Shown here: positions 1 through 64,000 of the stretch, piece by piece | How the letters are laid out: the number at the start of each line of letters is the position of its first letter | How positions within the stretch are numbered: position 1 is the first letter of the stretch | DNA from: an uncultured Chloroflexia bacterium | GTDB taxonomy: Bacteria; Chloroflexota; Limnocylindria; QHBO01 | NCBI GenBank assembly: GCA_963825525.1 | Contig: CAWGTN010000002.1 | Span: 704,001 to 768,000, forward strand | Direction: 5' to 3' | Length of the DNA: 64,000 bases | Position numbers and translations under genes: made by a program | Notes under the pieces: model-generated | The model's input: only the letters and a program-made list of their open reading frames with translations | Databases searched by the model: none | Told to the model about the DNA's origin: nothing

Positions 1-787
1 TCCCCACGGCGGTCGAACCGGTGAAGGCGACCTTGCTGACGTCAGGGTGCGCCACCAGCTCCATGCCGATCTCGCCCGGTCCGGTGATGATGTTCACGAC
101 GCCCGGCGGCAGGTCCGCCTGCCGCACGACATCGGCGAACAGGTAGGCCGTCAGCGGCGTGGTGGAAGCCGGCTTCAGGACGACGGTGTTGCCTGCCGCC
201 AGCGCCGGAGCGATCTTCCAGGCCAGCATGAGCAGCGGGAAGTTCCAGGGGATGACCTGGGCAGCAACCCCGAGGGATCGCGGGTCGCGGTTCGGAAAGG
301 CGTACTCGAGCTTGTCGGCCCAGCCCGCGTAGTAGAAGAAATGGGCGGCTGCCAGTGGCACGTCGACGTCGCGCGACTCCTTGATCGGCTTGCCGGAGTT
401 CATGCTCTCGACGACCGCGAACTCGCGACTTCGCTCCTGCATGATCCGCGCGATGCGGTAGAGGTACTTCGCTCGCTCGCGACCGGGCAGCTTCGACCAG
501 GAGGTCCGATGCGCCTCGCGGGCGGCCCCGACTGCCCGGCTGACATCCGCCTTCGAGGCGTGGGCCACCTTGGCCAGCGGCTCCTCCGTGGCGGGATTGA
601 TCACCGTGAACGTCTTCCGCGGCCGCGACGGACGGAACTCGTTGTCGATGAAGAGCCCGTACTCGGGCTCGATCCGGATGTGATCCGTGGCTTCGGGAGC
701 CGGCGCGTACTCCCACGGGCTGTCGCCCGCGGCAAGTCCCCACGAATTGGGTGCGGGGCGCGACTCCGGCTTCTGGGTGAGCGTCAT
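1..787 (-). CDS. Aldehyde dehydrogenase family protein (3' end runs off the window)
   Basis: Not in the ORF track; read by hand. Starts MTLTQKPES..WEYAPAPEATDHIRIEPEYGLFIDNEFV and contains QVIPWNFPLLMLAWKIAPALAAGNTVVLKPA and KVAFTGST. TAATCT lies 6 nt before the ATG. Confidence 0.92.
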   Translation of the reverse strand, partial: MTLTQKPESRPAPNSWGLAAGDSPWEYAPAPEATDHIRIEPEYGLFIDNEFRPSRPRKTFTVINPATEEPLAKVAHASKADVSRAVGAAREAHRTSWSKLPGRERAKYLYRIARIMQERSREFAVVESMNSGKPIKESRDVDVPLAAAHFFYYAGWADKLEYAFPNRDPRSLGVAAQVIPWNFPLLMLAWKIAPALAAGNTVVLKPASTTPLTAYLFADVVRQADLPPGVVNIITGPGEIGMELVAHPDVSKVAFTGSTAVG

Positions 788-863
788 CGCCGCAGATTAT
801 CGCACGCACGCCCCGACGGGCCCCATCGGGCCGTCCCGCGCGCTGCGCTACACTCCGCCGGCC

Positions 864-1499
864 ATGCCGTCCCTCGCGCCCAGAGCGGGCATCCTCGCCG
901 CCCTGGCAATCGGCTTCCTCGTCGGCGCCCTCAGCTCATTCGGCGACGGGGCACCCGTAACCGTCGTGAATGCGCTGGCCAATGCCGCCGGGCCGTGGCT
1001 CATCGGCGCGTTCTTCGCCGGTGCTCTCCAGACCGACCACCGACGCGGGGCAGTGGCCGGCGTCGCTGCACTGCTCGTTGCCTTCGGCCTCTACTACGGG
1101 CGGATCTGGCTGGCCGGCAACGGCTTGCCTGTGGCCCTGGCCCTCGGGTGGCTGGTGCTCACGGTCGCTGTCGGCCCGACGATGGGGATGGTCGGCGCCG
1201 CCTGGGTCCGGCGCGATGATCGCTGGAGGACGGTGGCCGTCAGCCTTCTGGCGGCCGGCCTGCTGGCGGAGGCGGCCCACCGCTTCATCCTGCTGGAGGC
1301 GTGGGACGGCATCGACCTGTCACGCACCTACATGCAGCTCGCCGTGGCGAACACCGTGATCGCCGTGGCCCTCCCACTGACGCTGCTCGAGCGACGTCGG
1401 TGGCTCCCAGCGTTCGCGAGTGCCCTCGCGCTCGGCACGGTGTCGCTCGTCATCCTGCTCGGCGTCGCTGCCGTCCTCGCCGCGCTCAGCGGGCGCTGA
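864..1499 (+). CDS. Multi-pass membrane protein (DUF6518-like)
   Basis: About 6-7 hydrophobic segments and an ANAAGPWL motif. The ATG at 864 is preceded by TACACT. Family assignment is tentative. Confidence 0.7.
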   Translation: MPSLAPRAGILAALAIGFLVGALSSFGDGAPVTVVNALANAAGPWLIGAFFAGALQTDHRRGAVAGVAALLVAFGLYYGRIWLAGNGLPVALALGWLVLTVAVGPTMGMVGAAWVRRDDRWRTVAVSLLAAGLLAEAAHRFILLEAWDGIDLSRTYMQLAVANTVIAVALPLTLLERRRWLPAFASALALGTVSLVILLGVAAVLAALSGR

Positions 1500-1537
1500 G
1501 CCGGCCTACGCGTCCTCCACACTGATCGTGGAGACTG

Positions 1538-1924
1538 TCATTCCCCCACCGTCCCGACCACCTCGACAGATTCGGCCCAGCTCACGTCGTCTGCGGTGTC
1601 GAGCTCCACGCCGGCAAGGTCGAGTCCCAGAATCTCGATTCGATCCCCCGCACACTGCGGCGGGAAGGACTCGGCGATCGCACTGCACAGGAGCACGGTC
1701 CCGTCGCCGTCGACGAAGAGGGCGCCGGTGACCCGGATCGGCAGGTCCGCGCTGACGCCGAGCGCCTGGCCGACCTGCAGCGCCGGAGCCTCCGGGATCG
1801 CGTCGACGATGGTGAGCACGGGAAGGCCAGTCGAGCCTCCCGGAGGTGGCGTGGCGCTCCCCGGTGCGGCGCAGCCCGCGATCAGCAGGGTGCCGCCGAG
1901 CACCAGAGCGGTTCGAATGGACAC
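1538..1924 (-). CDS. Hypothetical lipoprotein
   Basis: Lipobox LIAGC, Pro/Gly linker, and CSAIAESFPPQC motif. GGAGA RBS upstream. Confidence 0.75.
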   Translation of the reverse strand: MSIRTALVLGGTLLIAGCAAPGSATPPPGGSTGLPVLTIVDAIPEAPALQVGQALGVSADLPIRVTGALFVDGDGTVLLCSAIAESFPPQCAGDRIEILGLDLAGVELDTADDVSWAESVEVVGTVGE

Positions 1925-1964
1925 GGGCGTCGGTCTCCGATGCGAGATGGGATTCGCCGCGTCA

Positions 1965-1990
1965 GACGTGCAGCGGCGTCGCCCGGTTCC
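1965..1990 (-). promoter_or_regulatory. Putative ECF sigma promoter GGAAC-N17-CGTC
   Basis: Minus strand reads GGAAC CGGGCGACGCCGCTGCA CGTC directly after the ogt stop and upstream of the lipoprotein gene. Confidence 0.5.
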
Positions 1991-1992
1991 CT

Positions 1993-2607
1993 TCAGCCGG
2001 ATGTCGCCCCTTCGAGTTCCAGGAGGAAGCGCTTACGGTCGGGCCCGCCCGCGTATCCGCCGAGGCCGCCCGACGCGTGCAGCACGCGGTGACACGGGAC
2101 GACGATGGGGATCGGGTTCGACCCGAGCGCATTGCCCGCGGCCCGGTACGCCTTCGGGGAGCCCGCTGCGGCAGCAACGTCGCGGTACGAGCTCACCGAG
2201 CCGAACGGGATCCGCGCGGTGGCGCGCAGGACGTCGTGAGCGAAGCCACGGATCAGGCGCCAGTCGACCTCGACATCGAACTCGCGCCGCGAGCCGGCGA
2301 AGTACTCCTCAAGCTGCCTCCGGACCGCGTCGGTCCGCTCGGGAGCCCGCAGAACGCGCGGCGAGACGGCGTCGGCGAGCTCGCGGAGCTGCGACTCGGT
2401 CTGCTCGTCGGGATAGGCCACCCGGACGAGTCCGCGCGCCGTCACGAACAGCGTCAGCGGACCGAGCGGAGAGTCGTACGACGCGTAGGCGACGTCCAGC
2501 AGGCCGGCGTGCGTTGCGTCGGCGACCAGCCGCCGGCGCAGCCGATCCAGGTCGAGAGGCTCCGCCGCCACCTGCCGGGCCAGCGCTCGCTCGAGATCGT
2601 CGGTCAC
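1993..2607 (-). CDS. ogt: Methylated-DNA--protein-cysteine S-methyltransferase
   Basis: NPIPIVVPCHRV active site and RAAGNAL recognition helix. Carries an N-terminal helical extension of about 35 aa. Confidence 0.93.
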   Translation of the reverse strand: MTDDLERALARQVAAEPLDLDRLRRRLVADATHAGLLDVAYASYDSPLGPLTLFVTARGLVRVAYPDEQTESQLRELADAVSPRVLRAPERTDAVRRQLEEYFAGSRREFDVEVDWRLIRGFAHDVLRATARIPFGSVSSYRDVAAAAGSPKAYRAAGNALGSNPIPIVVPCHRVLHASGGLGGYAGGPDRKRFLLELEGATSG

Positions 2608-3089
2608 GACGCCACCTCCCGCCGCAGGCGGCGCAGGGCCGTGCTCACGTTCTGGCGTGCGGCCTCCGCGCTCGTTCCCATGCGTTCCCCGATCTCGTCG
2701 TAGGGCAGATCCAGCACGAAGCGATGGACGATCGCCACCCGCTGCTTCGGAGGCAGCGACCGCACCTGCGCCCAGAGCGCGTCGTCGGGCAGCTCGGGAT
2801 GCACCGGCGCCACGGGATCGTGGCCGCCAAGCTCGCTCTCGGGCCGGCGGCCCCGTCGTCGGACCACGTCAGTCGCCTTCCGCTGGGCGATCGTGTACAG
2901 CCACGCTCGCAAGTGATGGGCGTTGCTGAGCTTTGGATAGGCGCGGAGCGCGGACATGTAGGTCTCCTGGAGGCAATCCTCCGCCTCGATCGGGCCGACA
3001 AGCCCCACGAGAAAACGATGGAGCTCGCGGGCATGGGCCTCGATCAGAAGCTCGAACGGCGGCAGGTGCACACGGATGGAACGGCTCAC
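2604..3089 (-). CDS. ECF RNA polymerase sigma factor
   Basis: Region 2 (AEDCLQETY..RAWLYTIA) and region 4 (LPPKQRVAIV..YDEIGERMG). Overlaps both neighbours by 4 nt. Confidence 0.9.
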   Translation of the reverse strand: MSRSIRVHLPPFELLIEAHARELHRFLVGLVGPIEAEDCLQETYMSALRAYPKLSNAHHLRAWLYTIAQRKATDVVRRRGRRPESELGGHDPVAPVHPELPDDALWAQVRSLPPKQRVAIVHRFVLDLPYDEIGERMGTSAEAARQNVSTALRRLRREVAS

Positions 3090-3784
3090 ATGTCGGCAGC
3101 GTGAGATCGATCCGCCGCGCGACGGACGAGCTCCTCAAGGGCCGTCGGGTCGTCCCGCTCGACCACGTAGGCCCCCTCGGCGCCGCCGGCGCGCCAGCCG
3201 ATCTCGATGCCGGGATTCTGCGCGTTGGTCCCGTCGGGGCAGAAGACGTGCACTGAGCCCCGGACCTCGTCTCCGCGCGCAACGGCCCAGTCGGCAATCA
3301 GGTCGCCGCGCGCAACGCCGGTGTCGAGCGCATCGGCGAGCGCCCCGACATCGACGTCATCGCACTCGTTGGCGACTTCCAGGATCACGTGGCGCAGGCT
3401 GATGCAGCGGCTCTCCCCGAAGAATGCCCGGCGGAGGCCGCGATCGAGCTCGTCGGAGGCTGCCAGGGATTGGAGCTTCGCGGCCTGTACGGCCTCCATC
3501 GGCGGCAGCATGGTGACCGGCCATGCATGATCCGCGGCGCTCCACGCCTGCCAGCCCGCTCGGGGCGCGAGGGTGCGCGCCACCGGCCACTCGGCATCGA
3601 TGCTGGTTCGGGGCGTGGGCTCGCTGTTGAACAGCTCGAGCGGGAAGGCGTGGTGATCGAACGCCACACGGTCCTCGAGGCCCAAGCGCCGACGTGCGTC
3701 GTGGAGTCGCCAGATCACCGCGTGCGACCAGGGGCAGCCAATGTCCGACCACAGCATCATCGTCCCGGGCGCAACGTCGATCAT
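3086..3784 (-). CDS. DsbA-like thioredoxin-fold protein (CxxS)
   Basis: WSDIGCPWS motif, FPLELFN and LRRAFF. TAGAGT lies 7 nt before the ATG. Confidence 0.8.
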   Translation of the reverse strand: MIDVAPGTMMLWSDIGCPWSHAVIWRLHDARRRLGLEDRVAFDHHAFPLELFNSEPTPRTSIDAEWPVARTLAPRAGWQAWSAADHAWPVTMLPPMEAVQAAKLQSLAASDELDRGLRRAFFGESRCISLRHVILEVANECDDVDVGALADALDTGVARGDLIADWAVARGDEVRGSVHVFCPDGTNAQNPGIEIGWRAGGAEGAYVVERDDPTALEELVRRAADRSHAADM

Positions 3785-3812
3785 CGCTCCAACTCTACCG
3801 AGCGGGGGTGGG

Positions 3813-4706
3813 TCAGGGTTCGACCACCACGTTCAGCGCGGTATCGCCGATCTCGACGTTCTGATGATTCCCGGAGAAGCGATTGCCGCGGATCGTGACC
3901 CCGTCGGCGTTCGAGGCGATGATCACGCCCCACCAGCCATTGCGGATCTCGTTTCCCTCGATGAGCAGATTGACCGGGCCCGGGTCATGGAAGACGTGGA
4001 TGGCACCACCGCCCAGGCCGCTCGCATCGAGCACGCTGTTGCGAATCGTGAGGTTGGTGACCGGTCCCGCCCCCGGGTAGATCAGGTGCTCGAGGACCGA
4101 TCCGGGGTCGCCTCCGCTGCTGTTGCCCTCCATGACCAGCCCATCGAGGACAACATCACTGGTCGCTCCCAGGACGAGCAGGATGCCGTTCTGCACGGGC
4201 CGGTAGTTCGTGATCTGGAGATCCTCGATGACCAGGTCGTGCACGTCGCTGAAGATCAGCCACTGCTCGAGCCCGTCCCCGTCGAAGATCGCGGTCTCAC
4301 CGGGGGCCGCCGCGAAGGTGATCGGCGCCTCGGGGGTCCCGCTGGCGACCCACCCGTAGCCTCCCTGCCCGATGTATCGGCCGCCGCGCGCGAGCAGAGT
4401 GTCGCCCGGGCGAAGCTCCCCGGATGCGCGGATGGCCGAGCGCCACGGGTGCTCGCTGCTGCCATCCGCCGCGTCGTCTCCATCCGGCGCGAGGTAGTAC
4501 GTCCGCACGCCGTCGTCGAGGCTCGAGCTCGGAGTGACGATCGGGCGACCGGTGGCCGCGGGCGTGCCCGACGGCGGGTTGCCGGGGAGCACTCCCTCGG
4601 CCGGTGACCGCCACGGCCCGAAGCCCACGATCAGGAGGCCGAGCAACCCCACGGCAACCGCCGGGGCGAGGACGATCAGCCATCGAGGAATCGGGCCAGA
4701 GCGCAT
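3813..4706 (-). CDS. Membrane-anchored right-handed parallel beta-helix protein
   Basis: N-terminal TM helix, YYLAPDGDDAADGSSEHPWRS, PGDTLLARGGRY, and repeated xxIxxNxx strands. Confidence 0.8.
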   Translation of the reverse strand: MRSGPIPRWLIVLAPAVAVGLLGLLIVGFGPWRSPAEGVLPGNPPSGTPAATGRPIVTPSSSLDDGVRTYYLAPDGDDAADGSSEHPWRSAIRASGELRPGDTLLARGGRYIGQGGYGWVASGTPEAPITFAAAPGETAIFDGDGLEQWLIFSDVHDLVIEDLQITNYRPVQNGILLVLGATSDVVLDGLVMEGNSSGGDPGSVLEHLIYPGAGPVTNLTIRNSVLDASGLGGGAIHVFHDPGPVNLLIEGNEIRNGWWGVIIASNADGVTIRGNRFSGNHQNVEIGDTALNVVVEP

Positions 4707-4717
4707 GGGACGCGGAC

Positions 4718-5680
4718 TCAGTCGAGCGTGAAGTAGTCGCTGCCCGAGTAGCGCCCGGTGCGCTCCTTGCGGATCTGCATGAGCACGTCGTTCAGCAGGC
4801 TCGATGCGCCGAAGCGGAAAAGGTCAGGTGTCATCCAACGCGGGCCGAGGGTCTCGTACAGGGTCGTGAGGTACGAGATCGCCTCCTTGGCGGTCTTGAT
4901 CCCACCTGCCGGCTTCATACCCACCACGCGCCCGGTCTGGGCGTGGAAGTCTCGGATCGCCTCGAGCATGACGAGCGTGACCGGGAGCGTGGCCGCGGGC
5001 TGCACCTTTCCGGTCGAGGTCTTGATGAAGTCGGCACCGGCGGCCATGGCCAGGACCGAGGCACGACGCACGTTGTCGTAGGTCTCCAGCTCGCCGGTCT
5101 CGAGGATCACCTTGAGGTGCGCCTCGCCGCACGCGTCCTTGACCGCAACGATCTCGTCGTACACCGATGCGTAGTCCCCCGCCAGGAAGGCGCCGCGGTC
5201 GATGACCATGTCGATCTCGTCGGCTCCCATTTCGACGGCGCCGCGCACGTCAGCCAGCTTGAGCTCGAGGGGCGCCTGTCCAGACGGGAAGTAGGTCGCC
5301 ACCGATGCGACCTTGACTCCCGACCCCTTCAGAGCCTCGACGGCGGTCGGAATCATGTTGGGATACACGCACAGCGCAGCCACCGAGGGAATGCTCGGGT
5401 CCGTGGGATCCGGCCGGCGCGCCTTGCCCGCGAGAGCGCGAATCTTGCCGGGAGTGTCCTTCCCCTCGAGCGTGGTGAGATCCATCATGCGGATCGCCAT
5501 GTCGAGGGCCCACAGCTTGGCGTCCTTCTTGATCGATCGCTTCGCGAGACTCGCGGCCCGCTCCTCCACGCCGACGGCGTCGACGGCCCAGACGCGGCCC
5601 AGCAAACTGCCCAGATGCTGGTGCTGCTTGCCGGTCAGCTCGCGTCGCGAAGTCGTGAGATCGCTGGTGGAGGTGCTCAT
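4718..5680 (-). CDS. deoC: Deoxyribose-phosphate aldolase
   Basis: DLTTLEG, GADEIDMV, LKVILETGEL, FIKTSTGK, KPAGG and FRFGASSLL. TACAAT lies 9 nt before the ATG at 5680. Confidence 0.95.
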   Translation of the reverse strand: MSTSTSDLTTSRRELTGKQHQHLGSLLGRVWAVDAVGVEERAASLAKRSIKKDAKLWALDMAIRMMDLTTLEGKDTPGKIRALAGKARRPDPTDPSIPSVAALCVYPNMIPTAVEALKGSGVKVASVATYFPSGQAPLELKLADVRGAVEMGADEIDMVIDRGAFLAGDYASVYDEIVAVKDACGEAHLKVILETGELETYDNVRRASVLAMAAGADFIKTSTGKVQPAATLPVTLVMLEAIRDFHAQTGRVVGMKPAGGIKTAKEAISYLTTLYETLGPRWMTPDLFRFGASSLLNDVLMQIRKERTGRYSGSDYFTLD

Positions 5681-5727
5681 CGGCCGATCATTGTACCGTC
5701 CGCGCAGCCTGCTACCCTTCGAGGCCG

Positions 5728-6099
5728 ATGGCCGCTGAACCGATCGTGTACTGCGTGACCCGTGACCGCGCGCTCGCCGCGGCGCTCGACGGCCGCCTGG
5801 CCGGCGCGATCGCGTTCTTCTATAACGATGCTGCACGCCTGCACCAGGCCGTCATGCTGCGCCGGCCCGATCACGTGGTCGTCGACACTGGCGCGATTCA
5901 TGAGGAGTACGGCGACGCCGGACTGGGCCCGGTGCTGGACTTCCTGCGCCATCGCGCCGCCGGCACGAGGCTGTCGATTCGACCGACGCTCGGCGCCGAG
6001 CACCTGATCCTGGCCGAGGCCGGAACCGACGTGTCGCTCCTGCCGCACGAGATCAACGCGTGCGTGGAAGCCGTTGCCTCCGCCTGTGGCTGCGACTGA
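5728..6099 (+). CDS. Hypothetical protein, atypical receiver-domain-like, with C-terminal Cys cluster
   Basis: 123 aa alpha/beta pattern, RRPDHVVVD, ends CVEAVASACGCD. TACCCT lies 9 nt before the ATG. Confidence 0.6.
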   Translation: MAAEPIVYCVTRDRALAAALDGRLAGAIAFFYNDAARLHQAVMLRRPDHVVVDTGAIHEEYGDAGLGPVLDFLRHRAAGTRLSIRPTLGAEHLILAEAGTDVSLLPHEINACVEAVASACGCD

Positions 6100-6105
6100 C
6101 GGGCG

Positions 6106-6558
6106 TCAGCCGTCCCCCGCGATGAGGGCCGAGGGCACGGCGCAGGCGGACTCGCCGCCGAACTCGGCAGCGACCGGTGCCGGCGGTATCCGGCCGCGGC
6201 GACGCGGAGGCCAGTAGCGCCAGGCGACCACCCAGCTGATGCCGGACGCGGGCACCGCACCGAAGACGCGGCCATCCGTGCTCCAGGCGGGATTGTCGCC
6301 GCGCAGATCCACGCCCGAGGCGCGGACGCGCGCCACCCGCTTGACGATCTCGCGGGATGGCCGCCGAGGGTCAGTGACGACCACCACGTCTCCGGGGCGC
6401 GGTGGCCGTGCCCGTCGAACCAGCAGGAGTCGATCCCCCGGCGCGAGGGTCGGCAGCATCGAACGGCCGCGCACCTCGACGGTGTCGAGCCAACGCCGAG
6501 CGACCCATGCCACCGCGAGGACGAAGAGAGGCGCCACGGCGGCGCCTCTCCATCTCAT
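6106..6558 (-). CDS. sodX: Nickel-type superoxide dismutase maturation protease (S26 family)
   Basis: GRSMLPTL, IVKRV and GDNPAWSTDGRVFG. Immediately downstream of sodN. Confidence 0.9.
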   Translation of the reverse strand: MRWRGAAVAPLFVLAVAWVARRWLDTVEVRGRSMLPTLAPGDRLLLVRRARPPRPGDVVVVTDPRRPSREIVKRVARVRASGVDLRGDNPAWSTDGRVFGAVPASGISWVVAWRYWPPRRRGRIPPAPVAAEFGGESACAVPSALIAGDG

Positions 6559-6571
6559 CGGTGGCCGCCCG

Positions 6572-7003
6572 TCAGGAAGGGCGCCCGTTGACGCGGGTCT
6601 TCTCGAGGCCGCCCGTCGCCTTCCACATCTCATCGACGGTGTCGATCATGGCAAGCAGCTCCTTGGCGGCGCCGGCATCCAGGCTCTGCTTCACCTTGCT
6701 GGCCTGCTTGGTGGCCTTCCAGAATGTGTCGTGCAGGTCCGGGTACTTCTCGAGGTGCTCCGGTTTGAAGTAGTCGTGCCAGAGGACGTCGAGATGATGC
6801 TTGACCAGCTCGGCGCGCTCCTCCTTGACGTGAATGCATCGTGCGCGGAACAGGGCATCATCGCTGGCATCGTGCTTCTCGATGATCCGGAGGCAGGATT
6901 CGGCCTCGATTCGCGCCTGTTCGGGGTCATAGACACCGCATGGGATGTCGCAGTGGGCATCCACGATCCGCGCCGGACGCAGGATGGATCGGAGGGTCAG
7001 CAT
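6572..7003 (-). CDS. sodN: Nickel superoxide dismutase precursor
   Basis: 16-aa leader followed by the nickel hook HCDIPCGVYDP, plus LWHDYFK. GAGGAG RBS and TAAGAT -10. Confidence 0.96.
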   Translation of the reverse strand: MLTLRSILRPARIVDAHCDIPCGVYDPEQARIEAESCLRIIEKHDASDDALFRARCIHVKEERAELVKHHLDVLWHDYFKPEHLEKYPDLHDTFWKATKQASKVKQSLDAGAAKELLAMIDTVDEMWKATGGLEKTRVNGRPS

Positions 7004-7087
7004 CGGTCTCCTCTCAGGTAAGGGCTTGCGTGCACTCGTGTTGTCATCTTAGGACGTTGCAAGCAGCCTGCCGAAGACCGCCCGTGA

Positions 7088-7843
7088 TCAGCTGCCCATC
7101 ACGATGCCGCCGTCGACCCCGAGCACCTGTCCTGTGACGTATCGGGCTTCGTCGGAGGCGAAATAGACGGCTGCGGCGGCGACGTCGTCGACCGATCCGA
7201 CGTAGCCGAGGGGCGTCATGTTCGTGAGCGCCTCGGTGGCCGCGACGGGCAGATCCGAGGTGAGGTCGGTGTCGATGAGTCCCGGCGCGATGGCGTTGCA
7301 GGTGATGCCGCGGCTCGCGAGCTCCCTGGCGGTGGTCTTCGTCAGTCCGATGAGTCCTGCCTTGGCGGCCGCGTAGTTCGCCTGGCCCGGATTACCCATC
7401 CGGCCGGCCGCGCTGGACATGTTGATGATCCGCCCCGCGCGGGCCTTCATCATCGGGCGGGCGATCGCGCGCGTCATCCAGAACGGGCCACCCAGATTGG
7501 TGTCGATCACGGCGTCCCACTCCTCGGCGTCCATCCGAACGAGCAGATTGTCCCGGGTGATCCCGGCATTGTTGACGAGGATGTCGACGGATCCGAGGGC
7601 GTCGATGCCGCCCTTCACGATCGCGTCACACGCCTCGCGACCGCCGCTGGTGTCACCCTGGATGGCAACGCCCCGGCGGCCGAGTGCGGCGATCTCGGCG
7701 ACCACGTCGTCGGCCGCCTCCTGGTTCCCCCGATAGTTGACCGCGACATCGGCACCCTGGCGGGCAAGGGCCAGCGCGATCGCCCTCCCGAGTCCCCGAC
7801 TGCCGCCGGTGACCAGCGCCGTCTTCCCCGTCAGGTCGAACAT
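7088..7843 (-). CDS. fabG: 3-oxoacyl-ACP reductase
   Basis: TGGSRGLG, NNAGITRD and YAAAK. Confidence 0.95.
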   Translation of the reverse strand: MFDLTGKTALVTGGSRGLGRAIALALARQGADVAVNYRGNQEAADDVVAEIAALGRRGVAIQGDTSGGREACDAIVKGGIDALGSVDILVNNAGITRDNLLVRMDAEEWDAVIDTNLGGPFWMTRAIARPMMKARAGRIINMSSAAGRMGNPGQANYAAAKAGLIGLTKTTARELASRGITCNAIAPGLIDTDLTSDLPVAATEALTNMTPLGYVGSVDDVAAAAVYFASDEARYVTGQVLGVDGGIVMGS

Positions 7844-8913
7844 CAGGCTGAGGCCCTTTCGAGCTCGCGCTGCGGCTGGCCGAGCCGCGTCTGCGAGCCG
7901 GGAGCCAGGAACGCGCGCGCCGGATCGGCCGTCCACTCGACGACGGCGGCGCCGGCCGTGTAGCCAGCTCCGAAGGCAACCATGAGGATCGTGTCGCCGG
8001 GCTTGATTCGGCCGGCGGCCACGGCCTCCACCAGTGCCATGGGGACCGAGGCCGCACTCGTGTTGCCGTACTTCTCGATGTTGACGTACGTCTTCTCGGG
8101 CGGGATGTTGAGCTGCTTCTGGACGCTCGTGATGATCCGCAGGTTCGCCTGGTGGAAGACGAACTGGTCGACGTCGTCAACGGTCATGCCCGCGTTGCGC
8201 AGGGCCGCCACTGCGGACTCCCCCATCTGGCGGGTTGCGTACTTGTAGACCTCGCTGCCGAGCATCCGGATGGCGTGCTGGTGCGCGTCCACCGTCTCGT
8301 GGCTGGCGGGTCGCGCCGAACCCCCGGCCGGCATGATGATTCCCTCGCAGCCCGTCCCGTCGCTGAACAGGTCGAATCCCAGGAGCCCACCCTCCTTGTC
8401 CGAGGCCTGGAGGAGCACGGCACCCGCACCGTCACCGAAGAGGACGCACGTGCTGCGGTCGGTCCAATCCAGGAACCGGCTCAGCACCTCGACGCCGATG
8501 ACCATGACGTTGCGGTACATCCCGCTCCGGATGAAGCTGTGACCGGTGGCCAGGGCGTACAGGAATCCCGAGCACGCGGCCTGCAGGTCGAATCCCGATG
8601 CCCGCGTGGCCCCGAGCTCGGTGGCAACCAGGACGGCCGTTGCGGGCAGCGGGTAGTCGGGCGTGCAGGTTCCGACGATGATGAGATCCAGCTCGGAGGG
8701 CTGCAGGCCGGCAACCACCAGTGCATCGCGCGCGGCATGGACGGCGAGCGTCGTCGCCGTCTCGTCGTCGGCCGCGATCCGACGTTCGCGGATGCCGGTT
8801 CGAGACGTGATCCACTCGTCCGACGTGTCGACGATGGTGGAGAGCTCATCGTTCGTCATGACTCGCGACGGCGCGTACATCCCCCAGCCGCCGATCAGCG
8901 CATTGGTGGTCAT
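7843..8913 (-). CDS. fabH: Beta-ketoacyl-ACP synthase III
   Basis: DTSDEWITSRTGI, AACSGF, HQAN and YGNTSAAS. Confidence 0.96.
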   Translation of the reverse strand: MTTNALIGGWGMYAPSRVMTNDELSTIVDTSDEWITSRTGIRERRIAADDETATTLAVHAARDALVVAGLQPSELDLIIVGTCTPDYPLPATAVLVATELGATRASGFDLQAACSGFLYALATGHSFIRSGMYRNVMVIGVEVLSRFLDWTDRSTCVLFGDGAGAVLLQASDKEGGLLGFDLFSDGTGCEGIIMPAGGSARPASHETVDAHQHAIRMLGSEVYKYATRQMGESAVAALRNAGMTVDDVDQFVFHQANLRIITSVQKQLNIPPEKTYVNIEKYGNTSAASVPMALVEAVAAGRIKPGDTILMVAFGAGYTAGAAVVEWTADPARAFLAPGSQTRLGQPQRELERASA

Positions 8914-8947
8914 CGTGGTGCTCCTTGAATGAACTCGGTGCCGAATG

Positions 8948-9415
8948 TCATCGGGGATCGATCTCGAGCAGTGGCTGCTTGCGCTTCACCAGCGTGCCCG
9001 GCTCGACCAGGATCCGGATCACGGTGCCTGCCGCGTCCGACTTGATCTCGTTGAAGAGCTTCATGGCCTCGATCAGGCCGACCACCTGGCCCTGCTGGAC
9101 GCGGTCGCCCTCCGCGACGTACGCCCGCGCGCCGGGCGACGGTGCGGAGTACCAGACCCCGGTGAGCGGCGCGCTCACGAATCGCATGCCGGGTGACGGC
9201 TCCCCGAATGGGGTGAGCTGCTCCGGCGCCCGTTCGGCAACCGGAGCGGGCGCGGGCGCGCTCGGCGCGATGGCTGCCGGCTCGACGGCCACGCGCGTTC
9301 GGGCAAGCCGAACGTGGAGGTCGTCGACCTCGATCTCGAGCTCATCGAGGCCTTCCTCGTCGAACGCGGGGGCAAGCAAGTCCACCGCCCGCAGAATGGA
9401 TTCCGGATCGCCCAT
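8948..9415 (-). CDS. accB: Biotin carboxyl carrier protein (canonical)
   Basis: IEAMKLFNEI biotinylation motif, thumb loop SAPSPGARAY, and Ala/Pro linker. Confidence 0.93.
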   Translation of the reverse strand: MGDPESILRAVDLLAPAFDEEGLDELEIEVDDLHVRLARTRVAVEPAAIAPSAPAPAPVAERAPEQLTPFGEPSPGMRFVSAPLTGVWYSAPSPGARAYVAEGDRVQQGQVVGLIEAMKLFNEIKSDAAGTVIRILVEPGTLVKRKQPLLEIDPR

Positions 9416-10677
9416 CAGCGGTCGTACCGCCGGAAGACCACCGTGGCGTTGTGCCCACCGAATCCAAAGCTGTTGCTCATACCGATGGCCACCTCGGTCT
9501 GCCGAGCCTCGTGCGGCACATAGTCGAGATCGCACTCGGGATCCGGATGGTCGAGATTGATGGTGGGGGGCACGATCCCGGTCTTGATAGCCTGGATGGT
9601 GGCGATGGCCTCGATGCCGCCGCCCGCGCCCATCAGGTGACCCGTCATCGACTTCGTGCTGCTGATCGGCACCCGGTATGCGCCCTCGCCGAAGAGGGTC
9701 TTGATCGCTGCCGTCTCGGAGCGGTCGTTGGGGAGCGTGCTCGTGCCATGCGCGTTGATGTAGTCGATGTCGCCCGTCTCGACGCCCGCATCGGCGACGG
9801 CCACTCGCATGCTCTCGACCGCGCCACGACCTCCCGGCGCGGGGAGCGTGATGTGGGAGGCGTCGTCGGTCGCCCCATAGCCGACAACCTCGGCGTGGAT
9901 CGTGGCGCCGCGCGCCTTGGCGTGGTCGAGTGCCTCGAGCACCAGGATGCCCGCGCCGTCGCCCATCACGAAGCCGTCGCGCTCGGCATCGAATGGGCGC
10001 GATGCCTTCTCCGGCTCATGGTTGCGCTTCGTCGAGAGCGCGCGCATGGCGCTGAAGGCCGCGACCGGGATCTCGCCGATGCCCGCCTCCGCGCCGCCGG
10101 CGATCATGATGTCGGCCTCGCCGCGCCGGATGATGTTCATCGAATCACCGATGGCATGATTCGCGCTCGAGCAGGCGCTGACCGTCGCGTAGTTCGGACC
10201 CCGGGCATTGGCATAGATGGCGACGTATCCGGCGGCCATGTCGGGGATGAGCGCCGTCACCAGGAACGGGCCGATCCGTTCGACGCCGTGGAGCGCGGCC
10301 TCGGTGACGTCGCGGATCATCGTGTTGATGCCGCCGATTCCCGAGCCGATGATGCAGCCGGTGCGCCACGCCAGGGCGTCATCGGTGATCGGATTCTCGA
10401 TTCCGGCATCCCGCAGGGCCTCGGCCACGGCAGCCCACGCATAGTGGACGTAGCGGTCGTTGCGACGGACCTCCTTCTTCGGCATGACCGTATCGGCCTC
10501 GAAGCCCTTGATCTCGCCGGCGACCTTGCTGGCGGTCTTCACCGGGTCGAAGGTGGTGATCGGGCCGATGCCACTCCGTCCGTTCACCAGTCCGTCCCAG
10601 AATGCGGGCACGTCATTGCCGATCGGGGTCAGGGCGCCCATCCCGGTCACGACCACCCGTCGCTCGCCGTCACGCAT
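9415..10677 (-). CDS. fabF: Beta-ketoacyl-ACP synthase II
   Basis: [27 protein letters not shown] and NSFGFGGHN. Confidence 0.96.
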
Positions 10678-11167
10678 CGGTCTGCCCTCCGCCCATCTCC
10701 TGGTCTCGCGGAATGATGATCGACAGCGTCGCCTCGACGGCCACCTCGCCGTCGACGCTGGCGATCCCCCGCACCCGACCGAACATGCCGCGCAGCTTCT
10801 CGACGTTGACCTCGAGCCGAAGGGTATCGCCGGGGATGACCATGCGCCGGAACCGACAGTCGTCGATTCCGGCGAACAGGCCGAGCTTGCCGCGGTACTC
10901 GGGGAGCGTCATCACCGCGACGCCCGCCGTCTGTGCCAGCGCCTCGACCATGAGCACACCCGGCATGATCGGCCTCCCGGGAAAGTGGCCGGTGAACTGC
11001 GGCTCGTTGGCCGTCACCGCCTTGAGCCCGACCGCCCGCCGCCCGGGCTCCAGCTCGACGATCCGATCGACGAGCAGAAACGGGTAGCGGTGCGGAATGA
11101 TGCCCATGATGTCGGCTGCCTCGAGGGGCAGTGTCGGGGTCTCGGTGGACGTGGTATCGGTCGTCAT
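10670..11167 (-). CDS. fabZ: 3-hydroxyacyl-ACP dehydratase
   Basis: [11 protein letters not shown] and [22 protein letters not shown]. Alternative start at 11197. Confidence 0.95.
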
Positions 11168-11186
11168 CGGTTCGATTCGGGGCTCC

Positions 11187-12545
<1,359 letters not shown>

Positions 12546-12547
12546 GT

Positions 12548-13501
12548 CTATGCCGATGCCTGCACGGCAGCCGTGGTCCGCAGGAGATCGGCGGCCGCCT
12601 GGACGCTGGCCGCGTCGGTTGCGGGCAGCGCACGGATCTCGGGCGCGATGCGCTTCAGCATGCCGACGAGCGCGGACCCGGCGCCGCACTCGATCGCGAC
12701 GTCGACACCGGCTTCGGCCATTGCCTCTACGCTGCGCACCCACTCGACCGGCGATCGGACCTGCTCGGCCAGCAGGCGGCGGATGCGGTCCGCATCGGTG
12801 AGCAGCTCGGCACTGACGTTGCTGACGACCGGCACGCGGGCGTCGGACCACTCCTCCTGGTCGAACGCGGACGCGAGCGCGTCGGCAACCTCCGACATCT
12901 GCGGCGAGTGGAACGCTCCCGAGACCGGCAGCGGGACGATGCGCTTCGCCCCGGCGGCTCGCAGCGGCTCTTCCGCCGCCTCGAGCGCATCACGCATGCC
13001 GGAGATCACGACCTGGCCGGGCGCATTGTCGTTGGCGACCACCAGCTCGGTCGGCCGGCCCACGCTCGCCACGACCTCGTCGACCGAGGTGCGTGTCAGT
13101 CCGATGACCGCCGACATGCCGCCGCCCGTGCCGGCCTCGGCCATGAGTGCACCGCGTCGTGCGACGAGTCGCAGCGCCGCCGAGAAGTCGAGGACGCCGG
13201 CCGCGACGAGTGCAGCGAACTCCCCCACGGAGTGCCCGGCAACCACGCTCGGCCGGACGGGTGCCAGGGTGTCGAGGACGCGGTACGCGGCGATCGACGT
13301 GGTCAGCAGGCACGGCTGCGTCTGCCGGGTATCGGAGAGGCGCTCGGCCGGGCCATTCCAGCAGGTCTGGCTGACGGACCAGCCCAGCACGCTGTCGGCC
13401 TCGGCGAAGGTGTCGCGGGCGACATCGTGACGCTCGGCGAGCTCACGGCCCATGCCCACGACCTGCGACCCCTGCGGACTGAAGAGCAGCGCAACGCTCA
13501 T
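12548..13501 (-). CDS. fabD: Malonyl-CoA:ACP transacylase
   Basis: PQGSQ, GHSVGE catalytic serine and SGAFHS. Confidence 0.94.
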   Translation of the reverse strand: MSVALLFSPQGSQVVGMGRELAERHDVARDTFAEADSVLGWSVSQTCWNGPAERLSDTRQTQPCLLTTSIAAYRVLDTLAPVRPSVVAGHSVGEFAALVAAGVLDFSAALRLVARRGALMAEAGTGGGMSAVIGLTRTSVDEVVASVGRPTELVVANDNAPGQVVISGMRDALEAAEEPLRAAGAKRIVPLPVSGAFHSPQMSEVADALASAFDQEEWSDARVPVVSNVSAELLTDADRIRRLLAEQVRSPVEWVRSVEAMAEAGVDVAIECGAGSALVGMLKRIAPEIRALPATDAASVQAAADLLRTTAAVQASA

Positions 13502-13965
13502 GCCCGCGCCGCCGCGTGCTCGAGCTCGAGCACCACCTGTCCGTACTCGACCGCCTCGCCACTCTCGGCCACCAGGTTTCGGACGGTGCCGCCCCGCGGG
13601 GCGCGAACGTCGTGCCGGATGCCGAGCATCTCGACGTGGCCCAGGGCATCCCCCTTCTCGACCTCGAGGCCCGGTCCCAGGCCATCGGCGTAGACGAAGA
13701 ATCCGACGGCCGGCGACGCGACCCCGACCGCTGCGGACTGCTCGGAGCGTGCGGCGGCCGGTTGGGCCTCACTCGTCAGCGAGTCGGCACCGGGTGCGGG
13801 GGCGCGGGTCGGCGCTCCGGCGGCGCGTGCGACGCGGAGCTGGAGGTCATCGGTGGAAACCTCGATCTCCCCCAGGCCATAGCGGGTCAGCCGCTCCGTC
13901 AGGGGTTTGACCAGCTCGGACGCAGCTCGTGCGATGGCCTCCAGCGCCTGCTCGTGATCCGTCAT
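13498..13965 (-). CDS. BCCP-like protein lacking the biotinylated lysine (BADC-like)
   Basis: BCCP architecture (LGEIEV N-domain, Ala/Pro linker, SPAVG..VEKGDALG..GEAVEYGQVV), but EMLG replaces EAMK. Overlaps accA and fabD by 4 nt. Confidence 0.88.
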   Translation of the reverse strand: MTDHEQALEAIARAASELVKPLTERLTRYGLGEIEVSTDDLQLRVARAAGAPTRAPAPGADSLTSEAQPAAARSEQSAAVGVASPAVGFFVYADGLGPGLEVEKGDALGHVEMLGIRHDVRAPRGGTVRNLVAESGEAVEYGQVVLELEHAAARA

Positions 13966-14960
13966 GCGCCTCTCTCGTTCTCGTCGTCGGCATCGTTGCT
14001 CGGCCAGATCTCACTCCAACGCGGGCGCCGTGGCACGCCGGGGAGGTGCAGGATGCGCCCGATCCGACGGCGCAATGAAGGCACCTCAGGATGACCGGAA
14101 CTGCTCGCATCCGTCTCGAGGAAGGCCCCCATGCCGCGCAGCCGAGCATAGCGGGTCGCCAGCAGTTCGGCCGTGTCCTGGTCTGACAGGCGTCGCATGG
14201 CCGAGATGATCGCGGCCTTCACCGCGCGGCCGGTGGCGGCATGATCAGTGTGTGCGCCCTCGCCGGGCTCGGCCACGATCGCGTCGACCACGCCGAGATC
14301 GACCTGGTCGTCGGCCGTCATGCGCATCGCCGCGGCCGCGGTTCGCGCCTCATCACGGGATCGCCACAGGATGGACGCGCAACCCTCCGGGCTGATCACC
14401 GAGTAGACGGCATTCTCGAGCGCCAGGACGATGTCGCCGACGCCCAACGCCAACGCGCCGCCGGAGCCGCCCTCGCCCAGCACCACGACCACGATGGGCA
14501 CCTGGAGCCCGGTCATGAGCTTGATGCTCGAGGCGATGGCCTCCGCCTGACCGCGCTCCTCGGCGGCCGGACCGGGAAAGGCCCCGGCCGTGTCGAGGAA
14601 GGTGACCACGGGCATGCCGAGCTTGTCCGCAAGGCGCATCAGGCGCTGAGCCTTCCGGAACCCCTCGGGATGAGGAGACCCGAAGTTGCGGGCGATGTTC
14701 GATTCGGTGTCGGTCCCCTTCTGGTGGCCGACGACCATGACCGGAACGCCATCCAGCGTGGCGGGTCCGCCGACGATGGCCGGATCCTCCCCGAACGCGC
14801 GATCGCCATGCAGCTCGAAAAAGCCGTCGAAGATGAGGTCGATCAGGTCCAGTGACCGGGGTCGCTGTGGGTGCCGAGCCAGTTGGACCCGACGCCAGGC
14901 GTCCTCGACCGCAGCCTCGGTCGCCGGGCCGGCTCGTTCGACGATCGGCGCGCCGGTCAT
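13962..14960 (-). CDS. accA: Acetyl-CoA carboxylase carboxyltransferase alpha
   Basis: LARHPQRP, ELHGDR, PEGFRKA, AEERGQ, GEGGSGGAL and YSVISPEGCASIL. Confidence 0.96.
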   Translation of the reverse strand: MTGAPIVERAGPATEAAVEDAWRRVQLARHPQRPRSLDLIDLIFDGFFELHGDRAFGEDPAIVGGPATLDGVPVMVVGHQKGTDTESNIARNFGSPHPEGFRKAQRLMRLADKLGMPVVTFLDTAGAFPGPAAEERGQAEAIASSIKLMTGLQVPIVVVVLGEGGSGGALALGVGDIVLALENAVYSVISPEGCASILWRSRDEARTAAAAMRMTADDQVDLGVVDAIVAEPGEGAHTDHAATGRAVKAAIISAMRRLSDQDTAELLATRYARLRGMGAFLETDASSSGHPEVPSLRRRIGRILHLPGVPRRPRWSEIWPSNDADDENERGA

Positions 14961-15961
14961 CGGGCCTTCTCGGACGTGGCTTCGGGCACTGCGGGGCTGC
15001 CATTCCCGGCGGCCGGCGGCTGCTCGACGTCGATACCGATCGTTTCGCTCACGGCACCGCCAAAGCGTTCGGCGAAGCCGCTGAGGGCGCCGATCGGACC
15101 CCAGGGTCGCTCCTGCTGGCGCGGCTGTCCGTCATCGACGGCGGCCACCGGCAGCAAGCGAAGAAGCCGCGACAGGCTCGATCGCAGCTCGGGACGTGGC
15201 ACCACGGCGTCGACAAAGCCGTGCTCGAGGAGGAATTCGGCAGTCTGGAAGCCCTCCGGCATCTGCTCGCCGACCGTGTCGGACGCGACGCGCGCGCCGG
15301 CGAAGCCGATGAGTGCCTTCGGCTCGGCCACGATGACGTCGCCCAGGCTCGCGAAGCTGGCGAGCACGCCACCGGTGGTGGGGTCCGTCAGGACGGTGAT
15401 GAAGGGGACGCCGGCGGCGTCGAGGTGCACGAGCGGCGCGGTCGTCTTCGCGAGCTGCATGAGCGCCAGTGTTCCCTCCTGCATGCGCGCGCCCCCGGAG
15501 GCGCTGACGACGATCGCGGGAATCCGCTCCGTCACGGCCGTCTCGAAGCAGCGGGCCAGCTTCTCGCCTACGACGCTTCCCATGCTGCCGCCCATGAAGC
15601 GGAAGTCGAAGATGCCGATTGCCACCCGCTGCCCGTCGATCGAACCGATCCCCCACACCACGGCGTCGCGAAGGCCCGTCTTGAGGCGCGACGCCTCCAG
15701 CCGGTCACCGTACGAGCGATCGTCATGAAAGCCGAGCCGATCGACGGCCTCCAGACCGGCATCGCGCTCCTCGAAGCTCCCCGCGTCGAGCAGCAGATCG
15801 ATTCGCTCACCGACCGACATGCGGAAGTGATGACCGCACGATGGACACAGCCGCTGGTTGCGCTCGAGCTGCTTGTTGAAGACCTGCGCGTCGCAGGTCG
15901 GACATTTCGTCCAGGCATCGGATGGTGCCGCGCGCCGGCTGAATGGGAACTTGATCGGCAA
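14957..15961 (-). CDS. accD: Acetyl-CoA carboxylase carboxyltransferase beta
   Basis: WTKCPTC..CPSC zinc finger, FMGGSMG, SGGARMQEG and PTTGGV. Probable TTG start after a purine-rich RBS. Confidence 0.95.
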   Translation of the reverse strand: MPIKFPFSRRAAPSDAWTKCPTCDAQVFNKQLERNQRLCPSCGHHFRMSVGERIDLLLDAGSFEERDAGLEAVDRLGFHDDRSYGDRLEASRLKTGLRDAVVWGIGSIDGQRVAIGIFDFRFMGGSMGSVVGEKLARCFETAVTERIPAIVVSASGGARMQEGTLALMQLAKTTAPLVHLDAAGVPFITVLTDPTTGGVLASFASLGDVIVAEPKALIGFAGARVASDTVGEQMPEGFQTAEFLLEHGFVDAVVPRPELRSSLSRLLRLLPVAAVDDGQPRQQERPWGPIGALSGFAERFGGAVSETIGIDVEQPPAAGNGSPAVPEATSEKAR

Positions 15962-15980
15962 TCTCTTTCTCTCCGTCACG

Positions 15981-16352
15981 CTATCGATGAAGGAGCTTGT
16001 TGGCGATTGGCGCTCGGCGGTTGCTGCGCCACACCGCGTAGGCGGTGACCCCGACACCCACCGCCGACCCCACCGCGCCGGTGACGATCAGCCTGCCGGG
16101 ATGACGCAGCGCCCAGCCCACCGGGTCTCGCGATCCGCCGTTGGAGGCCAGGCGTGTGCCCAGCTGCGCCTCGAAACGCGGCGATGCAACGGGTGCGCGG
16201 AGGTTGTCGCGCAGATCGCTCGCGACGTCGAGCAGGTCACGCTGTTCGGGGTCGATGCGTGCCGAAGCCGCCGCTGCGGCCGGAGAACGGCCCGAGAGAA
16301 CGAGATCGACGGCGCGATCGAGGCGCTCGACGACCGACGGGGAATGGGTCAT
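15981..16352 (-). CDS. Small single-TM protein, putative anti-sigma factor
   Basis: Helical N-domain (LDRAVD..LLDVASDLR..SPRFEAQL), one Gly/Val-rich TM helix and a short basic tail. Follows the ECF sigma gene. Confidence 0.65.
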   Translation of the reverse strand: MTHSPSVVERLDRAVDLVLSGRSPAAAAASARIDPEQRDLLDVASDLRDNLRAPVASPRFEAQLGTRLASNGGSRDPVGWALRHPGRLIVTGAVGSAVGVGVTAYAVWRSNRRAPIANKLLHR

Positions 16353-16363
16353 GACACTCTTGC

Positions 16364-16390
16364 TAACACCGGCGGGGCCGATACGTTACA
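16364..16390 (-). promoter_or_regulatory. Putative ECF promoter TGTAAC-N16-TGTTA
   Basis: Minus strand reads TGTAAC GTATCGGCCCCGCCGG TGTTA, ending 11 nt before the ATG at 16352. Confidence 0.55.
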
Positions 16391-16426
16391 CGCCGCGCCG
16401 GATGCCGGCCACCGAGGCCGCTTCGC

Positions 16427-17011
16427 CTAACCTGGGCTCGGGTGCTCCTCGAGCAGGGCGGCCAGCTCGCGCAGCGCCCGATGCTGCAGCACGCGCACGG
16501 CACCCGGGCTGCGGTCGAGCACCTCCGCGATCTCCGTCGTGGAGAGACCATCCACGAATCGCAGCACGACCACCTGGCGGCGATCCGGCGCAAGCCGCCC
16601 CACGGCGGTCCGCAGCCGGCGCGCGTCATCGGCCTGGTTGGCCAGGCGAGCCGGATCGCTCGCGGCGGAGATCACGGCTCCCTCGTCGAGGGGGCCGGTA
16701 CGCTGCCGTGACCGCGCCCTGAGGGCGTTGACGAGCTCGTTATGAGCGATCCGAAACAGCCACGATCGAAAGCTCGATCCCGTATCGCGGAAGCCATGCA
16801 GGCCGGCCATCGCGGCGAGGAAGCTGCGCTCGGTCACGTCCTCGGCGTCGTGATGGTCGCCCAGGAGGTAGAACGCGTAGCCGTAGACCGGGTCGAGATA
16901 CCGGCGATACAGGGTTGCGAACGCGGCGCGATCGGCCTGCGCGGCGCGAACCGCCGGGAGGTCCGGGTCCCCCTCACCCCTGGGGCGCGCCGCGGGGCGT
17001 GTCGGGCTCAT
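16427..17011 (-). CDS. ECF RNA polymerase sigma factor
   Basis: AFATLYRRY, DAEDVT, FRSWLFRIAHN and EIAEVLDRSPGAVRVLQHRALR. Start overlaps the birA stop. Confidence 0.92.
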   Translation of the reverse strand: MSPTRPAARPRGEGDPDLPAVRAAQADRAAFATLYRRYLDPVYGYAFYLLGDHHDAEDVTERSFLAAMAGLHGFRDTGSSFRSWLFRIAHNELVNALRARSRQRTGPLDEGAVISAASDPARLANQADDARRLRTAVGRLAPDRRQVVVLRFVDGLSTTEIAEVLDRSPGAVRVLQHRALRELAALLEEHPSPG

Positions 17012-17790
17012 GCGGGCGCACCGGCACGCAGTGCGACGATCTCCCCACCCGTGACCGTGACCGAGCCGGCCGCGGTCCGCACCACGAGCGCCCCACCCGC
17101 ATCGAGGTCGACGGCACGTCCACTGACGCGAGCGCCTCCGGCGTCGATCTCGACGTCGGTCCCGAGGGTCACGCACGCTGCCCGGTAGCGGTCCAGCGGG
17201 GAATGTCCGGCCTCCAGACGCACGATCTCGTCGTCGAGCGCGTCCAGCAGCCGGCCCAGCAGCGTTTCGCGGTTCAGCGTCACCCCGGCCTCCTCGGCCA
17301 GCGAGGTCGCGAGGTGCGCGATCTCCGGCGGCATATCCCGGCGCATCCAGTTCACGTTGATGCCGACGCCGATGACCGCGGTGGTGATCCGGTCACCATC
17401 GAGCTCCGTCTCGATGAGGAGGCCACCGATCTTGGCGCCGCTGCCCGAGACGAGATCGTTCGGCCACTTGAGGCCGATGGATGCCACCGACCCGCACGCA
17501 TCGCGCGCCGCCAGTGCCGCCGCCAATGAGATGAGCGACGCCTCCCGCGCGGCGATTCGCGGACGAACGCCGACGCTCACGGCCAGGTTGACGCCACCCG
17601 GCGACACCCAGGTCCGGCCACGCCGCCCGCGACCGGCGGTCTGAACTTCGGCGACCACGGCGCGGCCCTCCGCGTCGGGCTCATCGAGGAGGCGCCTCGC
17701 CCGGTCGTTCGTCGACCCGATGCTGTCGTGGACCTCGATTCCACGGCCCGCGCGCCGACGTGGTCGATCGGCGGTCTGCCACGGCGTCAT
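17008..17790 (-). CDS. birA: Biotin--[acetyl-CoA carboxylase] ligase (no HTH)
   Basis: GSTND, QTAGRGRRGRTW, LKWPND and KIGGLLIE. TATCGT lies 6 nt before the ATG. Confidence 0.93.
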   Translation of the reverse strand: MTPWQTADRPRRRAGRGIEVHDSIGSTNDRARRLLDEPDAEGRAVVAEVQTAGRGRRGRTWVSPGGVNLAVSVGVRPRIAAREASLISLAAALAARDACGSVASIGLKWPNDLVSGSGAKIGGLLIETELDGDRITTAVIGVGINVNWMRRDMPPEIAHLATSLAEEAGVTLNRETLLGRLLDALDDEIVRLEAGHSPLDRYRAACVTLGTDVEIDAGGARVSGRAVDLDAGGALVVRTAAGSVTVTGGEIVALRAGAPA

Positions 17791-17853
17791 GCGCTCACGA
17801 TACCGCCTCATTGGCCCGGTGAGCACGAGGCGGTGCGCTACACTCGCCGTCCC

Positions 17854-18879
17854 ATGGCCCAGATTCTCGATGCTCGCGACGCCTCGTCCCGCCCGGTGCG
17901 CGAGCGGGTGTTCAGCGGGATCCAGCCATCGGGCGCTTCGCACCTGGGGAACTATCTCGGCGCCCAGGCGAATTTCGTCGCCCTCCAGGATCGGTTTGAC
18001 GCGATCTACGCGATCGTCGACTACCACGCGTTGACGACCGTCCATGACGGCGCGGAGCTCCGCCGACTCGCCCACGAGATGGTCCTCGACCTTCTCGCGG
18101 TCGGCCTCGACCCGGCGCGCTGCGCGCTGATCCGCCAGTCGGACGTTCCCGAGCTCGCCGAGCTGACCTGGATCTTCAACACCGTGACGCCGGTGAGCTG
18201 GGCCGAGCGGACCCCGACCTACAAGGAGAAGCGGGCCCAGGGCATCGAGAACAGCCTCGGCCTGCTCGACTACCCGATTCTTCAGGCAGCGGACATCGTG
18301 ATCTACAAGGCCACCCACGTCCCCGTGGGACGGGACCAGGCAGCCCATCTCGAGCTGTCGCGCGAGGTCGTGCGGGCCTTCAACCGCCGCTACGGACCGA
18401 TCTTCCCGGAGCCGGCGCCCGTGTTCACGGAGGCCCCGACCGTGCTCGGTCTCGACGGGCAGGCAAAGATGAGCAAGAGCGCGAACAACACGATCCCGAT
18501 CTTCGCCGAGCCGGACGAGATTCGACGACTGGTGATGAGCATGGTCACCGACCCGCAGCGCATCAAGCGCACCGACCCGGGTCGACCGGAGATCTGCAAC
18601 GTGTGCCAGCTCCATCGGTTCTTCGGCGAGGACTATCTCCAGATACAGGATGGTGAGCGGACGGCGCGTACCGGTTGCGTCGACACGAAGCAGCTCCTGG
18701 CCGAGCGGATCATCGAGTTCTTCCGGCCGATGCGCGAGGAGCGCGCCCGCATGGCGGCCGATCCGGCGCTGGTCGAGGCCACGCTTGCTGCCGGCGTCGC
18801 GAAGGTGCGGCCGATCGTCGATGCCACGATGCGCGAGGTTCGCGACGCGGTGGGCATCGGACCACACCCACAGCCATGA
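17854..18879 (+). CDS. trpS: Tryptophan--tRNA ligase
   Basis: FSGIQPSG..HLGNY, YPILQAADI, VPVGRDQ and KMSKS. Confidence 0.96.
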   Translation: MAQILDARDASSRPVRERVFSGIQPSGASHLGNYLGAQANFVALQDRFDAIYAIVDYHALTTVHDGAELRRLAHEMVLDLLAVGLDPARCALIRQSDVPELAELTWIFNTVTPVSWAERTPTYKEKRAQGIENSLGLLDYPILQAADIVIYKATHVPVGRDQAAHLELSREVVRAFNRRYGPIFPEPAPVFTEAPTVLGLDGQAKMSKSANNTIPIFAEPDEIRRLVMSMVTDPQRIKRTDPGRPEICNVCQLHRFFGEDYLQIQDGERTARTGCVDTKQLLAERIIEFFRPMREERARMAADPALVEATLAAGVAKVRPIVDATMREVRDAVGIGPHPQP

Positions 18880-20162
18880 GCATGAGCGGGCCGGTCTCGG
18901 GCATCGGCCCCCGCGAGCGCTGGTGGCTGGTCGTGTTCCTGGCGCTGGGGAGCGCCTACTTCGCGTTCCTCGTCGTCGAACGCATCCTGGCCCTGCTCGG
19001 CGGATTCGGGACGATCCTGCTCATCCTGTTCCTGGCATGGCTGCTGGCCTTCGTGATGTCGGCCCTCGTGGCCGGGATGACCGAGCGGTTGGACCTCCCC
19101 CGTCCGACAATCGTGGTCGGTGCGTACCTGCTGGCACTCATCGTGTTCGGCTTCGTGGTGTTCTACACCGGGGCGGCGATCACCCAGCAGGTCGCCGAGC
19201 TGGCTCGCAACTATCCTGCAGCGGAGCGAGACATCCTCCGCGTCCTTGCCGAGTGGGAGAGCGGACTCCAGCTCGGGCGCCTTCGCATCGACCTCACGGA
19301 CCTCTACGGGACCGCGCTGGCCGGGCTGGCGCAGATCGGCAGCGACCTCGTGGAGCAGGCCCAGGACATCGCCGGTGTCACCATCGCCGCCCTGGGATCG
19401 CTGCTGCTCATCATCGTCATCTCGCTCTACATGGTGATGGACTCGCAGCGCATCCTCGCGCGGCTGCGCAGCATCGTGCCACGCCGCTACCGGGACGAGG
19501 CCGACCTGCTCGAGCGCAGCATCGTTCGGGCGTTCGGTGGCTTCCTCCGCGCGCAGCTGATCCTGGCCGTGCTGCAGGCGGTGCTGGTGGCGGTCATCGG
19601 CAGCGTGTTCGGTATCCCCTACCTGTTCCTGTGGGCCACCCTGAGCGCCCTGGCCATGCTCATCCCGTTCTTCGGTCCGCCGCTGGCCCTCCTGCCCCCG
19701 ATCCTGGGCGCAGCGCTCTTCGCGGGGAGCTCCCTCATCCCGGTGGCGATCCTGTTGCTGGCCTTTCAGACGCTCATCGTCAACTGGCTCCAGCCTCGAC
19801 TCATGCGCGGAGCCCTGGGCCTCCATCCCATCCTCGTGCTGGTCGGGCTGCTGATCGGCGCCCAGGTGGCTGGCGTGTGGGGCGCGCTGTTCGGCATCCC
19901 CGTCATTGCCGTGCTGTGGGTCTTCGTCAGCTACGCGGTCTTCCGCACCGTCCCCAACGCGGCGCTCCCCGAGCGGGAGCGCCTGACCGATGTCGACGAG
20001 CACGTCATGGTGCGCGTCGCAAAGGAGCAGGTCGGCGACGAGACGCACCCGCACATCCACGTGACCCGAACGCGGCGCGCGGATGGGACCGAGCAGGTCG
20101 AGCTGAGAATGACCGATCGGGAGAACGAGGAGGGATCGGCCCCCAGCGAGGCCGGCGGCTAG
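18876..20162 (+). CDS. AI-2E family transporter
   Basis: IPFFGP, LQPRLM..LGLHP and GALFGIP, with multiple TM helices. Start overlaps the trpS stop. Confidence 0.9.
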
Positions 20163-21295
20163 ACGGCCCGGTCGGCCCGGTCGGTCGCGAGCGGCGTGAC
20201 CTCTTCGGCGAAGTGGCACGCGCTGAGATGCCCGCCGCCCACATCGCGCAGAAGCGGCTCCTCGATCGAGCAGATCTCCTGCGCCATCGGGCAGCGCGTG
20301 TGGAACCGACAGCCCGACGGCGGGTTGGCCGGAGACGGCAGGTCACCCTTCAGCACGATCCGCTCACGACGCACGGTCGGGTCGGGAACGGGGATGGCCG
20401 ACAGGAGCGCCTTGGTATACGGGTGAGCCGGTGCGCGGTAGAGCTCGTCGGCATCCGAGAGCTCGACAATCTTGCCCAGGTACATGACGCCGACGCGGGT
20501 CGAAAGATGCTTCACCACGGCCAGGTTGTGCGCGATGAACAGGTAGGTCAGCTGGAACTCGTCCTGGAGGTCGGACAGCAGGTTGAGGACCTGAGACTGG
20601 ATGCTCACGTCCAGCGCGCTGACCGGCTCGTCGCACACGATGAAGCGAGGCCGGAGCGCCAGGGCGCGAGCGATGCCGATGCGCTGCCGCTGGCCACCGC
20701 TGAACTCGTGGGGATAGCGGTGGATGTGGGCCTGGTTGAGCCCGACCCGCTTCAACAGCTCGCGGACCGCGGACTCCCGCTCCTTCTTGTTCGTCATGCC
20801 ATGGACGTACAGCCCCTCGCCCACGATCTCGCCAACGCTCATCCGTGGGTTCAGGCTGGCGTACGGATCCTGGAACACGACCTGGATATCGCGTCGCGCG
20901 GCCTTCAGCTCGCGCGAGCTGAGGTCGAAGAGCGGCTTGCCCTCGAAGCTCACGCTTCCCGAGGTCGGCGGGATCAGGCGCAGGATCACCTTGCCCAGGG
21001 TGGTCTTGCCACAGCCCGACTCGCCCACCAGGCCCAGGGTCTCGCCCTCGGTCACGCTGAAGCTGACTCCATCGACCGCCCGCACAGCCCCGAGCTTGCT
21101 GATGCCAAGCAGGCCACCCCGGATATCGAAGTGCTTGACGAGGTTGTCGACCTCGAGGAGGGGGCCGCCTGAGCTCCCTCCGCGCGCGGCGGTTCGCTGT
21201 TCGCTCGACTGCCCGCTGCTCATCTGGTCGCCCTCGATCACCGCCGGCCCACCGGCGGTGGTGGCGTCGATGCGATTCGTCGCCTCGTTGTTCAT
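20159..21295 (-). CDS. oppF: Oligopeptide ABC transporter ATP-binding protein
   Basis: [25 protein letters not shown] and [10 protein letters not shown]. Confidence 0.9.
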
Positions 21296-22356
21296 CGGGC
21301 GGCCACCGTCAGCGCCTCTGCGGCCTGCTCGGCCTCTGGACCCGTGGCGTCCGCCCCGACGTCCGGCGCCTCACCGGCTGGGGTGAGCCAACAGCGACTC
21401 ACGTGGCCCGGCGCGACCTCCTGGTAGGGAGGCGGGGTGTCGCAGATCTTCATCCGGTTCGGGCAGCGGCGCTTGAAGAGGCACCCCTCCGGCAGGTTGA
21501 GCGGCGACGGCACGGTGCCCTTGATGACCTGGAGCCGCTCGCGCCGCTCGTCGAGCCGTGGAATCGAAAGCAGCAGTCCCTGGGTGTACGGATGGTGCGG
21601 CGACCCGAAGACCGTCCGCACGTCCGCCCGTTCAACCACCTTGCCGGCGTACATGACGACAACCTCGTCGGCCATCTCGGCCACCACACCGAGATCGTGG
21701 GTGATGAGCATGATCGCCATCCGGTTCTTCTCGCGAAGGTCGCGCATGACCTCGAGGATCTGGGCCTGGATCGTGACGTCGAGCGCGGTCGTCGGCTCGT
21801 CGGCGATCAGCAGGTCCGGATTCGTCGACAGAGCCATGGCGATCATGACTCGCTGGCGCATACCGCCGGACAGCTGATGGGGGTGTTCGGCGGCCCGGCG
21901 CTTGGCATCCGGGATTCCGACGACCTGGAGCATCTCGACGGCGCGATCCCAGGCCTCACGGCGGCTGACCGCCGTGTGCTGCTGGACGGCCTCGGCGATC
22001 TGGTCGCCACAGGTGAAGACCGGGTTGAGGCTCGTCATCGGCTCCTGGAAGATCATGCTCACCTGGTCACCCCGGATATCGCGCATGTCCGCGTCCGACT
22101 TGTCGAGCAGGTTCTCGCCGTTGAGCCGAATCTCGCCGGCCACGATCTGGCCGGGCCGCTCGATGAGCCGCATGACGCTCAGGCTGGTGATGCTCTTCCC
22201 GCAGCCGGACTCGCCCACCACCCCGAGCGTCTGGCCATGGCCGATCTCGAACGTCACATCATCGACGGCCTTCACCACCCCGTCCTGGGTGAAGAAGTGA
22301 GTCTTGATGCCCTTGATCTCGAGAAGCGGGCCCGCATTGCGCGCGGTCAGCGTCAC
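21292..22356 (-). CDS. oppD: Oligopeptide ABC transporter ATP-binding protein
   Basis: [16 protein letters not shown] and ADEPTTALD. Confidence 0.9.
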
Positions 22357-23315
22357 TTCTCTACCCGCTGGCGGGGATCGAGCGCATCGCGCAGGCCGTC
22401 ACCCAGGAAGCTCGCCGACAACACGATGAGGATGAGGACTACCCCCGGATAAACGACCTTCAGCGGGCCGCTGAAGAAGTATTCGCGGGCATTCTGCAAC
22501 ATCGTGCCCAGGCTCGCGCTGTCGCGCCCGATGCCGAAGCCCAGGAAGCTCAGCGCCGATTCGACGACCACCGAGTCGGCGATGCCCAGGGTCGCGGCGA
22601 CGACGATCGGCGCCATGGCCGGCGGCAGCATGTGCCGCAGCATGATCCGCTGCGGCGAGGCACCGAGGGCGCGCGCCGCCTGGACGTAGTCGACCTCGCG
22701 CAGGCTCAGGAACTCCGCTCGCACGAGCCGTGCCGCGGTCGTCCAGCCCGTCAATCCGATCGCGAAGACCACCACCCACACGTTTCCCTGCCCGAAGAAG
22801 GCAGTGATCATGAGAATGATGAACAGGCCGGGTAACGACAACATGATGTCGACGAAGCGCATGAGAAGGTTGTCGAGCCACCCTCCCACGTACCCGGCGA
22901 TCGAGCCGATGAACACGCCGATGACCACGATGATGATCACGGCCGCCAGGCCGATCGTCAGCGACGTCTGGGTCGCCTTTCCGAGACGCGCGAACAGGTT
23001 CTGCCCGTACTCGTTGTAGCCAAGGATGGCGAACGTGAAGTCCCCGTCCTCGTTGAAGAGCTCCGGCGGCGCATCGTCGCGGAAGAGCTGCGTCTTCTGC
23101 CATGCGTCGCCGGTGACGGTCGGCACGATGATCGCGTAGGTGGCGAGGATGATCAGCATGACCACGGCGAACACCGCGAGCCGATGCTTGAGGAAGCGCT
23201 GCCGCACCAGCTGCCAGTACGTCCTGACGGGCGTGCGGTCGATCTCGGCCGAGTCGGCCTCCGCCTCTTCTGCGCGCCGTCGCTCGATCTCGGCGGCGGT
23301 GGTGTCGCTGACCAT
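22353..23315 (-). CDS. oppC: Oligopeptide ABC transporter permease
   Basis: YVQAARALGA EAA loop, ESALSFLGFG and LGDGLRDALDP. Confidence 0.9.
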   Translation of the reverse strand: MVSDTTAAEIERRRAEEAEADSAEIDRTPVRTYWQLVRQRFLKHRLAVFAVVMLIILATYAIIVPTVTGDAWQKTQLFRDDAPPELFNEDGDFTFAILGYNEYGQNLFARLGKATQTSLTIGLAAVIIIVVIGVFIGSIAGYVGGWLDNLLMRFVDIMLSLPGLFIILMITAFFGQGNVWVVVFAIGLTGWTTAARLVRAEFLSLREVDYVQAARALGASPQRIMLRHMLPPAMAPIVVAATLGIADSVVVESALSFLGFGIGRDSASLGTMLQNAREYFFSGPLKVVYPGVVLILIVLSASFLGDGLRDALDPRQRVEK

Positions 23316-23327
23316 CTCGAGCGTCCT

Positions 23328-24299
23328 CTAGTACTTGATGCGGGGATCGACCACGCCGTACAGGATGTCGGCGAGGAGGTTGCCCATCACGACCCCGAAG
23401 CCGCCCACCATCACGAAGGCGAGGACGACCGGGTAGTCGCGCTGGGTGACGGCAGTCACGCCAAGCAGCCCGAGACCGGGCCAGCTGAAGATGGTCTCGG
23501 TGATGACGGCGCCCGAGAGCAGGCCGGGAAGAGTCAGCCCGAACAGTGTGATGACGGGGATGAGCGCGTTGCGCAGCGCGTGCTTGTACGTGACCTTCGC
23601 CGAGCTGAGGCCCTTGGCCTTTGCGGTCCGGACGTAGTCCTGGTTCAGGACTTCGAGCATCTTGGCGCGCACGTAGCGGCTCCACCCGGCGATCTGCTGG
23701 ATGGCGAGCGACGTCACGGGTAACACCATGTGCCACGCAACGTCGAGCGGAGTTCCTCGGCCCTCGGTCCCTGGAAGGCTGACCATCCCGAATCCCGGGA
23801 AGAGCCCGCGGAACACGACCGTGCCGAGATAGGCGATGTAGAGGCCGAGAAGGAATGACGGGATCGCGTAGCCGATGGTGGCGAAGGTCGTGATCGCCTT
23901 GTCGGCCCAGCTGTACTGGCGGACCGCGGCGAGGATTCCGATCGGGATGGCGACGACGATGGTGATGAGAAGTGCCGTGCCGCCGAGCAGCAGGGTGGCG
24001 GGCATGCGGTCGACCAGGGTGTCACGGACGGAACGCCCGTCGACGAGGCTGTAGCCCCACGCTTCGACGTTCCAGAACTGCACGAACGCGGTGATCCAGC
24101 GCACGAACTGTTCCCACCACGGCTTGTCCAGGCCGTAGAGCCGAATCAGATTCTCGAGGGTCTCGGGACGCACGTTGGGAGTCCGAAAGCGGTCGATCGG
24201 GCTCCCAGGGGCAAGCTGGATGATGGCAAAGCTGACCAGCGCGACACCGAACAGGATCGGGATCGACTGCAGCGTTCGTCGGAGGATATAGGTTGCCAT
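23328..24299 (-). CDS. oppB: Oligopeptide ABC transporter permease
   Basis: DYVRTAKAKGL, HALRNALIP, ETIFSWPGLG and DPRIKY. Confidence 0.92.
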   Translation of the reverse strand: MATYILRRTLQSIPILFGVALVSFAIIQLAPGSPIDRFRTPNVRPETLENLIRLYGLDKPWWEQFVRWITAFVQFWNVEAWGYSLVDGRSVRDTLVDRMPATLLLGGTALLITIVVAIPIGILAAVRQYSWADKAITTFATIGYAIPSFLLGLYIAYLGTVVFRGLFPGFGMVSLPGTEGRGTPLDVAWHMVLPVTSLAIQQIAGWSRYVRAKMLEVLNQDYVRTAKAKGLSSAKVTYKHALRNALIPVITLFGLTLPGLLSGAVITETIFSWPGLGLLGVTAVTQRDYPVVLAFVMVGGFGVVMGNLLADILYGVVDPRIKY

Positions 24300-24416
24300 G
24301 TCTCTGGGCCCCTGCTCCCTCTATCCGTTGTCCCGTCCACTCTTCGGCGGGCATCCGCGCCAGAGCGGGAATTGTGCCAGACGGAAGCCCGCTCGCGGGC
24401 CTCGGATGATGGGGTG

Positions 24417-24452
24417 GACCGCTGGTGGCACCCGGGGGTGCCACCAGCGGTC
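24417..24452. repeat. Perfect intercistronic inverted repeat (17-bp arms)
   Basis: GACCGCTGGTGGCACCC-GG-GGGTGCCACCAGCGGTC between oppA and oppB, with no U tract. Likely an mRNA-stabilising or attenuating hairpin. Confidence 0.8.
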
Positions 24453-24487
24453 GCGGTCAATCGGACCTGAGTTGCCGGTCGATCCGG

Positions 24488-26527
24488 TTACTCAGAAACG
24501 AGCAGGGTCTCGAGCTGCCAGTGCCACAGCGGTGACCCCAGCTGAAGCTCGCCGGCATTGCTCTGCAGGTTGGCGTTGAGCGCCTCGCGCGCAACGTCAG
24601 ACCATGCGAACAGGTACGGCTGCTCGTCGAACATGATCTGCTCGAACTCCTGGTAGATCGCTGCTCGCTCGTCCTGGTTGCTGGTAACCAGGCCCTCGTC
24701 GATCAGGCGGTCCGCCTCGTCGTTCTGGAAGCAGATGTAGTTGTAGAGCTCAGGAGCGTCTTCCGTCGTGCACTGGCTCGAGTGGAAGAGGCTGAACGGA
24801 TCGGGGTCGAGGCTCGTGCCCCAGCCACCGAAGTACGCGTCATAGGGCTCCGTCGCGTTCGGCGGAATGTGCGGGAAGGTCAGGAGCGGCAGCAGCACCG
24901 TCGCGAAGTCGCCTTCGATGACGTTGAGGGTCATGCCGCAGTCGACCACCTGGTCTCGCAACAGCTCCATGAACGCGATGCGGTCCGGACGGCCAGCACG
25001 CACGTAGACATCGGTCTCGAACGTTGCACCGTCGCGGGTGGCAGGCCCGGTGGCATTGCCTTCCGCATCGGTCTCGACCGTCCATCCAGCCTCCTCGAGG
25101 AAGCCGATGGCGGCAGCGACGTCACGCTCGACGGGCTGCAGGTCGGGGTTGTATGCCCACGAGGCCGGCGGGATGTCGGCTTCGATCGGCACGCCCTGGC
25201 CGTTGGTCGCCTGGTCGACGGTGGCCGCCTTGTCGATGCAGTACTGCACCGCCTTGCGGGCGCCGAGATCGGCGAACAGCCGGCCTTCGCGCAGGTTGTA
25301 CTGGAGGCCGAAGTAGCCGAAGTCCGGATACTCGGCGAACTGGAGGTTCGGGTCGTCCTTGAGCGCGTCATAGGCATCCGCGGTCAGGGAATACTTCCAG
25401 TCGACCTGACCTGCCTGCACGGCGTTCGCACCCTGGATGTCATCGGTGATGATCGGCATCACGATGGTCTCCGTGGCGGGTGCGCCACCGTAGTAGTCCG
25501 CATAGGCGGTCAGGGTCAGGCTCTCGCCCGGCTGCAGGCAGCCCGGCTCGCACATCCAGGGACCGGTGCCGACCGGCTCGGTGTTGAAGGAGAGCAGCGG
25601 GTAGGTCGCCGCGATGGCATCGATGCCCTCGCTCTCCTGCGTCACCTGGATCTGGCTCAGGAGGTCGCCCAGTGCTGTGGCGTAGTCACACGGGACGAAC
25701 TCGTCGCCCGCGTCACCGCCGGTGTTGAAGTCGTCCCGGTTCGGCAGCTCCACGCCGGCATCCCCGATGACGCTCTCGGCGTCGGCGGCGGCCGCTTCGC
25801 AGACCGCCGGATCTGCCTCAAACGTGTCCTCTTCGCCTTCCGGGGCAACCGTCGCCGCGGTGATCGCATCCGCAGCGGCAGCAACTGCCGCCGGATCGGC
25901 ACCCTCGGCCGCGCCTGCGAAGTCATCGTAGGCAGCCGTGACGACGGCCTCCGAGTCGATCGCAATGCCCGGCAGGATGACCGTCGCGAACGGCGCGTAC
26001 GGCTCGATCAAGGTGAACTCGACCGTCTTGTCATCGACCGCGGTGGCCGACTCGAGGAACGGCCCGAGGCAGATCGACGGGTTCAGCCGGCAGTTGTCGC
26101 TCTTTGCGATGTTGTAGGTGAAGACGACGTCCGCCGCGGTGACCGGATCACCGTTGTGGAACGTTGCGTCCTGCAGGGTGCAGGTCCACGTGATCTCGTC
26201 CTCGCTCGTCTCGCAGAGGTCTGCGGCGAGGTCCGGAACCGGCGTCAGCGACTCGTCGTACTGATAGAGGCCAGTGCCGATGAACTGGTAGGCCTCGGAT
26301 GTCGGAACGTCCGAATTGGCGTTCGACAAGGTGGTGATCTGGCCGTCGACGATCATCGTGATCGTTCCGGTGCCGGTACCACCGTCGCTCGGATCGGCCG
26401 ACGTCCCGGGTCCCTCGGACTCGGGTGCATCGGTCGCTCCGGAGTCACCTGGCTGCGTTCCACACGCCGCCAGGACGAGCGCTCCGGAGAAGAGGAACGC
26501 CAATGCGTTCCATCTGGTCCGTCTCAT
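24488..26527 (-). CDS. oppA: ABC transporter substrate-binding lipoprotein (family 5)
   Basis: Lipobox LAAC, PDLA, FHNGDPVTAADVVFT and PVGTGPW. GGAGGGAG RBS. Confidence 0.9.
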   Translation of the reverse strand: MRRTRWNALAFLFSGALVLAACGTQPGDSGATDAPESEGPGTSADPSDGGTGTGTITMIVDGQITTLSNANSDVPTSEAYQFIGTGLYQYDESLTPVPDLAADLCETSEDEITWTCTLQDATFHNGDPVTAADVVFTYNIAKSDNCRLNPSICLGPFLESATAVDDKTVEFTLIEPYAPFATVILPGIAIDSEAVVTAAYDDFAGAAEGADPAAVAAAADAITAATVAPEGEEDTFEADPAVCEAAAADAESVIGDAGVELPNRDDFNTGGDAGDEFVPCDYATALGDLLSQIQVTQESEGIDAIAATYPLLSFNTEPVGTGPWMCEPGCLQPGESLTLTAYADYYGGAPATETIVMPIITDDIQGANAVQAGQVDWKYSLTADAYDALKDDPNLQFAEYPDFGYFGLQYNLREGRLFADLGARKAVQYCIDKAATVDQATNGQGVPIEADIPPASWAYNPDLQPVERDVAAAIGFLEEAGWTVETDAEGNATGPATRDGATFETDVYVRAGRPDRIAFMELLRDQVVDCGMTLNVIEGDFATVLLPLLTFPHIPPNATEPYDAYFGGWGTSLDPDPFSLFHSSQCTTEDAPELYNYICFQNDEADRLIDEGLVTSNQDERAAIYQEFEQIMFDEQPYLFAWSDVAREALNANLQSNAGELQLGSPLWHWQLETLLVSE

Positions 26528-26608
26528 TACTCCCTCCAGTGATGGGGATGTACGGTGAATGGGGTCGCGCACGGCCTGATACCGCGGCGGGAGCCCAACG
26601 GGCAGTGG

Positions 26609-26636
26609 ATTATATCCGCTTGTCCACCTCCTTGAA
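26609..26636 (-). promoter_or_regulatory. Sigma70-type promoter of the opp operon
   Basis: TTCAAG-N16-TATAAT on the minus strand, about 80 nt upstream of the oppA ATG. Confidence 0.6.
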
Positions 26637-26716
26637 GGTCCGTTGATCAGCTGGGCGAATCAAGCTCGGAAACACCGCCCGCTTCGGGGCAGCAGCACCC
26701 CATCCCCCGTTGGGTG

Positions 26717-27556
26717 TCATCTCTTCATACCACGCGACTGCGCAGAAGGTTCAATCTGGCGCTCAATCCCGGCCCGAGGCACCAGGAAGCGGCGTCCATC
26801 GTCCGTGTGCGCCTCGTCGACGGCGACGCCGAAGGCCTCCCGAACGAGGTCGGGCCGCAGGACGACCTCCGGGGGTCCGTCCGCCACCACCCGGCCGCCA
26901 CCCAGGACGGCGATGCGTGGCGCATGTGCCGCTGCCAGGTTGAGGTCGTGGAGGACCGCGATGACCGTCAGGCGGCGGCGCCTCCGGAGGCGGGCGACGG
27001 TCGAAAGCAGGCCGGCCTGGTGTGCGATGTCCAGGTGGAGTGTCGGCTCGTCGAGCAGAAGCAGCTCGGGTTCCTGCGCCAGAGCCATGGCCACGATGAC
27101 CCGCTGACGCTCACCGCCGGAGAGTTCGTCGGCGCGCCGCTCCGCGAGGTCGGTTGCATCGGCGTCGGCCAGTGCGCGCTCGACTGACTCGGCATCGCTC
27201 GCCGATGCGCCGAGCCAGCGAGTGGCGTGCGGCGCGCGCCCCATCTCGACCAGCTCGGCCACCCGGAACCCGTCCGGGAGCGTGAGCGACTGCGGGAGGA
27301 CGGCCACTCGGCGCGCCAACGCCTGGCGCGTCCATGCCCCGATGTCGCGGTCGAACAGCGTGATACGTCCGGCATCGGGGCGCAGTGTTCCGGCGATGGC
27401 ACGCAGGAGGGTCGTCTTGCCGCTGCCGTTCGGCCCCAGCAGCGCGACGAACTCCCCCGCCTCGACCGTCAATGCGAGCCCGCGCAGCACGGGGCGACGC
27501 GCATCGTCGGCCTCGTACGAGACCTCGAGATCCCGGATCTCGACGACCGCGGTCAT
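26717..27556 (-). CDS. btuD: Cobalamin ABC transporter ATP-binding protein
   Basis: GPNGSGKT, LSGGERQR, LDEPTLHLD and LHDLNLAA. Substrate inferred from the riboswitch. Confidence 0.88.
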   Translation of the reverse strand: MTAVVEIRDLEVSYEADDARRPVLRGLALTVEAGEFVALLGPNGSGKTTLLRAIAGTLRPDAGRITLFDRDIGAWTRQALARRVAVLPQSLTLPDGFRVAELVEMGRAPHATRWLGASASDAESVERALADADATDLAERRADELSGGERQRVIVAMALAQEPELLLLDEPTLHLDIAHQAGLLSTVARLRRRRRLTVIAVLHDLNLAAAHAPRIAVLGGGRVVADGPPEVVLRPDLVREAFGVAVDEAHTDDGRRFLVPRAGIERQIEPSAQSRGMKR

Positions 27557-28653
27557 GCGCTGACCGGCACGCCCGTCCGGCGTGATCGGCGGAGCAGCCA
27601 CAGGAAGAAGGGGGCGCCGACGAAGGCGGTGACGACGCCGACCGGAATCCCGCCGGCGAGTCGCGCCCCGAGGTCCGCCAGCACCAGCAGGGTGGCGCCC
27701 ACCACGGCGCTGGCGGGCAGCAGAAGCCGATGATCCGGCCCGATCAGCAGCCGCAGGAGGTGCGGGACCACGAGGCCCACGAACCCGATGGTGCCGGAGA
27801 TGGCGACCGCAGCCGAGGTCGCAAGGGTGGCGAGCAGCGTCAATGCCAACTTCTCGCGCCCGATGTCGAGCCCGAGGTGAGCCGCCGGCGCATCTCCCAG
27901 GCTCAGCAGGTTGAGGCTGCGCCACCGGGCAACGAGGGCCACGAAGACCGCCGCCACCACCGGAGCGGCGATCGCCAGGTCGATCCAGCTCACGGCGGCC
28001 AGCGAACCCATCAGCCACGAGAAGATTGCGGCCAGGGCCCGGCCGGACGAGATCATCAGCAGCGCAACGCCGGCGGCCAGCAACGACGAGATCGCGTAAC
28101 CGGTCAGCAACAGCGTGACCGACGGCAGCTGGCCGCCGCTGCGGGCGACGGCGATCACCACGAGGACGGTGACGGTGCCGCCGACGAACGCGAGTATCTG
28201 GACGATCCCCAGCCCCAGCCACACACTGCCGATGCCGATCGCCAGGCCCGGCACGAGGAGCGGCAACGCAATCCCGGCGGTGGCGCCGAGCGATGCTCCC
28301 GCGGCGGTGCCGATGATGTACGGGTCCGCCATGGGGTTGCGCAGGACGGCCTGGAAGACGGTCCCCGCACAGGCGAGTCCGGCGCCGACCACCATGGCAC
28401 CGAGGACGCGGGGAAGCCGCAGGTCGACCACGATGGTCTGGACGCTATCGCTGATCCCCGCGCCGGTGCCGATGCCGAGCAGCCGATGGGCCAGGATGCG
28501 GATGACCTCGTCCGGCGCGATCGCGACGCTTCCGAGCCCGACGGCAACGATCATGGCCGCCACCAGGAGTGCGAGGCTGCCGCCCAGGACCATCCCGGTC
28601 CGGGCCAGCGCTGGGCCGCGGACCAGGGGACGCGGCGCGACGCCGGCACGCAT
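27553..28653 (-). CDS. btuC: Cobalamin ABC transporter permease (FecCD family)
   Basis: LRLPRV, RNPMADPYIIG and IGFVGLVVPH. Confidence 0.9.
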   Translation of the reverse strand: MRAGVAPRPLVRGPALARTGMVLGGSLALLVAAMIVAVGLGSVAIAPDEVIRILAHRLLGIGTGAGISDSVQTIVVDLRLPRVLGAMVVGAGLACAGTVFQAVLRNPMADPYIIGTAAGASLGATAGIALPLLVPGLAIGIGSVWLGLGIVQILAFVGGTVTVLVVIAVARSGGQLPSVTLLLTGYAISSLLAAGVALLMISSGRALAAIFSWLMGSLAAVSWIDLAIAAPVVAAVFVALVARWRSLNLLSLGDAPAAHLGLDIGREKLALTLLATLATSAAVAISGTIGFVGLVVPHLLRLLIGPDHRLLLPASAVVGATLLVLADLGARLAGGIPVGVVTAFVGAPFFLWLLRRSRRTGVPVSA

Positions 28654-28656
28654 CGG

Positions 28657-29646
28657 CTAGTCGTCCGCGATCGCGCCCGGGTGGATCGCCCGGACGAGCG
28701 CCTCCAGCCCGTCGACGATCCGAGGACCGGGACGCGTGATCAGCAGGTCGTCGGTGATGACCACCACCGATCCGGAGGTCACCGCGGTCATGCTGTCCCA
28801 GCCGGGTCGGGCGGCCACCGTGTCAGGCGTGATCGTCGGGTCGTACGTCGCGTCGCCCAGGAGGATGAGCTCAGGATCGGCAGCCACGAGGTCCTCGATC
28901 TCGATCGAGGTCGACAGCGCATCGCCGGTGATGGGATCGCCGCCCGCGATCTCGATGAGGCTGGCCAGGAACGATCCCTCGCCCGCCGTGTAGATCGTGC
29001 CCTCGAACACGCTCACCTCGTAGAAGGTGCGAGGCCGCTCGAGTCCCGCGACGGCGTCCTCGACGTCGTCGACTCGCATCGTCATCTCGTCGACCATGGC
29101 ATTGGCCGCATCGGTGCGATCCAGCGCCGTGCCGACCATCGCGATGTCGGCGGCGACCTCGTCGAGCGATTCCGGATACAGCACCAGCACCGACATGCCC
29201 AGCTCCACGAGCTGGTCGATGACGCTCGTCGGTGTCAGCTCATTGCCGGCTGCAAGCACGAGGTCCGGTTCAGCGGCGACCACGGCCTCGACGTCAACGG
29301 TCGCCATGGTCACGACCTTGTCGACATCGGCGACTTCTGCTGGATAGTCGTCGAAGTCGGTGACACCGACGAGCCGATCGCACGCGTCGAGCGCGCACAC
29401 GATCTCGGTGTTGCTCGGTGCCAGCGAGACGATCCGCTGCGGCACCTCCGTGATCGCGACCTCTCGGCCCGCGTCGTCGGTGAGCGTCACCGGGAACGCG
29501 GCCGGCCGGTCGTCGGTCGAGGCAATCGGCGAGGCATCGGCTGATCGAGGGGCATCGGTGCTGCTCGTCGAGGGGGCACAACCCACCAGGGTCATGGCTG
29601 CGGCGAGGGGGAGGGCGAGGAGGCGGTTGGAGTACTGCGGAGTCAT
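28657..29646 (-). CDS. btuF: Cobalamin-binding lipoprotein
   Basis: Lipobox LVGC, PQRIVSLAPSNTEIV and RPGPRIVDG. Lies downstream of the B12 riboswitch. Confidence 0.9.
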   Translation of the reverse strand: MTPQYSNRLLALPLAAAMTLVGCAPSTSSTDAPRSADASPIASTDDRPAAFPVTLTDDAGREVAITEVPQRIVSLAPSNTEIVCALDACDRLVGVTDFDDYPAEVADVDKVVTMATVDVEAVVAAEPDLVLAAGNELTPTSVIDQLVELGMSVLVLYPESLDEVAADIAMVGTALDRTDAANAMVDEMTMRVDDVEDAVAGLERPRTFYEVSVFEGTIYTAGEGSFLASLIEIAGGDPITGDALSTSIEIEDLVAADPELILLGDATYDPTITPDTVAARPGWDSMTAVTSGSVVVITDDLLITRPGPRIVDGLEALVRAIHPGAIADD

Positions 29647-29687
29647 GGTGATGGCTTCCCTTTCACGCGAGGGCGAGCGACATCGCG

Positions 29688-29835
29688 ATCGGGCTGGCGA
29701 CCTGACTCCCGTGCTCATCGTCTCCCCGGACCCAGCGGTCCGGGACGGCGGCGCGGTTACAGTAGCGGGACTGTGCCGGCATCTCACCGGCTTCTCCATT
29801 TGCCCGTGGTCCTTGCGGCCACGGCACCCGTCGGC
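29688..29835 (-). ncRNA. Cobalamin riboswitch
   Basis: Minus strand GGGTGCC..AATGGAGAAGCCGGTGAGATGCCGGCACAGTCCCGCTACTGTAAC..GAGTCAGGTCGCCAGCCC. An SD-sequestering hairpin CCCT-CGCGTGAA-AGGG precedes btuF. TAGGAT -10 at 29857-29862. Confidence 0.9.
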
Positions 29836-30008
29836 GTCTCTTCGGTTGGTGACGCGATCCTAGCAGAGCGCTCAGATCACCGGTCGAAGAGGCGGGCGTG
29901 CCGTCGAATGCTGAGTGCTGCGATTCCCGCGTGAACGGCATCGGCCAGCCACCCGATAGCATGCCGCGGCGTGATCGATTCGCGCGACGCCCGACGTGAC
30001 ACGCAGAA

Positions 30009-30034
30009 CCCGCCGGCGAGCTGGCGCCGGCGGG
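30009..30034 (-). terminator. Hairpin terminator after the SWIM-like gene
   Basis: CCCGCCGGCG/CGCCGGCGGG 10-bp stem, followed by TTCT on the minus strand. Confidence 0.6.
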
Positions 30035-30054
30035 CCTCGACATCGACGGCGGAC

Positions 30055-30348
30055 CTAGGCGGGGACGGGTTCCTCGTCGCGCGCCTCGGCATGCCCATAC
30101 AGCGGGGTCTCTCGAGCGGCCTCGCTCAGCATCGGGTCGAGCATCTTCTGGACGGCCAGCGTGTGGCTGCAGCCGCCGGCAGATTCATAGAGATGACAGT
30201 CACAGTGCCAAGCATCGGCGTCGAGGGTGACGGTGTGGGTGCCGTTGTCGCCGGCGAAGCTGGCCCGCAGGGCCTCGATCTTCACGCGGTCCGGCTCATG
30301 CCCGTAGCGCATGGCCTTCTCGACCTTGCCGATCATGCTCGAATGCAC
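30055..30348 (-). CDS. Small SWIM-type zinc finger protein
   Basis: WHCDC..GGCSH (CxC..CxH). GGAGG RBS before the GTG. Confidence 0.8.
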   Translation of the reverse strand: MHSSMIGKVEKAMRYGHEPDRVKIEALRASFAGDNGTHTVTLDADAWHCDCHLYESAGGCSHTLAVQKMLDPMLSEAARETPLYGHAEARDEEPVPA

Positions 30349-30392
30349 TCGCGGTTACCTCCATCTGGCGCCGGAACATCCCCGGCGCGCTA

Positions 30393-31589
30393 CTACGTGG
30401 CGCCCGTCGGGTCTGATCCGGTGGCCCTGGCGAGCCGCTCCTTGAGCATCGCGAGCAGTGTAACCGGGGTGGGATCGGTCTGGTAGAGAATTGCGAGATA
30501 TACGCTCACCAGGTCGCCATATGCGACGGTCGACAGCACCCGTGCGAGCGCCGACGGGCCCTCCGCCCAGACCTCGCTGCGGCTGGTTGCCCGCTCGCCG
30601 AGGAGCTCCTCTACGACCCGATAGCGGTCGGCGATGGCCTCGGGCTCGCCACGGTCGCGCAGCTGGATGACGTGGAGCGCGTCGCTCAGCTCGCGGGGGT
30701 TGAGGCTCCCCTCGATCGCGTTGTGATTCGCCTCCGGCATCGCCTCCCATGAGGCCCACGCCTTGGCGTTCTCGTTCATCTGGGTCTTCCACCGATGCGC
30801 GACCGGCGCCATGGCTCCGTGACCGTAGATGACCGGGATCCTGCCGAAGATGGACCACGCCAGCTGCTTGGCCGGGTTGGCCTCGGTGTCGACCGCCGGC
30901 CCGGTCCGTTCCAGCAGCTCCTCGAGCGCGGCCGCAGCCGGCCCGACGGGATCAGGATCGACGATCAGGCCCGCACGCGACAGGACCTCGTGCATGAGCC
31001 CGATGCCGAAGCCGATGGCAGCCCTCGGTTGACCCGGGAGCCGGTAGCGCAGCAGCGGGATGTCCGCCTCGCCGGCGGCGGCTCCCATCCCGCCCCCCGT
31101 CGTGATGATGGCAAGCGGCAGGTCGCGCTCGCGTGCCGCGCGCAGTCCGGAGAGGGTCTCCGCAGTCTCCCCGGAATGGCTGGCAGCGATGACCAGCGTC
31201 CGTGGTCCGGTGCCGGCCGGCAACCCGTAGTCGCGGTGCACCAGCAGCGGCACGCGCAGCCGCTCCCCGGCAACTGCCGCCACCAGCTCGGCGCCGATCG
31301 CCGACCCACCCATGGCGAGCACGACGACATGGTCCACATCGGTGTGGCGATCGTCGAGGCGCAGCGTCGCACCCAGTCGTCGGGCTTCCGAGAGCTGGCG
31401 CGGCAGGTCCATGACCCGCCCGAGCATGTCCTCCGGGTCGATCCGCTTGCGGGTCGCCGGGTCGTCCAGGGTGACGGCCTCCTCGAACAGCGGCGGACGC
31501 TGGTCGTCGCCCTCGCCCTCGGCCGCCGGATCGGGACGCCCGGGCTCCTCGTCAGGGTTCTTGTAGCCGAAGTAGTCGCGGGCATCCAT
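30393..31589 (-). CDS. Bifunctional phosphoglucose/phosphomannose isomerase
   Basis: MGGSAIG, SHSGETAET, QPRAA, RWKTQMNENAK and PEANHN. Confidence 0.92.
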   Translation of the reverse strand: MDARDYFGYKNPDEEPGRPDPAAEGEGDDQRPPLFEEAVTLDDPATRKRIDPEDMLGRVMDLPRQLSEARRLGATLRLDDRHTDVDHVVVLAMGGSAIGAELVAAVAGERLRVPLLVHRDYGLPAGTGPRTLVIAASHSGETAETLSGLRAARERDLPLAIITTGGGMGAAAGEADIPLLRYRLPGQPRAAIGFGIGLMHEVLSRAGLIVDPDPVGPAAAALEELLERTGPAVDTEANPAKQLAWSIFGRIPVIYGHGAMAPVAHRWKTQMNENAKAWASWEAMPEANHNAIEGSLNPRELSDALHVIQLRDRGEPEAIADRYRVVEELLGERATSRSEVWAEGPSALARVLSTVAYGDLVSVYLAILYQTDPTPVTLLAMLKERLARATGSDPTGAT

Positions 31590-31591
31590 GC

Positions 31592-33037
31592 CTATGTCGC
31601 GCCCGCGATGACGCGGCCTTCGGAGAGCAGCGTCTCCACGTCCCCGGGAGAGCGAGCCTCGGCATAGACGCGCAGCAGCGCTTCGGTCCCGCTGAAGCGA
31701 ATCAGCATCCATGATCCATCGGCCCGGTAGAACTTGAAGCCGTCGCCCGTGTCGAGGGTCGTCCGCTCCACCACCTCCTGGCCGCCGAGGCTGCTCGGGG
31801 CCTGCTCGGCCAGGCGGCCCAGGGTGTCTGATTTCACGCGGTCGTACCCCTCACGAGGAAACCTGAAGTCGAGGCGGTTGTAATAGCTCGGACCGGCCAG
31901 CGCCTGGAGCTCGGCGAGCACCTCGGACGCCTTGCCGCCGCGCGTCAGCCACAGGTCGAGCAGGAAGAGGCCCGAGGCGATCCCGTCGCGTTCCGGGATA
32001 TGCATCCCGAACCCGAAGCCGCCGGACTCCTCGCCGCCGATCACGGCATCGGTCTCGGTCATCTTCGGACCGACGAACTTGAATCCCACACCGGTCTCGT
32101 ACGCCTGGGTGCCGTAGATCTCGGCCAGGCGCTTCGCCATGCTGGTCGTCGTGACCGTGTACACCGCCGGGCCGATCTGGCCGCGTACCTCGAGCAGGTA
32201 CCAGTACAGCAGGCCGTAGACCTGGAGCTGGTTGACGAACACGCCCTCCTCGGTGGCCATCCCGACCCGGTCCGCGTCGCCGTCGAACGCGATCCCGATG
32301 TCCGCGTTCCAGCGCGGAATCTCGTCGAGCCACTCGTCGACGTTGGGGCGGATCGGCTCGGGGTTGACCCCACCGAAGAAGGGGTTGCGCTCCGTGTGCA
32401 TCTCGCGGACCGTGAGCTTCCCGTCTCCCAGGAGGCGGGTCATCCAGCCCGATCCCGAGCCATGAATCGCCTCGACCAGCACCCGGCGATCCGCGGCGCG
32501 GATGCGCTCGAGATCCACGATGCTGGCCAGCTGCTCGCGGAATCGGGGATAGGCATCGAACGTCTCGACGAGGCCGGCCGCGACCGCATCGTCGAAGTCG
32601 CGCCGGGGCGGGAGCTCGTCCTCGGGATGCGTGTCCATGGTGGCCTCGATGGCCGCCAGCATCTCCGGTGCGGCCGCCCCACCGGTATCGGCCTTGACCT
32701 TGAAGCCATTGTCGGTCCACGGGTTGTGGCTGGCGGTGATCACGATGCCGGCGCCCGCACCCAGCTCGCGGGTGAAGAAGCTGCCGACCTGGGTCGGCAC
32801 GGCCTCGCCGGGCATGAACGTCCGGATGTCGTGAGCCGCGAGGACCTCGACGCAGGCACGGGCGAAGTGCTCGCTGGCGAAGCGCCGATCCCAGCACACG
32901 ACGACGCCTCGATCGGCGGCCCCGGTCTGCTGCAGATACTCGGCGACGCCGCGCGCGCAGCGCCGAACGTTGTGGAACGTATAGTCCTCGGCGATGGCGG
33001 CGCGCCATCCATCGGTTCCGAACTTGATCTTCGTCAC
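31592..33037 (-). CDS. Phosphoglucomutase/phosphomannomutase
   Basis: FGTDGWR, ITASHNP, FDGDADR and GGEESGG. Start could be GTG 33037 or ATG 33085. Confidence 0.94.
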   Translation of the reverse strand: MTKIKFGTDGWRAAIAEDYTFHNVRRCARGVAEYLQQTGAADRGVVVCWDRRFASEHFARACVEVLAAHDIRTFMPGEAVPTQVGSFFTRELGAGAGIVITASHNPWTDNGFKVKADTGGAAAPEMLAAIEATMDTHPEDELPPRRDFDDAVAAGLVETFDAYPRFREQLASIVDLERIRAADRRVLVEAIHGSGSGWMTRLLGDGKLTVREMHTERNPFFGGVNPEPIRPNVDEWLDEIPRWNADIGIAFDGDADRVGMATEEGVFVNQLQVYGLLYWYLLEVRGQIGPAVYTVTTTSMAKRLAEIYGTQAYETGVGFKFVGPKMTETDAVIGGEESGGFGFGMHIPERDGIASGLFLLDLWLTRGGKASEVLAELQALAGPSYYNRLDFRFPREGYDRVKSDTLGRLAEQAPSSLGGQEVVERTTLDTGDGFKFYRADGSWMLIRFSGTEALLRVYAEARSPGDVETLLSEGRVIAGAT

Positions 33038-33123
33038 GGAGTGGGCGACTCGGCTGCAGGCTCCAACGGCTCCCTCGACCTCCATGGTAGCGAGTCGCGT
33101 CGCGGCTGGCGCCGAACGGGAAG

Positions 33124-33774
33124 TCAGGCCATGCGTCGATCAGCCCGCGCGGCGACCTCATCGAGGGAATCCTGCAGCCTGGCCAGCAGCGGACGGAGCG
33201 GCTGGCGCGGCGCAACCATGATCGGTTCCGCCTCCTCGACACGCAGGACGCTGAACGGAAGCGGCACCAGGTGTCGGTCCCAGCGACCCGACATCCGCCA
33301 CGGGGGTCGCACGGCCACGGCCCACGGCTGAAGCGGCACACCGGCCTCGCGGGCCACGATCAGCGCCCCCGGCTTTGCCCGGCGATACGGGCCGCTCGGG
33401 CCGTCGGGGCTGACGACCGGCGACGCGCCGTCGCGTCCGAGACGCGCCAGCTCGCGCGACAGGCGAGCCCCCTCCGACCGATCACCCTCCGCCGGCAGCT
33501 CGACCGAGCCGGAGTCCAGGGCCAGCAGCATGGAGGTCATCACGACCCCGCGGAACGTCTGGGTGCTGAAGCTGACGTGGTGCTGGTGACGGCGCAGCCG
33601 CCATGCGGCGATGGCGGCCGCCAGGTTGTACTCGTGCCAGAACGCGAGCACCACCTGGTCCTGGGTGACCTCCGCGCCGCGCACCCGGCAGGTCGTCCCC
33701 ACCAGCCGCACATACCACGACAGGCAGCGCCCCACCCCGCGCGCCAGCCAGGCATGCCGGATGGGCCGGCTCAG
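33124..33774 (-). CDS. DUF374 / lysophospholipid acyltransferase-like protein
   Basis: LAFWH, SPDGPSGP..AKPG and WDRHLVPLPFS. Start is uncertain: the frame is open to a CTG overlapping the manC stop, and the ORF track uses GTG 33735. Confidence 0.75.
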   Translation of the reverse strand: MSRPIRHAWLARGVGRCLSWYVRLVGTTCRVRGAEVTQDQVVLAFWHEYNLAAAIAAWRLRRHQHHVSFSTQTFRGVVMTSMLLALDSGSVELPAEGDRSEGARLSRELARLGRDGASPVVSPDGPSGPYRRAKPGALIVAREAGVPLQPWAVAVRPPWRMSGRWDRHLVPLPFSVLRVEEAEPIMVAPRQPLRPLLARLQDSLDEVAARADRRMA

Positions 33775-34841
33775 AGGTAGCGCTCCCCGACGGTGCGGGC
33801 GATCTCGTCGAGCACCGGCTTGATCTCCTCGGCCCGGTCACGATGACAGACCAGCAGCGCGTCCGGCGTGTCGACGATGATGAGGTCCTCGAGGCCGACC
33901 GTGACCACCAGGCGCTCGCCGCCGTGCACGAGCACGCGGTGCGAACCGCGGTCGAGGTGACGGCCGCTGGCCACGAGGTCGGCGCCGCTCGCGCTCGATA
34001 GGGCCTCGAGCAGTGCGGACCAGGAGCCGATGTCCGACCAGCCCGCGGCCAGCGGCACCACGGCCATCCGACCCTCGGCGGCCGCTGGCTCCGCGATCCC
34101 GACATCGATGGTGATGGCGGGGATGGGCTCGAGCATCGTTCGGACCTCGGTCATCCAGCCCGGGGTGCGATGGAGCGCCTCCACGCGATCAAGCGCCGAT
34201 GCGAGCGCCGGCTGGAATCGCTCCACCGCCTGGCGGAAGGCATAGGCTCTCCACACGAAGACGCCCGAGTTCCAGTAGTAGCCGCCCGCTTCGATGAACG
34301 AACCCGCCTGCGCGGCATCCGGCTTCTCCACGAATCGCTCGACCACCGCGGTCGACGTGCTGGCGTGCATCGGCGCGCCGGCCTTGATGTAGCCATACGC
34401 GGTCGCGGCATGCGTCGGCGAGACTCCCAGCGTCACGAGGTACCCGCGCTCTGCGGTGCGTGCCGCTTCCCGCAGGGCTTCGAGGAATGCCCCTTCGTCC
34501 GCCACGAAATGATCCGCCGGCAGCACCACGGCCACCTCGTCCGACTCGCGACGCGCGAGGATCATGGCCAGGCCGGCCGCCACTGCCGTCGAGCGCGCAA
34601 GTGGCTCGCCGAGCACGTTGTCCTCGGGCAGCTGCGGAAGCTGACGCTGGGTGACGCGAACGTGCGCCTGGCTGGTGATCACGTAGATGTCGTGCGGCTT
34701 CAGCAGCCCGCCAAGCCGCGCGACGGTCTGCTGAAGGAGGCTCGTGTCGCCGACGAGCGGCAGCAGCTGCTTCGGCGTCTCACGCCGCGAGAGCGGCCAG
34801 AGACGGGTGCCGGACCCGCCGGCCATGACGATCGCGAACAT
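33771..34841 (-). CDS. manC: Mannose-1-phosphate guanylyltransferase
   Basis: MAGGSGTRLWPLSR..PKQ, FVEKPD, WNSGVF and WSDIGSW. Confidence 0.94.
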   Translation of the reverse strand: MFAIVMAGGSGTRLWPLSRRETPKQLLPLVGDTSLLQQTVARLGGLLKPHDIYVITSQAHVRVTQRQLPQLPEDNVLGEPLARSTAVAAGLAMILARRESDEVAVVLPADHFVADEGAFLEALREAARTAERGYLVTLGVSPTHAATAYGYIKAGAPMHASTSTAVVERFVEKPDAAQAGSFIEAGGYYWNSGVFVWRAYAFRQAVERFQPALASALDRVEALHRTPGWMTEVRTMLEPIPAITIDVGIAEPAAAEGRMAVVPLAAGWSDIGSWSALLEALSSASGADLVASGRHLDRGSHRVLVHGGERLVVTVGLEDLIIVDTPDALLVCHRDRAEEIKPVLDEIARTVGERYL

Positions 34842-34863
34842 CGGCTGAGGCTAGCAGACGGCC

Positions 34864-35730
34864 TCAGTCGGGGGTGTCCGTGGGCGTCTCGCGCTCCACG
34901 TCCGCCTCGAGTCGATCGCCGAGCTCAAGCGTGCGCCGGTACGCGGCCCATACGGCATCGCTGAAGACCGTCCTGATCCGGCCCTTCTCGAGCTCGTAGA
35001 TCGCCGCCGCGCTCGTCCCGCCGGGCGACGTCACGGCATTCCGCAGCTGGGCGGGATGCAGCTCAGACTGCTGGGCGTACTCGGCCGAACCCACCAGGGT
35101 CCCGACCACGAGATCGTGCGCCAGCTCCCGCGGAAATCCGAGATGCACGCCCGCGTCGATGAGCGCCTCCATGACGGCGAACAGGTACGTCGGCCCCGTT
35201 CCCGAGAGCGCCGTGGCCATCGCCACGAATGACTCGTCCGCCACTTCGCGCTCGTCACCCAGGGATCGCAGTGCGGCACGAGCGAGGTCGCGCTGCCGCG
35301 GCGTGCATGCCGGCGACGGGCTCCAGACCGTGATCCCCCGCCGGATCTGCGACGGCGTGTTCGGCATGGCGCGCACCACCGCGGTGTGCTGCAGCCCATC
35401 GACCAGCGAGCGAATCGTCGCGCCCGCCACGATCGAGAGGACGACCTGCTCCGGCCCGATCGCACCACGCAGCTCGCGCATCACGCGGCCGAGCATCTGC
35501 GGCTTCACGGCCAGGACCACCAGCTCGGCATCGGTCAGCGCGTCGCGGTTCGTCTCGACGGGCCGGATGCCGTGGCGCTCGGCAAGAATGTCGCGCCGCT
35601 CCTGGCGCGGGTGCGATGCGACCAGCAGCTCGGGTCCGAGCGCACGATTGGCCAACAGGCCGGCGATCATCGCCTCGGCCATCACGCCCGCACCGACGAT
35701 GCCCACCCGCATGGGTCCGCGCTCCGTCAT
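34864..35730 (-). CDS. proC: Pyrroline-5-carboxylate reductase
   Basis: GAGVMA, LAVKPQ, RAMPNTP and VTSPGGTS. Confidence 0.95.
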   Translation of the reverse strand: MTERGPMRVGIVGAGVMAEAMIAGLLANRALGPELLVASHPRQERRDILAERHGIRPVETNRDALTDAELVVLAVKPQMLGRVMRELRGAIGPEQVVLSIVAGATIRSLVDGLQHTAVVRAMPNTPSQIRRGITVWSPSPACTPRQRDLARAALRSLGDEREVADESFVAMATALSGTGPTYLFAVMEALIDAGVHLGFPRELAHDLVVGTLVGSAEYAQQSELHPAQLRNAVTSPGGTSAAAIYELEKGRIRTVFSDAVWAAYRRTLELGDRLEADVERETPTDTPD

Positions 35731-36299
35731 CCGATCTCCTCCGTCCGCTCGCCGACCGCGACCTCGGTTCCGATCAACTCCCGCGCCGACTCGATCTCGG
35801 TGGCCGGCGCCCCGGCGCGATCGAGGAGCGTCACCGCCGCGGCCCCCATGCGCCGCGCCGTCGTCACCTCCCCGCGCTCGAGCAGCGCACGACCCAGACC
35901 CAGCGAGGCGAGTCCCTGTTCCAGCTCGGCACCGATGTCCCTGGCCTCGCCGATCGCCTCGGCATAGTAGCGGCGGGCGCTGTCCGGATCTCCCGCGGCC
36001 GCCCGAACGTCGCCGATCAGGCGCGCGGCCCGCACCGCCTCCAGGGTCATCTCCGCCTGCTCGTAGTGCCAGAGCGCCCGATGGCCCCATAGATCGGCGG
36101 GCCACCACGCCTGCTCCAGGACGGCCCGTTCCATGGCCGATGTCGCCGCCGTCGCGGCGGCGGCGTGGTCACGCGACCGATCGGCCGCGAGATACGCGGC
36201 GGCGCGTTCGTCTCGTCGGAGCGCGGGCGGCAGGTCACGAAGGCCGCCGACCGGCGCCAGCGGCTCGAGGTGGAGCAGCGATCCGGCGCGAGCCATCAT
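35727..36299 (-). CDS. TPR-like helical repeat protein
   Basis: GDPDSARRYYAEA and LGRALLERGEVTTARR. Stop overlaps the proC start. Confidence 0.65.
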   Translation of the reverse strand: MMARAGSLLHLEPLAPVGGLRDLPPALRRDERAAAYLAADRSRDHAAAATAATSAMERAVLEQAWWPADLWGHRALWHYEQAEMTLEAVRAARLIGDVRAAAGDPDSARRYYAEAIGEARDIGAELEQGLASLGLGRALLERGEVTTARRMGAAAVTLLDRAGAPATEIESARELIGTEVAVGERTEEIG

Positions 36300-36379
36300 T
36301 CGCCTGAGCGGACCCGGTGCCGGCTCGCCCCAATGGCGATCAGGACGCCGATGCTGGTGTCCGGTGCCCATGTGCAGAA

Positions 36380-37573
36380 TCAGCTGCTGCCGCTCGCGCG
36401 GAGCTCGTCGATTCGGTCGGTGCGCTCCCAGGGCAGATCCAGGTCGTCTCGCCCGAAGTGGCCGTAGGCAGCGGTCTGGCGATAGATCGGCCGCCGCAGG
36501 TCGAGGTCGCGGATGATGGCGCCCGGCCGCAGGTCGAACGTGCGATCGACGATCCCAACCAGCCGTTCGTCGGGCATGGTCCCCGTCCCGAACGTCTCGA
36601 CGTTGATCGCAAGCGGGCGGGCCACGCCAATCGCGTAGGCGAGCTGGACCTCGCACCGTCGCGCGAGGCCGGCGGCGACGACGTTCTTGGCCACGTAGCG
36701 CGCCATGTAGGCACCCGAGCGGTCCACCTTCGTCGGATCCTTGCCACTGAAGCTGCCGCCGCCATGGCGCGCCATGCCGCCGTAGGTGTCGACGATGATC
36801 TTCCGGCCCGAGAGCCCCGAGTCGCCCATTGGACCGCCGATCACGAAGCGCCCGGTGGGGTTGACCAGGTGTCGGGTCCGATCGTCGAGCAGGGCGCTGG
36901 GAATCGCCGCCTCGACCACGTGGGTGCGGATCGCCGAGGCGAGCTCGTCCAGGTCGACATCGGGGTCGTGCTGCGTGCTCACCAGCACCGTGTGCACCCG
37001 GCGCGGCCGACCGTCGAGGTCGTATTCGACGGTCACCTGGCTCTTGCCGTCGGGCCGCAGGTACGGCAGCGTGCCATCCTTCCGGACCTGCGCCAGCCGA
37101 CGAGCGACGCGGTGTGCCAGCATGACGGGCATCGGCATCAGCTCCTCGGACTCGTCGGATGCGTAGCCGAACATCATCCCCTGGTCGCCTGCTCCGAGCT
37201 CGTCCGGATCGCGACCTTCCCGCGCCTCGAGCGCATGGTCCACGCCGAGGGCGATGTCCGGCGACTGCTCCTTGATGGCCGTCATGGTCCCGCAGGTTTC
37301 CCAGTCGAAGCCGAGACGGCTGTCGTTGTAGCCGATCTCGCGCACGGTCCGCCGCACCACCTCCTGCACATCGACGTAATGCGTCGTGGTCAGCTCACCG
37401 ATGACGATCACCAATCCCGTGGTGGTCGCCACCTCGACCGCGGCACGCGCGGCCGGATCGTGGGCGAGCACATCGTCGAGGATGGCGTCGGCCACGGCGT
37501 CGCAGAGCTTGTCCGGGTGTCCCTCGGTCACTGACTCCGAGGTGAAGAGATAGGACGGCTTGTCGTCTGGCAT
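36380..37573 (-). CDS. metK: S-adenosylmethionine synthetase
   Basis: [19 protein letters not shown] and [16 protein letters not shown]. Alternative start at 37594. Confidence 0.97.
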
Positions 37574-37677
37574 GCGGTCTCCGATGGTCGTCATGGGGCC
37601 CGGGGAGTGTAGCGTGGCACGTCGCATGATCGCCGGCCGAGGCCGGACTGGCGGTCCCCACACTATGCTCTGGGTCC

Positions 37678-38922
37678 ATGCCAACACTGATCACGCGCCA
37701 CCCCGACCTCCTCGACTATCGCGCCGAGTTTCCCCTGCTCGCCCGCTCCACGTACCTCAACACCTGCTCGCTCGGAGCTCGCTCCGAGCGCTCTAGGCAC
37801 CGCCTGGACCGGTTCCTCGACGAGTGGGACAGCCTGGGTGCCCGGGCCTGGTATCGGCTCTGGCTCGGCGAGCTCGACGCGTTGCGCGCCGATTTCGGGA
37901 CGCTGGTGGGCGTCCCCGGTCGCGAGATCTCGCTGGCACCGAGCGTCAGCGCCGCCCTTGCCGTGGTCGCATCGGCGCTCGACCCCGTCCACCGCGGGGA
38001 TCCGGCCGCACTCGGCCGGCTGCGGGAGGCGGGGGTCCCGGTCGGGGGCCGCGGACGCACGCGAATCGTGACCACGGCGCTCGACTTTCCGACCATCGGA
38101 CACCAATGGCTGGCCCGAGAACCGCTCGGCGTCGAGGTGGTCGTGGTGCCGACCCACGACGGACTCACCGTGCGCATGGAGGACATCGCCGCCGCGGTCG
38201 ACGAGCGCACCGCCCTGCTGGCCATCGGCCACGTCTTCTTCACCTCGGGCGCCGTGAACGACCTGGGGGCACTGGCGCGCATGTGTCGCGAGCGCGGCGC
38301 GCTGCTCCTGGTCGACGCCTACCAGGCCACCGGCATCGTCCCCACCGACCTCCTGGCGGACGATGTCGATATCTACGTATCCGGCACCCTGAAGTGGCTG
38401 CACGGGGGGCCGGGCACGGCGTTCCTCCGCGTGCGTCCCGGCCTGTGGGACGCGCTCGTGCCGACCACGACCGGATGGTTCAGCAGCGCCCGCCAGTTCG
38501 ACTTCGATGTCTCGCACCTTGACCTTGCCGACGACGGCCGGCGCTACGAGCTCGGCACGCCATCGGTGCCTTCGGCCGTGATCGCGCGCGGCGGCACCGA
38601 GCTCGTGCTCGAGATCGGCGTGGGGCGCCTGGCCGAGCGGACCGGTGACCTCGGCGATCTGCTCATCGGCGTGGCCGATGCGGCCGGGCTGGAGGTTCGG
38701 GCCGTCAGGGATCAACGGCGGCGCGGGGGCATCGTGGCGGTCGCGGCTCCGGATCCATCCGCCGTCGTCCGAGCGCTGGCTGATGACGACGGCATCATCG
38801 TCGACTTCCGGCCCGGGATCGTCCGCTGCTCCCCTGCCTTCTACAACACCGAGGAGGAAGTGGGTCGCCTGGTCGATCGCCTGGCGGCGGGCATCGGTGC
38901 CGCGGAGCCGTCGGTCAGCTGA
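37678..38922 (+). CDS. PLP-dependent class V aminotransferase (kynureninase/desulfurase-like)
   Basis: [27 protein letters not shown] and RCSPAFYNT. Confidence 0.88.
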
Positions 38923-41900
38923 GGCCGAACAGGCCGAGCCGATGTGCCAACGCGGCCGCCTGACTGCGACGGGTGACGCCGAGCTTGCCGAGGATGTTGC
39001 TGACGTGGACTCCCGCCGTGCTCTCGGCGACGAACAGGACCTCCGCGATCCGGCGGTTGCTGCAGCCGTCGGCCACCAGCGCAAGGACCTCACGCTCGCG
39101 CGGCGTGAGGCCCAATCTGGCGACGGCATCGTCCGCCGTGTCGACGCCTTCGAGTCCGATACGCGCGCGACGGGCGAGCGCCTCGACCGAATCACGGAGC
39201 GGCACCGCACCCAGCTCGATGGCGATGGCGTGCGCCTCGGACAGGGCCGCAGCTCCGTCCTCGCGACGTCGAGCACGCAGGGCGTCCGAGGCGAGTCCGA
39301 CCAGCGCTCGGCCGAGATCGAACGGTCGGCCCAGGGGTCGAGCTGCGGACACAACCGCCTCCCACGAAGCCACCACCGTCTCGCCGTGGCCACGTGCCAC
39401 GAGCGCGTCACCCAGGACAAGGTCCGCGGCAATCGGGGGCACCGGGTTGGATGCCACTTCTCGCACGCGGGCAACGTGCGCGCGGAGCCGTCCGTGCAGC
39501 TCGGTGGCGCGCGCAGCGGCCGCGGCCTCACGACGACGATCACCGATCTCGCGTGCCGCATCGGCCTCGTCGGCCTCAGCTCGCAGCCCCGTGACCATCA
39601 GGCGCCGGGAGTCGGTGTCGAGATCCGGCTCCTCGAGCTGGTCCAGGGTGTCCGCGACGAGGCGTCGGGCGACGCGCGGCTGGCCGGTCATGATCGCGAA
39701 CTCGGCTCGGCGGGCTGCGATGAGGTCCGGATCAGGGCCGACGACGCGCTCACCAAGTCCCGCATACGTCTGCAGGTCGGCCTCGATCGCCGCTCGCCTT
39801 CCGCGCCCGACATTGAGAAGGATCCGATTCGAGAGCAGCCAGCGCATCGCGTAGCGGTTGGGATCTCCGGCGATCTCGTCATCGAGGACGCGGCCCGCCT
39901 CCTCCCAGCGTCCAAGCTCGTAGAGGGCACGCCCCAACTTCGAGCCGATCTGGCCACCGAAGCGCGCATCCGCCCCGAGCGCGCGCACGCGCTCGCGAGC
40001 CGCGGTCGCCACCTCGACGGCCTCGGCGTGGAGCGCCGCTTCGTCGAGGGACCATCCGAGACCCACGGCGGTGAGAAAGATGGCCTGGGGATCGCCCGCG
40101 TCCAGCGCGAGGCGATATGCGTCGCGCAGCATCGGGATGCCACGCTCGAGGTCCGACCGGCAGGCGAGATCAAGTCCCAGCGCGGTGAGCGCGCGCGTCT
40201 CGGCCTGGCGGGAGCCCACGCTGCGGGAGATGGCGAGCGCCGCCTCCGCCAGGCCCATGGATTCGGTGAACCGCCCGCGGATCATGAGGGAGTGGGCGAG
40301 GTCGGCGATGACCCCGGCCCGCTCGTGCGTCGGGGGTTCGAGCGGGATGAGCTCGACTGCGCGTTCCATCGCCTGGACGCCCGATTGCCAATCCCCCGCC
40401 TCGTTGAGGTACCACGCCAGCCTGTGGTGCAGCACGCCGGCGCGCATCGGTTCCGCGACCGCATTCGTCTCCGCAAGGGCCGAGCGCACGAGGTCGATCG
40501 ATCGCCGCGTGTCCCCCGACTGCGCCGCCGCCTCGGCTGCCTCTTCCAGGATCACGGTGCGATCCAGGCCGGCTGGCAGCCGGTCCGGTGCCACCCTCGC
40601 CCATAACTCGAGCGCTCGTTCGAGCAGGGCCTGGGCTTCGTGATGGGCGAATGTCTGGACCGCAGCTCGCGCGGCGGCAATCGAGGCCGCCAAGGCGTGC
40701 TCGACGTCGTGCGCCAGCAACCAGTGATGCGCGAGCAGAGCCGCGACGCCGGCACGCTCCTGGGGATTGCGATCCGCATGACCGTCCAGGGCCATCGCGT
40801 ACGCCGCGTGAATCCGGGTCCGCTCATTCGGCAGCAGGTCCTCGTACACGACCTCCTGCACCAGGGCATGCCGGAATCGATAGCCGGGTGTCTCTTCCGG
40901 GTCGGTGGGAACCAGCAGGTGATGCTCGACCGACGTGCGGATGGCGTCCGTCAGCCTGGCGTCGGAGAGGTCGGCAACCTCTGCGAGGAGTGCGTGGTCC
41001 ACCCGCGGACCGGCGACCGACGCAAGTCGCAGGATGTGCTGCGCCTGATCCGGGAGCTGGCGGATCCGGTCGTCGAGCGTGTCCCGGAGGCTGCGTGGCA
41101 TGGCAAGCCCGCCCTTTCCGGCCGCCATGAGCTCCTCGACGAAGAGCGGATTCCCTCCCGATCGGGCGAGGACCGTCGTGACAAGGTCGGCCGATGGAGC
41201 GGTGTCGGTGATCCCGGTCAGGAGCAACTCGAGCTCGCCGTGGTCGAGTGCCGCCAGCTCCACGGTATCGACCCCTTCCTGACGAGTGAGCTCCGCGATC
41301 AGGGGACGTAGGGGATGGCGGCGATGAAGCTCGTCGGAGCGATACGTCCCGATGATGAGCAGCCGCGCGTCGCGGCCGCTGCGCACCAGGAATCGGAGCA
41401 GGTCGCGGGTCGACGGGTCAGACCAGTGAAGGTCCTCGAGCACCAGCACCACCGGCGCATCCTCCGACAGCCGACGCAGGAGGCCGAGCACCACCTCGAA
41501 GAGCCGGGCCTGATCGGCCGCCTGGCTCGTTGGCCCGGCGGACCGTGACGGTATCGGGTCGTACCCAAGGTCGGGAAGGAGGTGCGACAGGTCCGCACGC
41601 CCCGCGCCGATGAGCTCGTCGAGGCGCTCGCGCGGCAGCGAACGGAGGAGGGGTCGAAGGGCACCGACGAACGGAGCGTACGGCAGCCCGGTATCGCCCA
41701 GCTGCAGACAGTCGCCGGACAGGACGTGGGCACCGGCGGAGCGTGCCTGCTCCGTGAACTCGGCCATGAGCCGCGACTTGCCGATCCCGGCATCGCCGGC
41801 CACGAGGCACACCGTCGGCATGCGTCGGGACGCGACCGCCAGGGCGGCGTGCAGGCCCTGAAGCTGGGCGCGTCTCCCAACGAAGGTCGGACTGCTCACG

Positions 41901-41926
41901 CGGGCCATGTCGGCGATCATACCCAT
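38915..41926 (-). CDS. Large ATP-binding LuxR-family (MalT/LAL-type) transcriptional regulator
   Basis: Walker A GDAGIGKS, Walker B LEDLHW, GNPLFVEE, FRHAL, a TPR region and C-terminal HTH LTPREREVL..HVSNILGKL. Start at 41926 or 41908. Confidence 0.92.
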   Translation of the reverse strand: MGMIADMARVSSPTFVGRRAQLQGLHAALAVASRRMPTVCLVAGDAGIGKSRLMAEFTEQARSAGAHVLSGDCLQLGDTGLPYAPFVGALRPLLRSLPRERLDELIGAGRADLSHLLPDLGYDPIPSRSAGPTSQAADQARLFEVVLGLLRRLSEDAPVVLVLEDLHWSDPSTRDLLRFLVRSGRDARLLIIGTYRSDELHRRHPLRPLIAELTRQEGVDTVELAALDHGELELLLTGITDTAPSADLVTTVLARSGGNPLFVEELMAAGKGGLAMPRSLRDTLDDRIRQLPDQAQHILRLASVAGPRVDHALLAEVADLSDARLTDAIRTSVEHHLLVPTDPEETPGYRFRHALVQEVVYEDLLPNERTRIHAAYAMALDGHADRNPQERAGVAALLAHHWLLAHDVEHALAASIAAARAAVQTFAHHEAQALLERALELWARVAPDRLPAGLDRTVILEEAAEAAAQSGDTRRSIDLVRSALAETNAVAEPMRAGVLHHRLAWYLNEAGDWQSGVQAMERAVELIPLEPPTHERAGVIADLAHSLMIRGRFTESMGLAEAALAISRSVGSRQAETRALTALGLDLACRSDLERGIPMLRDAYRLALDAGDPQAIFLTAVGLGWSLDEAALHAEAVEVATAARERVRALGADARFGGQIGSKLGRALYELGRWEEAGRVLDDEIAGDPNRYAMRWLLSNRILLNVGRGRRAAIEADLQTYAGLGERVVGPDPDLIAARRAEFAIMTGQPRVARRLVADTLDQLEEPDLDTDSRRLMVTGLRAEADEADAAREIGDRRREAAAAARATELHGRLRAHVARVREVASNPVPPIAADLVLGDALVARGHGETVVASWEAVVSAARPLGRPFDLGRALVGLASDALRARRREDGAAALSEAHAIAIELGAVPLRDSVEALARRARIGLEGVDTADDAVARLGLTPREREVLALVADGCSNRRIAEVLFVAESTAGVHVSNILGKLGVTRRSQAAALAHRLGLFGLS

Positions 41927-41954
41927 GAGGGGCCCTTGCGTTGATATCGCCGCG

Positions 41955-42037
41955 GGCCGGCAGGGTGCGGCGGATGCGGCGACCGGCTCCCCCCGGGCGT
42001 CCCCCGCGCCACGGTCGCCGTACCCCTCCCCCCGGCC
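41955..42037. other. Structured G/C-run element in the LuxR gene leader
   Basis: Nested stems 41955-60/42032-37, 41975-85/42012-22 and 41996-42000/42006-10. Four C runs of 4-6 nt on the + strand (G runs on the - strand). Confidence 0.5.
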
Positions 42038-42058
42038 GAACCCAACGAAGCGCAGGCT

Positions 42059-42096
42059 ACCCTAAAGGTTTGCGCCGCGCATCTGGAAAACCTTTA
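42059..42096 (-). promoter_or_regulatory. Promoter with overlapping AT-rich inverted repeat (operator candidate)
   Basis: TAAAGGTTT-N16-AAACCTTTA (42063-42096) overlaps minus-strand TTCCAG-N18-TAGGGT. Confidence 0.6.
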
Positions 42097-42107
42097 TTTC
42101 CCGGTCT

Positions 42108-43382
42108 TCAGGTACCCGATTCCCACGACTCGCTGTACGCCTTCTGCTCCGGGGTCATCGAGTCCATCTGGATCCCCATGCTCTCCAGCTTCAGGCGCGC
42201 GATATCGCGGTCGATGTCGTCGGGAATGCCGTACACGATCGGCTCGAGCTCATCGACGTGGGCGCGCAGCCATTCGAGCCCCAACGCCTGATTCGCGAAG
42301 CTCATGTCCATCACGAGCGCCGGATGTCCCTCCGCCGCACCCAGGTTGACGAGCCGGCCATCGGCCAGCACGTAGATGCGCCGGCCGTCCGGCATGAGGT
42401 ACTCCCTGGTGAAGGGTCGGACCTCGCGATTCGACTCCGACTGCTCCTCGAGCGCGGCCAGCTCGAACTCGTCGTTGAAGTGACCGGCGTTGGCGAGGAT
42501 CGCGCCGTCCGGCATGAGGCCGAAGTGGTCCCGCCCCCAGACGTTCAGATTGCCGGTCCCGCTGATGAAGACGTCGCCGACGGCCGCAGCGGACGCGGCG
42601 TTCATCACGCGGAATCCGTCCATGGCCGCCTCGAGGCCGCGAATGGGGTCGACCTCGCACACCACCACGTTGGCTCCCATGCCGTGGGCACGCGAGGCGA
42701 TGCCGCGTCCGACCCAGCCGTAGCCACCCACCACCACGGTCTTGCCGGCGAAGAGGATGTTCGTCGCGCGCAGGATGCCGTCGATGGCGCTCTGGCCGGT
42801 GCCGTAGCGGTTGTCGAACAGGTGCTTGGTCAGGGCCTCGTTGACCGCCACCACGGGGTAGCGGAGCATGCTGGCGTTGGCCATCGCACGGAGCCTGATG
42901 ACCCCGGTTGTCGTCTCCTCGGTCCCGCCGATCACCTCATCCAGGAGCTCCGTCCGCTTCGTGTGAAGCTCGTTCACCAGGTCCGCTCCATCGTCCATGG
43001 TGATGTGCGGGCGGTGGTCGAGAGCCGCGCCGATGTGCGCGTAGTAGGAGTCGCGATCCTCGCCCTTGATCGCGTACACCGGGATGCCGTAGTGCGCGAC
43101 CAGCGACGCAGCGACGTCATCCTGGGTCGACAGCGGGTTCGAGCTGCACAGCACGATGTCGGCGCCGCCGTCGGCCAGTGTCCGCACCAGGTTCGCCGTC
43201 TCCGCGGTGACGTGGAGGCAGGCACTGACCCGCCAGCCGGCCAGCGGCTGCTCGCGTGCGAAACGCTCGCGAATTGCGGCGAGGACCGGCATCTGGCGGT
43301 CGGCCCACTCGATCTTCAGGCGTCCGGCATCGGCCAGGCCGATGTCGGCGACGTCGTGCTTCACTTCGGTTCGCGTTGCCAC
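42108..43382 (-). CDS. ahcY: Adenosylhomocysteinase
   Basis: [43 protein letters not shown] and MDMSFANQ. Confidence 0.97.
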
Positions 43383-44224
43383 GGGATTCGCATTGCCTCT
43401 CTAATCGGTCGCATGAGTCCCCAGCCGCCTCCGGTCCGCCGTCGGGCGAGCCGCTCGATGAGCTGGCTATGGGTACGGTAGCCGAGCCGTCCGTAGGCGG
43501 CCACGGCGGGTCCATTGTCGGCGTGAACATTGAGGGCGACGTCACTCATCCGTCCGAGGAGCTCGCCGGTGACAGCGCTCGTCACCATCTTGGCGAAGTC
43601 GTGGCCGCGAAAGTCGACGTGTGTCATGACGTTGCCGACCACGGCGATGTCCTCGCGCGGGTTGATGGCATGGGTGCCGGCCGCGCTCACGAGCCGGCCC
43701 CGGACGCGCACTCCGTAGTACACGCCATCCTCGACAACCGCGGCGGGAAAGCCCGCCCGGTACCCCAGCTGGTAGAGCTGGTTCAGATCGTCGATGTCGA
43801 GTGCGGTCAGGCGTTGTGCCGGCCCCGCGAACGGCGTGAACGAGTCTCGGTTGACCACCATGCGCAGCATCGCCACCGGCGTGTCGAGCTCGTAGAGCTC
43901 CGCGATCGTCGCCTGATGCCGCTCGGTGGCCTGGAGGTACGCGTCGCGTGGCTTCAGCACCGACTCCAGGATCGTTCGACAGCCCTCGGGGTCGCCCATG
44001 AGGAAGAGCGGCTGGGGCACCAGCCCTTCGTGGTGCATGACGAGGGCGGTGGCGCGCCCCGCCTCGTCGTAGGCCATCGCCCACGCGACTCGGGCTCGAT
44101 TCGGTCCGTCGAGGTCACCCAGCGCGTACGCCGCGTAGAGCCGATCCCGCCGCAGGTACGCGGCGATCTCGTCGCGATCGCCGACGGACCGCGCGCGAGA
44201 TCGGGAAGTTGCAGCTACGGCCAT
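43361..44224 (-). CDS. GNAT (FR47-like) N-acetyltransferase
   Basis: [17 protein letters not shown] and [19 protein letters not shown]. Confidence 0.85.
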
Positions 44225-44238
44225 CGGCGCCGCGGCCC

Positions 44239-44769
44239 TCAGTACGTGAGCAGCGCGTGGATCTCGAACTCGTCGAGCTTCTCGCGTCCGTTGAGCGCGC
44301 CCAGCTCGACCATGAACGAGAGCGCGGCGATCTCGCCGCCCAGCCGTCTCACGAGCTCGATGGTGCCCATGACGGTGCCACCTGTCGCAAGGAGGTCATC
44401 GACCAGCAGGACGCGCTGGCCCTTGGTGATCGCGTCGGAGTGGATCTCGAGCGTGGCGGTCCCGTACTCGAGCTCGTATTCGACTTCGATCGTCTCAGCG
44501 GGAAGCTTGCCGAGCTTCCGCACCGGCACGAACCCTGCACCGAGCTTGTAGGCGAGTGGCGCGGAGAAGATGAACCCGCGCGACTCCATGCCGACGACGA
44601 CGTCAACCGGCGTGTCGCCGACCTGCTCGGCCATGCGATCGATCACCTCGCGGAACGCATCGGGGACCTTGAGGAGGGTGGTGATGTCATAGAACAGGAT
44701 GCCCGGCTTCGGGAAGTCCGGGACCTCCCTGATCAGGGCACGCAGATCATCGACTGACGAAACGGTCAC
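44239..44769 (-). CDS. apt: Adenine phosphoribosyltransferase
   Basis: [21 protein letters not shown] and [10 protein letters not shown]. Confidence 0.96.
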
Positions 44770-44889
44770 GGTGCTGGAGGCACTCCAAGCGAGTTGAGCG
44801 GCCGGACGGCTGCGGCGTGAGTCTAGCCCGATGCATACGCGGCAGGCAATGCGGCCTCCGTTTCAACCCGCTCGGGCACCACCACCGGG

Positions 44890-47766
<2,877 letters not shown>

Positions 47767-47899
47767 GGTCGCCTCCTGATCGTCGCCGCGCACGTGCGGC
47801 TGCGGTGAGAGTCGGCGCCGGACGGGTGCGCCCGTCCCGGGTCGAGTAAGGCATCCAGTATACCTCCCACCGGCCCGATCGCCGTCTCGCCGAGTGCCC

Positions 47900-50800
47900 T
47901 CAGGAAGGCGCCGGCGCTGCCCCGAGCGCGACGAGCGCCCGCATGGCGACGTCCACCGGATCGCGGCCCGGTGCAACCGGGATTCGAACCTGGTTCGACG
48001 CGCTGTCGGGACGCAGCCCGGCGACCTGCAACGCCACGCTCACCTCGTGACGGTCGGGCATCCGGGTCCACTTCAGGGTGACCTGTCGCTCCTCGGCCCG
48101 AACCTCGGGCACCCCGGCGGCCTCGGCCGCCAAGCGCACGCGAACCGCGGTGAACAGCCCCTCGACGGGGGTCGGGATCGGCCCGTAGCGATCAACGAGC
48201 TCCGCCCTGAGGGCATTGGCGTCGGCATCGGATCGAAGCTGAGCGAACCGTCGGTAGGCCTCCAGCTTGGCTCCCGAGTCCTCGACGTAGTCGTCGGGCA
48301 GGAAGGCGGAGCCGGGAAGGTCCAGGCGGACGGCTGCCGGCTCGGGAATGGAAAGCCGGCCGCGCAGCGTGTCGACCGCCTCGGCCAGCAGCCGCGTGTA
48401 CATCTCGAACCCCACCGCCGCCATGAAGCCGTGCTGCTCGGCGCCCAGGATGTTGCCGGCGCCCCGGATCTCGAGGTCCGAGAGCGCGATCTGGTATCCG
48501 GCGCCCAGGTCCGAGGCGCTGAAGATGGCATGCAGCCGCTTCCTGGCGATCGGCGTCAGGGGCGTGCCGCGACGGTGGAGCAGGTAGGCATGGGCCCGGC
48601 GATCGGATCGGCCGACCCGCCCGCGGAGCTGGTAGAGCTGGGCCAGGCCGAAGGTGTCGGCACGCACGATGATGATCGTGTTGGCGTTCGGGATGTCCAG
48701 TCCGGATTCGATGATCGTCGTGCACACCAGAACGTCGAACCGGCCGCTGTCGAAGTCGAGCATCACGCGCTCGAGCATGCCCTCGGCCATCTGGCCGTGG
48801 CCGATCCCGACCCGCGCGCCGGGGACGAGGCGCCGCACGCGCGCCGCGGCCGCCTCGATCGTCTCGACGCGGTTGTGGACGTAGAAGACCTGTCCGCCTC
48901 GATCGACCTCTCGGCTGATCGCGTCACGCACCAGCCCGTCATCGTCCTCGGCGATCCGGGTCTGGATCGGCAGGCGCGCCTCCGGCGGCGTCTCGATGAC
49001 AGAGAGGTCGCGGATGCCGACGAGGCTCAGGTGCAGGGTTCGCGGAATCGGCGTTGCGGACAGGGTCAGCACGTCGACCTCGCGCCGCATGGCCTTGATG
49101 CGCTCCTTGTGCGAGACCCCGAATCGCTGCTCCTCGTCCACGATGAGCAGGCCGAGATCGGCGAAGCTGATGTCCTTCGACAGGATCCGATGCGTCCCGA
49201 TGAGGATGTCCACGCTTCCCTCCGCCACGCCGGCGACGATTTGCAACTGGTCCTTCTTCGAGACGAATCGGCTCAGCATCGCCACCTCGATCGGAAACGC
49301 GGCGAGACGACGCTGCAGCGTCAGCAGGTGCTGCTGGGCGAGCACCGTGGTGGGTACCAGGAGCGCCACCTGCTTCCCGTCCTGGATGGCCTTGAACGCC
49401 GCGCGCAGGGCGACCTCGGTCTTGCCGTAGCCGACGTCACCCACCACCAGCCGGTCCATCGGCCGCCGCCGGAGCATGTCGGCCTTGACCTCCTCGATGC
49501 TCCGGGCCTGGTCGGGCGTCTCGGTGTACGGGAAAGCTCTCCTCGAGCTCGCGCTGCCATGTCGTGTCGGCGCTGAACGCGAAGCCCGGCGCCGATTCGC
49601 GTGCCGCGTAGATCTCGACGAGCTCGCGCGCGAGGTCCCCGACCGCGCGCCGGACCCGAGTCTTCGTCCGCTCCCATTCGGTCCCGCCGAGCTTCGAGAG
49701 CGCAGGAGCCGGTCCGCCGGCGTAGCGAGTGATCCGGCCGATCTGGTCGGCGGGCAGAAATATCTTGTCGGTTCCCGCGAAGTCGAGCTGGAGGTATTCC
49801 TTCACGTCGTCGCCGAACGTCCGCTGGGTCATGCCGACGTAGCGAGCGATTCCATGATCGACATGAACGACGTGGTCGCCGGGTTGGAGCTTGCCGATCA
49901 GGTCTCGCGTCACCACCCGCTTCGAGGTCGCAAGGCGGCGCACGCGGGTCGCCCCGAACAGCTCGCGGTCGCTCAGCACGATGAGGCCGCTCGCGTCGTG
50001 GGTCATGCCCCCGGACAGGGAGGTGTGCACGAGTCCGATGTCTCCCCGCTCCGGCAGCTGGCGCAGGGCGGCGAGCGACGCGACCGGGCGGCCGGCCTCT
50101 TCGAGCAGCTCGCTGACGCGGCTCGCCTGGTCGGTCGTCACCACGACTCTTCGGTCCCGCGCGGCCAGATCATTCAGCCATGTACCCGCCCGATCGGCCC
50201 TGCCAGGCAGTGGAGGGGCTGGCCCGAAGCCGGAGTCCGCCCCGTCCCCCTCCTCGAGGCGCTCGGCGACGACGGCCTCGAGATCCCGGAGCGTATCCAC
50301 CGCCGCATACGGTGCCGGCCATGAATCGGGGATCTCGCCGGCTGCGACGAGCCCGGCATGTCGTTCGGCTGCCTGGGCGTCGAGGTCCCCTGCCAACGCG
50401 GTGAGCTCGGCCGTGTCCGTGAGCACGACGTGTGCGCCGGCGGGTATGTGCTTCGCCGCCGCTCCGGCGGTCAGGTGCGCGGCCCACGTCTCGGCCGACT
50501 CCGCCAGGTCGCCCTGGTCGAGGCGAACGGCATCCTCGCGCAGCATCTCCGAGTCCAGGTCGGAGTGGCGCGCCGACATGCCCTCCCAGCCGTCCTCCGG
50601 CAAGAACTCGGACGCCGGCAGCAGCACGACCTCGTCCAGGCGGCGACGCGAGCCCTGGGACATCGGGTCGAATGAGCGGATCGACTCGACCTCGTTCCCG
50701 AACAGTTCGATGCGGACAGGCTCGGTTGATCCCGGGGGCCAGGCGTCCACCAGGCCGCCACGATGCGCGAACTCCGCGATGCCGGTCACCTCGACCGTCG

Positions 50801-51287
50801 GCTCGTAGCCGCCCGCGACCAGGGCCGCCAGAAGGTCACGCTGGTCGATCCGTCCCCCTACCCGGATGCTCGAGCGGCCATCTCGCAGCTGGTCGACGCC
50901 AAGTGTTCGCTGCACCACCGCCAGCAGCGAGGTGACGACCACGAGGTCTCGTTCGACGGCCAGATCGGCGAGCACCACCAGGCGCTCCGACGACTCGTCA
51001 TGCTCCGGCAGGGCACGCTCCAGCGGAAGCGCTGCCCGCTCGGGAAGGAGACGAAGCCGATCCCCGCCCAACCACGCGGAGAGGTCATCGACGAGCCGGT
51101 GCGCTTCTTCGTCGGTGCGCGCCACGACGACCATCGGCCGCTCGGAAGGCAGCCCTGCCCGGCGCGCGGCGACGAACGCGGGACGCGCGACGGCGGGCAC
51201 ACGAAGGACGCCCGCGGGCGGCAGATGAGGCCCCAGGGCGTCGATGAGCGGAGCAACGCGGCCGTCACCGCCGCGTGAGGAAGACAT
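47900..51287 (-). CDS. mfd: Transcription-repair coupling factor (frameshifted near 49529-49535)
   Basis: UvrB-like and RID halves (HVDHGIARY) lie in one frame and the helicase (GDVGYGKT, DEEQRFG) in another. Removing one base restores ESFPYTETPDQ. Confidence 0.93.
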
Positions 51288-51316
51288 GGACCGGTCCATG
51301 GTAGCGGTACGGCGAA

Positions 51317-51892
51317 CTACTCGACCTCGAGCCCGTTGAACCCATTCATCGCGCCCTCGATCCCCTCCGCCAGCCACCGTTCGGCCGCGTCCGCACCGAC
51401 GGCGATCATCTCGTCTGCCAGCTCGCGCTCCGGGGGCTGAAAGGTGGCAAGCACGTGGTCGACGACCGCGCCCGTCCGACCGACGCCGATCCGCAGCCGC
51501 GAGAACTCGTTGGTGCCAAAGGTGCTGATGATGTCGCGCAGGCCGTTATGACCGCCGGCCGAGCCTGACCGTCGCAGTCGCACGCGCCCCAGGGGCAGGT
51601 CGATGTCATCGGTGATGACGAGCAGATCCTCGAGTGGATCGACCTCGGTCTGGCGCAGGGCAGCGTGGAGGGGGCCGCCGGACCGGTTCATGTAGCGCAT
51701 CGGCTTGACGAGCAGGACGCGCTCCGCGAATTCGGGCCGCGCGACCTCGAGGAGCGCGGCACCATCCTTTACCCGGCCGTCCCCGGTGTGGCCCCAGCGA
51801 TCGGCGAGAAGGTCGACGACGCGGAAGCCGACGCTGTGCCGGGTCAGCCGGTAGCGCTCGCCGGGGTTTCCGAGCCCGCAGATGACCTTCAT
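51317..51892 (-). CDS. pth: Peptidyl-tRNA hydrolase
   Basis: GLGNPG..TRH, YMNRSG and GSAGGHNGL. Confidence 0.95.
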   Translation of the reverse strand: MKVICGLGNPGERYRLTRHSVGFRVVDLLADRWGHTGDGRVKDGAALLEVARPEFAERVLLVKPMRYMNRSGGPLHAALRQTEVDPLEDLLVITDDIDLPLGRVRLRRSGSAGGHNGLRDIISTFGTNEFSRLRIGVGRTGAVVDHVLATFQPPERELADEMIAVGADAAERWLAEGIEGAMNGFNGLEVE

Positions 51893-51977
51893 GGCGGCCG
51901 ATGGTAGCCGCACGCCGGGATCGAGTGGCCGGTGGCGTCGCACAGCCGACGCATCGGCGCTTCGCTATGCTCGATGG

Positions 51978-53120
51978 GTGAGGAGCGAGATCGTGATCAT
52001 CGGCGGCGGCATCATCGGCTGCTCGGCCGCGGCGATTCTCGCGTCGCGCGGTGCGCGAGTCTCGCTCGTCGAACGCACCGCCATTGCTGCCGGCGCGTCG
52101 GGCCGCAACCTCGGAGCGATCCAGCATCCGTTCGATGCGGTGCTGGCGCCGCTCTACCGAGAGAGCCTCGTTCGCTACCAGGCCCTCGCCGACGAGACGG
52201 GTGAATTCGCCATCGGCGCCGAGCCCGCCGGGCTGATGTTGCTGAACCGCGACGAGGCGGCGGCGGCCGAGCAGGCACGACGGCAGCAGGCCAGCCTGCC
52301 CGAGCTCCTTCCGCGCTTCATGGACGCCGACGAGGTCGCGCGGGTCGAACCGTCGCTCAGCCCCGGCCTGGCGGCAGTCCGGCTCGCGACGGGGTTCCCG
52401 GTGCCGCCCGCCTCCGCGACGGCGGCCTGGGCGCGATTGGCCGAGGAACGCGGCGCACGGGTGCGCATCGGCAGCGCGGCGACGCCCGTGATCGAGCACG
52501 ACAACGTGACAGGCGTCCAGCTTGCCGACGGAACGCGCATCGCTGCCGATGCCGTGCTGGTCGCGGCCGGGCCGTGGACCCCGCCCCTCGTTGACCCGAG
52601 CAGAGGGTGGGAACCGATCCGCGCGACATGGGGCGTGACCGTCCAGCTGCGGCTCGATGGAGCGGCGCCACGTCACATCGTCGAGGAGGACGAGGTCGAC
52701 GCGATCAACCGATCGGCCGCGGCGACGGCCCGTGCCGCGGCCTCCGACGCACCATCGGAAGAGCCGTCGTCGCTGTTCAGTCTGGCCAGCGCACGTGGCA
52801 TCAGTACCCTCGGCTCCACGTTCCTGCCTGACGAACCTGATCCATCGCGCATCGCAGCCCTGCTCCTGCGACGCGGCGTTGCGTTCCTCCCGGCAATCGG
52901 CGACGCGGAGGTGGTGGAGCGGCGGATCTGCGCGCGTCCACAGTCGGTGGATGGCCGACCCTTCATCGGGGCGTACCCGGGGGTCGGTGGCCTGTATGTC
53001 TGTGCGGGCCATGGACCCTGGGGGATCAGTACCGGCCCCGCTTCGGCGGCCATGGCAGCGAGAGCCATCCTGGATGGGACGTCGCCGCCACGCGAGCTGG
53101 ATGCCGGCCGCGCATTCTGA
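51978..53120 (+). CDS. FAD-dependent oxidoreductase (DAO/glycine oxidase-like)
   Basis: IIGGGIIG, GASGRN, AAGPWT, RPQSVDGRPFIG and GHGPWGI. Confidence 0.88.
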   Translation: MRSEIVIIGGGIIGCSAAAILASRGARVSLVERTAIAAGASGRNLGAIQHPFDAVLAPLYRESLVRYQALADETGEFAIGAEPAGLMLLNRDEAAAAEQARRQQASLPELLPRFMDADEVARVEPSLSPGLAAVRLATGFPVPPASATAAWARLAEERGARVRIGSAATPVIEHDNVTGVQLADGTRIAADAVLVAAGPWTPPLVDPSRGWEPIRATWGVTVQLRLDGAAPRHIVEEDEVDAINRSAAATARAAASDAPSEEPSSLFSLASARGISTLGSTFLPDEPDPSRIAALLLRRGVAFLPAIGDAEVVERRICARPQSVDGRPFIGAYPGVGGLYVCAGHGPWGISTGPASAAMAARAILDGTSPPRELDAGRAF

Positions 53121-53130
53121 GCTTCATGCA

Positions 53131-53227
53131 GTGACATTGTGCGATCTGCACAACGTCGCAACCAATCGACAACCCGCGGCGGGATCGCTATACGCCATCG
53201 TCGGACTTAGGCTGCCTGCACAACGTC
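53131..53227 (+). promoter_or_regulatory. Candidate operator(s) upstream of amt
   Basis: Palindrome TTGTGC-GATCT-GCACAA. CTGCACAACGTC is repeated at 53146-53157 and 53216-53227. TAGGCT -10 at 53208-53213. Confidence 0.55.
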
Positions 53228-53252
53228 CATTCGACCGACGCAGGAGCGCCCG

Positions 53253-54479
53253 ATGCCCACGATCGATTCCGGAGACACCGCCTGGGTGATGATGAGCGCC
53301 GCGCTCGTCATGCTCATGACCCCAGGGCTTGCCCTCTTCTATGGCGGGCTGGTCCGCCGCAAGAACGTGCTCAGCACGATCATGCACAGCTTCTTCATCC
53401 TGGGCCTGGTCAGCGTGACCTGGGTGCTGTGGGGGTACACCCTGGCATTCGGCCCTGACACCGGACTCGGCCTCATCGGCGGCCTCGAATGGCTTGCGCT
53501 CGAGGGAGTGACCGGGGACCCGTCCGACGTCTACGCCACGACCGTCCCCCACCTTGCCTTCATGGCCTTTCAGATGATGTTCGCCATCATCACGCCCGCC
53601 CTCATCAGCGGGGCGTTCGCCGAGCGCAAACGCTTCAAGGCCTTTGTGCTCTTTGCGGTCGCATGGTCGACCTTTGTCTACGCGCCGATCGCCCACTGGG
53701 TGTGGTCGCCGGATGGCTGGCTGTTCGGCCTCGGCGTGCTCGACTTCGCAGGGGGGACGGTCGTCCATCTCTCCAGCGGGGTCGCCGCGCTGGTCGCTGC
53801 GCTGTTCATCGGACGCCGCACCGGCCTCATCGAGCCCGCCACCGAGCCGCACGACGTTCCCATGACCGTGCTCGGTGCCGGGCTGCTCTGGTTCGGCTGG
53901 TTCGGCTTCAACGCCGGCAGCGCGGTTGGCGCCAACGGCCTGGCGGCCACAGCATTCGTCACCACCAATACGGCGGCCGCCATGGCCGCGATCACCTGGG
54001 TCACCATCAGCTGGCTCCACAAGGGCACGCCATCCGTCCTGGGAGCGGCGATCGGCGCCGTGGCCGGGTTGGTGGCCATCACCCCAGCAGCCGGATTCGT
54101 GACACCCGCTGCCGCCATCCTCATCGGCCTGGGCGTCGGCATCGTCTGCTACGGCGCGGCCCAGCTTCGGTTGCGGGCCCGGGTCGACGACGCCCTTGAT
54201 GTCTTTGCCGTCCACGGGGTTGGCGGGGCGTTCGGTGCCCTGGCGACCGGCGTCTTCGCCACTGCCGCGGTCGGCGGCATCGACGGTGCGCTGGCCGGCA
54301 ACTCCGGACAGCTCGTCACCCAGATGATCGGCGTGGCCGTGGTGGCCGCCTACTCCGCGCTCGCCACCGGCGCCATTCTCTTCCTGGTCAACCTCGTCAC
54401 TCCGATCCGCGTGACCGGCGAGGCCGAAGCGGCCGGATTGGACCTGGCCCAGCACGGCGAAGTTGCCTACCAGCCCTGA
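53253..54479 (+). CDS. amt: Ammonium transporter
   Basis: LMTPGLALFYGG, FQMMFA, DFAGGTVVH, WFGWFGFNAGS and DDALDVFAVHG. Confidence 0.96.
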   Translation: MPTIDSGDTAWVMMSAALVMLMTPGLALFYGGLVRRKNVLSTIMHSFFILGLVSVTWVLWGYTLAFGPDTGLGLIGGLEWLALEGVTGDPSDVYATTVPHLAFMAFQMMFAIITPALISGAFAERKRFKAFVLFAVAWSTFVYAPIAHWVWSPDGWLFGLGVLDFAGGTVVHLSSGVAALVAALFIGRRTGLIEPATEPHDVPMTVLGAGLLWFGWFGFNAGSAVGANGLAATAFVTTNTAAAMAAITWVTISWLHKGTPSVLGAAIGAVAGLVAITPAAGFVTPAAAILIGLGVGIVCYGAAQLRLRARVDDALDVFAVHGVGGAFGALATGVFATAAVGGIDGALAGNSGQLVTQMIGVAVVAAYSALATGAILFLVNLVTPIRVTGEAEAAGLDLAQHGEVAYQP

Positions 54480-54508
54480 CCGGCACCCCCACGGAAGGAG
54501 CACCACCC

Positions 54509-54649
54509 ATGGTCATCGCCGCACTCGTCTCGTTCGCCATCCTGCTCATCGCCTGGATCGTCGCGCCCAGCGCCTCCTCGGTCGCGGCCCCGGACACGTC
54601 GCAGTCCGACACCGACTCCCGCGCAGCCCCGGTGGCAGCCGCCCTCTGA
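54509..54649 (+). CDS. 46-aa single-TM small protein
   Basis: Below the ORF-track cutoff. MVIAALVSFAILLIAWIVAPSASSVAAPDTSQSDTDSRAAPVAAAL with a strong GGAAGGAG RBS 8 nt upstream. Confidence 0.7.
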   Translation: MVIAALVSFAILLIAWIVAPSASSVAAPDTSQSDTDSRAAPVAAAL

Positions 54650-54708
54650 ATCGGGCGACGTCGCCGATATTTCGGTCGGGGCACGCCGCGACGGCATGCC
54701 CGGAGAGG

Positions 54709-55296
54709 TCAGCTGCCGCTGGAGACGGCGTGGCCCGCCCGGTCGAACAGGGAGCCGGGCTGCCATTCGATCTCGCGATGGCGGCGGTGAAGGAGGCCCA
54801 GGACCTCGCGCTCCATCCCGCGCATGCGCTCCTCCTCGTCGATCTCGGCGTGGTCGTGACCCAGGAGATGGAGCGTGCCATGGATGGCCAGCAGCACGAG
54901 CTCTTCGACGACGCCCCAGTTGCCCTCGGCAGCCTGGCGAAGCGCCTGGTCGATGTCGATCACCACGTCCCCTAGCAGGAGCGGGCCCGGCGGTGAGATG
55001 CCGTCGTCATCGGTCAGGTGCGACTCGCGTCCGTTGAGCGCCCACTCGTGCAGGGGAAAGGAGAGGACGTCGGTCGGGCCGCGTTCGCCCATGTGGTCGA
55101 AATTCAGCCGTTCCATCTCGCCGTCGCCCGCCAGGGTCAGCTCGACTTCGGCATCCTCGATCCCGAAGGCGACCCCCACCGTTTCGCACACGGCCGACTC
55201 GAGCAGGGCAAGGGCCGCATCGGCGTCCAGGGGCTCGACCGCGTTGGCGATGCGATCGGGCCCGATGCGGTCGTGGAACCTGACCGAGCAGCCCAT
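54709..55296 (-). CDS. ybeY: rRNA maturation endoribonuclease YbeY
   Basis: PTDVLSFP, LLGDVVI and HGTLHLLGHDH. Confidence 0.93.
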   Translation of the reverse strand: MGCSVRFHDRIGPDRIANAVEPLDADAALALLESAVCETVGVAFGIEDAEVELTLAGDGEMERLNFDHMGERGPTDVLSFPLHEWALNGRESHLTDDDGISPPGPLLLGDVVIDIDQALRQAAEGNWGVVEELVLLAIHGTLHLLGHDHAEIDEEERMRGMEREVLGLLHRRHREIEWQPGSLFDRAGHAVSSGS

Positions 55297-55348
55297 GTCG
55301 ACCATCCTAGTCCCCTGACCGCCCGAGGCTCAAGGGCTCACCCCGCGG

Positions 55349-57454
55349 TCAGGCCTCTTCGCGGGCCTGTCCCAGCGGCAGCACGTTGTCCGGGTACTTG
55401 ATCCGCGAGTGGTACATCCCCAGGAGCTGGCCGACGAACGCGTCCTTGATCTGGCTGATGTTCTTCAGCGTCAGCTCCGCATCGTCCAGCTGGCCGTCTT
55501 CCACCCGCGCGTCGATGATGCGATCGACCATGCCGCGGATGCTCTCCTCGTCCTTTTCGTCGAGCGAGCGCACCGAGGCCTCAACGCCATCGGCGAGCAT
55601 GATGATGGCGGCCTCCCGGGTCTGTGGCTTGGGGCCGGGGTAGCGGTAGGTCCGCTCGTTGACGAGGTCCTCGCGACCGCCCACCTCGCGCAGTGCCTTC
55701 TGGTGGAAGTAGCTCATCACGCTCGTCCCGTGGTGCTGCGGGATGTAGCCGATGACCTGCACCGGGAGCCCGTGCTCGTAGCCGAGGTCGATGCCATCGC
55801 GGATGTGGCCGGCGATGATCCGGGCGCTCGTCTCGGCGTTGAGGTCGTCGTGGATGTTGTGGGCGCCCGCCTGGTTTTCGATGAATGCCAGCGGATTCTT
55901 CATCTTGCCGATGTCGTGGTAGTAGGCCGCCACTCGCGCCAGCAGCGGGTCGGCGCCGATCGTCTCGGCCGCGCGCTCGGCGAGGTTTCCGACCATGACA
56001 CTGTGGTGATAGGTGCCGGGCGTCTCGAGCAGGAGACGGCGAAGCAGCCGGTTCGACGGGTTGGCCAATTCGAGGAGCTGGAAGACCGTCATGATCCCGA
56101 ACACGTTGCCGAGCATCGCGAAGCTGCCGACCGCCAGGATGACCGAGAGGACGGCGTTGACGATGCCCATGCCTCCCAGCTGGACGACGGCGGCGATGTC
56201 GCGCTGCTCGAGGAGGCTGAAGGCGACGACAACGGCAACGTTGGTCGCGGCGAGCGCGGCGAAGACCCGCACAAAGGCGTTGAGTCGCTCGGCACGCGTG
56301 ATCGTCAGCAGCGCCGCGATGCCACCGGCGAGTACATAGACTGCCGGCTCGAGCGCCTCGCGGTTCATCACGCCGGTGAGGACCGCCAGCCCGATGGCCA
56401 TCGCGGCGCCGACCGAGTTCCGCAACAGGATGCCGACGAGCAGGACGCTGGCCGATGCCGGCACCGCGAACGCCCACAGCGTCCGATCGGCCGCAACCCG
56501 GACCGCCAGGGCCGAGACGACCAGGACAAGGAAGAAGAGAAGGACCGATCGGTTGCGGTGCCAGATCTCCGGCTCGAACCGAAGCAGGTAGCCGACCAGC
56601 AGGCCGGCCACCAGCAGGGCGATGAGGGCGTTGCCGACCACGGTTCCCGCCTCGACCCGAGGCCTGGTGAGTCCCAGCTCCTCCAGCTTCTCGATGTCGC
56701 CTTCGGTCAGCCGCTGACCCTCGGCCACGATCATCTCGCCGGCAAGCACCTCGACCGATACGGGCGGAATCGAGGCGCGGGCCTGGTTCCGGGCATCCGC
56801 CGTGAGCTCGTCGCTGATGATCACGTTCGGTTCGACCAGGGACGCCGCCAGATTGCCGGCCAGGGATCGCTCATCCTGGCCGAGGTCATTGGTGATGAGG
56901 TCGCGCACCGAGCTTCGCACCCGGATCACCTCGTCCTCCCTGACCGAGGTGGCCAGGGTCGTCTCGAGTGCCGATCGCGCCGCGCCGGCGACCACGTCCC
57001 AGCGGGGAATCGACATCGCGCCAACGAGATCCCGGTGCCGCACCGCGATCTCGGGCACGTCGCTGGCCAATCGGGTGATGGCCTCCTCGGCCGTGATCGT
57101 CTCCGCGTCCCGCTGCTCGAGAATGCGGGTCACGCGCCGCGCAAGCGAGTCGAACTTGGCGAGTTGGTCCGCCTGGTTGTCGGCCGGCGGCTCGAGGTTC
57201 AGGGTGACGTCCTGCACCGCCGCAGCCGCCGCGTCTCGCTCCGCCTCCGTCTCCGACAAGGAGTCGAACGTCGCATCACGCGGAGCTCGAATGTCACGCT
57301 CGGCCACTTCGCCGGCGACCAGGTTCTCCTGCCCCAGCGTGATGTTCGCCGAGAGAATGAGGAACAGGGAGGCTGCGACGATCGCGGCGACCGCCAAGGC
57401 GCGCCACACCGTGGAGCTGCCACCGGTGTCGCTGAGGGTGCGTGGAATGAACAC
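55349..57454 (-). CDS. 7TM-HD (HDIG) phosphohydrolase, PgpH-like cyclic-di-AMP phosphodiesterase family
   Basis: Extracellular domain, TM bundle, PGTYHHS, YHDIGK, QHHGT and MLADGVEA. Confidence 0.88.
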   Translation of the reverse strand: MFIPRTLSDTGGSSTVWRALAVAAIVAASLFLILSANITLGQENLVAGEVAERDIRAPRDATFDSLSETEAERDAAAAAVQDVTLNLEPPADNQADQLAKFDSLARRVTRILEQRDAETITAEEAITRLASDVPEIAVRHRDLVGAMSIPRWDVVAGAARSALETTLATSVREDEVIRVRSSVRDLITNDLGQDERSLAGNLAASLVEPNVIISDELTADARNQARASIPPVSVEVLAGEMIVAEGQRLTEGDIEKLEELGLTRPRVEAGTVVGNALIALLVAGLLVGYLLRFEPEIWHRNRSVLLFFLVLVVSALAVRVAADRTLWAFAVPASASVLLVGILLRNSVGAAMAIGLAVLTGVMNREALEPAVYVLAGGIAALLTITRAERLNAFVRVFAALAATNVAVVVAFSLLEQRDIAAVVQLGGMGIVNAVLSVILAVGSFAMLGNVFGIMTVFQLLELANPSNRLLRRLLLETPGTYHHSVMVGNLAERAAETIGADPLLARVAAYYHDIGKMKNPLAFIENQAGAHNIHDDLNAETSARIIAGHIRDGIDLGYEHGLPVQVIGYIPQHHGTSVMSYFHQKALREVGGREDLVNERTYRYPGPKPQTREAAIIMLADGVEASVRSLDEKDEESIRGMVDRIIDARVEDGQLDDAELTLKNISQIKDAFVGQLLGMYHSRIKYPDNVLPLGQAREEA

Positions 57455-57457
57455 GGG

Positions 57458-57928
57458 CTAGCCGACCAACAGCCGGCGCACGACCTCGCTCACGACGCGC
57501 CCGTCGGCCCGACCGCGCGTCTGCGGCGATATGCGGCCCATGACCCGTCCGAGGTCGCCGGGCGCCGTGGCGCCGGTCTCGGCGATGGCCTGCCGGACCA
57601 TGGCCTCGATCTCATCCTCGCTCAGCTGCTCGGGGAGGAACTCGGCGAGGATCCTTGCCTCGGCCTCCTCGGCGGCGGCACGCTCCTCTCGTCCGGCATC
57701 GCGAAACATGGCGATACTCTCGCGGCGCTGCTTCACCTGCTTCGTCAGGACGTCGACGACCTCGTCATCGGTGAGTTCCCGACGAAGCGCAATCCGCTGA
57801 TTCTGGGCAGCGGCCATCGCCATGCGGAGCGTCTGGGTCCGCTGCTCGTCGCGGGCGCGCATGGCATCCCGCATGGCGGACTCGATGCGACCGGAGAGGG
57901 TCGCGACTGCATCGGCGTCCGGCGTCAT
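57458..57928 (-). CDS. yqeY: GatB/YqeY domain protein
   Basis: KQVKQRRESI, FLPEQLS and GRADG. Confidence 0.9.
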   Translation of the reverse strand: MTPDADAVATLSGRIESAMRDAMRARDEQRTQTLRMAMAAAQNQRIALRRELTDDEVVDVLTKQVKQRRESIAMFRDAGREERAAAEEAEARILAEFLPEQLSEDEIEAMVRQAIAETGATAPGDLGRVMGRISPQTRGRADGRVVSEVVRRLLVG

Positions 57929-57983
57929 CGGTCTCGAGGTCCTCCTTGCGCCGGAGCTATGGTCTGGGGCGGGCGTCTGGCGA

Positions 57984-58163
57984 CTAGGCGCGCGAGGTTA
58001 CCTTTCGCTTCTTGGCTTCCTTGCGCTTTCGCTTCACGCTGGGCTTCTCGTAGTGCTCGCGGCGTCGTGCCTCAGCCAGAATTCCCGATTGCTGGATCTT
58101 CTTGTTGAAACGACGCAGCGCGCTTTCGAACGTCTCGTTCTCGCCCACGCGGACTTCTGCCAA
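57984..58163 (-). CDS. rpsU: 30S ribosomal protein S21
   Basis: [27 protein letters not shown] start after AAGGAGG. Confidence 0.95.
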
Positions 58164-58300
58164 ACGTCTCGCCTCCTTCCTGCTTCGATAGTCGTGCCGA
58201 TTGCATGACGGGACGACCCCGCCGGGCACGCAAGCGGTCCGCAGCGTACCAGCGAGGCCGATGAGGGTCAATCGGGCACGGCCGCTCCCGATGGCCGCGA

Positions 58301-58651
58301 TCAGCCGGGCGGCCAGCTCATGGCACGCCCGGCGAGCAGGTGGAAGTGGAGATGGAACACGCTCTGCCCGGCTCCCGCTCCGACATTGGTGACGATCCGG
58401 TAGTCGTGCAGGCCGGCGTCCTGCGCCACGGTCCGCAGCGCGCCGAACAGGGCGCCGATAAGCTCGGTGTCGTCGTCGGTCAGATCAGCAGCCGACGGCA
58501 CGTGGACGCGCGGAATGGCGAGGACGTGCGTCGGCGCCTGCGGGTTGACGTCACGGAAGACGATGATGCGGTCGTCCTCGAGAAGCCGATCCGACGGGAT
58601 CTCGCCCGCCACGATTCGGCAGAAGAGGCAGTTCGGGTCGCGTTCGGTCAT
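58301..58651 (-). CDS. HIT family protein
   Basis: [12 protein letters not shown] and [10 protein letters not shown]. Confidence 0.93.
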
Positions 58652-58661
58652 GGACATGAGG

Positions 58662-59352
58662 CTAGGCGAAATCGCCGGTCCGCGACAGGATCACCGCGCC
58701 GGCCGCCACGGCGACGGTCTGCGAGCGAAGGATCCGTGGGCCGAGTCCAGCCACCACGACTCCGGCGGCGCGAGCCGCCGCCACCTCGGCATCGGTCCAG
58801 CCGCCCTCGGGGCCGACGATCACGGTGGCTGGCCGATCCACCTCGATCAGCCTGATTTCGCCCTGGCGCTCGTGGAGCAGGACGGCGCCGCGCGACAGGG
58901 ACTCCGTCAGCGCCACGGGTGACTCCACCGCCGGGACGATCCCCCGCTCCGATTGCTCCGCCGCCTCGCGCGCGATCGATCGCAGGCGCTCGAGCTTTCG
59001 ATCCGAGATCTCGCGGGCCACGCATCGCTCCGCGACCACCAACCGAAATGCAGCGATCCCGATCTCGGTGCCGTGCTGGATGACGTCCTCGAGCGCGTCG
59101 CCCTTGAGAAGGGCCTGCGCGACGGTCAGACGGTGCGTCGGCTTCGCCTCGGGTCGGCCGTCGATCGACGATGACGCAGTCGGTTCCCCGGAGCTCGCAC
59201 TCGGCCTCCATGCCATCGCCGCTGAGCAGCACGATCCGAGCACCGTCCCGCAGCCGGAGGACGCCACGTACCTGGCGCTCGATGGACGCCGGCACCGGAA
59301 ACCGATCCCCGATCAGGGCATCGGCCGCGACGAAGAAGCGGTGCGTCGTCAT
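58662..59352 (-). CDS. rsmE: 16S rRNA m3U1498 methyltransferase (frameshifted near 59142)
   Basis: MTTHRFFV..VLRLRDG in one frame and EAAEQS, VGPEGG, LGPRILR in the next. One extra base in GGC GAA G CCG. Confidence 0.9.
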
Positions 59353-60259
59353 GAGGCGTGCTCCAGCCGCAGGCTGACCCACTCGCCATCGTCCCGCCGC
59401 GCGGCGACGCGAAGTCCGGCGGCGCGCATGGCATCGATCACCTCGGGGCCGCGTGGCTCGATGATGCCGCTGGCAAGCAGCGTCCCGCGTCGTTCCGAGG
59501 TGGGCTGCCAGCCGAGGTGCGAGATCGATCAGCACCGCCGCCACCAGGTTGGCGACAGATCAGCTCGTACGGTCCGCCGCGCTCGTCGAGCGAGCCCTGC
59601 CGCACCTCGATCGCATCGGCCAGGCCGTTGCGGCTCGCATTCTCCCGGGTGGAATCCACGGCCAGCGGATCAGTGTCGAGGGCAAGCGCGTGCTCCGCTC
59701 CGAGCTTCAGGGCAGCCAGCGCAAGCACGCCTGATCCGCACCCCACGTCCAGGATGTCGGCAGGCATCGGCGAGACATCCTGCAGGAGCTCGAGGCAGCC
59801 GCGGGTCGTGGGATGAAGGCCGGTGCCGAAGGCCATGCCCGGATCGAGCACGATGACGGCGTCCGCCGGATCAGGATCCTCGGCCGGGCTCCACGACGGC
59901 CTGATCACGACGCGCCCGATGCGCTGAGGCACGTAGTGTGCCTTCCAGGCGTCGGACCACTCGGCGTCGTCCACGCGGCGGACGCCCAGGGCTCCGAGCG
60001 GTCGCAGGTCGAACGCCCGGAGGTGCCACAGAGCGCGCTCCGTGGCATCGATGGCGGCCGCGGCATCAGGCCCATCGGCAAGGTGGGCGGTCACCACGAA
60101 GCCCGCGTCGGGATCGGCACGAGCGGACAGCTCATCATCGGGGTCGCGGATCAGGCGAGTCGGATGGACCGCCGTGCCGTTTGCCACGCGCCCGAGAATC
60201 TCGGAGACGGCCTCCACGGCCTCGACGTCCGCTTCGACGGTGAGCTCGAGCCAGCGCAT
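59349..60259 (-). CDS. prmA: Ribosomal protein L11 methyltransferase (two frameshifts, near 59557 and 59496)
   Basis: DPGMAFGTGLHPTT and LDVGCGSG. VANL and GTLLASGII..DGEW are recovered after removing two single bases. Confidence 0.9.
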
Positions 60260-60270
60260 CGGCTGCGTGC

Positions 60271-61398
60271 TCAGCCGAACATGTCGCGCAGTCGGTCGAT
60301 GACGGAGCCGCTGCTCTTCGGCACCACAGGAGGCCCGCTGACCTCGCTCAGCTCCTGGAGCAGCTCTCGCTCACGCTTCCCGAGCTTCGCCGGCACCACG
60401 ACATTGACGATGACGTGCAGGTCGCCGCGGCCGGCGCCGCGCAGGCGGGGAACGCCCTTGCCGCGCAGGCGGATCTCGCGGCCGGACTGTGATCCGGCCG
60501 GGACTTCGACTTCCTCGCTGCCCTCCACGGTCGGAACCGACAGCGTTGCGCCCAGTGCGGCCTGTGGAAATGTGACGGCAAGCTCGTGGAACAGCTCGGT
60601 CCCGCGGCGCAGCAGCTCCGGGTGGGGACGCACGCTCACCGCCACGTACAGGTCGCCGCTCGGGCCGCCACGCGGGCCCGCCTCTCCCTCCCCTTCAAGC
60701 GCAATGCGCTGGCCGTCGTCGATGCCGGCCGGGATGTTGACGGTGACCGTTCGATCCTCGCGGGTCCGACCGTCACCGTTGCAGATCCCACATGGCGTGG
60801 TGATCACCGTGCCCTCGCCATGGCAGCGCGGACAGGCCACGATGTTCACCATCTGCCCCAGGATCGTCTGGGCCACTCGCCGCTTCTCGCCGCTCCCGTT
60901 GCACTCCGGGCAGGTCTCGGGCTCGGTGCCCGGTTCGCCGCCCACCCCGTCGCAGCGCGAACAGGTCACCAGGGTCGGAAAGCTGATCTCCTTGGTGATA
61001 CCGAAGACGGCCTCCTCGAAGTCGATCGCCAGGTCGTATCGCAGGTCGGCGCCGGCCACGACCCTCGTCCGACGGCGTGTCCCGGCCGGAGCCCCACCGA
61101 AGAACGCGTCGAAGATGTCGCCGAACGGCCCGAATCCACCTCCGAAGCCCTCGAAACCGCCGGCGGCGGCACCCTCGACTCCGGCGTGGCCGAACATGTC
61201 GTACGACGAGCGACGCTGCCGATCCGACAGCACCCGGTACGCCTCATTCAGCTCCTTGAATCGGTCCTCCGCGCCGTCGTTCTTGTCGACGTCGGGGTGA
61301 TGCTGCTGGGCGAGGCGACGGAATGCCCGCTTGATCTCGGCATCGTCGGCGTCTCGGGCGACCCCGAGCACCTCGTAGTAGTCACGTTTCACGGCCAT
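60271..61398 (-). CDS. dnaJ: Chaperone DnaJ
   Basis: DYYEVLGV, HPD, G/F region and four CxxCxGxG repeats. Confidence 0.97.
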   Translation of the reverse strand: MAVKRDYYEVLGVARDADDAEIKRAFRRLAQQHHPDVDKNDGAEDRFKELNEAYRVLSDRQRRSSYDMFGHAGVEGAAAGGFEGFGGGFGPFGDIFDAFFGGAPAGTRRRTRVVAGADLRYDLAIDFEEAVFGITKEISFPTLVTCSRCDGVGGEPGTEPETCPECNGSGEKRRVAQTILGQMVNIVACPRCHGEGTVITTPCGICNGDGRTREDRTVTVNIPAGIDDGQRIALEGEGEAGPRGGPSGDLYVAVSVRPHPELLRRGTELFHELAVTFPQAALGATLSVPTVEGSEEVEVPAGSQSGREIRLRGKGVPRLRGAGRGDLHVIVNVVVPAKLGKRERELLQELSEVSGPPVVPKSSGSVIDRLRDMFG

Positions 61399-61417
61399 GG
61401 CGCGCCGATCATACCAA

Positions 61418-61444
61418 CTGGCACTCAACATCGGCGAGTGCCAG
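61418..61444. promoter_or_regulatory. CIRCE element (HrcA operator)
   Basis: Perfect inverted repeat CTGGCACTC-N9-GAGTGCCAG (consensus TTAGCACTC-N9-GAGTGCTAA), just upstream of the dnaJ -10 TATGAT. Confidence 0.85.
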
Positions 61445-61491
61445 AATCTGGGCCGCCGCCGCGTGCCTGCGCAGCCCGCTACGATCCGCGG

Positions 61492-62742
61492 ATGCCCGCC
61501 ATCGCCATCTCCGCCGACCACGCACGCCGGTTCCTCGTGCTCCGGCACCTCCTGGCTCCGCCTCGGGCCCTGCCTCCGGATGCCGAATCGGTGATGACCG
61601 TGATCGGTCGACTCGGCCTCCTGCAGTTCGACCCGCTCGAGGTGCCCGGTGCACGCAACCACGACCTGGTGCTCCACGCCCGTATCGCCGGCTATCGTCG
61701 CGAGTGGTGTGAGCAGCATCTCTATGGGCCGGACCGACGGCTGATCGAGCTCTACAACAAGAGCCTCAACCTCGTGCCGATCGACGAGCTGCCCCGCTAC
61801 CGCGTGACGTGGGACCGGAACCGCGCCGAGGTCGAGGCCGGGATCCTGACCGAGCAGGCACACGTGTCGAGTGCAATCCTCGAGCGCCTGGCCGCCGACG
61901 GGCCGCTCACCACCGCGGCATTCGCCGAGCACGCGCACGCCGTCGACTGGTGGTGGGCTCCGACCCGCGCCAGCCGTGCCGTGATGGAGGCGCTCTTCGT
62001 CACCGGCCGCATCGGCATCGCACGACGCGAGGGAAATCGGCGCCACTACGACCTCATCGAACGCATCGTCCCGGCTGACCTGCTCGAGCGGCGGGAGGGC
62101 GACGAAGCCGGCATGACGCATCGGCTCCTCAGCCGTTTCCGCGCAACGGGCATGACCACGCCGACGGGGACGCAGGCCGAGGTGATGTACAGCGCCGGCT
62201 CATCGCCCGATCGGGTTCGCCGCACCGCCGAGCTGGTTGATCGCGGCGTGCTCGCCCCGGTGCAGGTCGAGGGACTGAAGGGCGACCGCTACGTGATGGC
62301 CGATGAGCTGCCGATCCTTGCCCATGCGCAGGGACCCGCCAGCATCGGCGATCCGTCCGTGGCGTTCCTGGCGCCGCTGGACCCGATCGTCTGGGATCGT
62401 CGCCTCCTCCGCGAGCTGTGGGGCTTCGACTACCTGTGGGAGGTCTACGTCCCGGAGAAGAAGCGACGCTGGGGCTACTACGTGCTCCCCATCCTGTTCG
62501 GGAACCGGCTCGTCGGCCGCATCGAGCCGCGGATCGACCGAAAGGCCGGGGTGCTCCGCATCCTTGCCATCTGGTTCGAGGACTCGTTTGCGCCGATGGA
62601 GTCGGCGGGCTTCATCCCCGCGCTGGCTGACGCCATCGAAGCCTATCGCCTCTTCGTCGGAGCGACGCGGGTCAGCTGGGCGCGAACGCGCACCTCACGC
62701 GAGATATCCGCCGCCCTGCGCGGACAGCGCCGTGGCTCCTGA
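61492..62742 (+). CDS. ycaQ: YcaQ/AlkZ-like (HTH_42) crosslink-repair DNA glycosylase
   Basis: LQFDPL (QxD), LAPLDPIVWDR and EVYVPEKKRRWGYYVLPIL. Confidence 0.85.
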   Translation: MPAIAISADHARRFLVLRHLLAPPRALPPDAESVMTVIGRLGLLQFDPLEVPGARNHDLVLHARIAGYRREWCEQHLYGPDRRLIELYNKSLNLVPIDELPRYRVTWDRNRAEVEAGILTEQAHVSSAILERLAADGPLTTAAFAEHAHAVDWWWAPTRASRAVMEALFVTGRIGIARREGNRRHYDLIERIVPADLLERREGDEAGMTHRLLSRFRATGMTTPTGTQAEVMYSAGSSPDRVRRTAELVDRGVLAPVQVEGLKGDRYVMADELPILAHAQGPASIGDPSVAFLAPLDPIVWDRRLLRELWGFDYLWEVYVPEKKRRWGYYVLPILFGNRLVGRIEPRIDRKAGVLRILAIWFEDSFAPMESAGFIPALADAIEAYRLFVGATRVSWARTRTSREISAALRGQRRGS

Positions 62743-62757
62743 CCCCATCACGACCAA

Positions 62758-63549
62758 TCAGGCTCGTTCGGCGAAGTCGACGATGATCGGGGCGTGGTCG
62801 GAAGGGATGCCCGGGTAGGTCGATGGCTTGCGTGCGTCGCGGTCTCGCTCGGCGGCAATGGCCCGCGCGGCCAGCGGCTCGGAGACGTACACGTGGTCGA
62901 TCCGCATGCCGAAGTTCTTGTGGAAATGGCCGGCGCGGTAATCCCACCAGCTGAAGAATCCGGATTCGGGATGGAATCGGCGCACGACGTCGACCATCCC
63001 CCATTCACGCAGCCTTGCCACCGCCGCCCGCTCTCGAGGGGAGACGTGGGTCGCACCATGGACGGCGTTCTCGTCCCACACGTCAATGTCCTCCGGCGCC
63101 ACGTTGTAATCGCCGCAGATCGCGATCTCGGTCGACGGCTCATGGCCGTTCAGCCAGGCCGACAGGCGAGCCAGCCACTCGAGCTTCTCGAGGTAGAACT
63201 CCGAGTCGACAACGCGTCCGTTCGGCACATAGACGTTCGCCACGCGCACGCCACCGCACGTGGCAGCCAGGAAGCGGCCGCCGTCATCGGCCCAGCCGTC
63301 AGGGGACGGAATTCCGGCGACGACGTCGTCGATCCCGACCCGTGACACGATCGCGACCCCATTCCAGCGCCCCGGACCGTGATGGACGACCTCGTATCCC
63401 AGGGCGCCGAAGTCCAACATCGGCACCTGCGCATCCGACAGCTTCGTCTCCTGCATGCACAGGATGTCGGGCTGCATGCGCTCGACCCACGCCAGGACGC
63501 GGTCGAGGCGTGCCTTGAGCGAGTTCACATTCCAGGTGGCGAGTCGCAT
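62758..63549 (-). CDS. xth: Exodeoxyribonuclease III
   Basis: TWNVNS, QETK, YVPNG, GDYNVAP, SWWDYR, RIDH and SDHAP. Confidence 0.95.
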   Translation of the reverse strand: MRLATWNVNSLKARLDRVLAWVERMQPDILCMQETKLSDAQVPMLDFGALGYEVVHHGPGRWNGVAIVSRVGIDDVVAGIPSPDGWADDGGRFLAATCGGVRVANVYVPNGRVVDSEFYLEKLEWLARLSAWLNGHEPSTEIAICGDYNVAPEDIDVWDENAVHGATHVSPRERAAVARLREWGMVDVVRRFHPESGFFSWWDYRAGHFHKNFGMRIDHVYVSEPLAARAIAAERDRDARKPSTYPGIPSDHAPIIVDFAERA

Positions 63550-63640
63550 GCGGAGAGCGTAGCGGAGCCCGCCGCACCCAGCAGGCCATACACTTCGGCG
63601 TGGGGCTCCGGCCGGACGCCCCGAATTGGAGGAACAGCCC

Positions 63641-64000
63641 ATGGCTCGCGAGTTTCGCGAATTCCTGATGCGCGGCAACGTCGTCGACCTGGCGGTTGCC
63701 GTCGTCATCGGCGCCGCGTTCGGCACCGTGGTCGCGTCGTTCGTGGCCGATATCCTGACGCCCCTGCTCGGGCTGATCGGTGTTCCAGACTTCGCGGCCG
63801 CTTCGTTCACCATCGGGGACGATGCCGAGGTCCGCTACGGCCTCTTCCTGAACGCGCTCATCGCATTCATCCTCGTTGCCGCCGCCATCTTCTTCTTCGT
63901 GGTCAAGCCGATGAACACGCTCGAGGCACGACGTCAGGCGGGAGCCGAGGTCACACCCACCACCAAGCCGTGCCCGTATTGCGCGAGCGAGATCGCCCTC
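63641..64000 (+). CDS. mscL: Large-conductance mechanosensitive channel (3' end off window)
   Basis: Read by hand: MAREFREFLMRGNVVDLAVAVVIGAAF..YGLFLNALIAF..TKPCPYCASEI. GGAGG RBS. Confidence 0.94.
   Translation, partial: MAREFREFLMRGNVVDLAVAVVIGAAFGTVVASFVADILTPLLGLIGVPDFAAASFTIGDDAEVRYGLFLNALIAFILVAAAIFFFVVKPMNTLEARRQAGAEVTPTTKPCPYCASEIAL

What the first reader, a model, noticed from the sequence alone, without database searches (positions are those of the whole stretch)
13498..13965. Non-biotinylatable BCCP paralog (BADC-like) inside a bacterial acc/fab operon
Seen: the operon has two BCCP-like genes. accB (8948-9415) reads GQVVGLIEAMKLFNEIKSDAAGTV. This paralog aligns without gaps as GDALGHVEMLGIRHDVRAPRGGTV, so the biotin-accepting Lys is Gly (codons 13621-13632). 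Several codons differ, so a single base error cannot explain it. The thumb loop is shortened and the only two lysines lie elsewhere. The gene is intact and overlaps accA and fabD by 4 nt. Established: plant plastid heteromeric ACCase has BADC proteins, BCCP look-alikes without the biotinylation motif that bind BC/BCCP and modulate activity. From memory they also have Gly at this position and were described from green plants and algae. Inference: this is a bacterial BADC analogue, a decoy or scaffold subunit that tunes ACCase.
Basis: partly seen in the sequence, partly recalled or inferred. Interest (0 to 1): 0.85.

Follow-up and report, generated by a model that had tools for sequence, protein, structure and literature searches.

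The report
Biotin-less carrier-protein paralogue in ACC operon
A soil Chloroflexota bacterium carries, inside its acetyl-CoA carboxylase and fatty-acid operon, a well-conserved copy of the biotin carrier protein that has lost the lysine that holds biotin, which resembles the BADC proteins of plant chloroplasts and has relatives across the phylum.

Summary
ORF 13498-13965(-) is an intact 155-aa AccB/BCCP paralogue ("X"). It lies between accA and fabD with 4-nt overlaps, has Leu-Gly where BCCP has Met-Lys, and has lost 6 residues of the thumb.

It is not a one-off. All 150 of the 150 best 50%-identity cluster representatives carry LG. All 28 genomes sampled from the same class have it, in the order accD-accA-X-(fabD)-accC. 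Its dN/dS is 0.15, the same as accB. No column of the family has Lys in more than 19% of sequences.

New here: lysine-less AccB-like genes also occur in other Chloroflexota classes (26 of 32 best hits examined). There they sit as efp-X-xseA. In the window's class (Limnocylindria by source names) efp abuts xseA and X lies in the ACC operon.

X keeps the BCCP N-terminal region, which is solved as an oligomerising beta-hairpin in the fused BCCP domain of Chloroflexus BC1.

Best reading (0.55): X is a non-biotinylatable, non-catalytic subunit of the biotin-carboxylase subcomplex. It would work like plant BADC but is probably of separate origin.

Two papers on BADC evolution were not held, so the novelty claim is provisional.

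The parts
13498..13965 (-). X: the lysine-less AccB/BCCP paralogue, 155 aa
   Evidence: ORF and translation. Pfam Biotin_lipoyl 27 bits. The family profile matches full-length E. coli BCCP 4hr7_B at E 3e-22. dN/dS is 0.15.
13621..13626 (-). Codons Leu114-Gly115, which replace the Met-Lys of the biotinylation motif
   Evidence: LG is present in the window's X and all 120 listed close homologues (121 of 121 sequences) and in 150 of 150 representatives. A synonymous GGC>GGA variant occurs in an independent contig.
13825..13884 (-). N-terminal BCCP-type segment, residues 28-47 (YGLGEIEVSTDDLQLRVARA)
   Evidence: It aligns to the N-terminal region of E. coli BCCP and to the accB N-terminus. L31, E33, E35, R44 and R46 are at least 90% conserved in 151 family members. 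The hairpin role is taken from PMC11077971 and is an inference for X.
13537..13551 (-). VEYGQ signature, residues 139-143
   Evidence: V, E, Y and G are invariant in A1 and Q is at least 90% conserved. In 151 members they are 93-100% conserved. The Limnocylindria accB has LVK(A/R)KQP at this point.
13669..13704 (-). Region with the shortened thumb: G88 to G99 is 10 residues, against 16 in accB
   Evidence: 139 of 151 family members have a spacing of 10. One search shows a 6-residue insertion in E. coli BCCP relative to the X profile.
14957..16057 (-). accD, carboxyltransferase beta
   Evidence: TIGR00515 361.3 bits, above the cut-off of 317.45.
13962..14960 (-). accA, carboxyltransferase alpha; it overlaps X by 4 nt
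   Evidence: NF004344 387.3 bits, above the cut-off of 357.
12548..13501 (-). fabD; it overlaps X by 4 nt
   Evidence: TIGR00128 312 bits, above the cut-off of 260.9.
11187..12545 (-). accC, biotin carboxylase, 452 aa; it starts 2 nt after fabD
   Evidence: TIGR00514 661.1 bits, above the cut-off of 626.5. The start was placed.
10670..11197 (-). fabZ
   Evidence: NF000582 183.9 bits, above the cut-off of 113.
9415..10677 (-). fabF
   Evidence: TIGR03150 587.6 bits, above the cut-off of 493.75.
8948..9415 (-). accB, the true BCCP with EAMKL and a thumb
   Evidence: Pfam Biotin_lipoyl 56.7 bits. TIGR00531 104.8 bits, below the cut-off of 115.2.
7843..8913 (-). fabH
   Evidence: NF006829 430.7 bits, above the cut-off of 249.
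7088..7843 (-). fabG
   Evidence: TIGR01830 301.9 bits, above the cut-off of 297.75.

Best explanation
X is a functional AccB paralogue that cannot be biotinylated. It most likely serves as a non-catalytic subunit of the biotin-carboxylase (AccC) half of acetyl-CoA carboxylase.

Proposed mechanism:
- X keeps the BCCP N-terminal region. In the fused BCCP domain of Chloroflexus BC1, the corresponding N-terminal beta-hairpin builds a four-hairpin barrel that ties two BC dimers together and raises BC activity without needing the carrier core.
- X could therefore occupy BCCP positions on AccC, alone or mixed with the true AccB. Its C-terminal domain has Leu-Gly for Met-Lys and no thumb, so it cannot carry CO2.
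- X would then assemble or stabilise the BC subcomplex, or set how many working carrier arms it has.

Because X is translationally coupled to accA, fabD and accC, I favour a stoichiometric structural ('glue') subunit over a conditionally expressed decoy.

Shown: gene integrity, purifying selection, loss of the only biotinylation site, no replacement Lys, homology of both domains to BCCP, and conserved ACC-operon synteny in the class.

Inferred: binding to AccC or AccB, the hairpin-barrel role, and the direction of any effect on activity.
For: Loss of the biotinylation site, held fixed:
- LG replaces MK in the window's X and all 120 listed close homologues (121 of 121 sequences), in 13 of 13 distant class members, and in 150 of the 150 best representatives out of 1.84 billion proteins, 138 of which score E<=1e-30.
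- No alternative site exists: the highest Lys frequency in any column is 19%, over 151 members.

Selection:
- Median dN/dS is 0.152 for X (9 pairs), against accB 0.15, fabD 0.165, accA 0.111 and accC 0.149.

Both domains are BCCP-like:
- The A1 profile matches E. coli BCCP 4hr7_B over profile positions 18-150 at E 3e-22. It matches the BCCP domain of Chloroflexus BC1 (8hz4_E) over positions 32-153 at E 4.3e-11.
- N-terminal residues L22, L31, E33, E35, R44 and R46 are at least 90% conserved.

Synteny:
- The order accD-accA-X-(fabD)-accC-fabZ-fabF-accB-fabH-fabG holds in the class-level loci. X is present in 14 of 16.
- In 50 of 64 LG-type loci of named MAGs, an MK accB lies 3.6-4.7 kb downstream.
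- All 28 of 28 class genomes have X.
- Gene overlaps of 4 nt point to co-translation.

Relocation into the ACC operon:
- In other classes efp is followed by the K-less gene in 11 of 11 loci.
- In Limnocylindria efp is followed directly by xseA in 6 of 6 genomes.

Precedents from papers:
- The BCCP hairpin, not the core, tetramerises Chloroflexus BC1 and boosts BC activity (PMC11077971, sections 5 and 6 and passages read).
- Plant BADCs are non-biotinylated BCCP homologues that bind BC and BCCP (PMC11926652 and PMC12706156, passages read).
Against: - No test of binding, assembly or activity was possible (closed).
- Outside the class, the K-less relatives are not next to any acc or fab gene. None was found within about 4.5 kb in 12 loci. 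Operon membership therefore supports the ACC link only in Limnocylindria.
- The efp linkage leaves room for an unrelated role.
- The thumb is deleted in X. It matters for E. coli BCCP function and is the proposed BADC contact on plant BCCP (PMC11926652 passages). X may therefore not dock the way BCCP does.
- The invariant Leu-Gly hairpin tip suggests that this loop still does something specific. A pure scaffold model does not explain that.
- Pfam sees only the last 52 residues.
- The tree has 98 columns and is poorly resolved.
Confidence: 0.55

Rival explanations
1. X is a competitive decoy that inhibits the enzyme, as in the 'negative regulator' model of BADC. It binds AccC at BCCP sites, or plugs the BC or CT active site with its dead hairpin. 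Flux through ACC falls when X occupancy rises, for example with pH, energy state or PII.
For: X has the same anatomy as in the best explanation. The hairpin tip (Leu-Gly) is invariant in 150 of 150 representatives, which suggests the loop still contacts something. In plants, BADC is held to compete with BCCP for BC (PMC13585458 and PMC12706156 passages).
Against: X is co-encoded and start/stop-overlapped with accA and fabD, and lies just upstream of accC. No means of regulating it separately is visible. A constitutive stoichiometric inhibitor of an essential enzyme would be costly. Recent plant work also favours an assembly role (PMC11926652 passages).
Confidence: 0.2
2. X has a role unrelated to ACC. 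It could be a small adaptor working with the genes it is ancestrally linked to (efp, xseA) or with another of the genome's biotin enzymes. Its place in the ACC operon of Limnocylindria would then be a historical accident.
For: In 11 of 11 loci from other Chloroflexota classes the K-less gene follows efp, and no acc or fab gene is nearby. The window's genome has two further BC paralogues with their own biotin domains.
Against: The efp-accB adjacency is, from recall, a common position of true accB in other bacteria, so it probably reflects ancestry and not function. In Limnocylindria the gene sits exactly in the ACC operon, in all 28 class genomes sampled. In several families it lies directly upstream of accC, the classical accB position. 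X keeps both BCCP domains.
Confidence: 0.15
3. X is an autoregulator of operon expression. It would retain only the regulatory function that the N-terminal domain of E. coli AccB has on accBC transcription (this E. coli function is recalled, not read here).
For: The N-terminal region is conserved.
Against: No DNA- or RNA-binding feature was found by Pfam or NCBIfam. The C-terminal domain is conserved at least as strongly as the N-terminal one, which a purely N-terminal function would not require.
Confidence: 0.05
4. X is a decaying duplicate of accB (a pseudogene), or a sequencing or assembly artefact.
For: X has lost the catalytic Lys and the thumb.
Against: The ORF is intact in all homologues listed, and dN/dS is 0.15. 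There are 14 invariant columns across the class and 150 of 150 representatives carry LG. Independent contigs show no indels.
Confidence: 0.02

Closest known systems
Plant and algal BADC proteins (BADC1-3 of Arabidopsis; a BADC-like protein of Chlamydomonas)
   Same: Both are BCCP homologues of about 25-30% identity to BCCP that lack the biotinyl-Lys motif and are not catalytic. Both are encoded alongside a true BCCP for a heteromeric ACC. BADCs bind BC and BCCP and either inhibit or 'glue' the BC subcomplex (PMC11926652, PMC12706156, PMC13585458; passages read).
   Different: X is bacterial, operon-encoded and translationally coupled to the acc genes. It belongs to a Chloroflexota-wide lineage whose ancestral site is efp-X-xseA. 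Common descent with BADC was not tested, because no plant sequence was available, and seems unlikely. Binding and effect on activity are unknown for X. PMC11926652 (abstract) calls BADC 'unique to the plant htACCase'.
Canonical bacterial AccB/BCCP (E. coli AccB, PDB 4hr7_B; TIGR00531)
   Same: Both have the two-domain layout: an N-terminal region, an Ala/Pro-rich linker and a C-terminal biotinyl-type barrel-sandwich. The X profile aligns over positions 18-150 at E 3e-22. In several Limnocylindria families X sits directly upstream of accC, like accB in accBC.
   Different: X has Leu-Gly instead of Met-Lys and the thumb is shortened by 6 residues. It scores 37 bits against the cut-off of 115.2 for TIGR00531.
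The BCCP beta-hairpin of Chloroflexus aurantiacus BC1 (PDB 8hz4; PMC11077971)
   Same: The X profile matches chain 8hz4_E over positions 32-153 at E 4.3e-11. In BC1, four such hairpins form an 8-stranded barrel that joins two BC dimers and raises BC activity independently of the BCCP core. This is the structural basis proposed for X.
   Different: In BC1 the hairpin is fused to BC and the core carries a working Lys553. X is a free-standing protein without that Lys. Whether its hairpin forms such a barrel is inferred.
Non-catalytic 'glue' subunits of actinobacterial acyl-CoA carboxylases (epsilon subunits)
   Same: They are small non-catalytic subunits that help assemble and activate a bacterial carboxylase. 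They are cited as an analogy for BADC in PMC11926652 (passage read).
   Different: From recall, they have no sequence relationship to BCCP. Nothing about them was tested here.

Membership tests
BCCP/AccB (functional biotin carboxyl carrier protein) | A biotinyl-Lys in the (E)(A/V)MK(M/L) hairpin | tested here: not met
   X has EMLG. Gly is present in the window's X and all 120 listed close homologues (121 of 121 sequences). LG is present in 150 of 150 representatives.
BCCP/AccB (functional biotin carboxyl carrier protein) | A C-terminal biotinyl/lipoyl barrel-sandwich domain | tested here: met
   By sequence only. Pfam PF00364 scores 27 bits, above the cut-off of 22.1, over residues 97-148. 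The profile matches solved BCCP domains 1a6x, 3bdo and 1bdo at E 1e-12 to 3e-13. No fold could be predicted (closed).
BCCP/AccB (functional biotin carboxyl carrier protein) | An N-terminal BC-interacting and oligomerising region | tested here: met
   By sequence homology only. The profile aligns to E. coli BCCP residues 26 onward, BLASTP aligns it to the accB N-terminus, and its columns are conserved. Function was not tested.
BCCP/AccB (functional biotin carboxyl carrier protein) | The thumb loop of ACC-type BCCPs | tested here: not met
   X has 10 residues between G88 and G99, where accB has 16. E. coli BCCP shows a 6-residue insertion relative to the X profile.
BCCP/AccB (functional biotin carboxyl carrier protein) | A score above the NCBIfam TIGR00531 equivalog cut-off | tested here: not met
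   X scores 37 bits against 115.2. The window's true accB also misses it, at 104.8 bits, so this criterion is a weak discriminator here.
BADC (plant/algal biotin attachment domain-containing proteins) | A BCCP homologue that lacks the biotinylation motif and is encoded beside a true BCCP | tested here: met
BADC (plant/algal biotin attachment domain-containing proteins) | Common descent with the plant/algal BADC clade | not tested
   No plant sequence could be obtained. X groups with bacterial K-less and 'VEYGQ'-type BCCPs of Chloroflexota, which suggests a separate origin. That is an inference.
BADC (plant/algal biotin attachment domain-containing proteins) | Physical binding to BC and/or BCCP | not testable with these tools
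BADC (plant/algal biotin attachment domain-containing proteins) | Modulates ACCase assembly or activity | not testable with these tools
   This needs biochemistry or genetics.

The most novel reading that the evidence does not exclude
Chloroflexota have kept, probably since early in the phylum's history, a catalytically dead biotin-carrier subunit of acetyl-CoA carboxylase. In Limnocylindria it was moved from the efp locus into the ACC operon, next to accC. It acts through the BCCP N-terminal hairpin to assemble or tune the biotin-carboxylase oligomer. If so, 'dead carrier' subunits of heteromeric ACC arose independently in bacteria and in the plant lineage, and the BADC principle is not a plant invention.
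Probability: 0.45. Interest if true: 0.75.

Novelty: new variant of a known kind. Interest (0 to 1): 0.6.

Why it matters
Heteromeric ACC performs the committed step of fatty-acid synthesis. How its loosely associated subunits assemble and are regulated is still unsettled, in E. coli and in plastids alike.

In the papers I could read, non-biotinylated BCCP look-alikes (BADC) are described as peculiar to plant and algal enzymes. Whether they inhibit the enzyme or 'glue' it together is disputed.

A bacterial counterpart that is conserved, operon-encoded and abundant in soil metagenomes would matter in three ways:
- It would show that the solution is recurrent.
- It would offer a simpler system, with one X, one AccB and one AccC, for reconstitution and structural work on what a dead carrier does to BC oligomers.
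- It would correct annotations. Many of these proteins are labelled 'acetyl-CoA carboxylase biotin carboxyl carrier protein' by their sources, although they cannot carry biotin.

Tried and rejected
- Structure and complex prediction. Structure prediction and complex prediction of AccC with X were both closed. Nothing was folded and no binding evidence of any kind was obtained.
- The protein-atlas search. It held neither P0001 nor, as the tool's message suggested trying, the homologue P0018.
- Expression. The look-up of sequencing runs listed no RNA holder. Read laying was therefore used only on DNA contigs. Nothing can be said about expression.
- The N-terminal 50 residues alone against the PDB gave only insignificant hits to designed helical proteins. 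N-domain homology rests on the profile alignment.
- Fused forms. The 'longer' search (388-2000 aa) gave 3 hits at E<=1e-10. Two are X-FabD read-throughs (P0402, P0403), which are probably frameshifts or gene-call errors at the 4-nt overlap. One is an oxaloacetate-decarboxylase-type protein. There was no X-AccC or AccA-X fusion. Lengths of 273-387 aa were covered by neither nor.
- An apparent AccA-X fusion in L028 turned out to be a stop-to-stop frame running through a masked stretch. X there has its own start.
- Naming cultivated hosts of the K-less paralogue. The listing of cluster members returned no organism names for 7 of the 8 proteins asked.
- Literature. Salie et al. 2016 (PMC5059801) and Conrado et al. 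2024 on the evolution of ACC regulatory subunits (PMC11449227) are not held. They may bear on whether prokaryotic BADC-like proteins are already described. Searches found no paper describing a bacterial non-biotinylated BCCP paralogue.
- The 'careful' mixture-model tree was killed by the sandbox. The tree and AU tests come from the quick LG+G4 search and are weak, with 98 columns.
A smaller version was used.
Full report
OBSERVATION. On the minus strand the window holds a tightly packed operon: accD (14957-16057), accA (13962-14960), X (13498-13965), fabD (12548-13501), accC (11187-12545), fabZ, fabF, accB (8948-9415), fabH and fabG. All the named enzymes score above their NCBIfam curated cut-offs. 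The gaps between genes are -4, -4, -4, +2, -11, -8, -1, +34 and about -1 nt.

X is a 155-aa ORF that starts at ATG behind a GAGAGG-like purine run. It aligns with the window's accB over its whole length at 28% identity and E 2e-9. Around the biotinylation hairpin the alignment is ungapped: accB reads IEAMKLFNEI and X reads VEMLGIRHDV. So the biotinyl-Lys is Gly (GGC, 13623-13621) and the Met before it is Leu. X has two lysines, K20 and K103.

The thumb is shortened. X has 10 residues between two conserved glycines where accB has 16, and E. coli BCCP shows a 6-residue insertion relative to the X profile. Pfam Biotin_lipoyl is met at 27 bits against 22.1, but only over residues 97-148. The NCBIfam BCCP equivalog is far from met, at 37 against 115.2. 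The true accB also falls a little short, at 104.8.

REAL AND SELECTED. The word-indexed search found 1677 proteins at E<=1e-3. The window's X and all 120 listed homologues (64-96% identical) have Gly at the Lys column, 121 of 121 sequences, within VEMLG(I/V)RHD-type motifs. Where sources name them, they come from 'Candidatus Limnocylindria' or Chloroflexota MAGs. They are called 'biotin/lipoyl-containing protein', 'hypothetical protein' or, misleadingly, 'acetyl-CoA carboxylase biotin carboxyl carrier protein'.

- In 40 relatives' genomes, 23 of 24 same-genus genomes have a strong X match. The exception, G008, is 56% complete.
- I fetched 16 loci from other families of the class. X follows accA in 14 of them. 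One contig starts at fabD, and one fetched stretch missed the region.
- Thirteen of these distant X proteins (27-39% identical to the window's X) were aligned. All 13 have Leu-Gly, a short thumb region and an invariant VEYG.
- A profile of 18 X proteins (A1) was run against 1.84 billion cluster representatives. It gave 138 proteins at E<=1e-30, and all 150 best-listed carry Leu-Gly.
- Across these 151 sequences no column holds Lys in more than 19%, so there is no alternative modification site.
- Pairwise dN/dS among close orthologues has a median of 0.152 for X (9 pairs, range 0.08-0.20). This compares with 0.15 for accB, 0.165 for fabD, 0.111 for accA and 0.149 for accC.
- DNA contigs from three further studies cover the ORF at 95-99% identity with no indel; X4 and X5 span it whole and X11 covers most of it. 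One carries GGC>GGA at the Gly codon, which is synonymous.

Pseudogene and artefact readings are excluded.

DISTRIBUTION AND HISTORY. In a phylum-wide sample of 251 genomes at least 80% complete, all 28 genomes of the window's class have X. Twenty-seven score at least 146.9 bits. One scores 95.6 bits because it is cut by a contig end, and it still carries LG.

Of the other 223 genomes, 153 have a match at E<=1e-8, and none scores above 96.5 bits. When I fetched the best hits of 32 such genomes, 26 proved to lack the Lys as well. They carry G, N, Q, R, H, D or A at that site, usually Leu for Met, and keep VEYGQ. Six have a normal AMK. This sample was taken from the top of the ranking and spread over family codes; it is not random.

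A profile of these 26 proteins (A3) found 5415 proteins at E<=1e-10. Of the best 120, 102 are Lys-less and 18 have MK. Most of the other-class proteins keep a thumb-length loop.

Their gene context differs. In 11 of 11 loci examined the K-less gene directly follows efp, and xseA follows it in 8 of the 11. No acc or fab gene was found within about 4.5 kb. One such genome (G173) also has a normal MK accB next to fabF.

Conversely, in 6 of 6 Limnocylindria genomes (the window's own and five from three other families) efp is followed directly by xseA with no BCCP-like ORF. The simplest reading is that an old efp-linked, Lys-less AccB paralogue was relocated into the ACC operon in the Limnocylindria ancestor.

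A quick ML tree (72 rows, 98 columns) is poorly resolved. It does place Limnocylindria accB together with the fabF-linked MK BCCPs of other classes in a starred clade (97) that excludes all X and K-less proteins. AU tests do not reject a single clade of all 42 K-less rows (p 0.70) or of the 15 Limnocylindria X rows (p 0.46). These groups were defined after the feature had been seen, and the outgroup BCCPs were picked through the VEYGQ pattern, so this is compatibility and not proof.

In the pattern scan of named species genomes, 64 of 80 loci carry LG-type X and 62 of those 64 bear Chloroflexota-type names. The other 16 loci (Proteobacteria, Gaiellaceae and other Thermoleophilia, Planctomycetota and others) comprise 14 ordinary MK BCCPs, one locus where the alignment was unclear, and one K-to-H variant. 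In 50 of the 64 LG-type loci an MK accB lies 3.6-4.7 kb downstream.

WHAT IT MOST LIKELY DOES. The X profile aligns to full-length E. coli BCCP (4hr7_B, E 3e-22) from the N-terminal region through the carrier domain. It also aligns to the BCCP domain of Chloroflexus aurantiacus BC1 (8hz4_E, E 4.3e-11). The N-terminal segment of X (GLGEIEV...L.LRV.R) is among its best-conserved parts, and it resembles that of the window's accB.

For Chloroflexus BC1, four such N-terminal hairpins were shown to interlock into an eight-stranded barrel that joins two BC dimers. Deleting the hairpin, but not the carrier core, dissociates the tetramer and lowers BC activity (PMC11077971; sections 5 and 6 and passages read).

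I therefore propose that X binds AccC through this region, alone or mixed with AccB, while its dead C-terminal domain cannot shuttle CO2. Because X is start/stop-overlapped with its neighbours and sits directly upstream of accC in several families, a stoichiometric assembly subunit seems more likely than a conditionally made decoy. The invariant Leu-Gly loop, however, hints at a specific contact, such as plugging an active site, that would fit a decoy. All binding steps are inference.

COMPARISON WITH WHAT IS KNOWN. In function and anatomy the closest known thing is the plant/algal BADC family. BADCs are BCCP homologues of 25-30% identity that lack the AMKL motif, bind BC and BCCP, and are variously described as inhibitors or as 'glue' (PMC11926652, PMC12706156, PMC13585458; passages read). 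PMC11926652's abstract calls them unique to the plant enzyme.

X meets the descriptive criterion but not, as far as I can tell, the genealogical one. It belongs to a bacterial lineage with its own history. I could not test kinship because no plant sequence was available.

My literature searches found no description of a bacterial non-biotinylated BCCP paralogue. The two papers most likely to discuss it (Salie 2016; Conrado 2024) are not held.

VERDICT. X is a new bacterial variant of a known kind, the dead biotin-carrier subunit. Novelty is provisional because of the two unread papers. Interest 0.6.

Noticed in passing
L109-L117, L119, L122, L123, L125-L130, L134, L135, L137, L139-L143 (other Chloroflexota classes): AccB-like genes without the lysine occur in many Chloroflexota families outside the window's class. 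They have G, N, Q, R, H, D or A at the biotinyl-Lys site and usually lie in the order pepP-efp-X-xseA. Most keep a thumb-length loop.
   Followed up: partly
L108:4794-5381(+) and 5299-6198(+): In a 71% GC contig labelled only 'uncultured bacterium', a BCCP-like gene reads EAMHL (Lys replaced by His) and lies directly upstream of accC. This may be another dead-carrier variant. Its taxon is unknown.
   Followed up: partly
window 17008-17811(-): A biotin-protein ligase (BirA ligase domain, 140 bits against a cut-off of 83) without the N-terminal repressor part lies about 1 kb upstream of accD. An ECF sigma factor (16427-17176) and a small ORF (15981-16352) lie between them.
   Followed up: partly
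window 6572-7003(-) and 6106-6633(-): One ORF begins ...HCDIPCGVY..., which from recall looks like a nickel superoxide dismutase. Next to it is a signal-peptidase-like ORF, possibly its maturation protease. Neither was run against any library.
   Followed up: no
P0402, P0403 (metagenome proteins): Two predicted proteins join the C-terminal part of X to a FabD domain. They probably arise from a frameshift or gene-call error at the 4-nt X/fabD overlap and are not real fusions.
   Followed up: no
G000:C2:1283025-1284533 and G000:C1:235350-236950: The window's genome has two further biotin-carboxylase paralogues with their own biotinyl domains, one fused in a 692-aa frame. Their substrates were not examined.
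   Followed up: no
L022-L026 (family f2 of the class): In this family 0.3-2.5 kb of extra sequence separates X from fabD, while accD-accA-X stays intact. I did not look at what lies in the gap.
   Followed up: no
window 17728-18879(+): An ORF with a KMSKS motif, probably a tryptophanyl- or other class-I tRNA synthetase, lies opposite a long and probably spurious 619-aa minus-strand ORF whose 3' part is birA.
   Followed up: no
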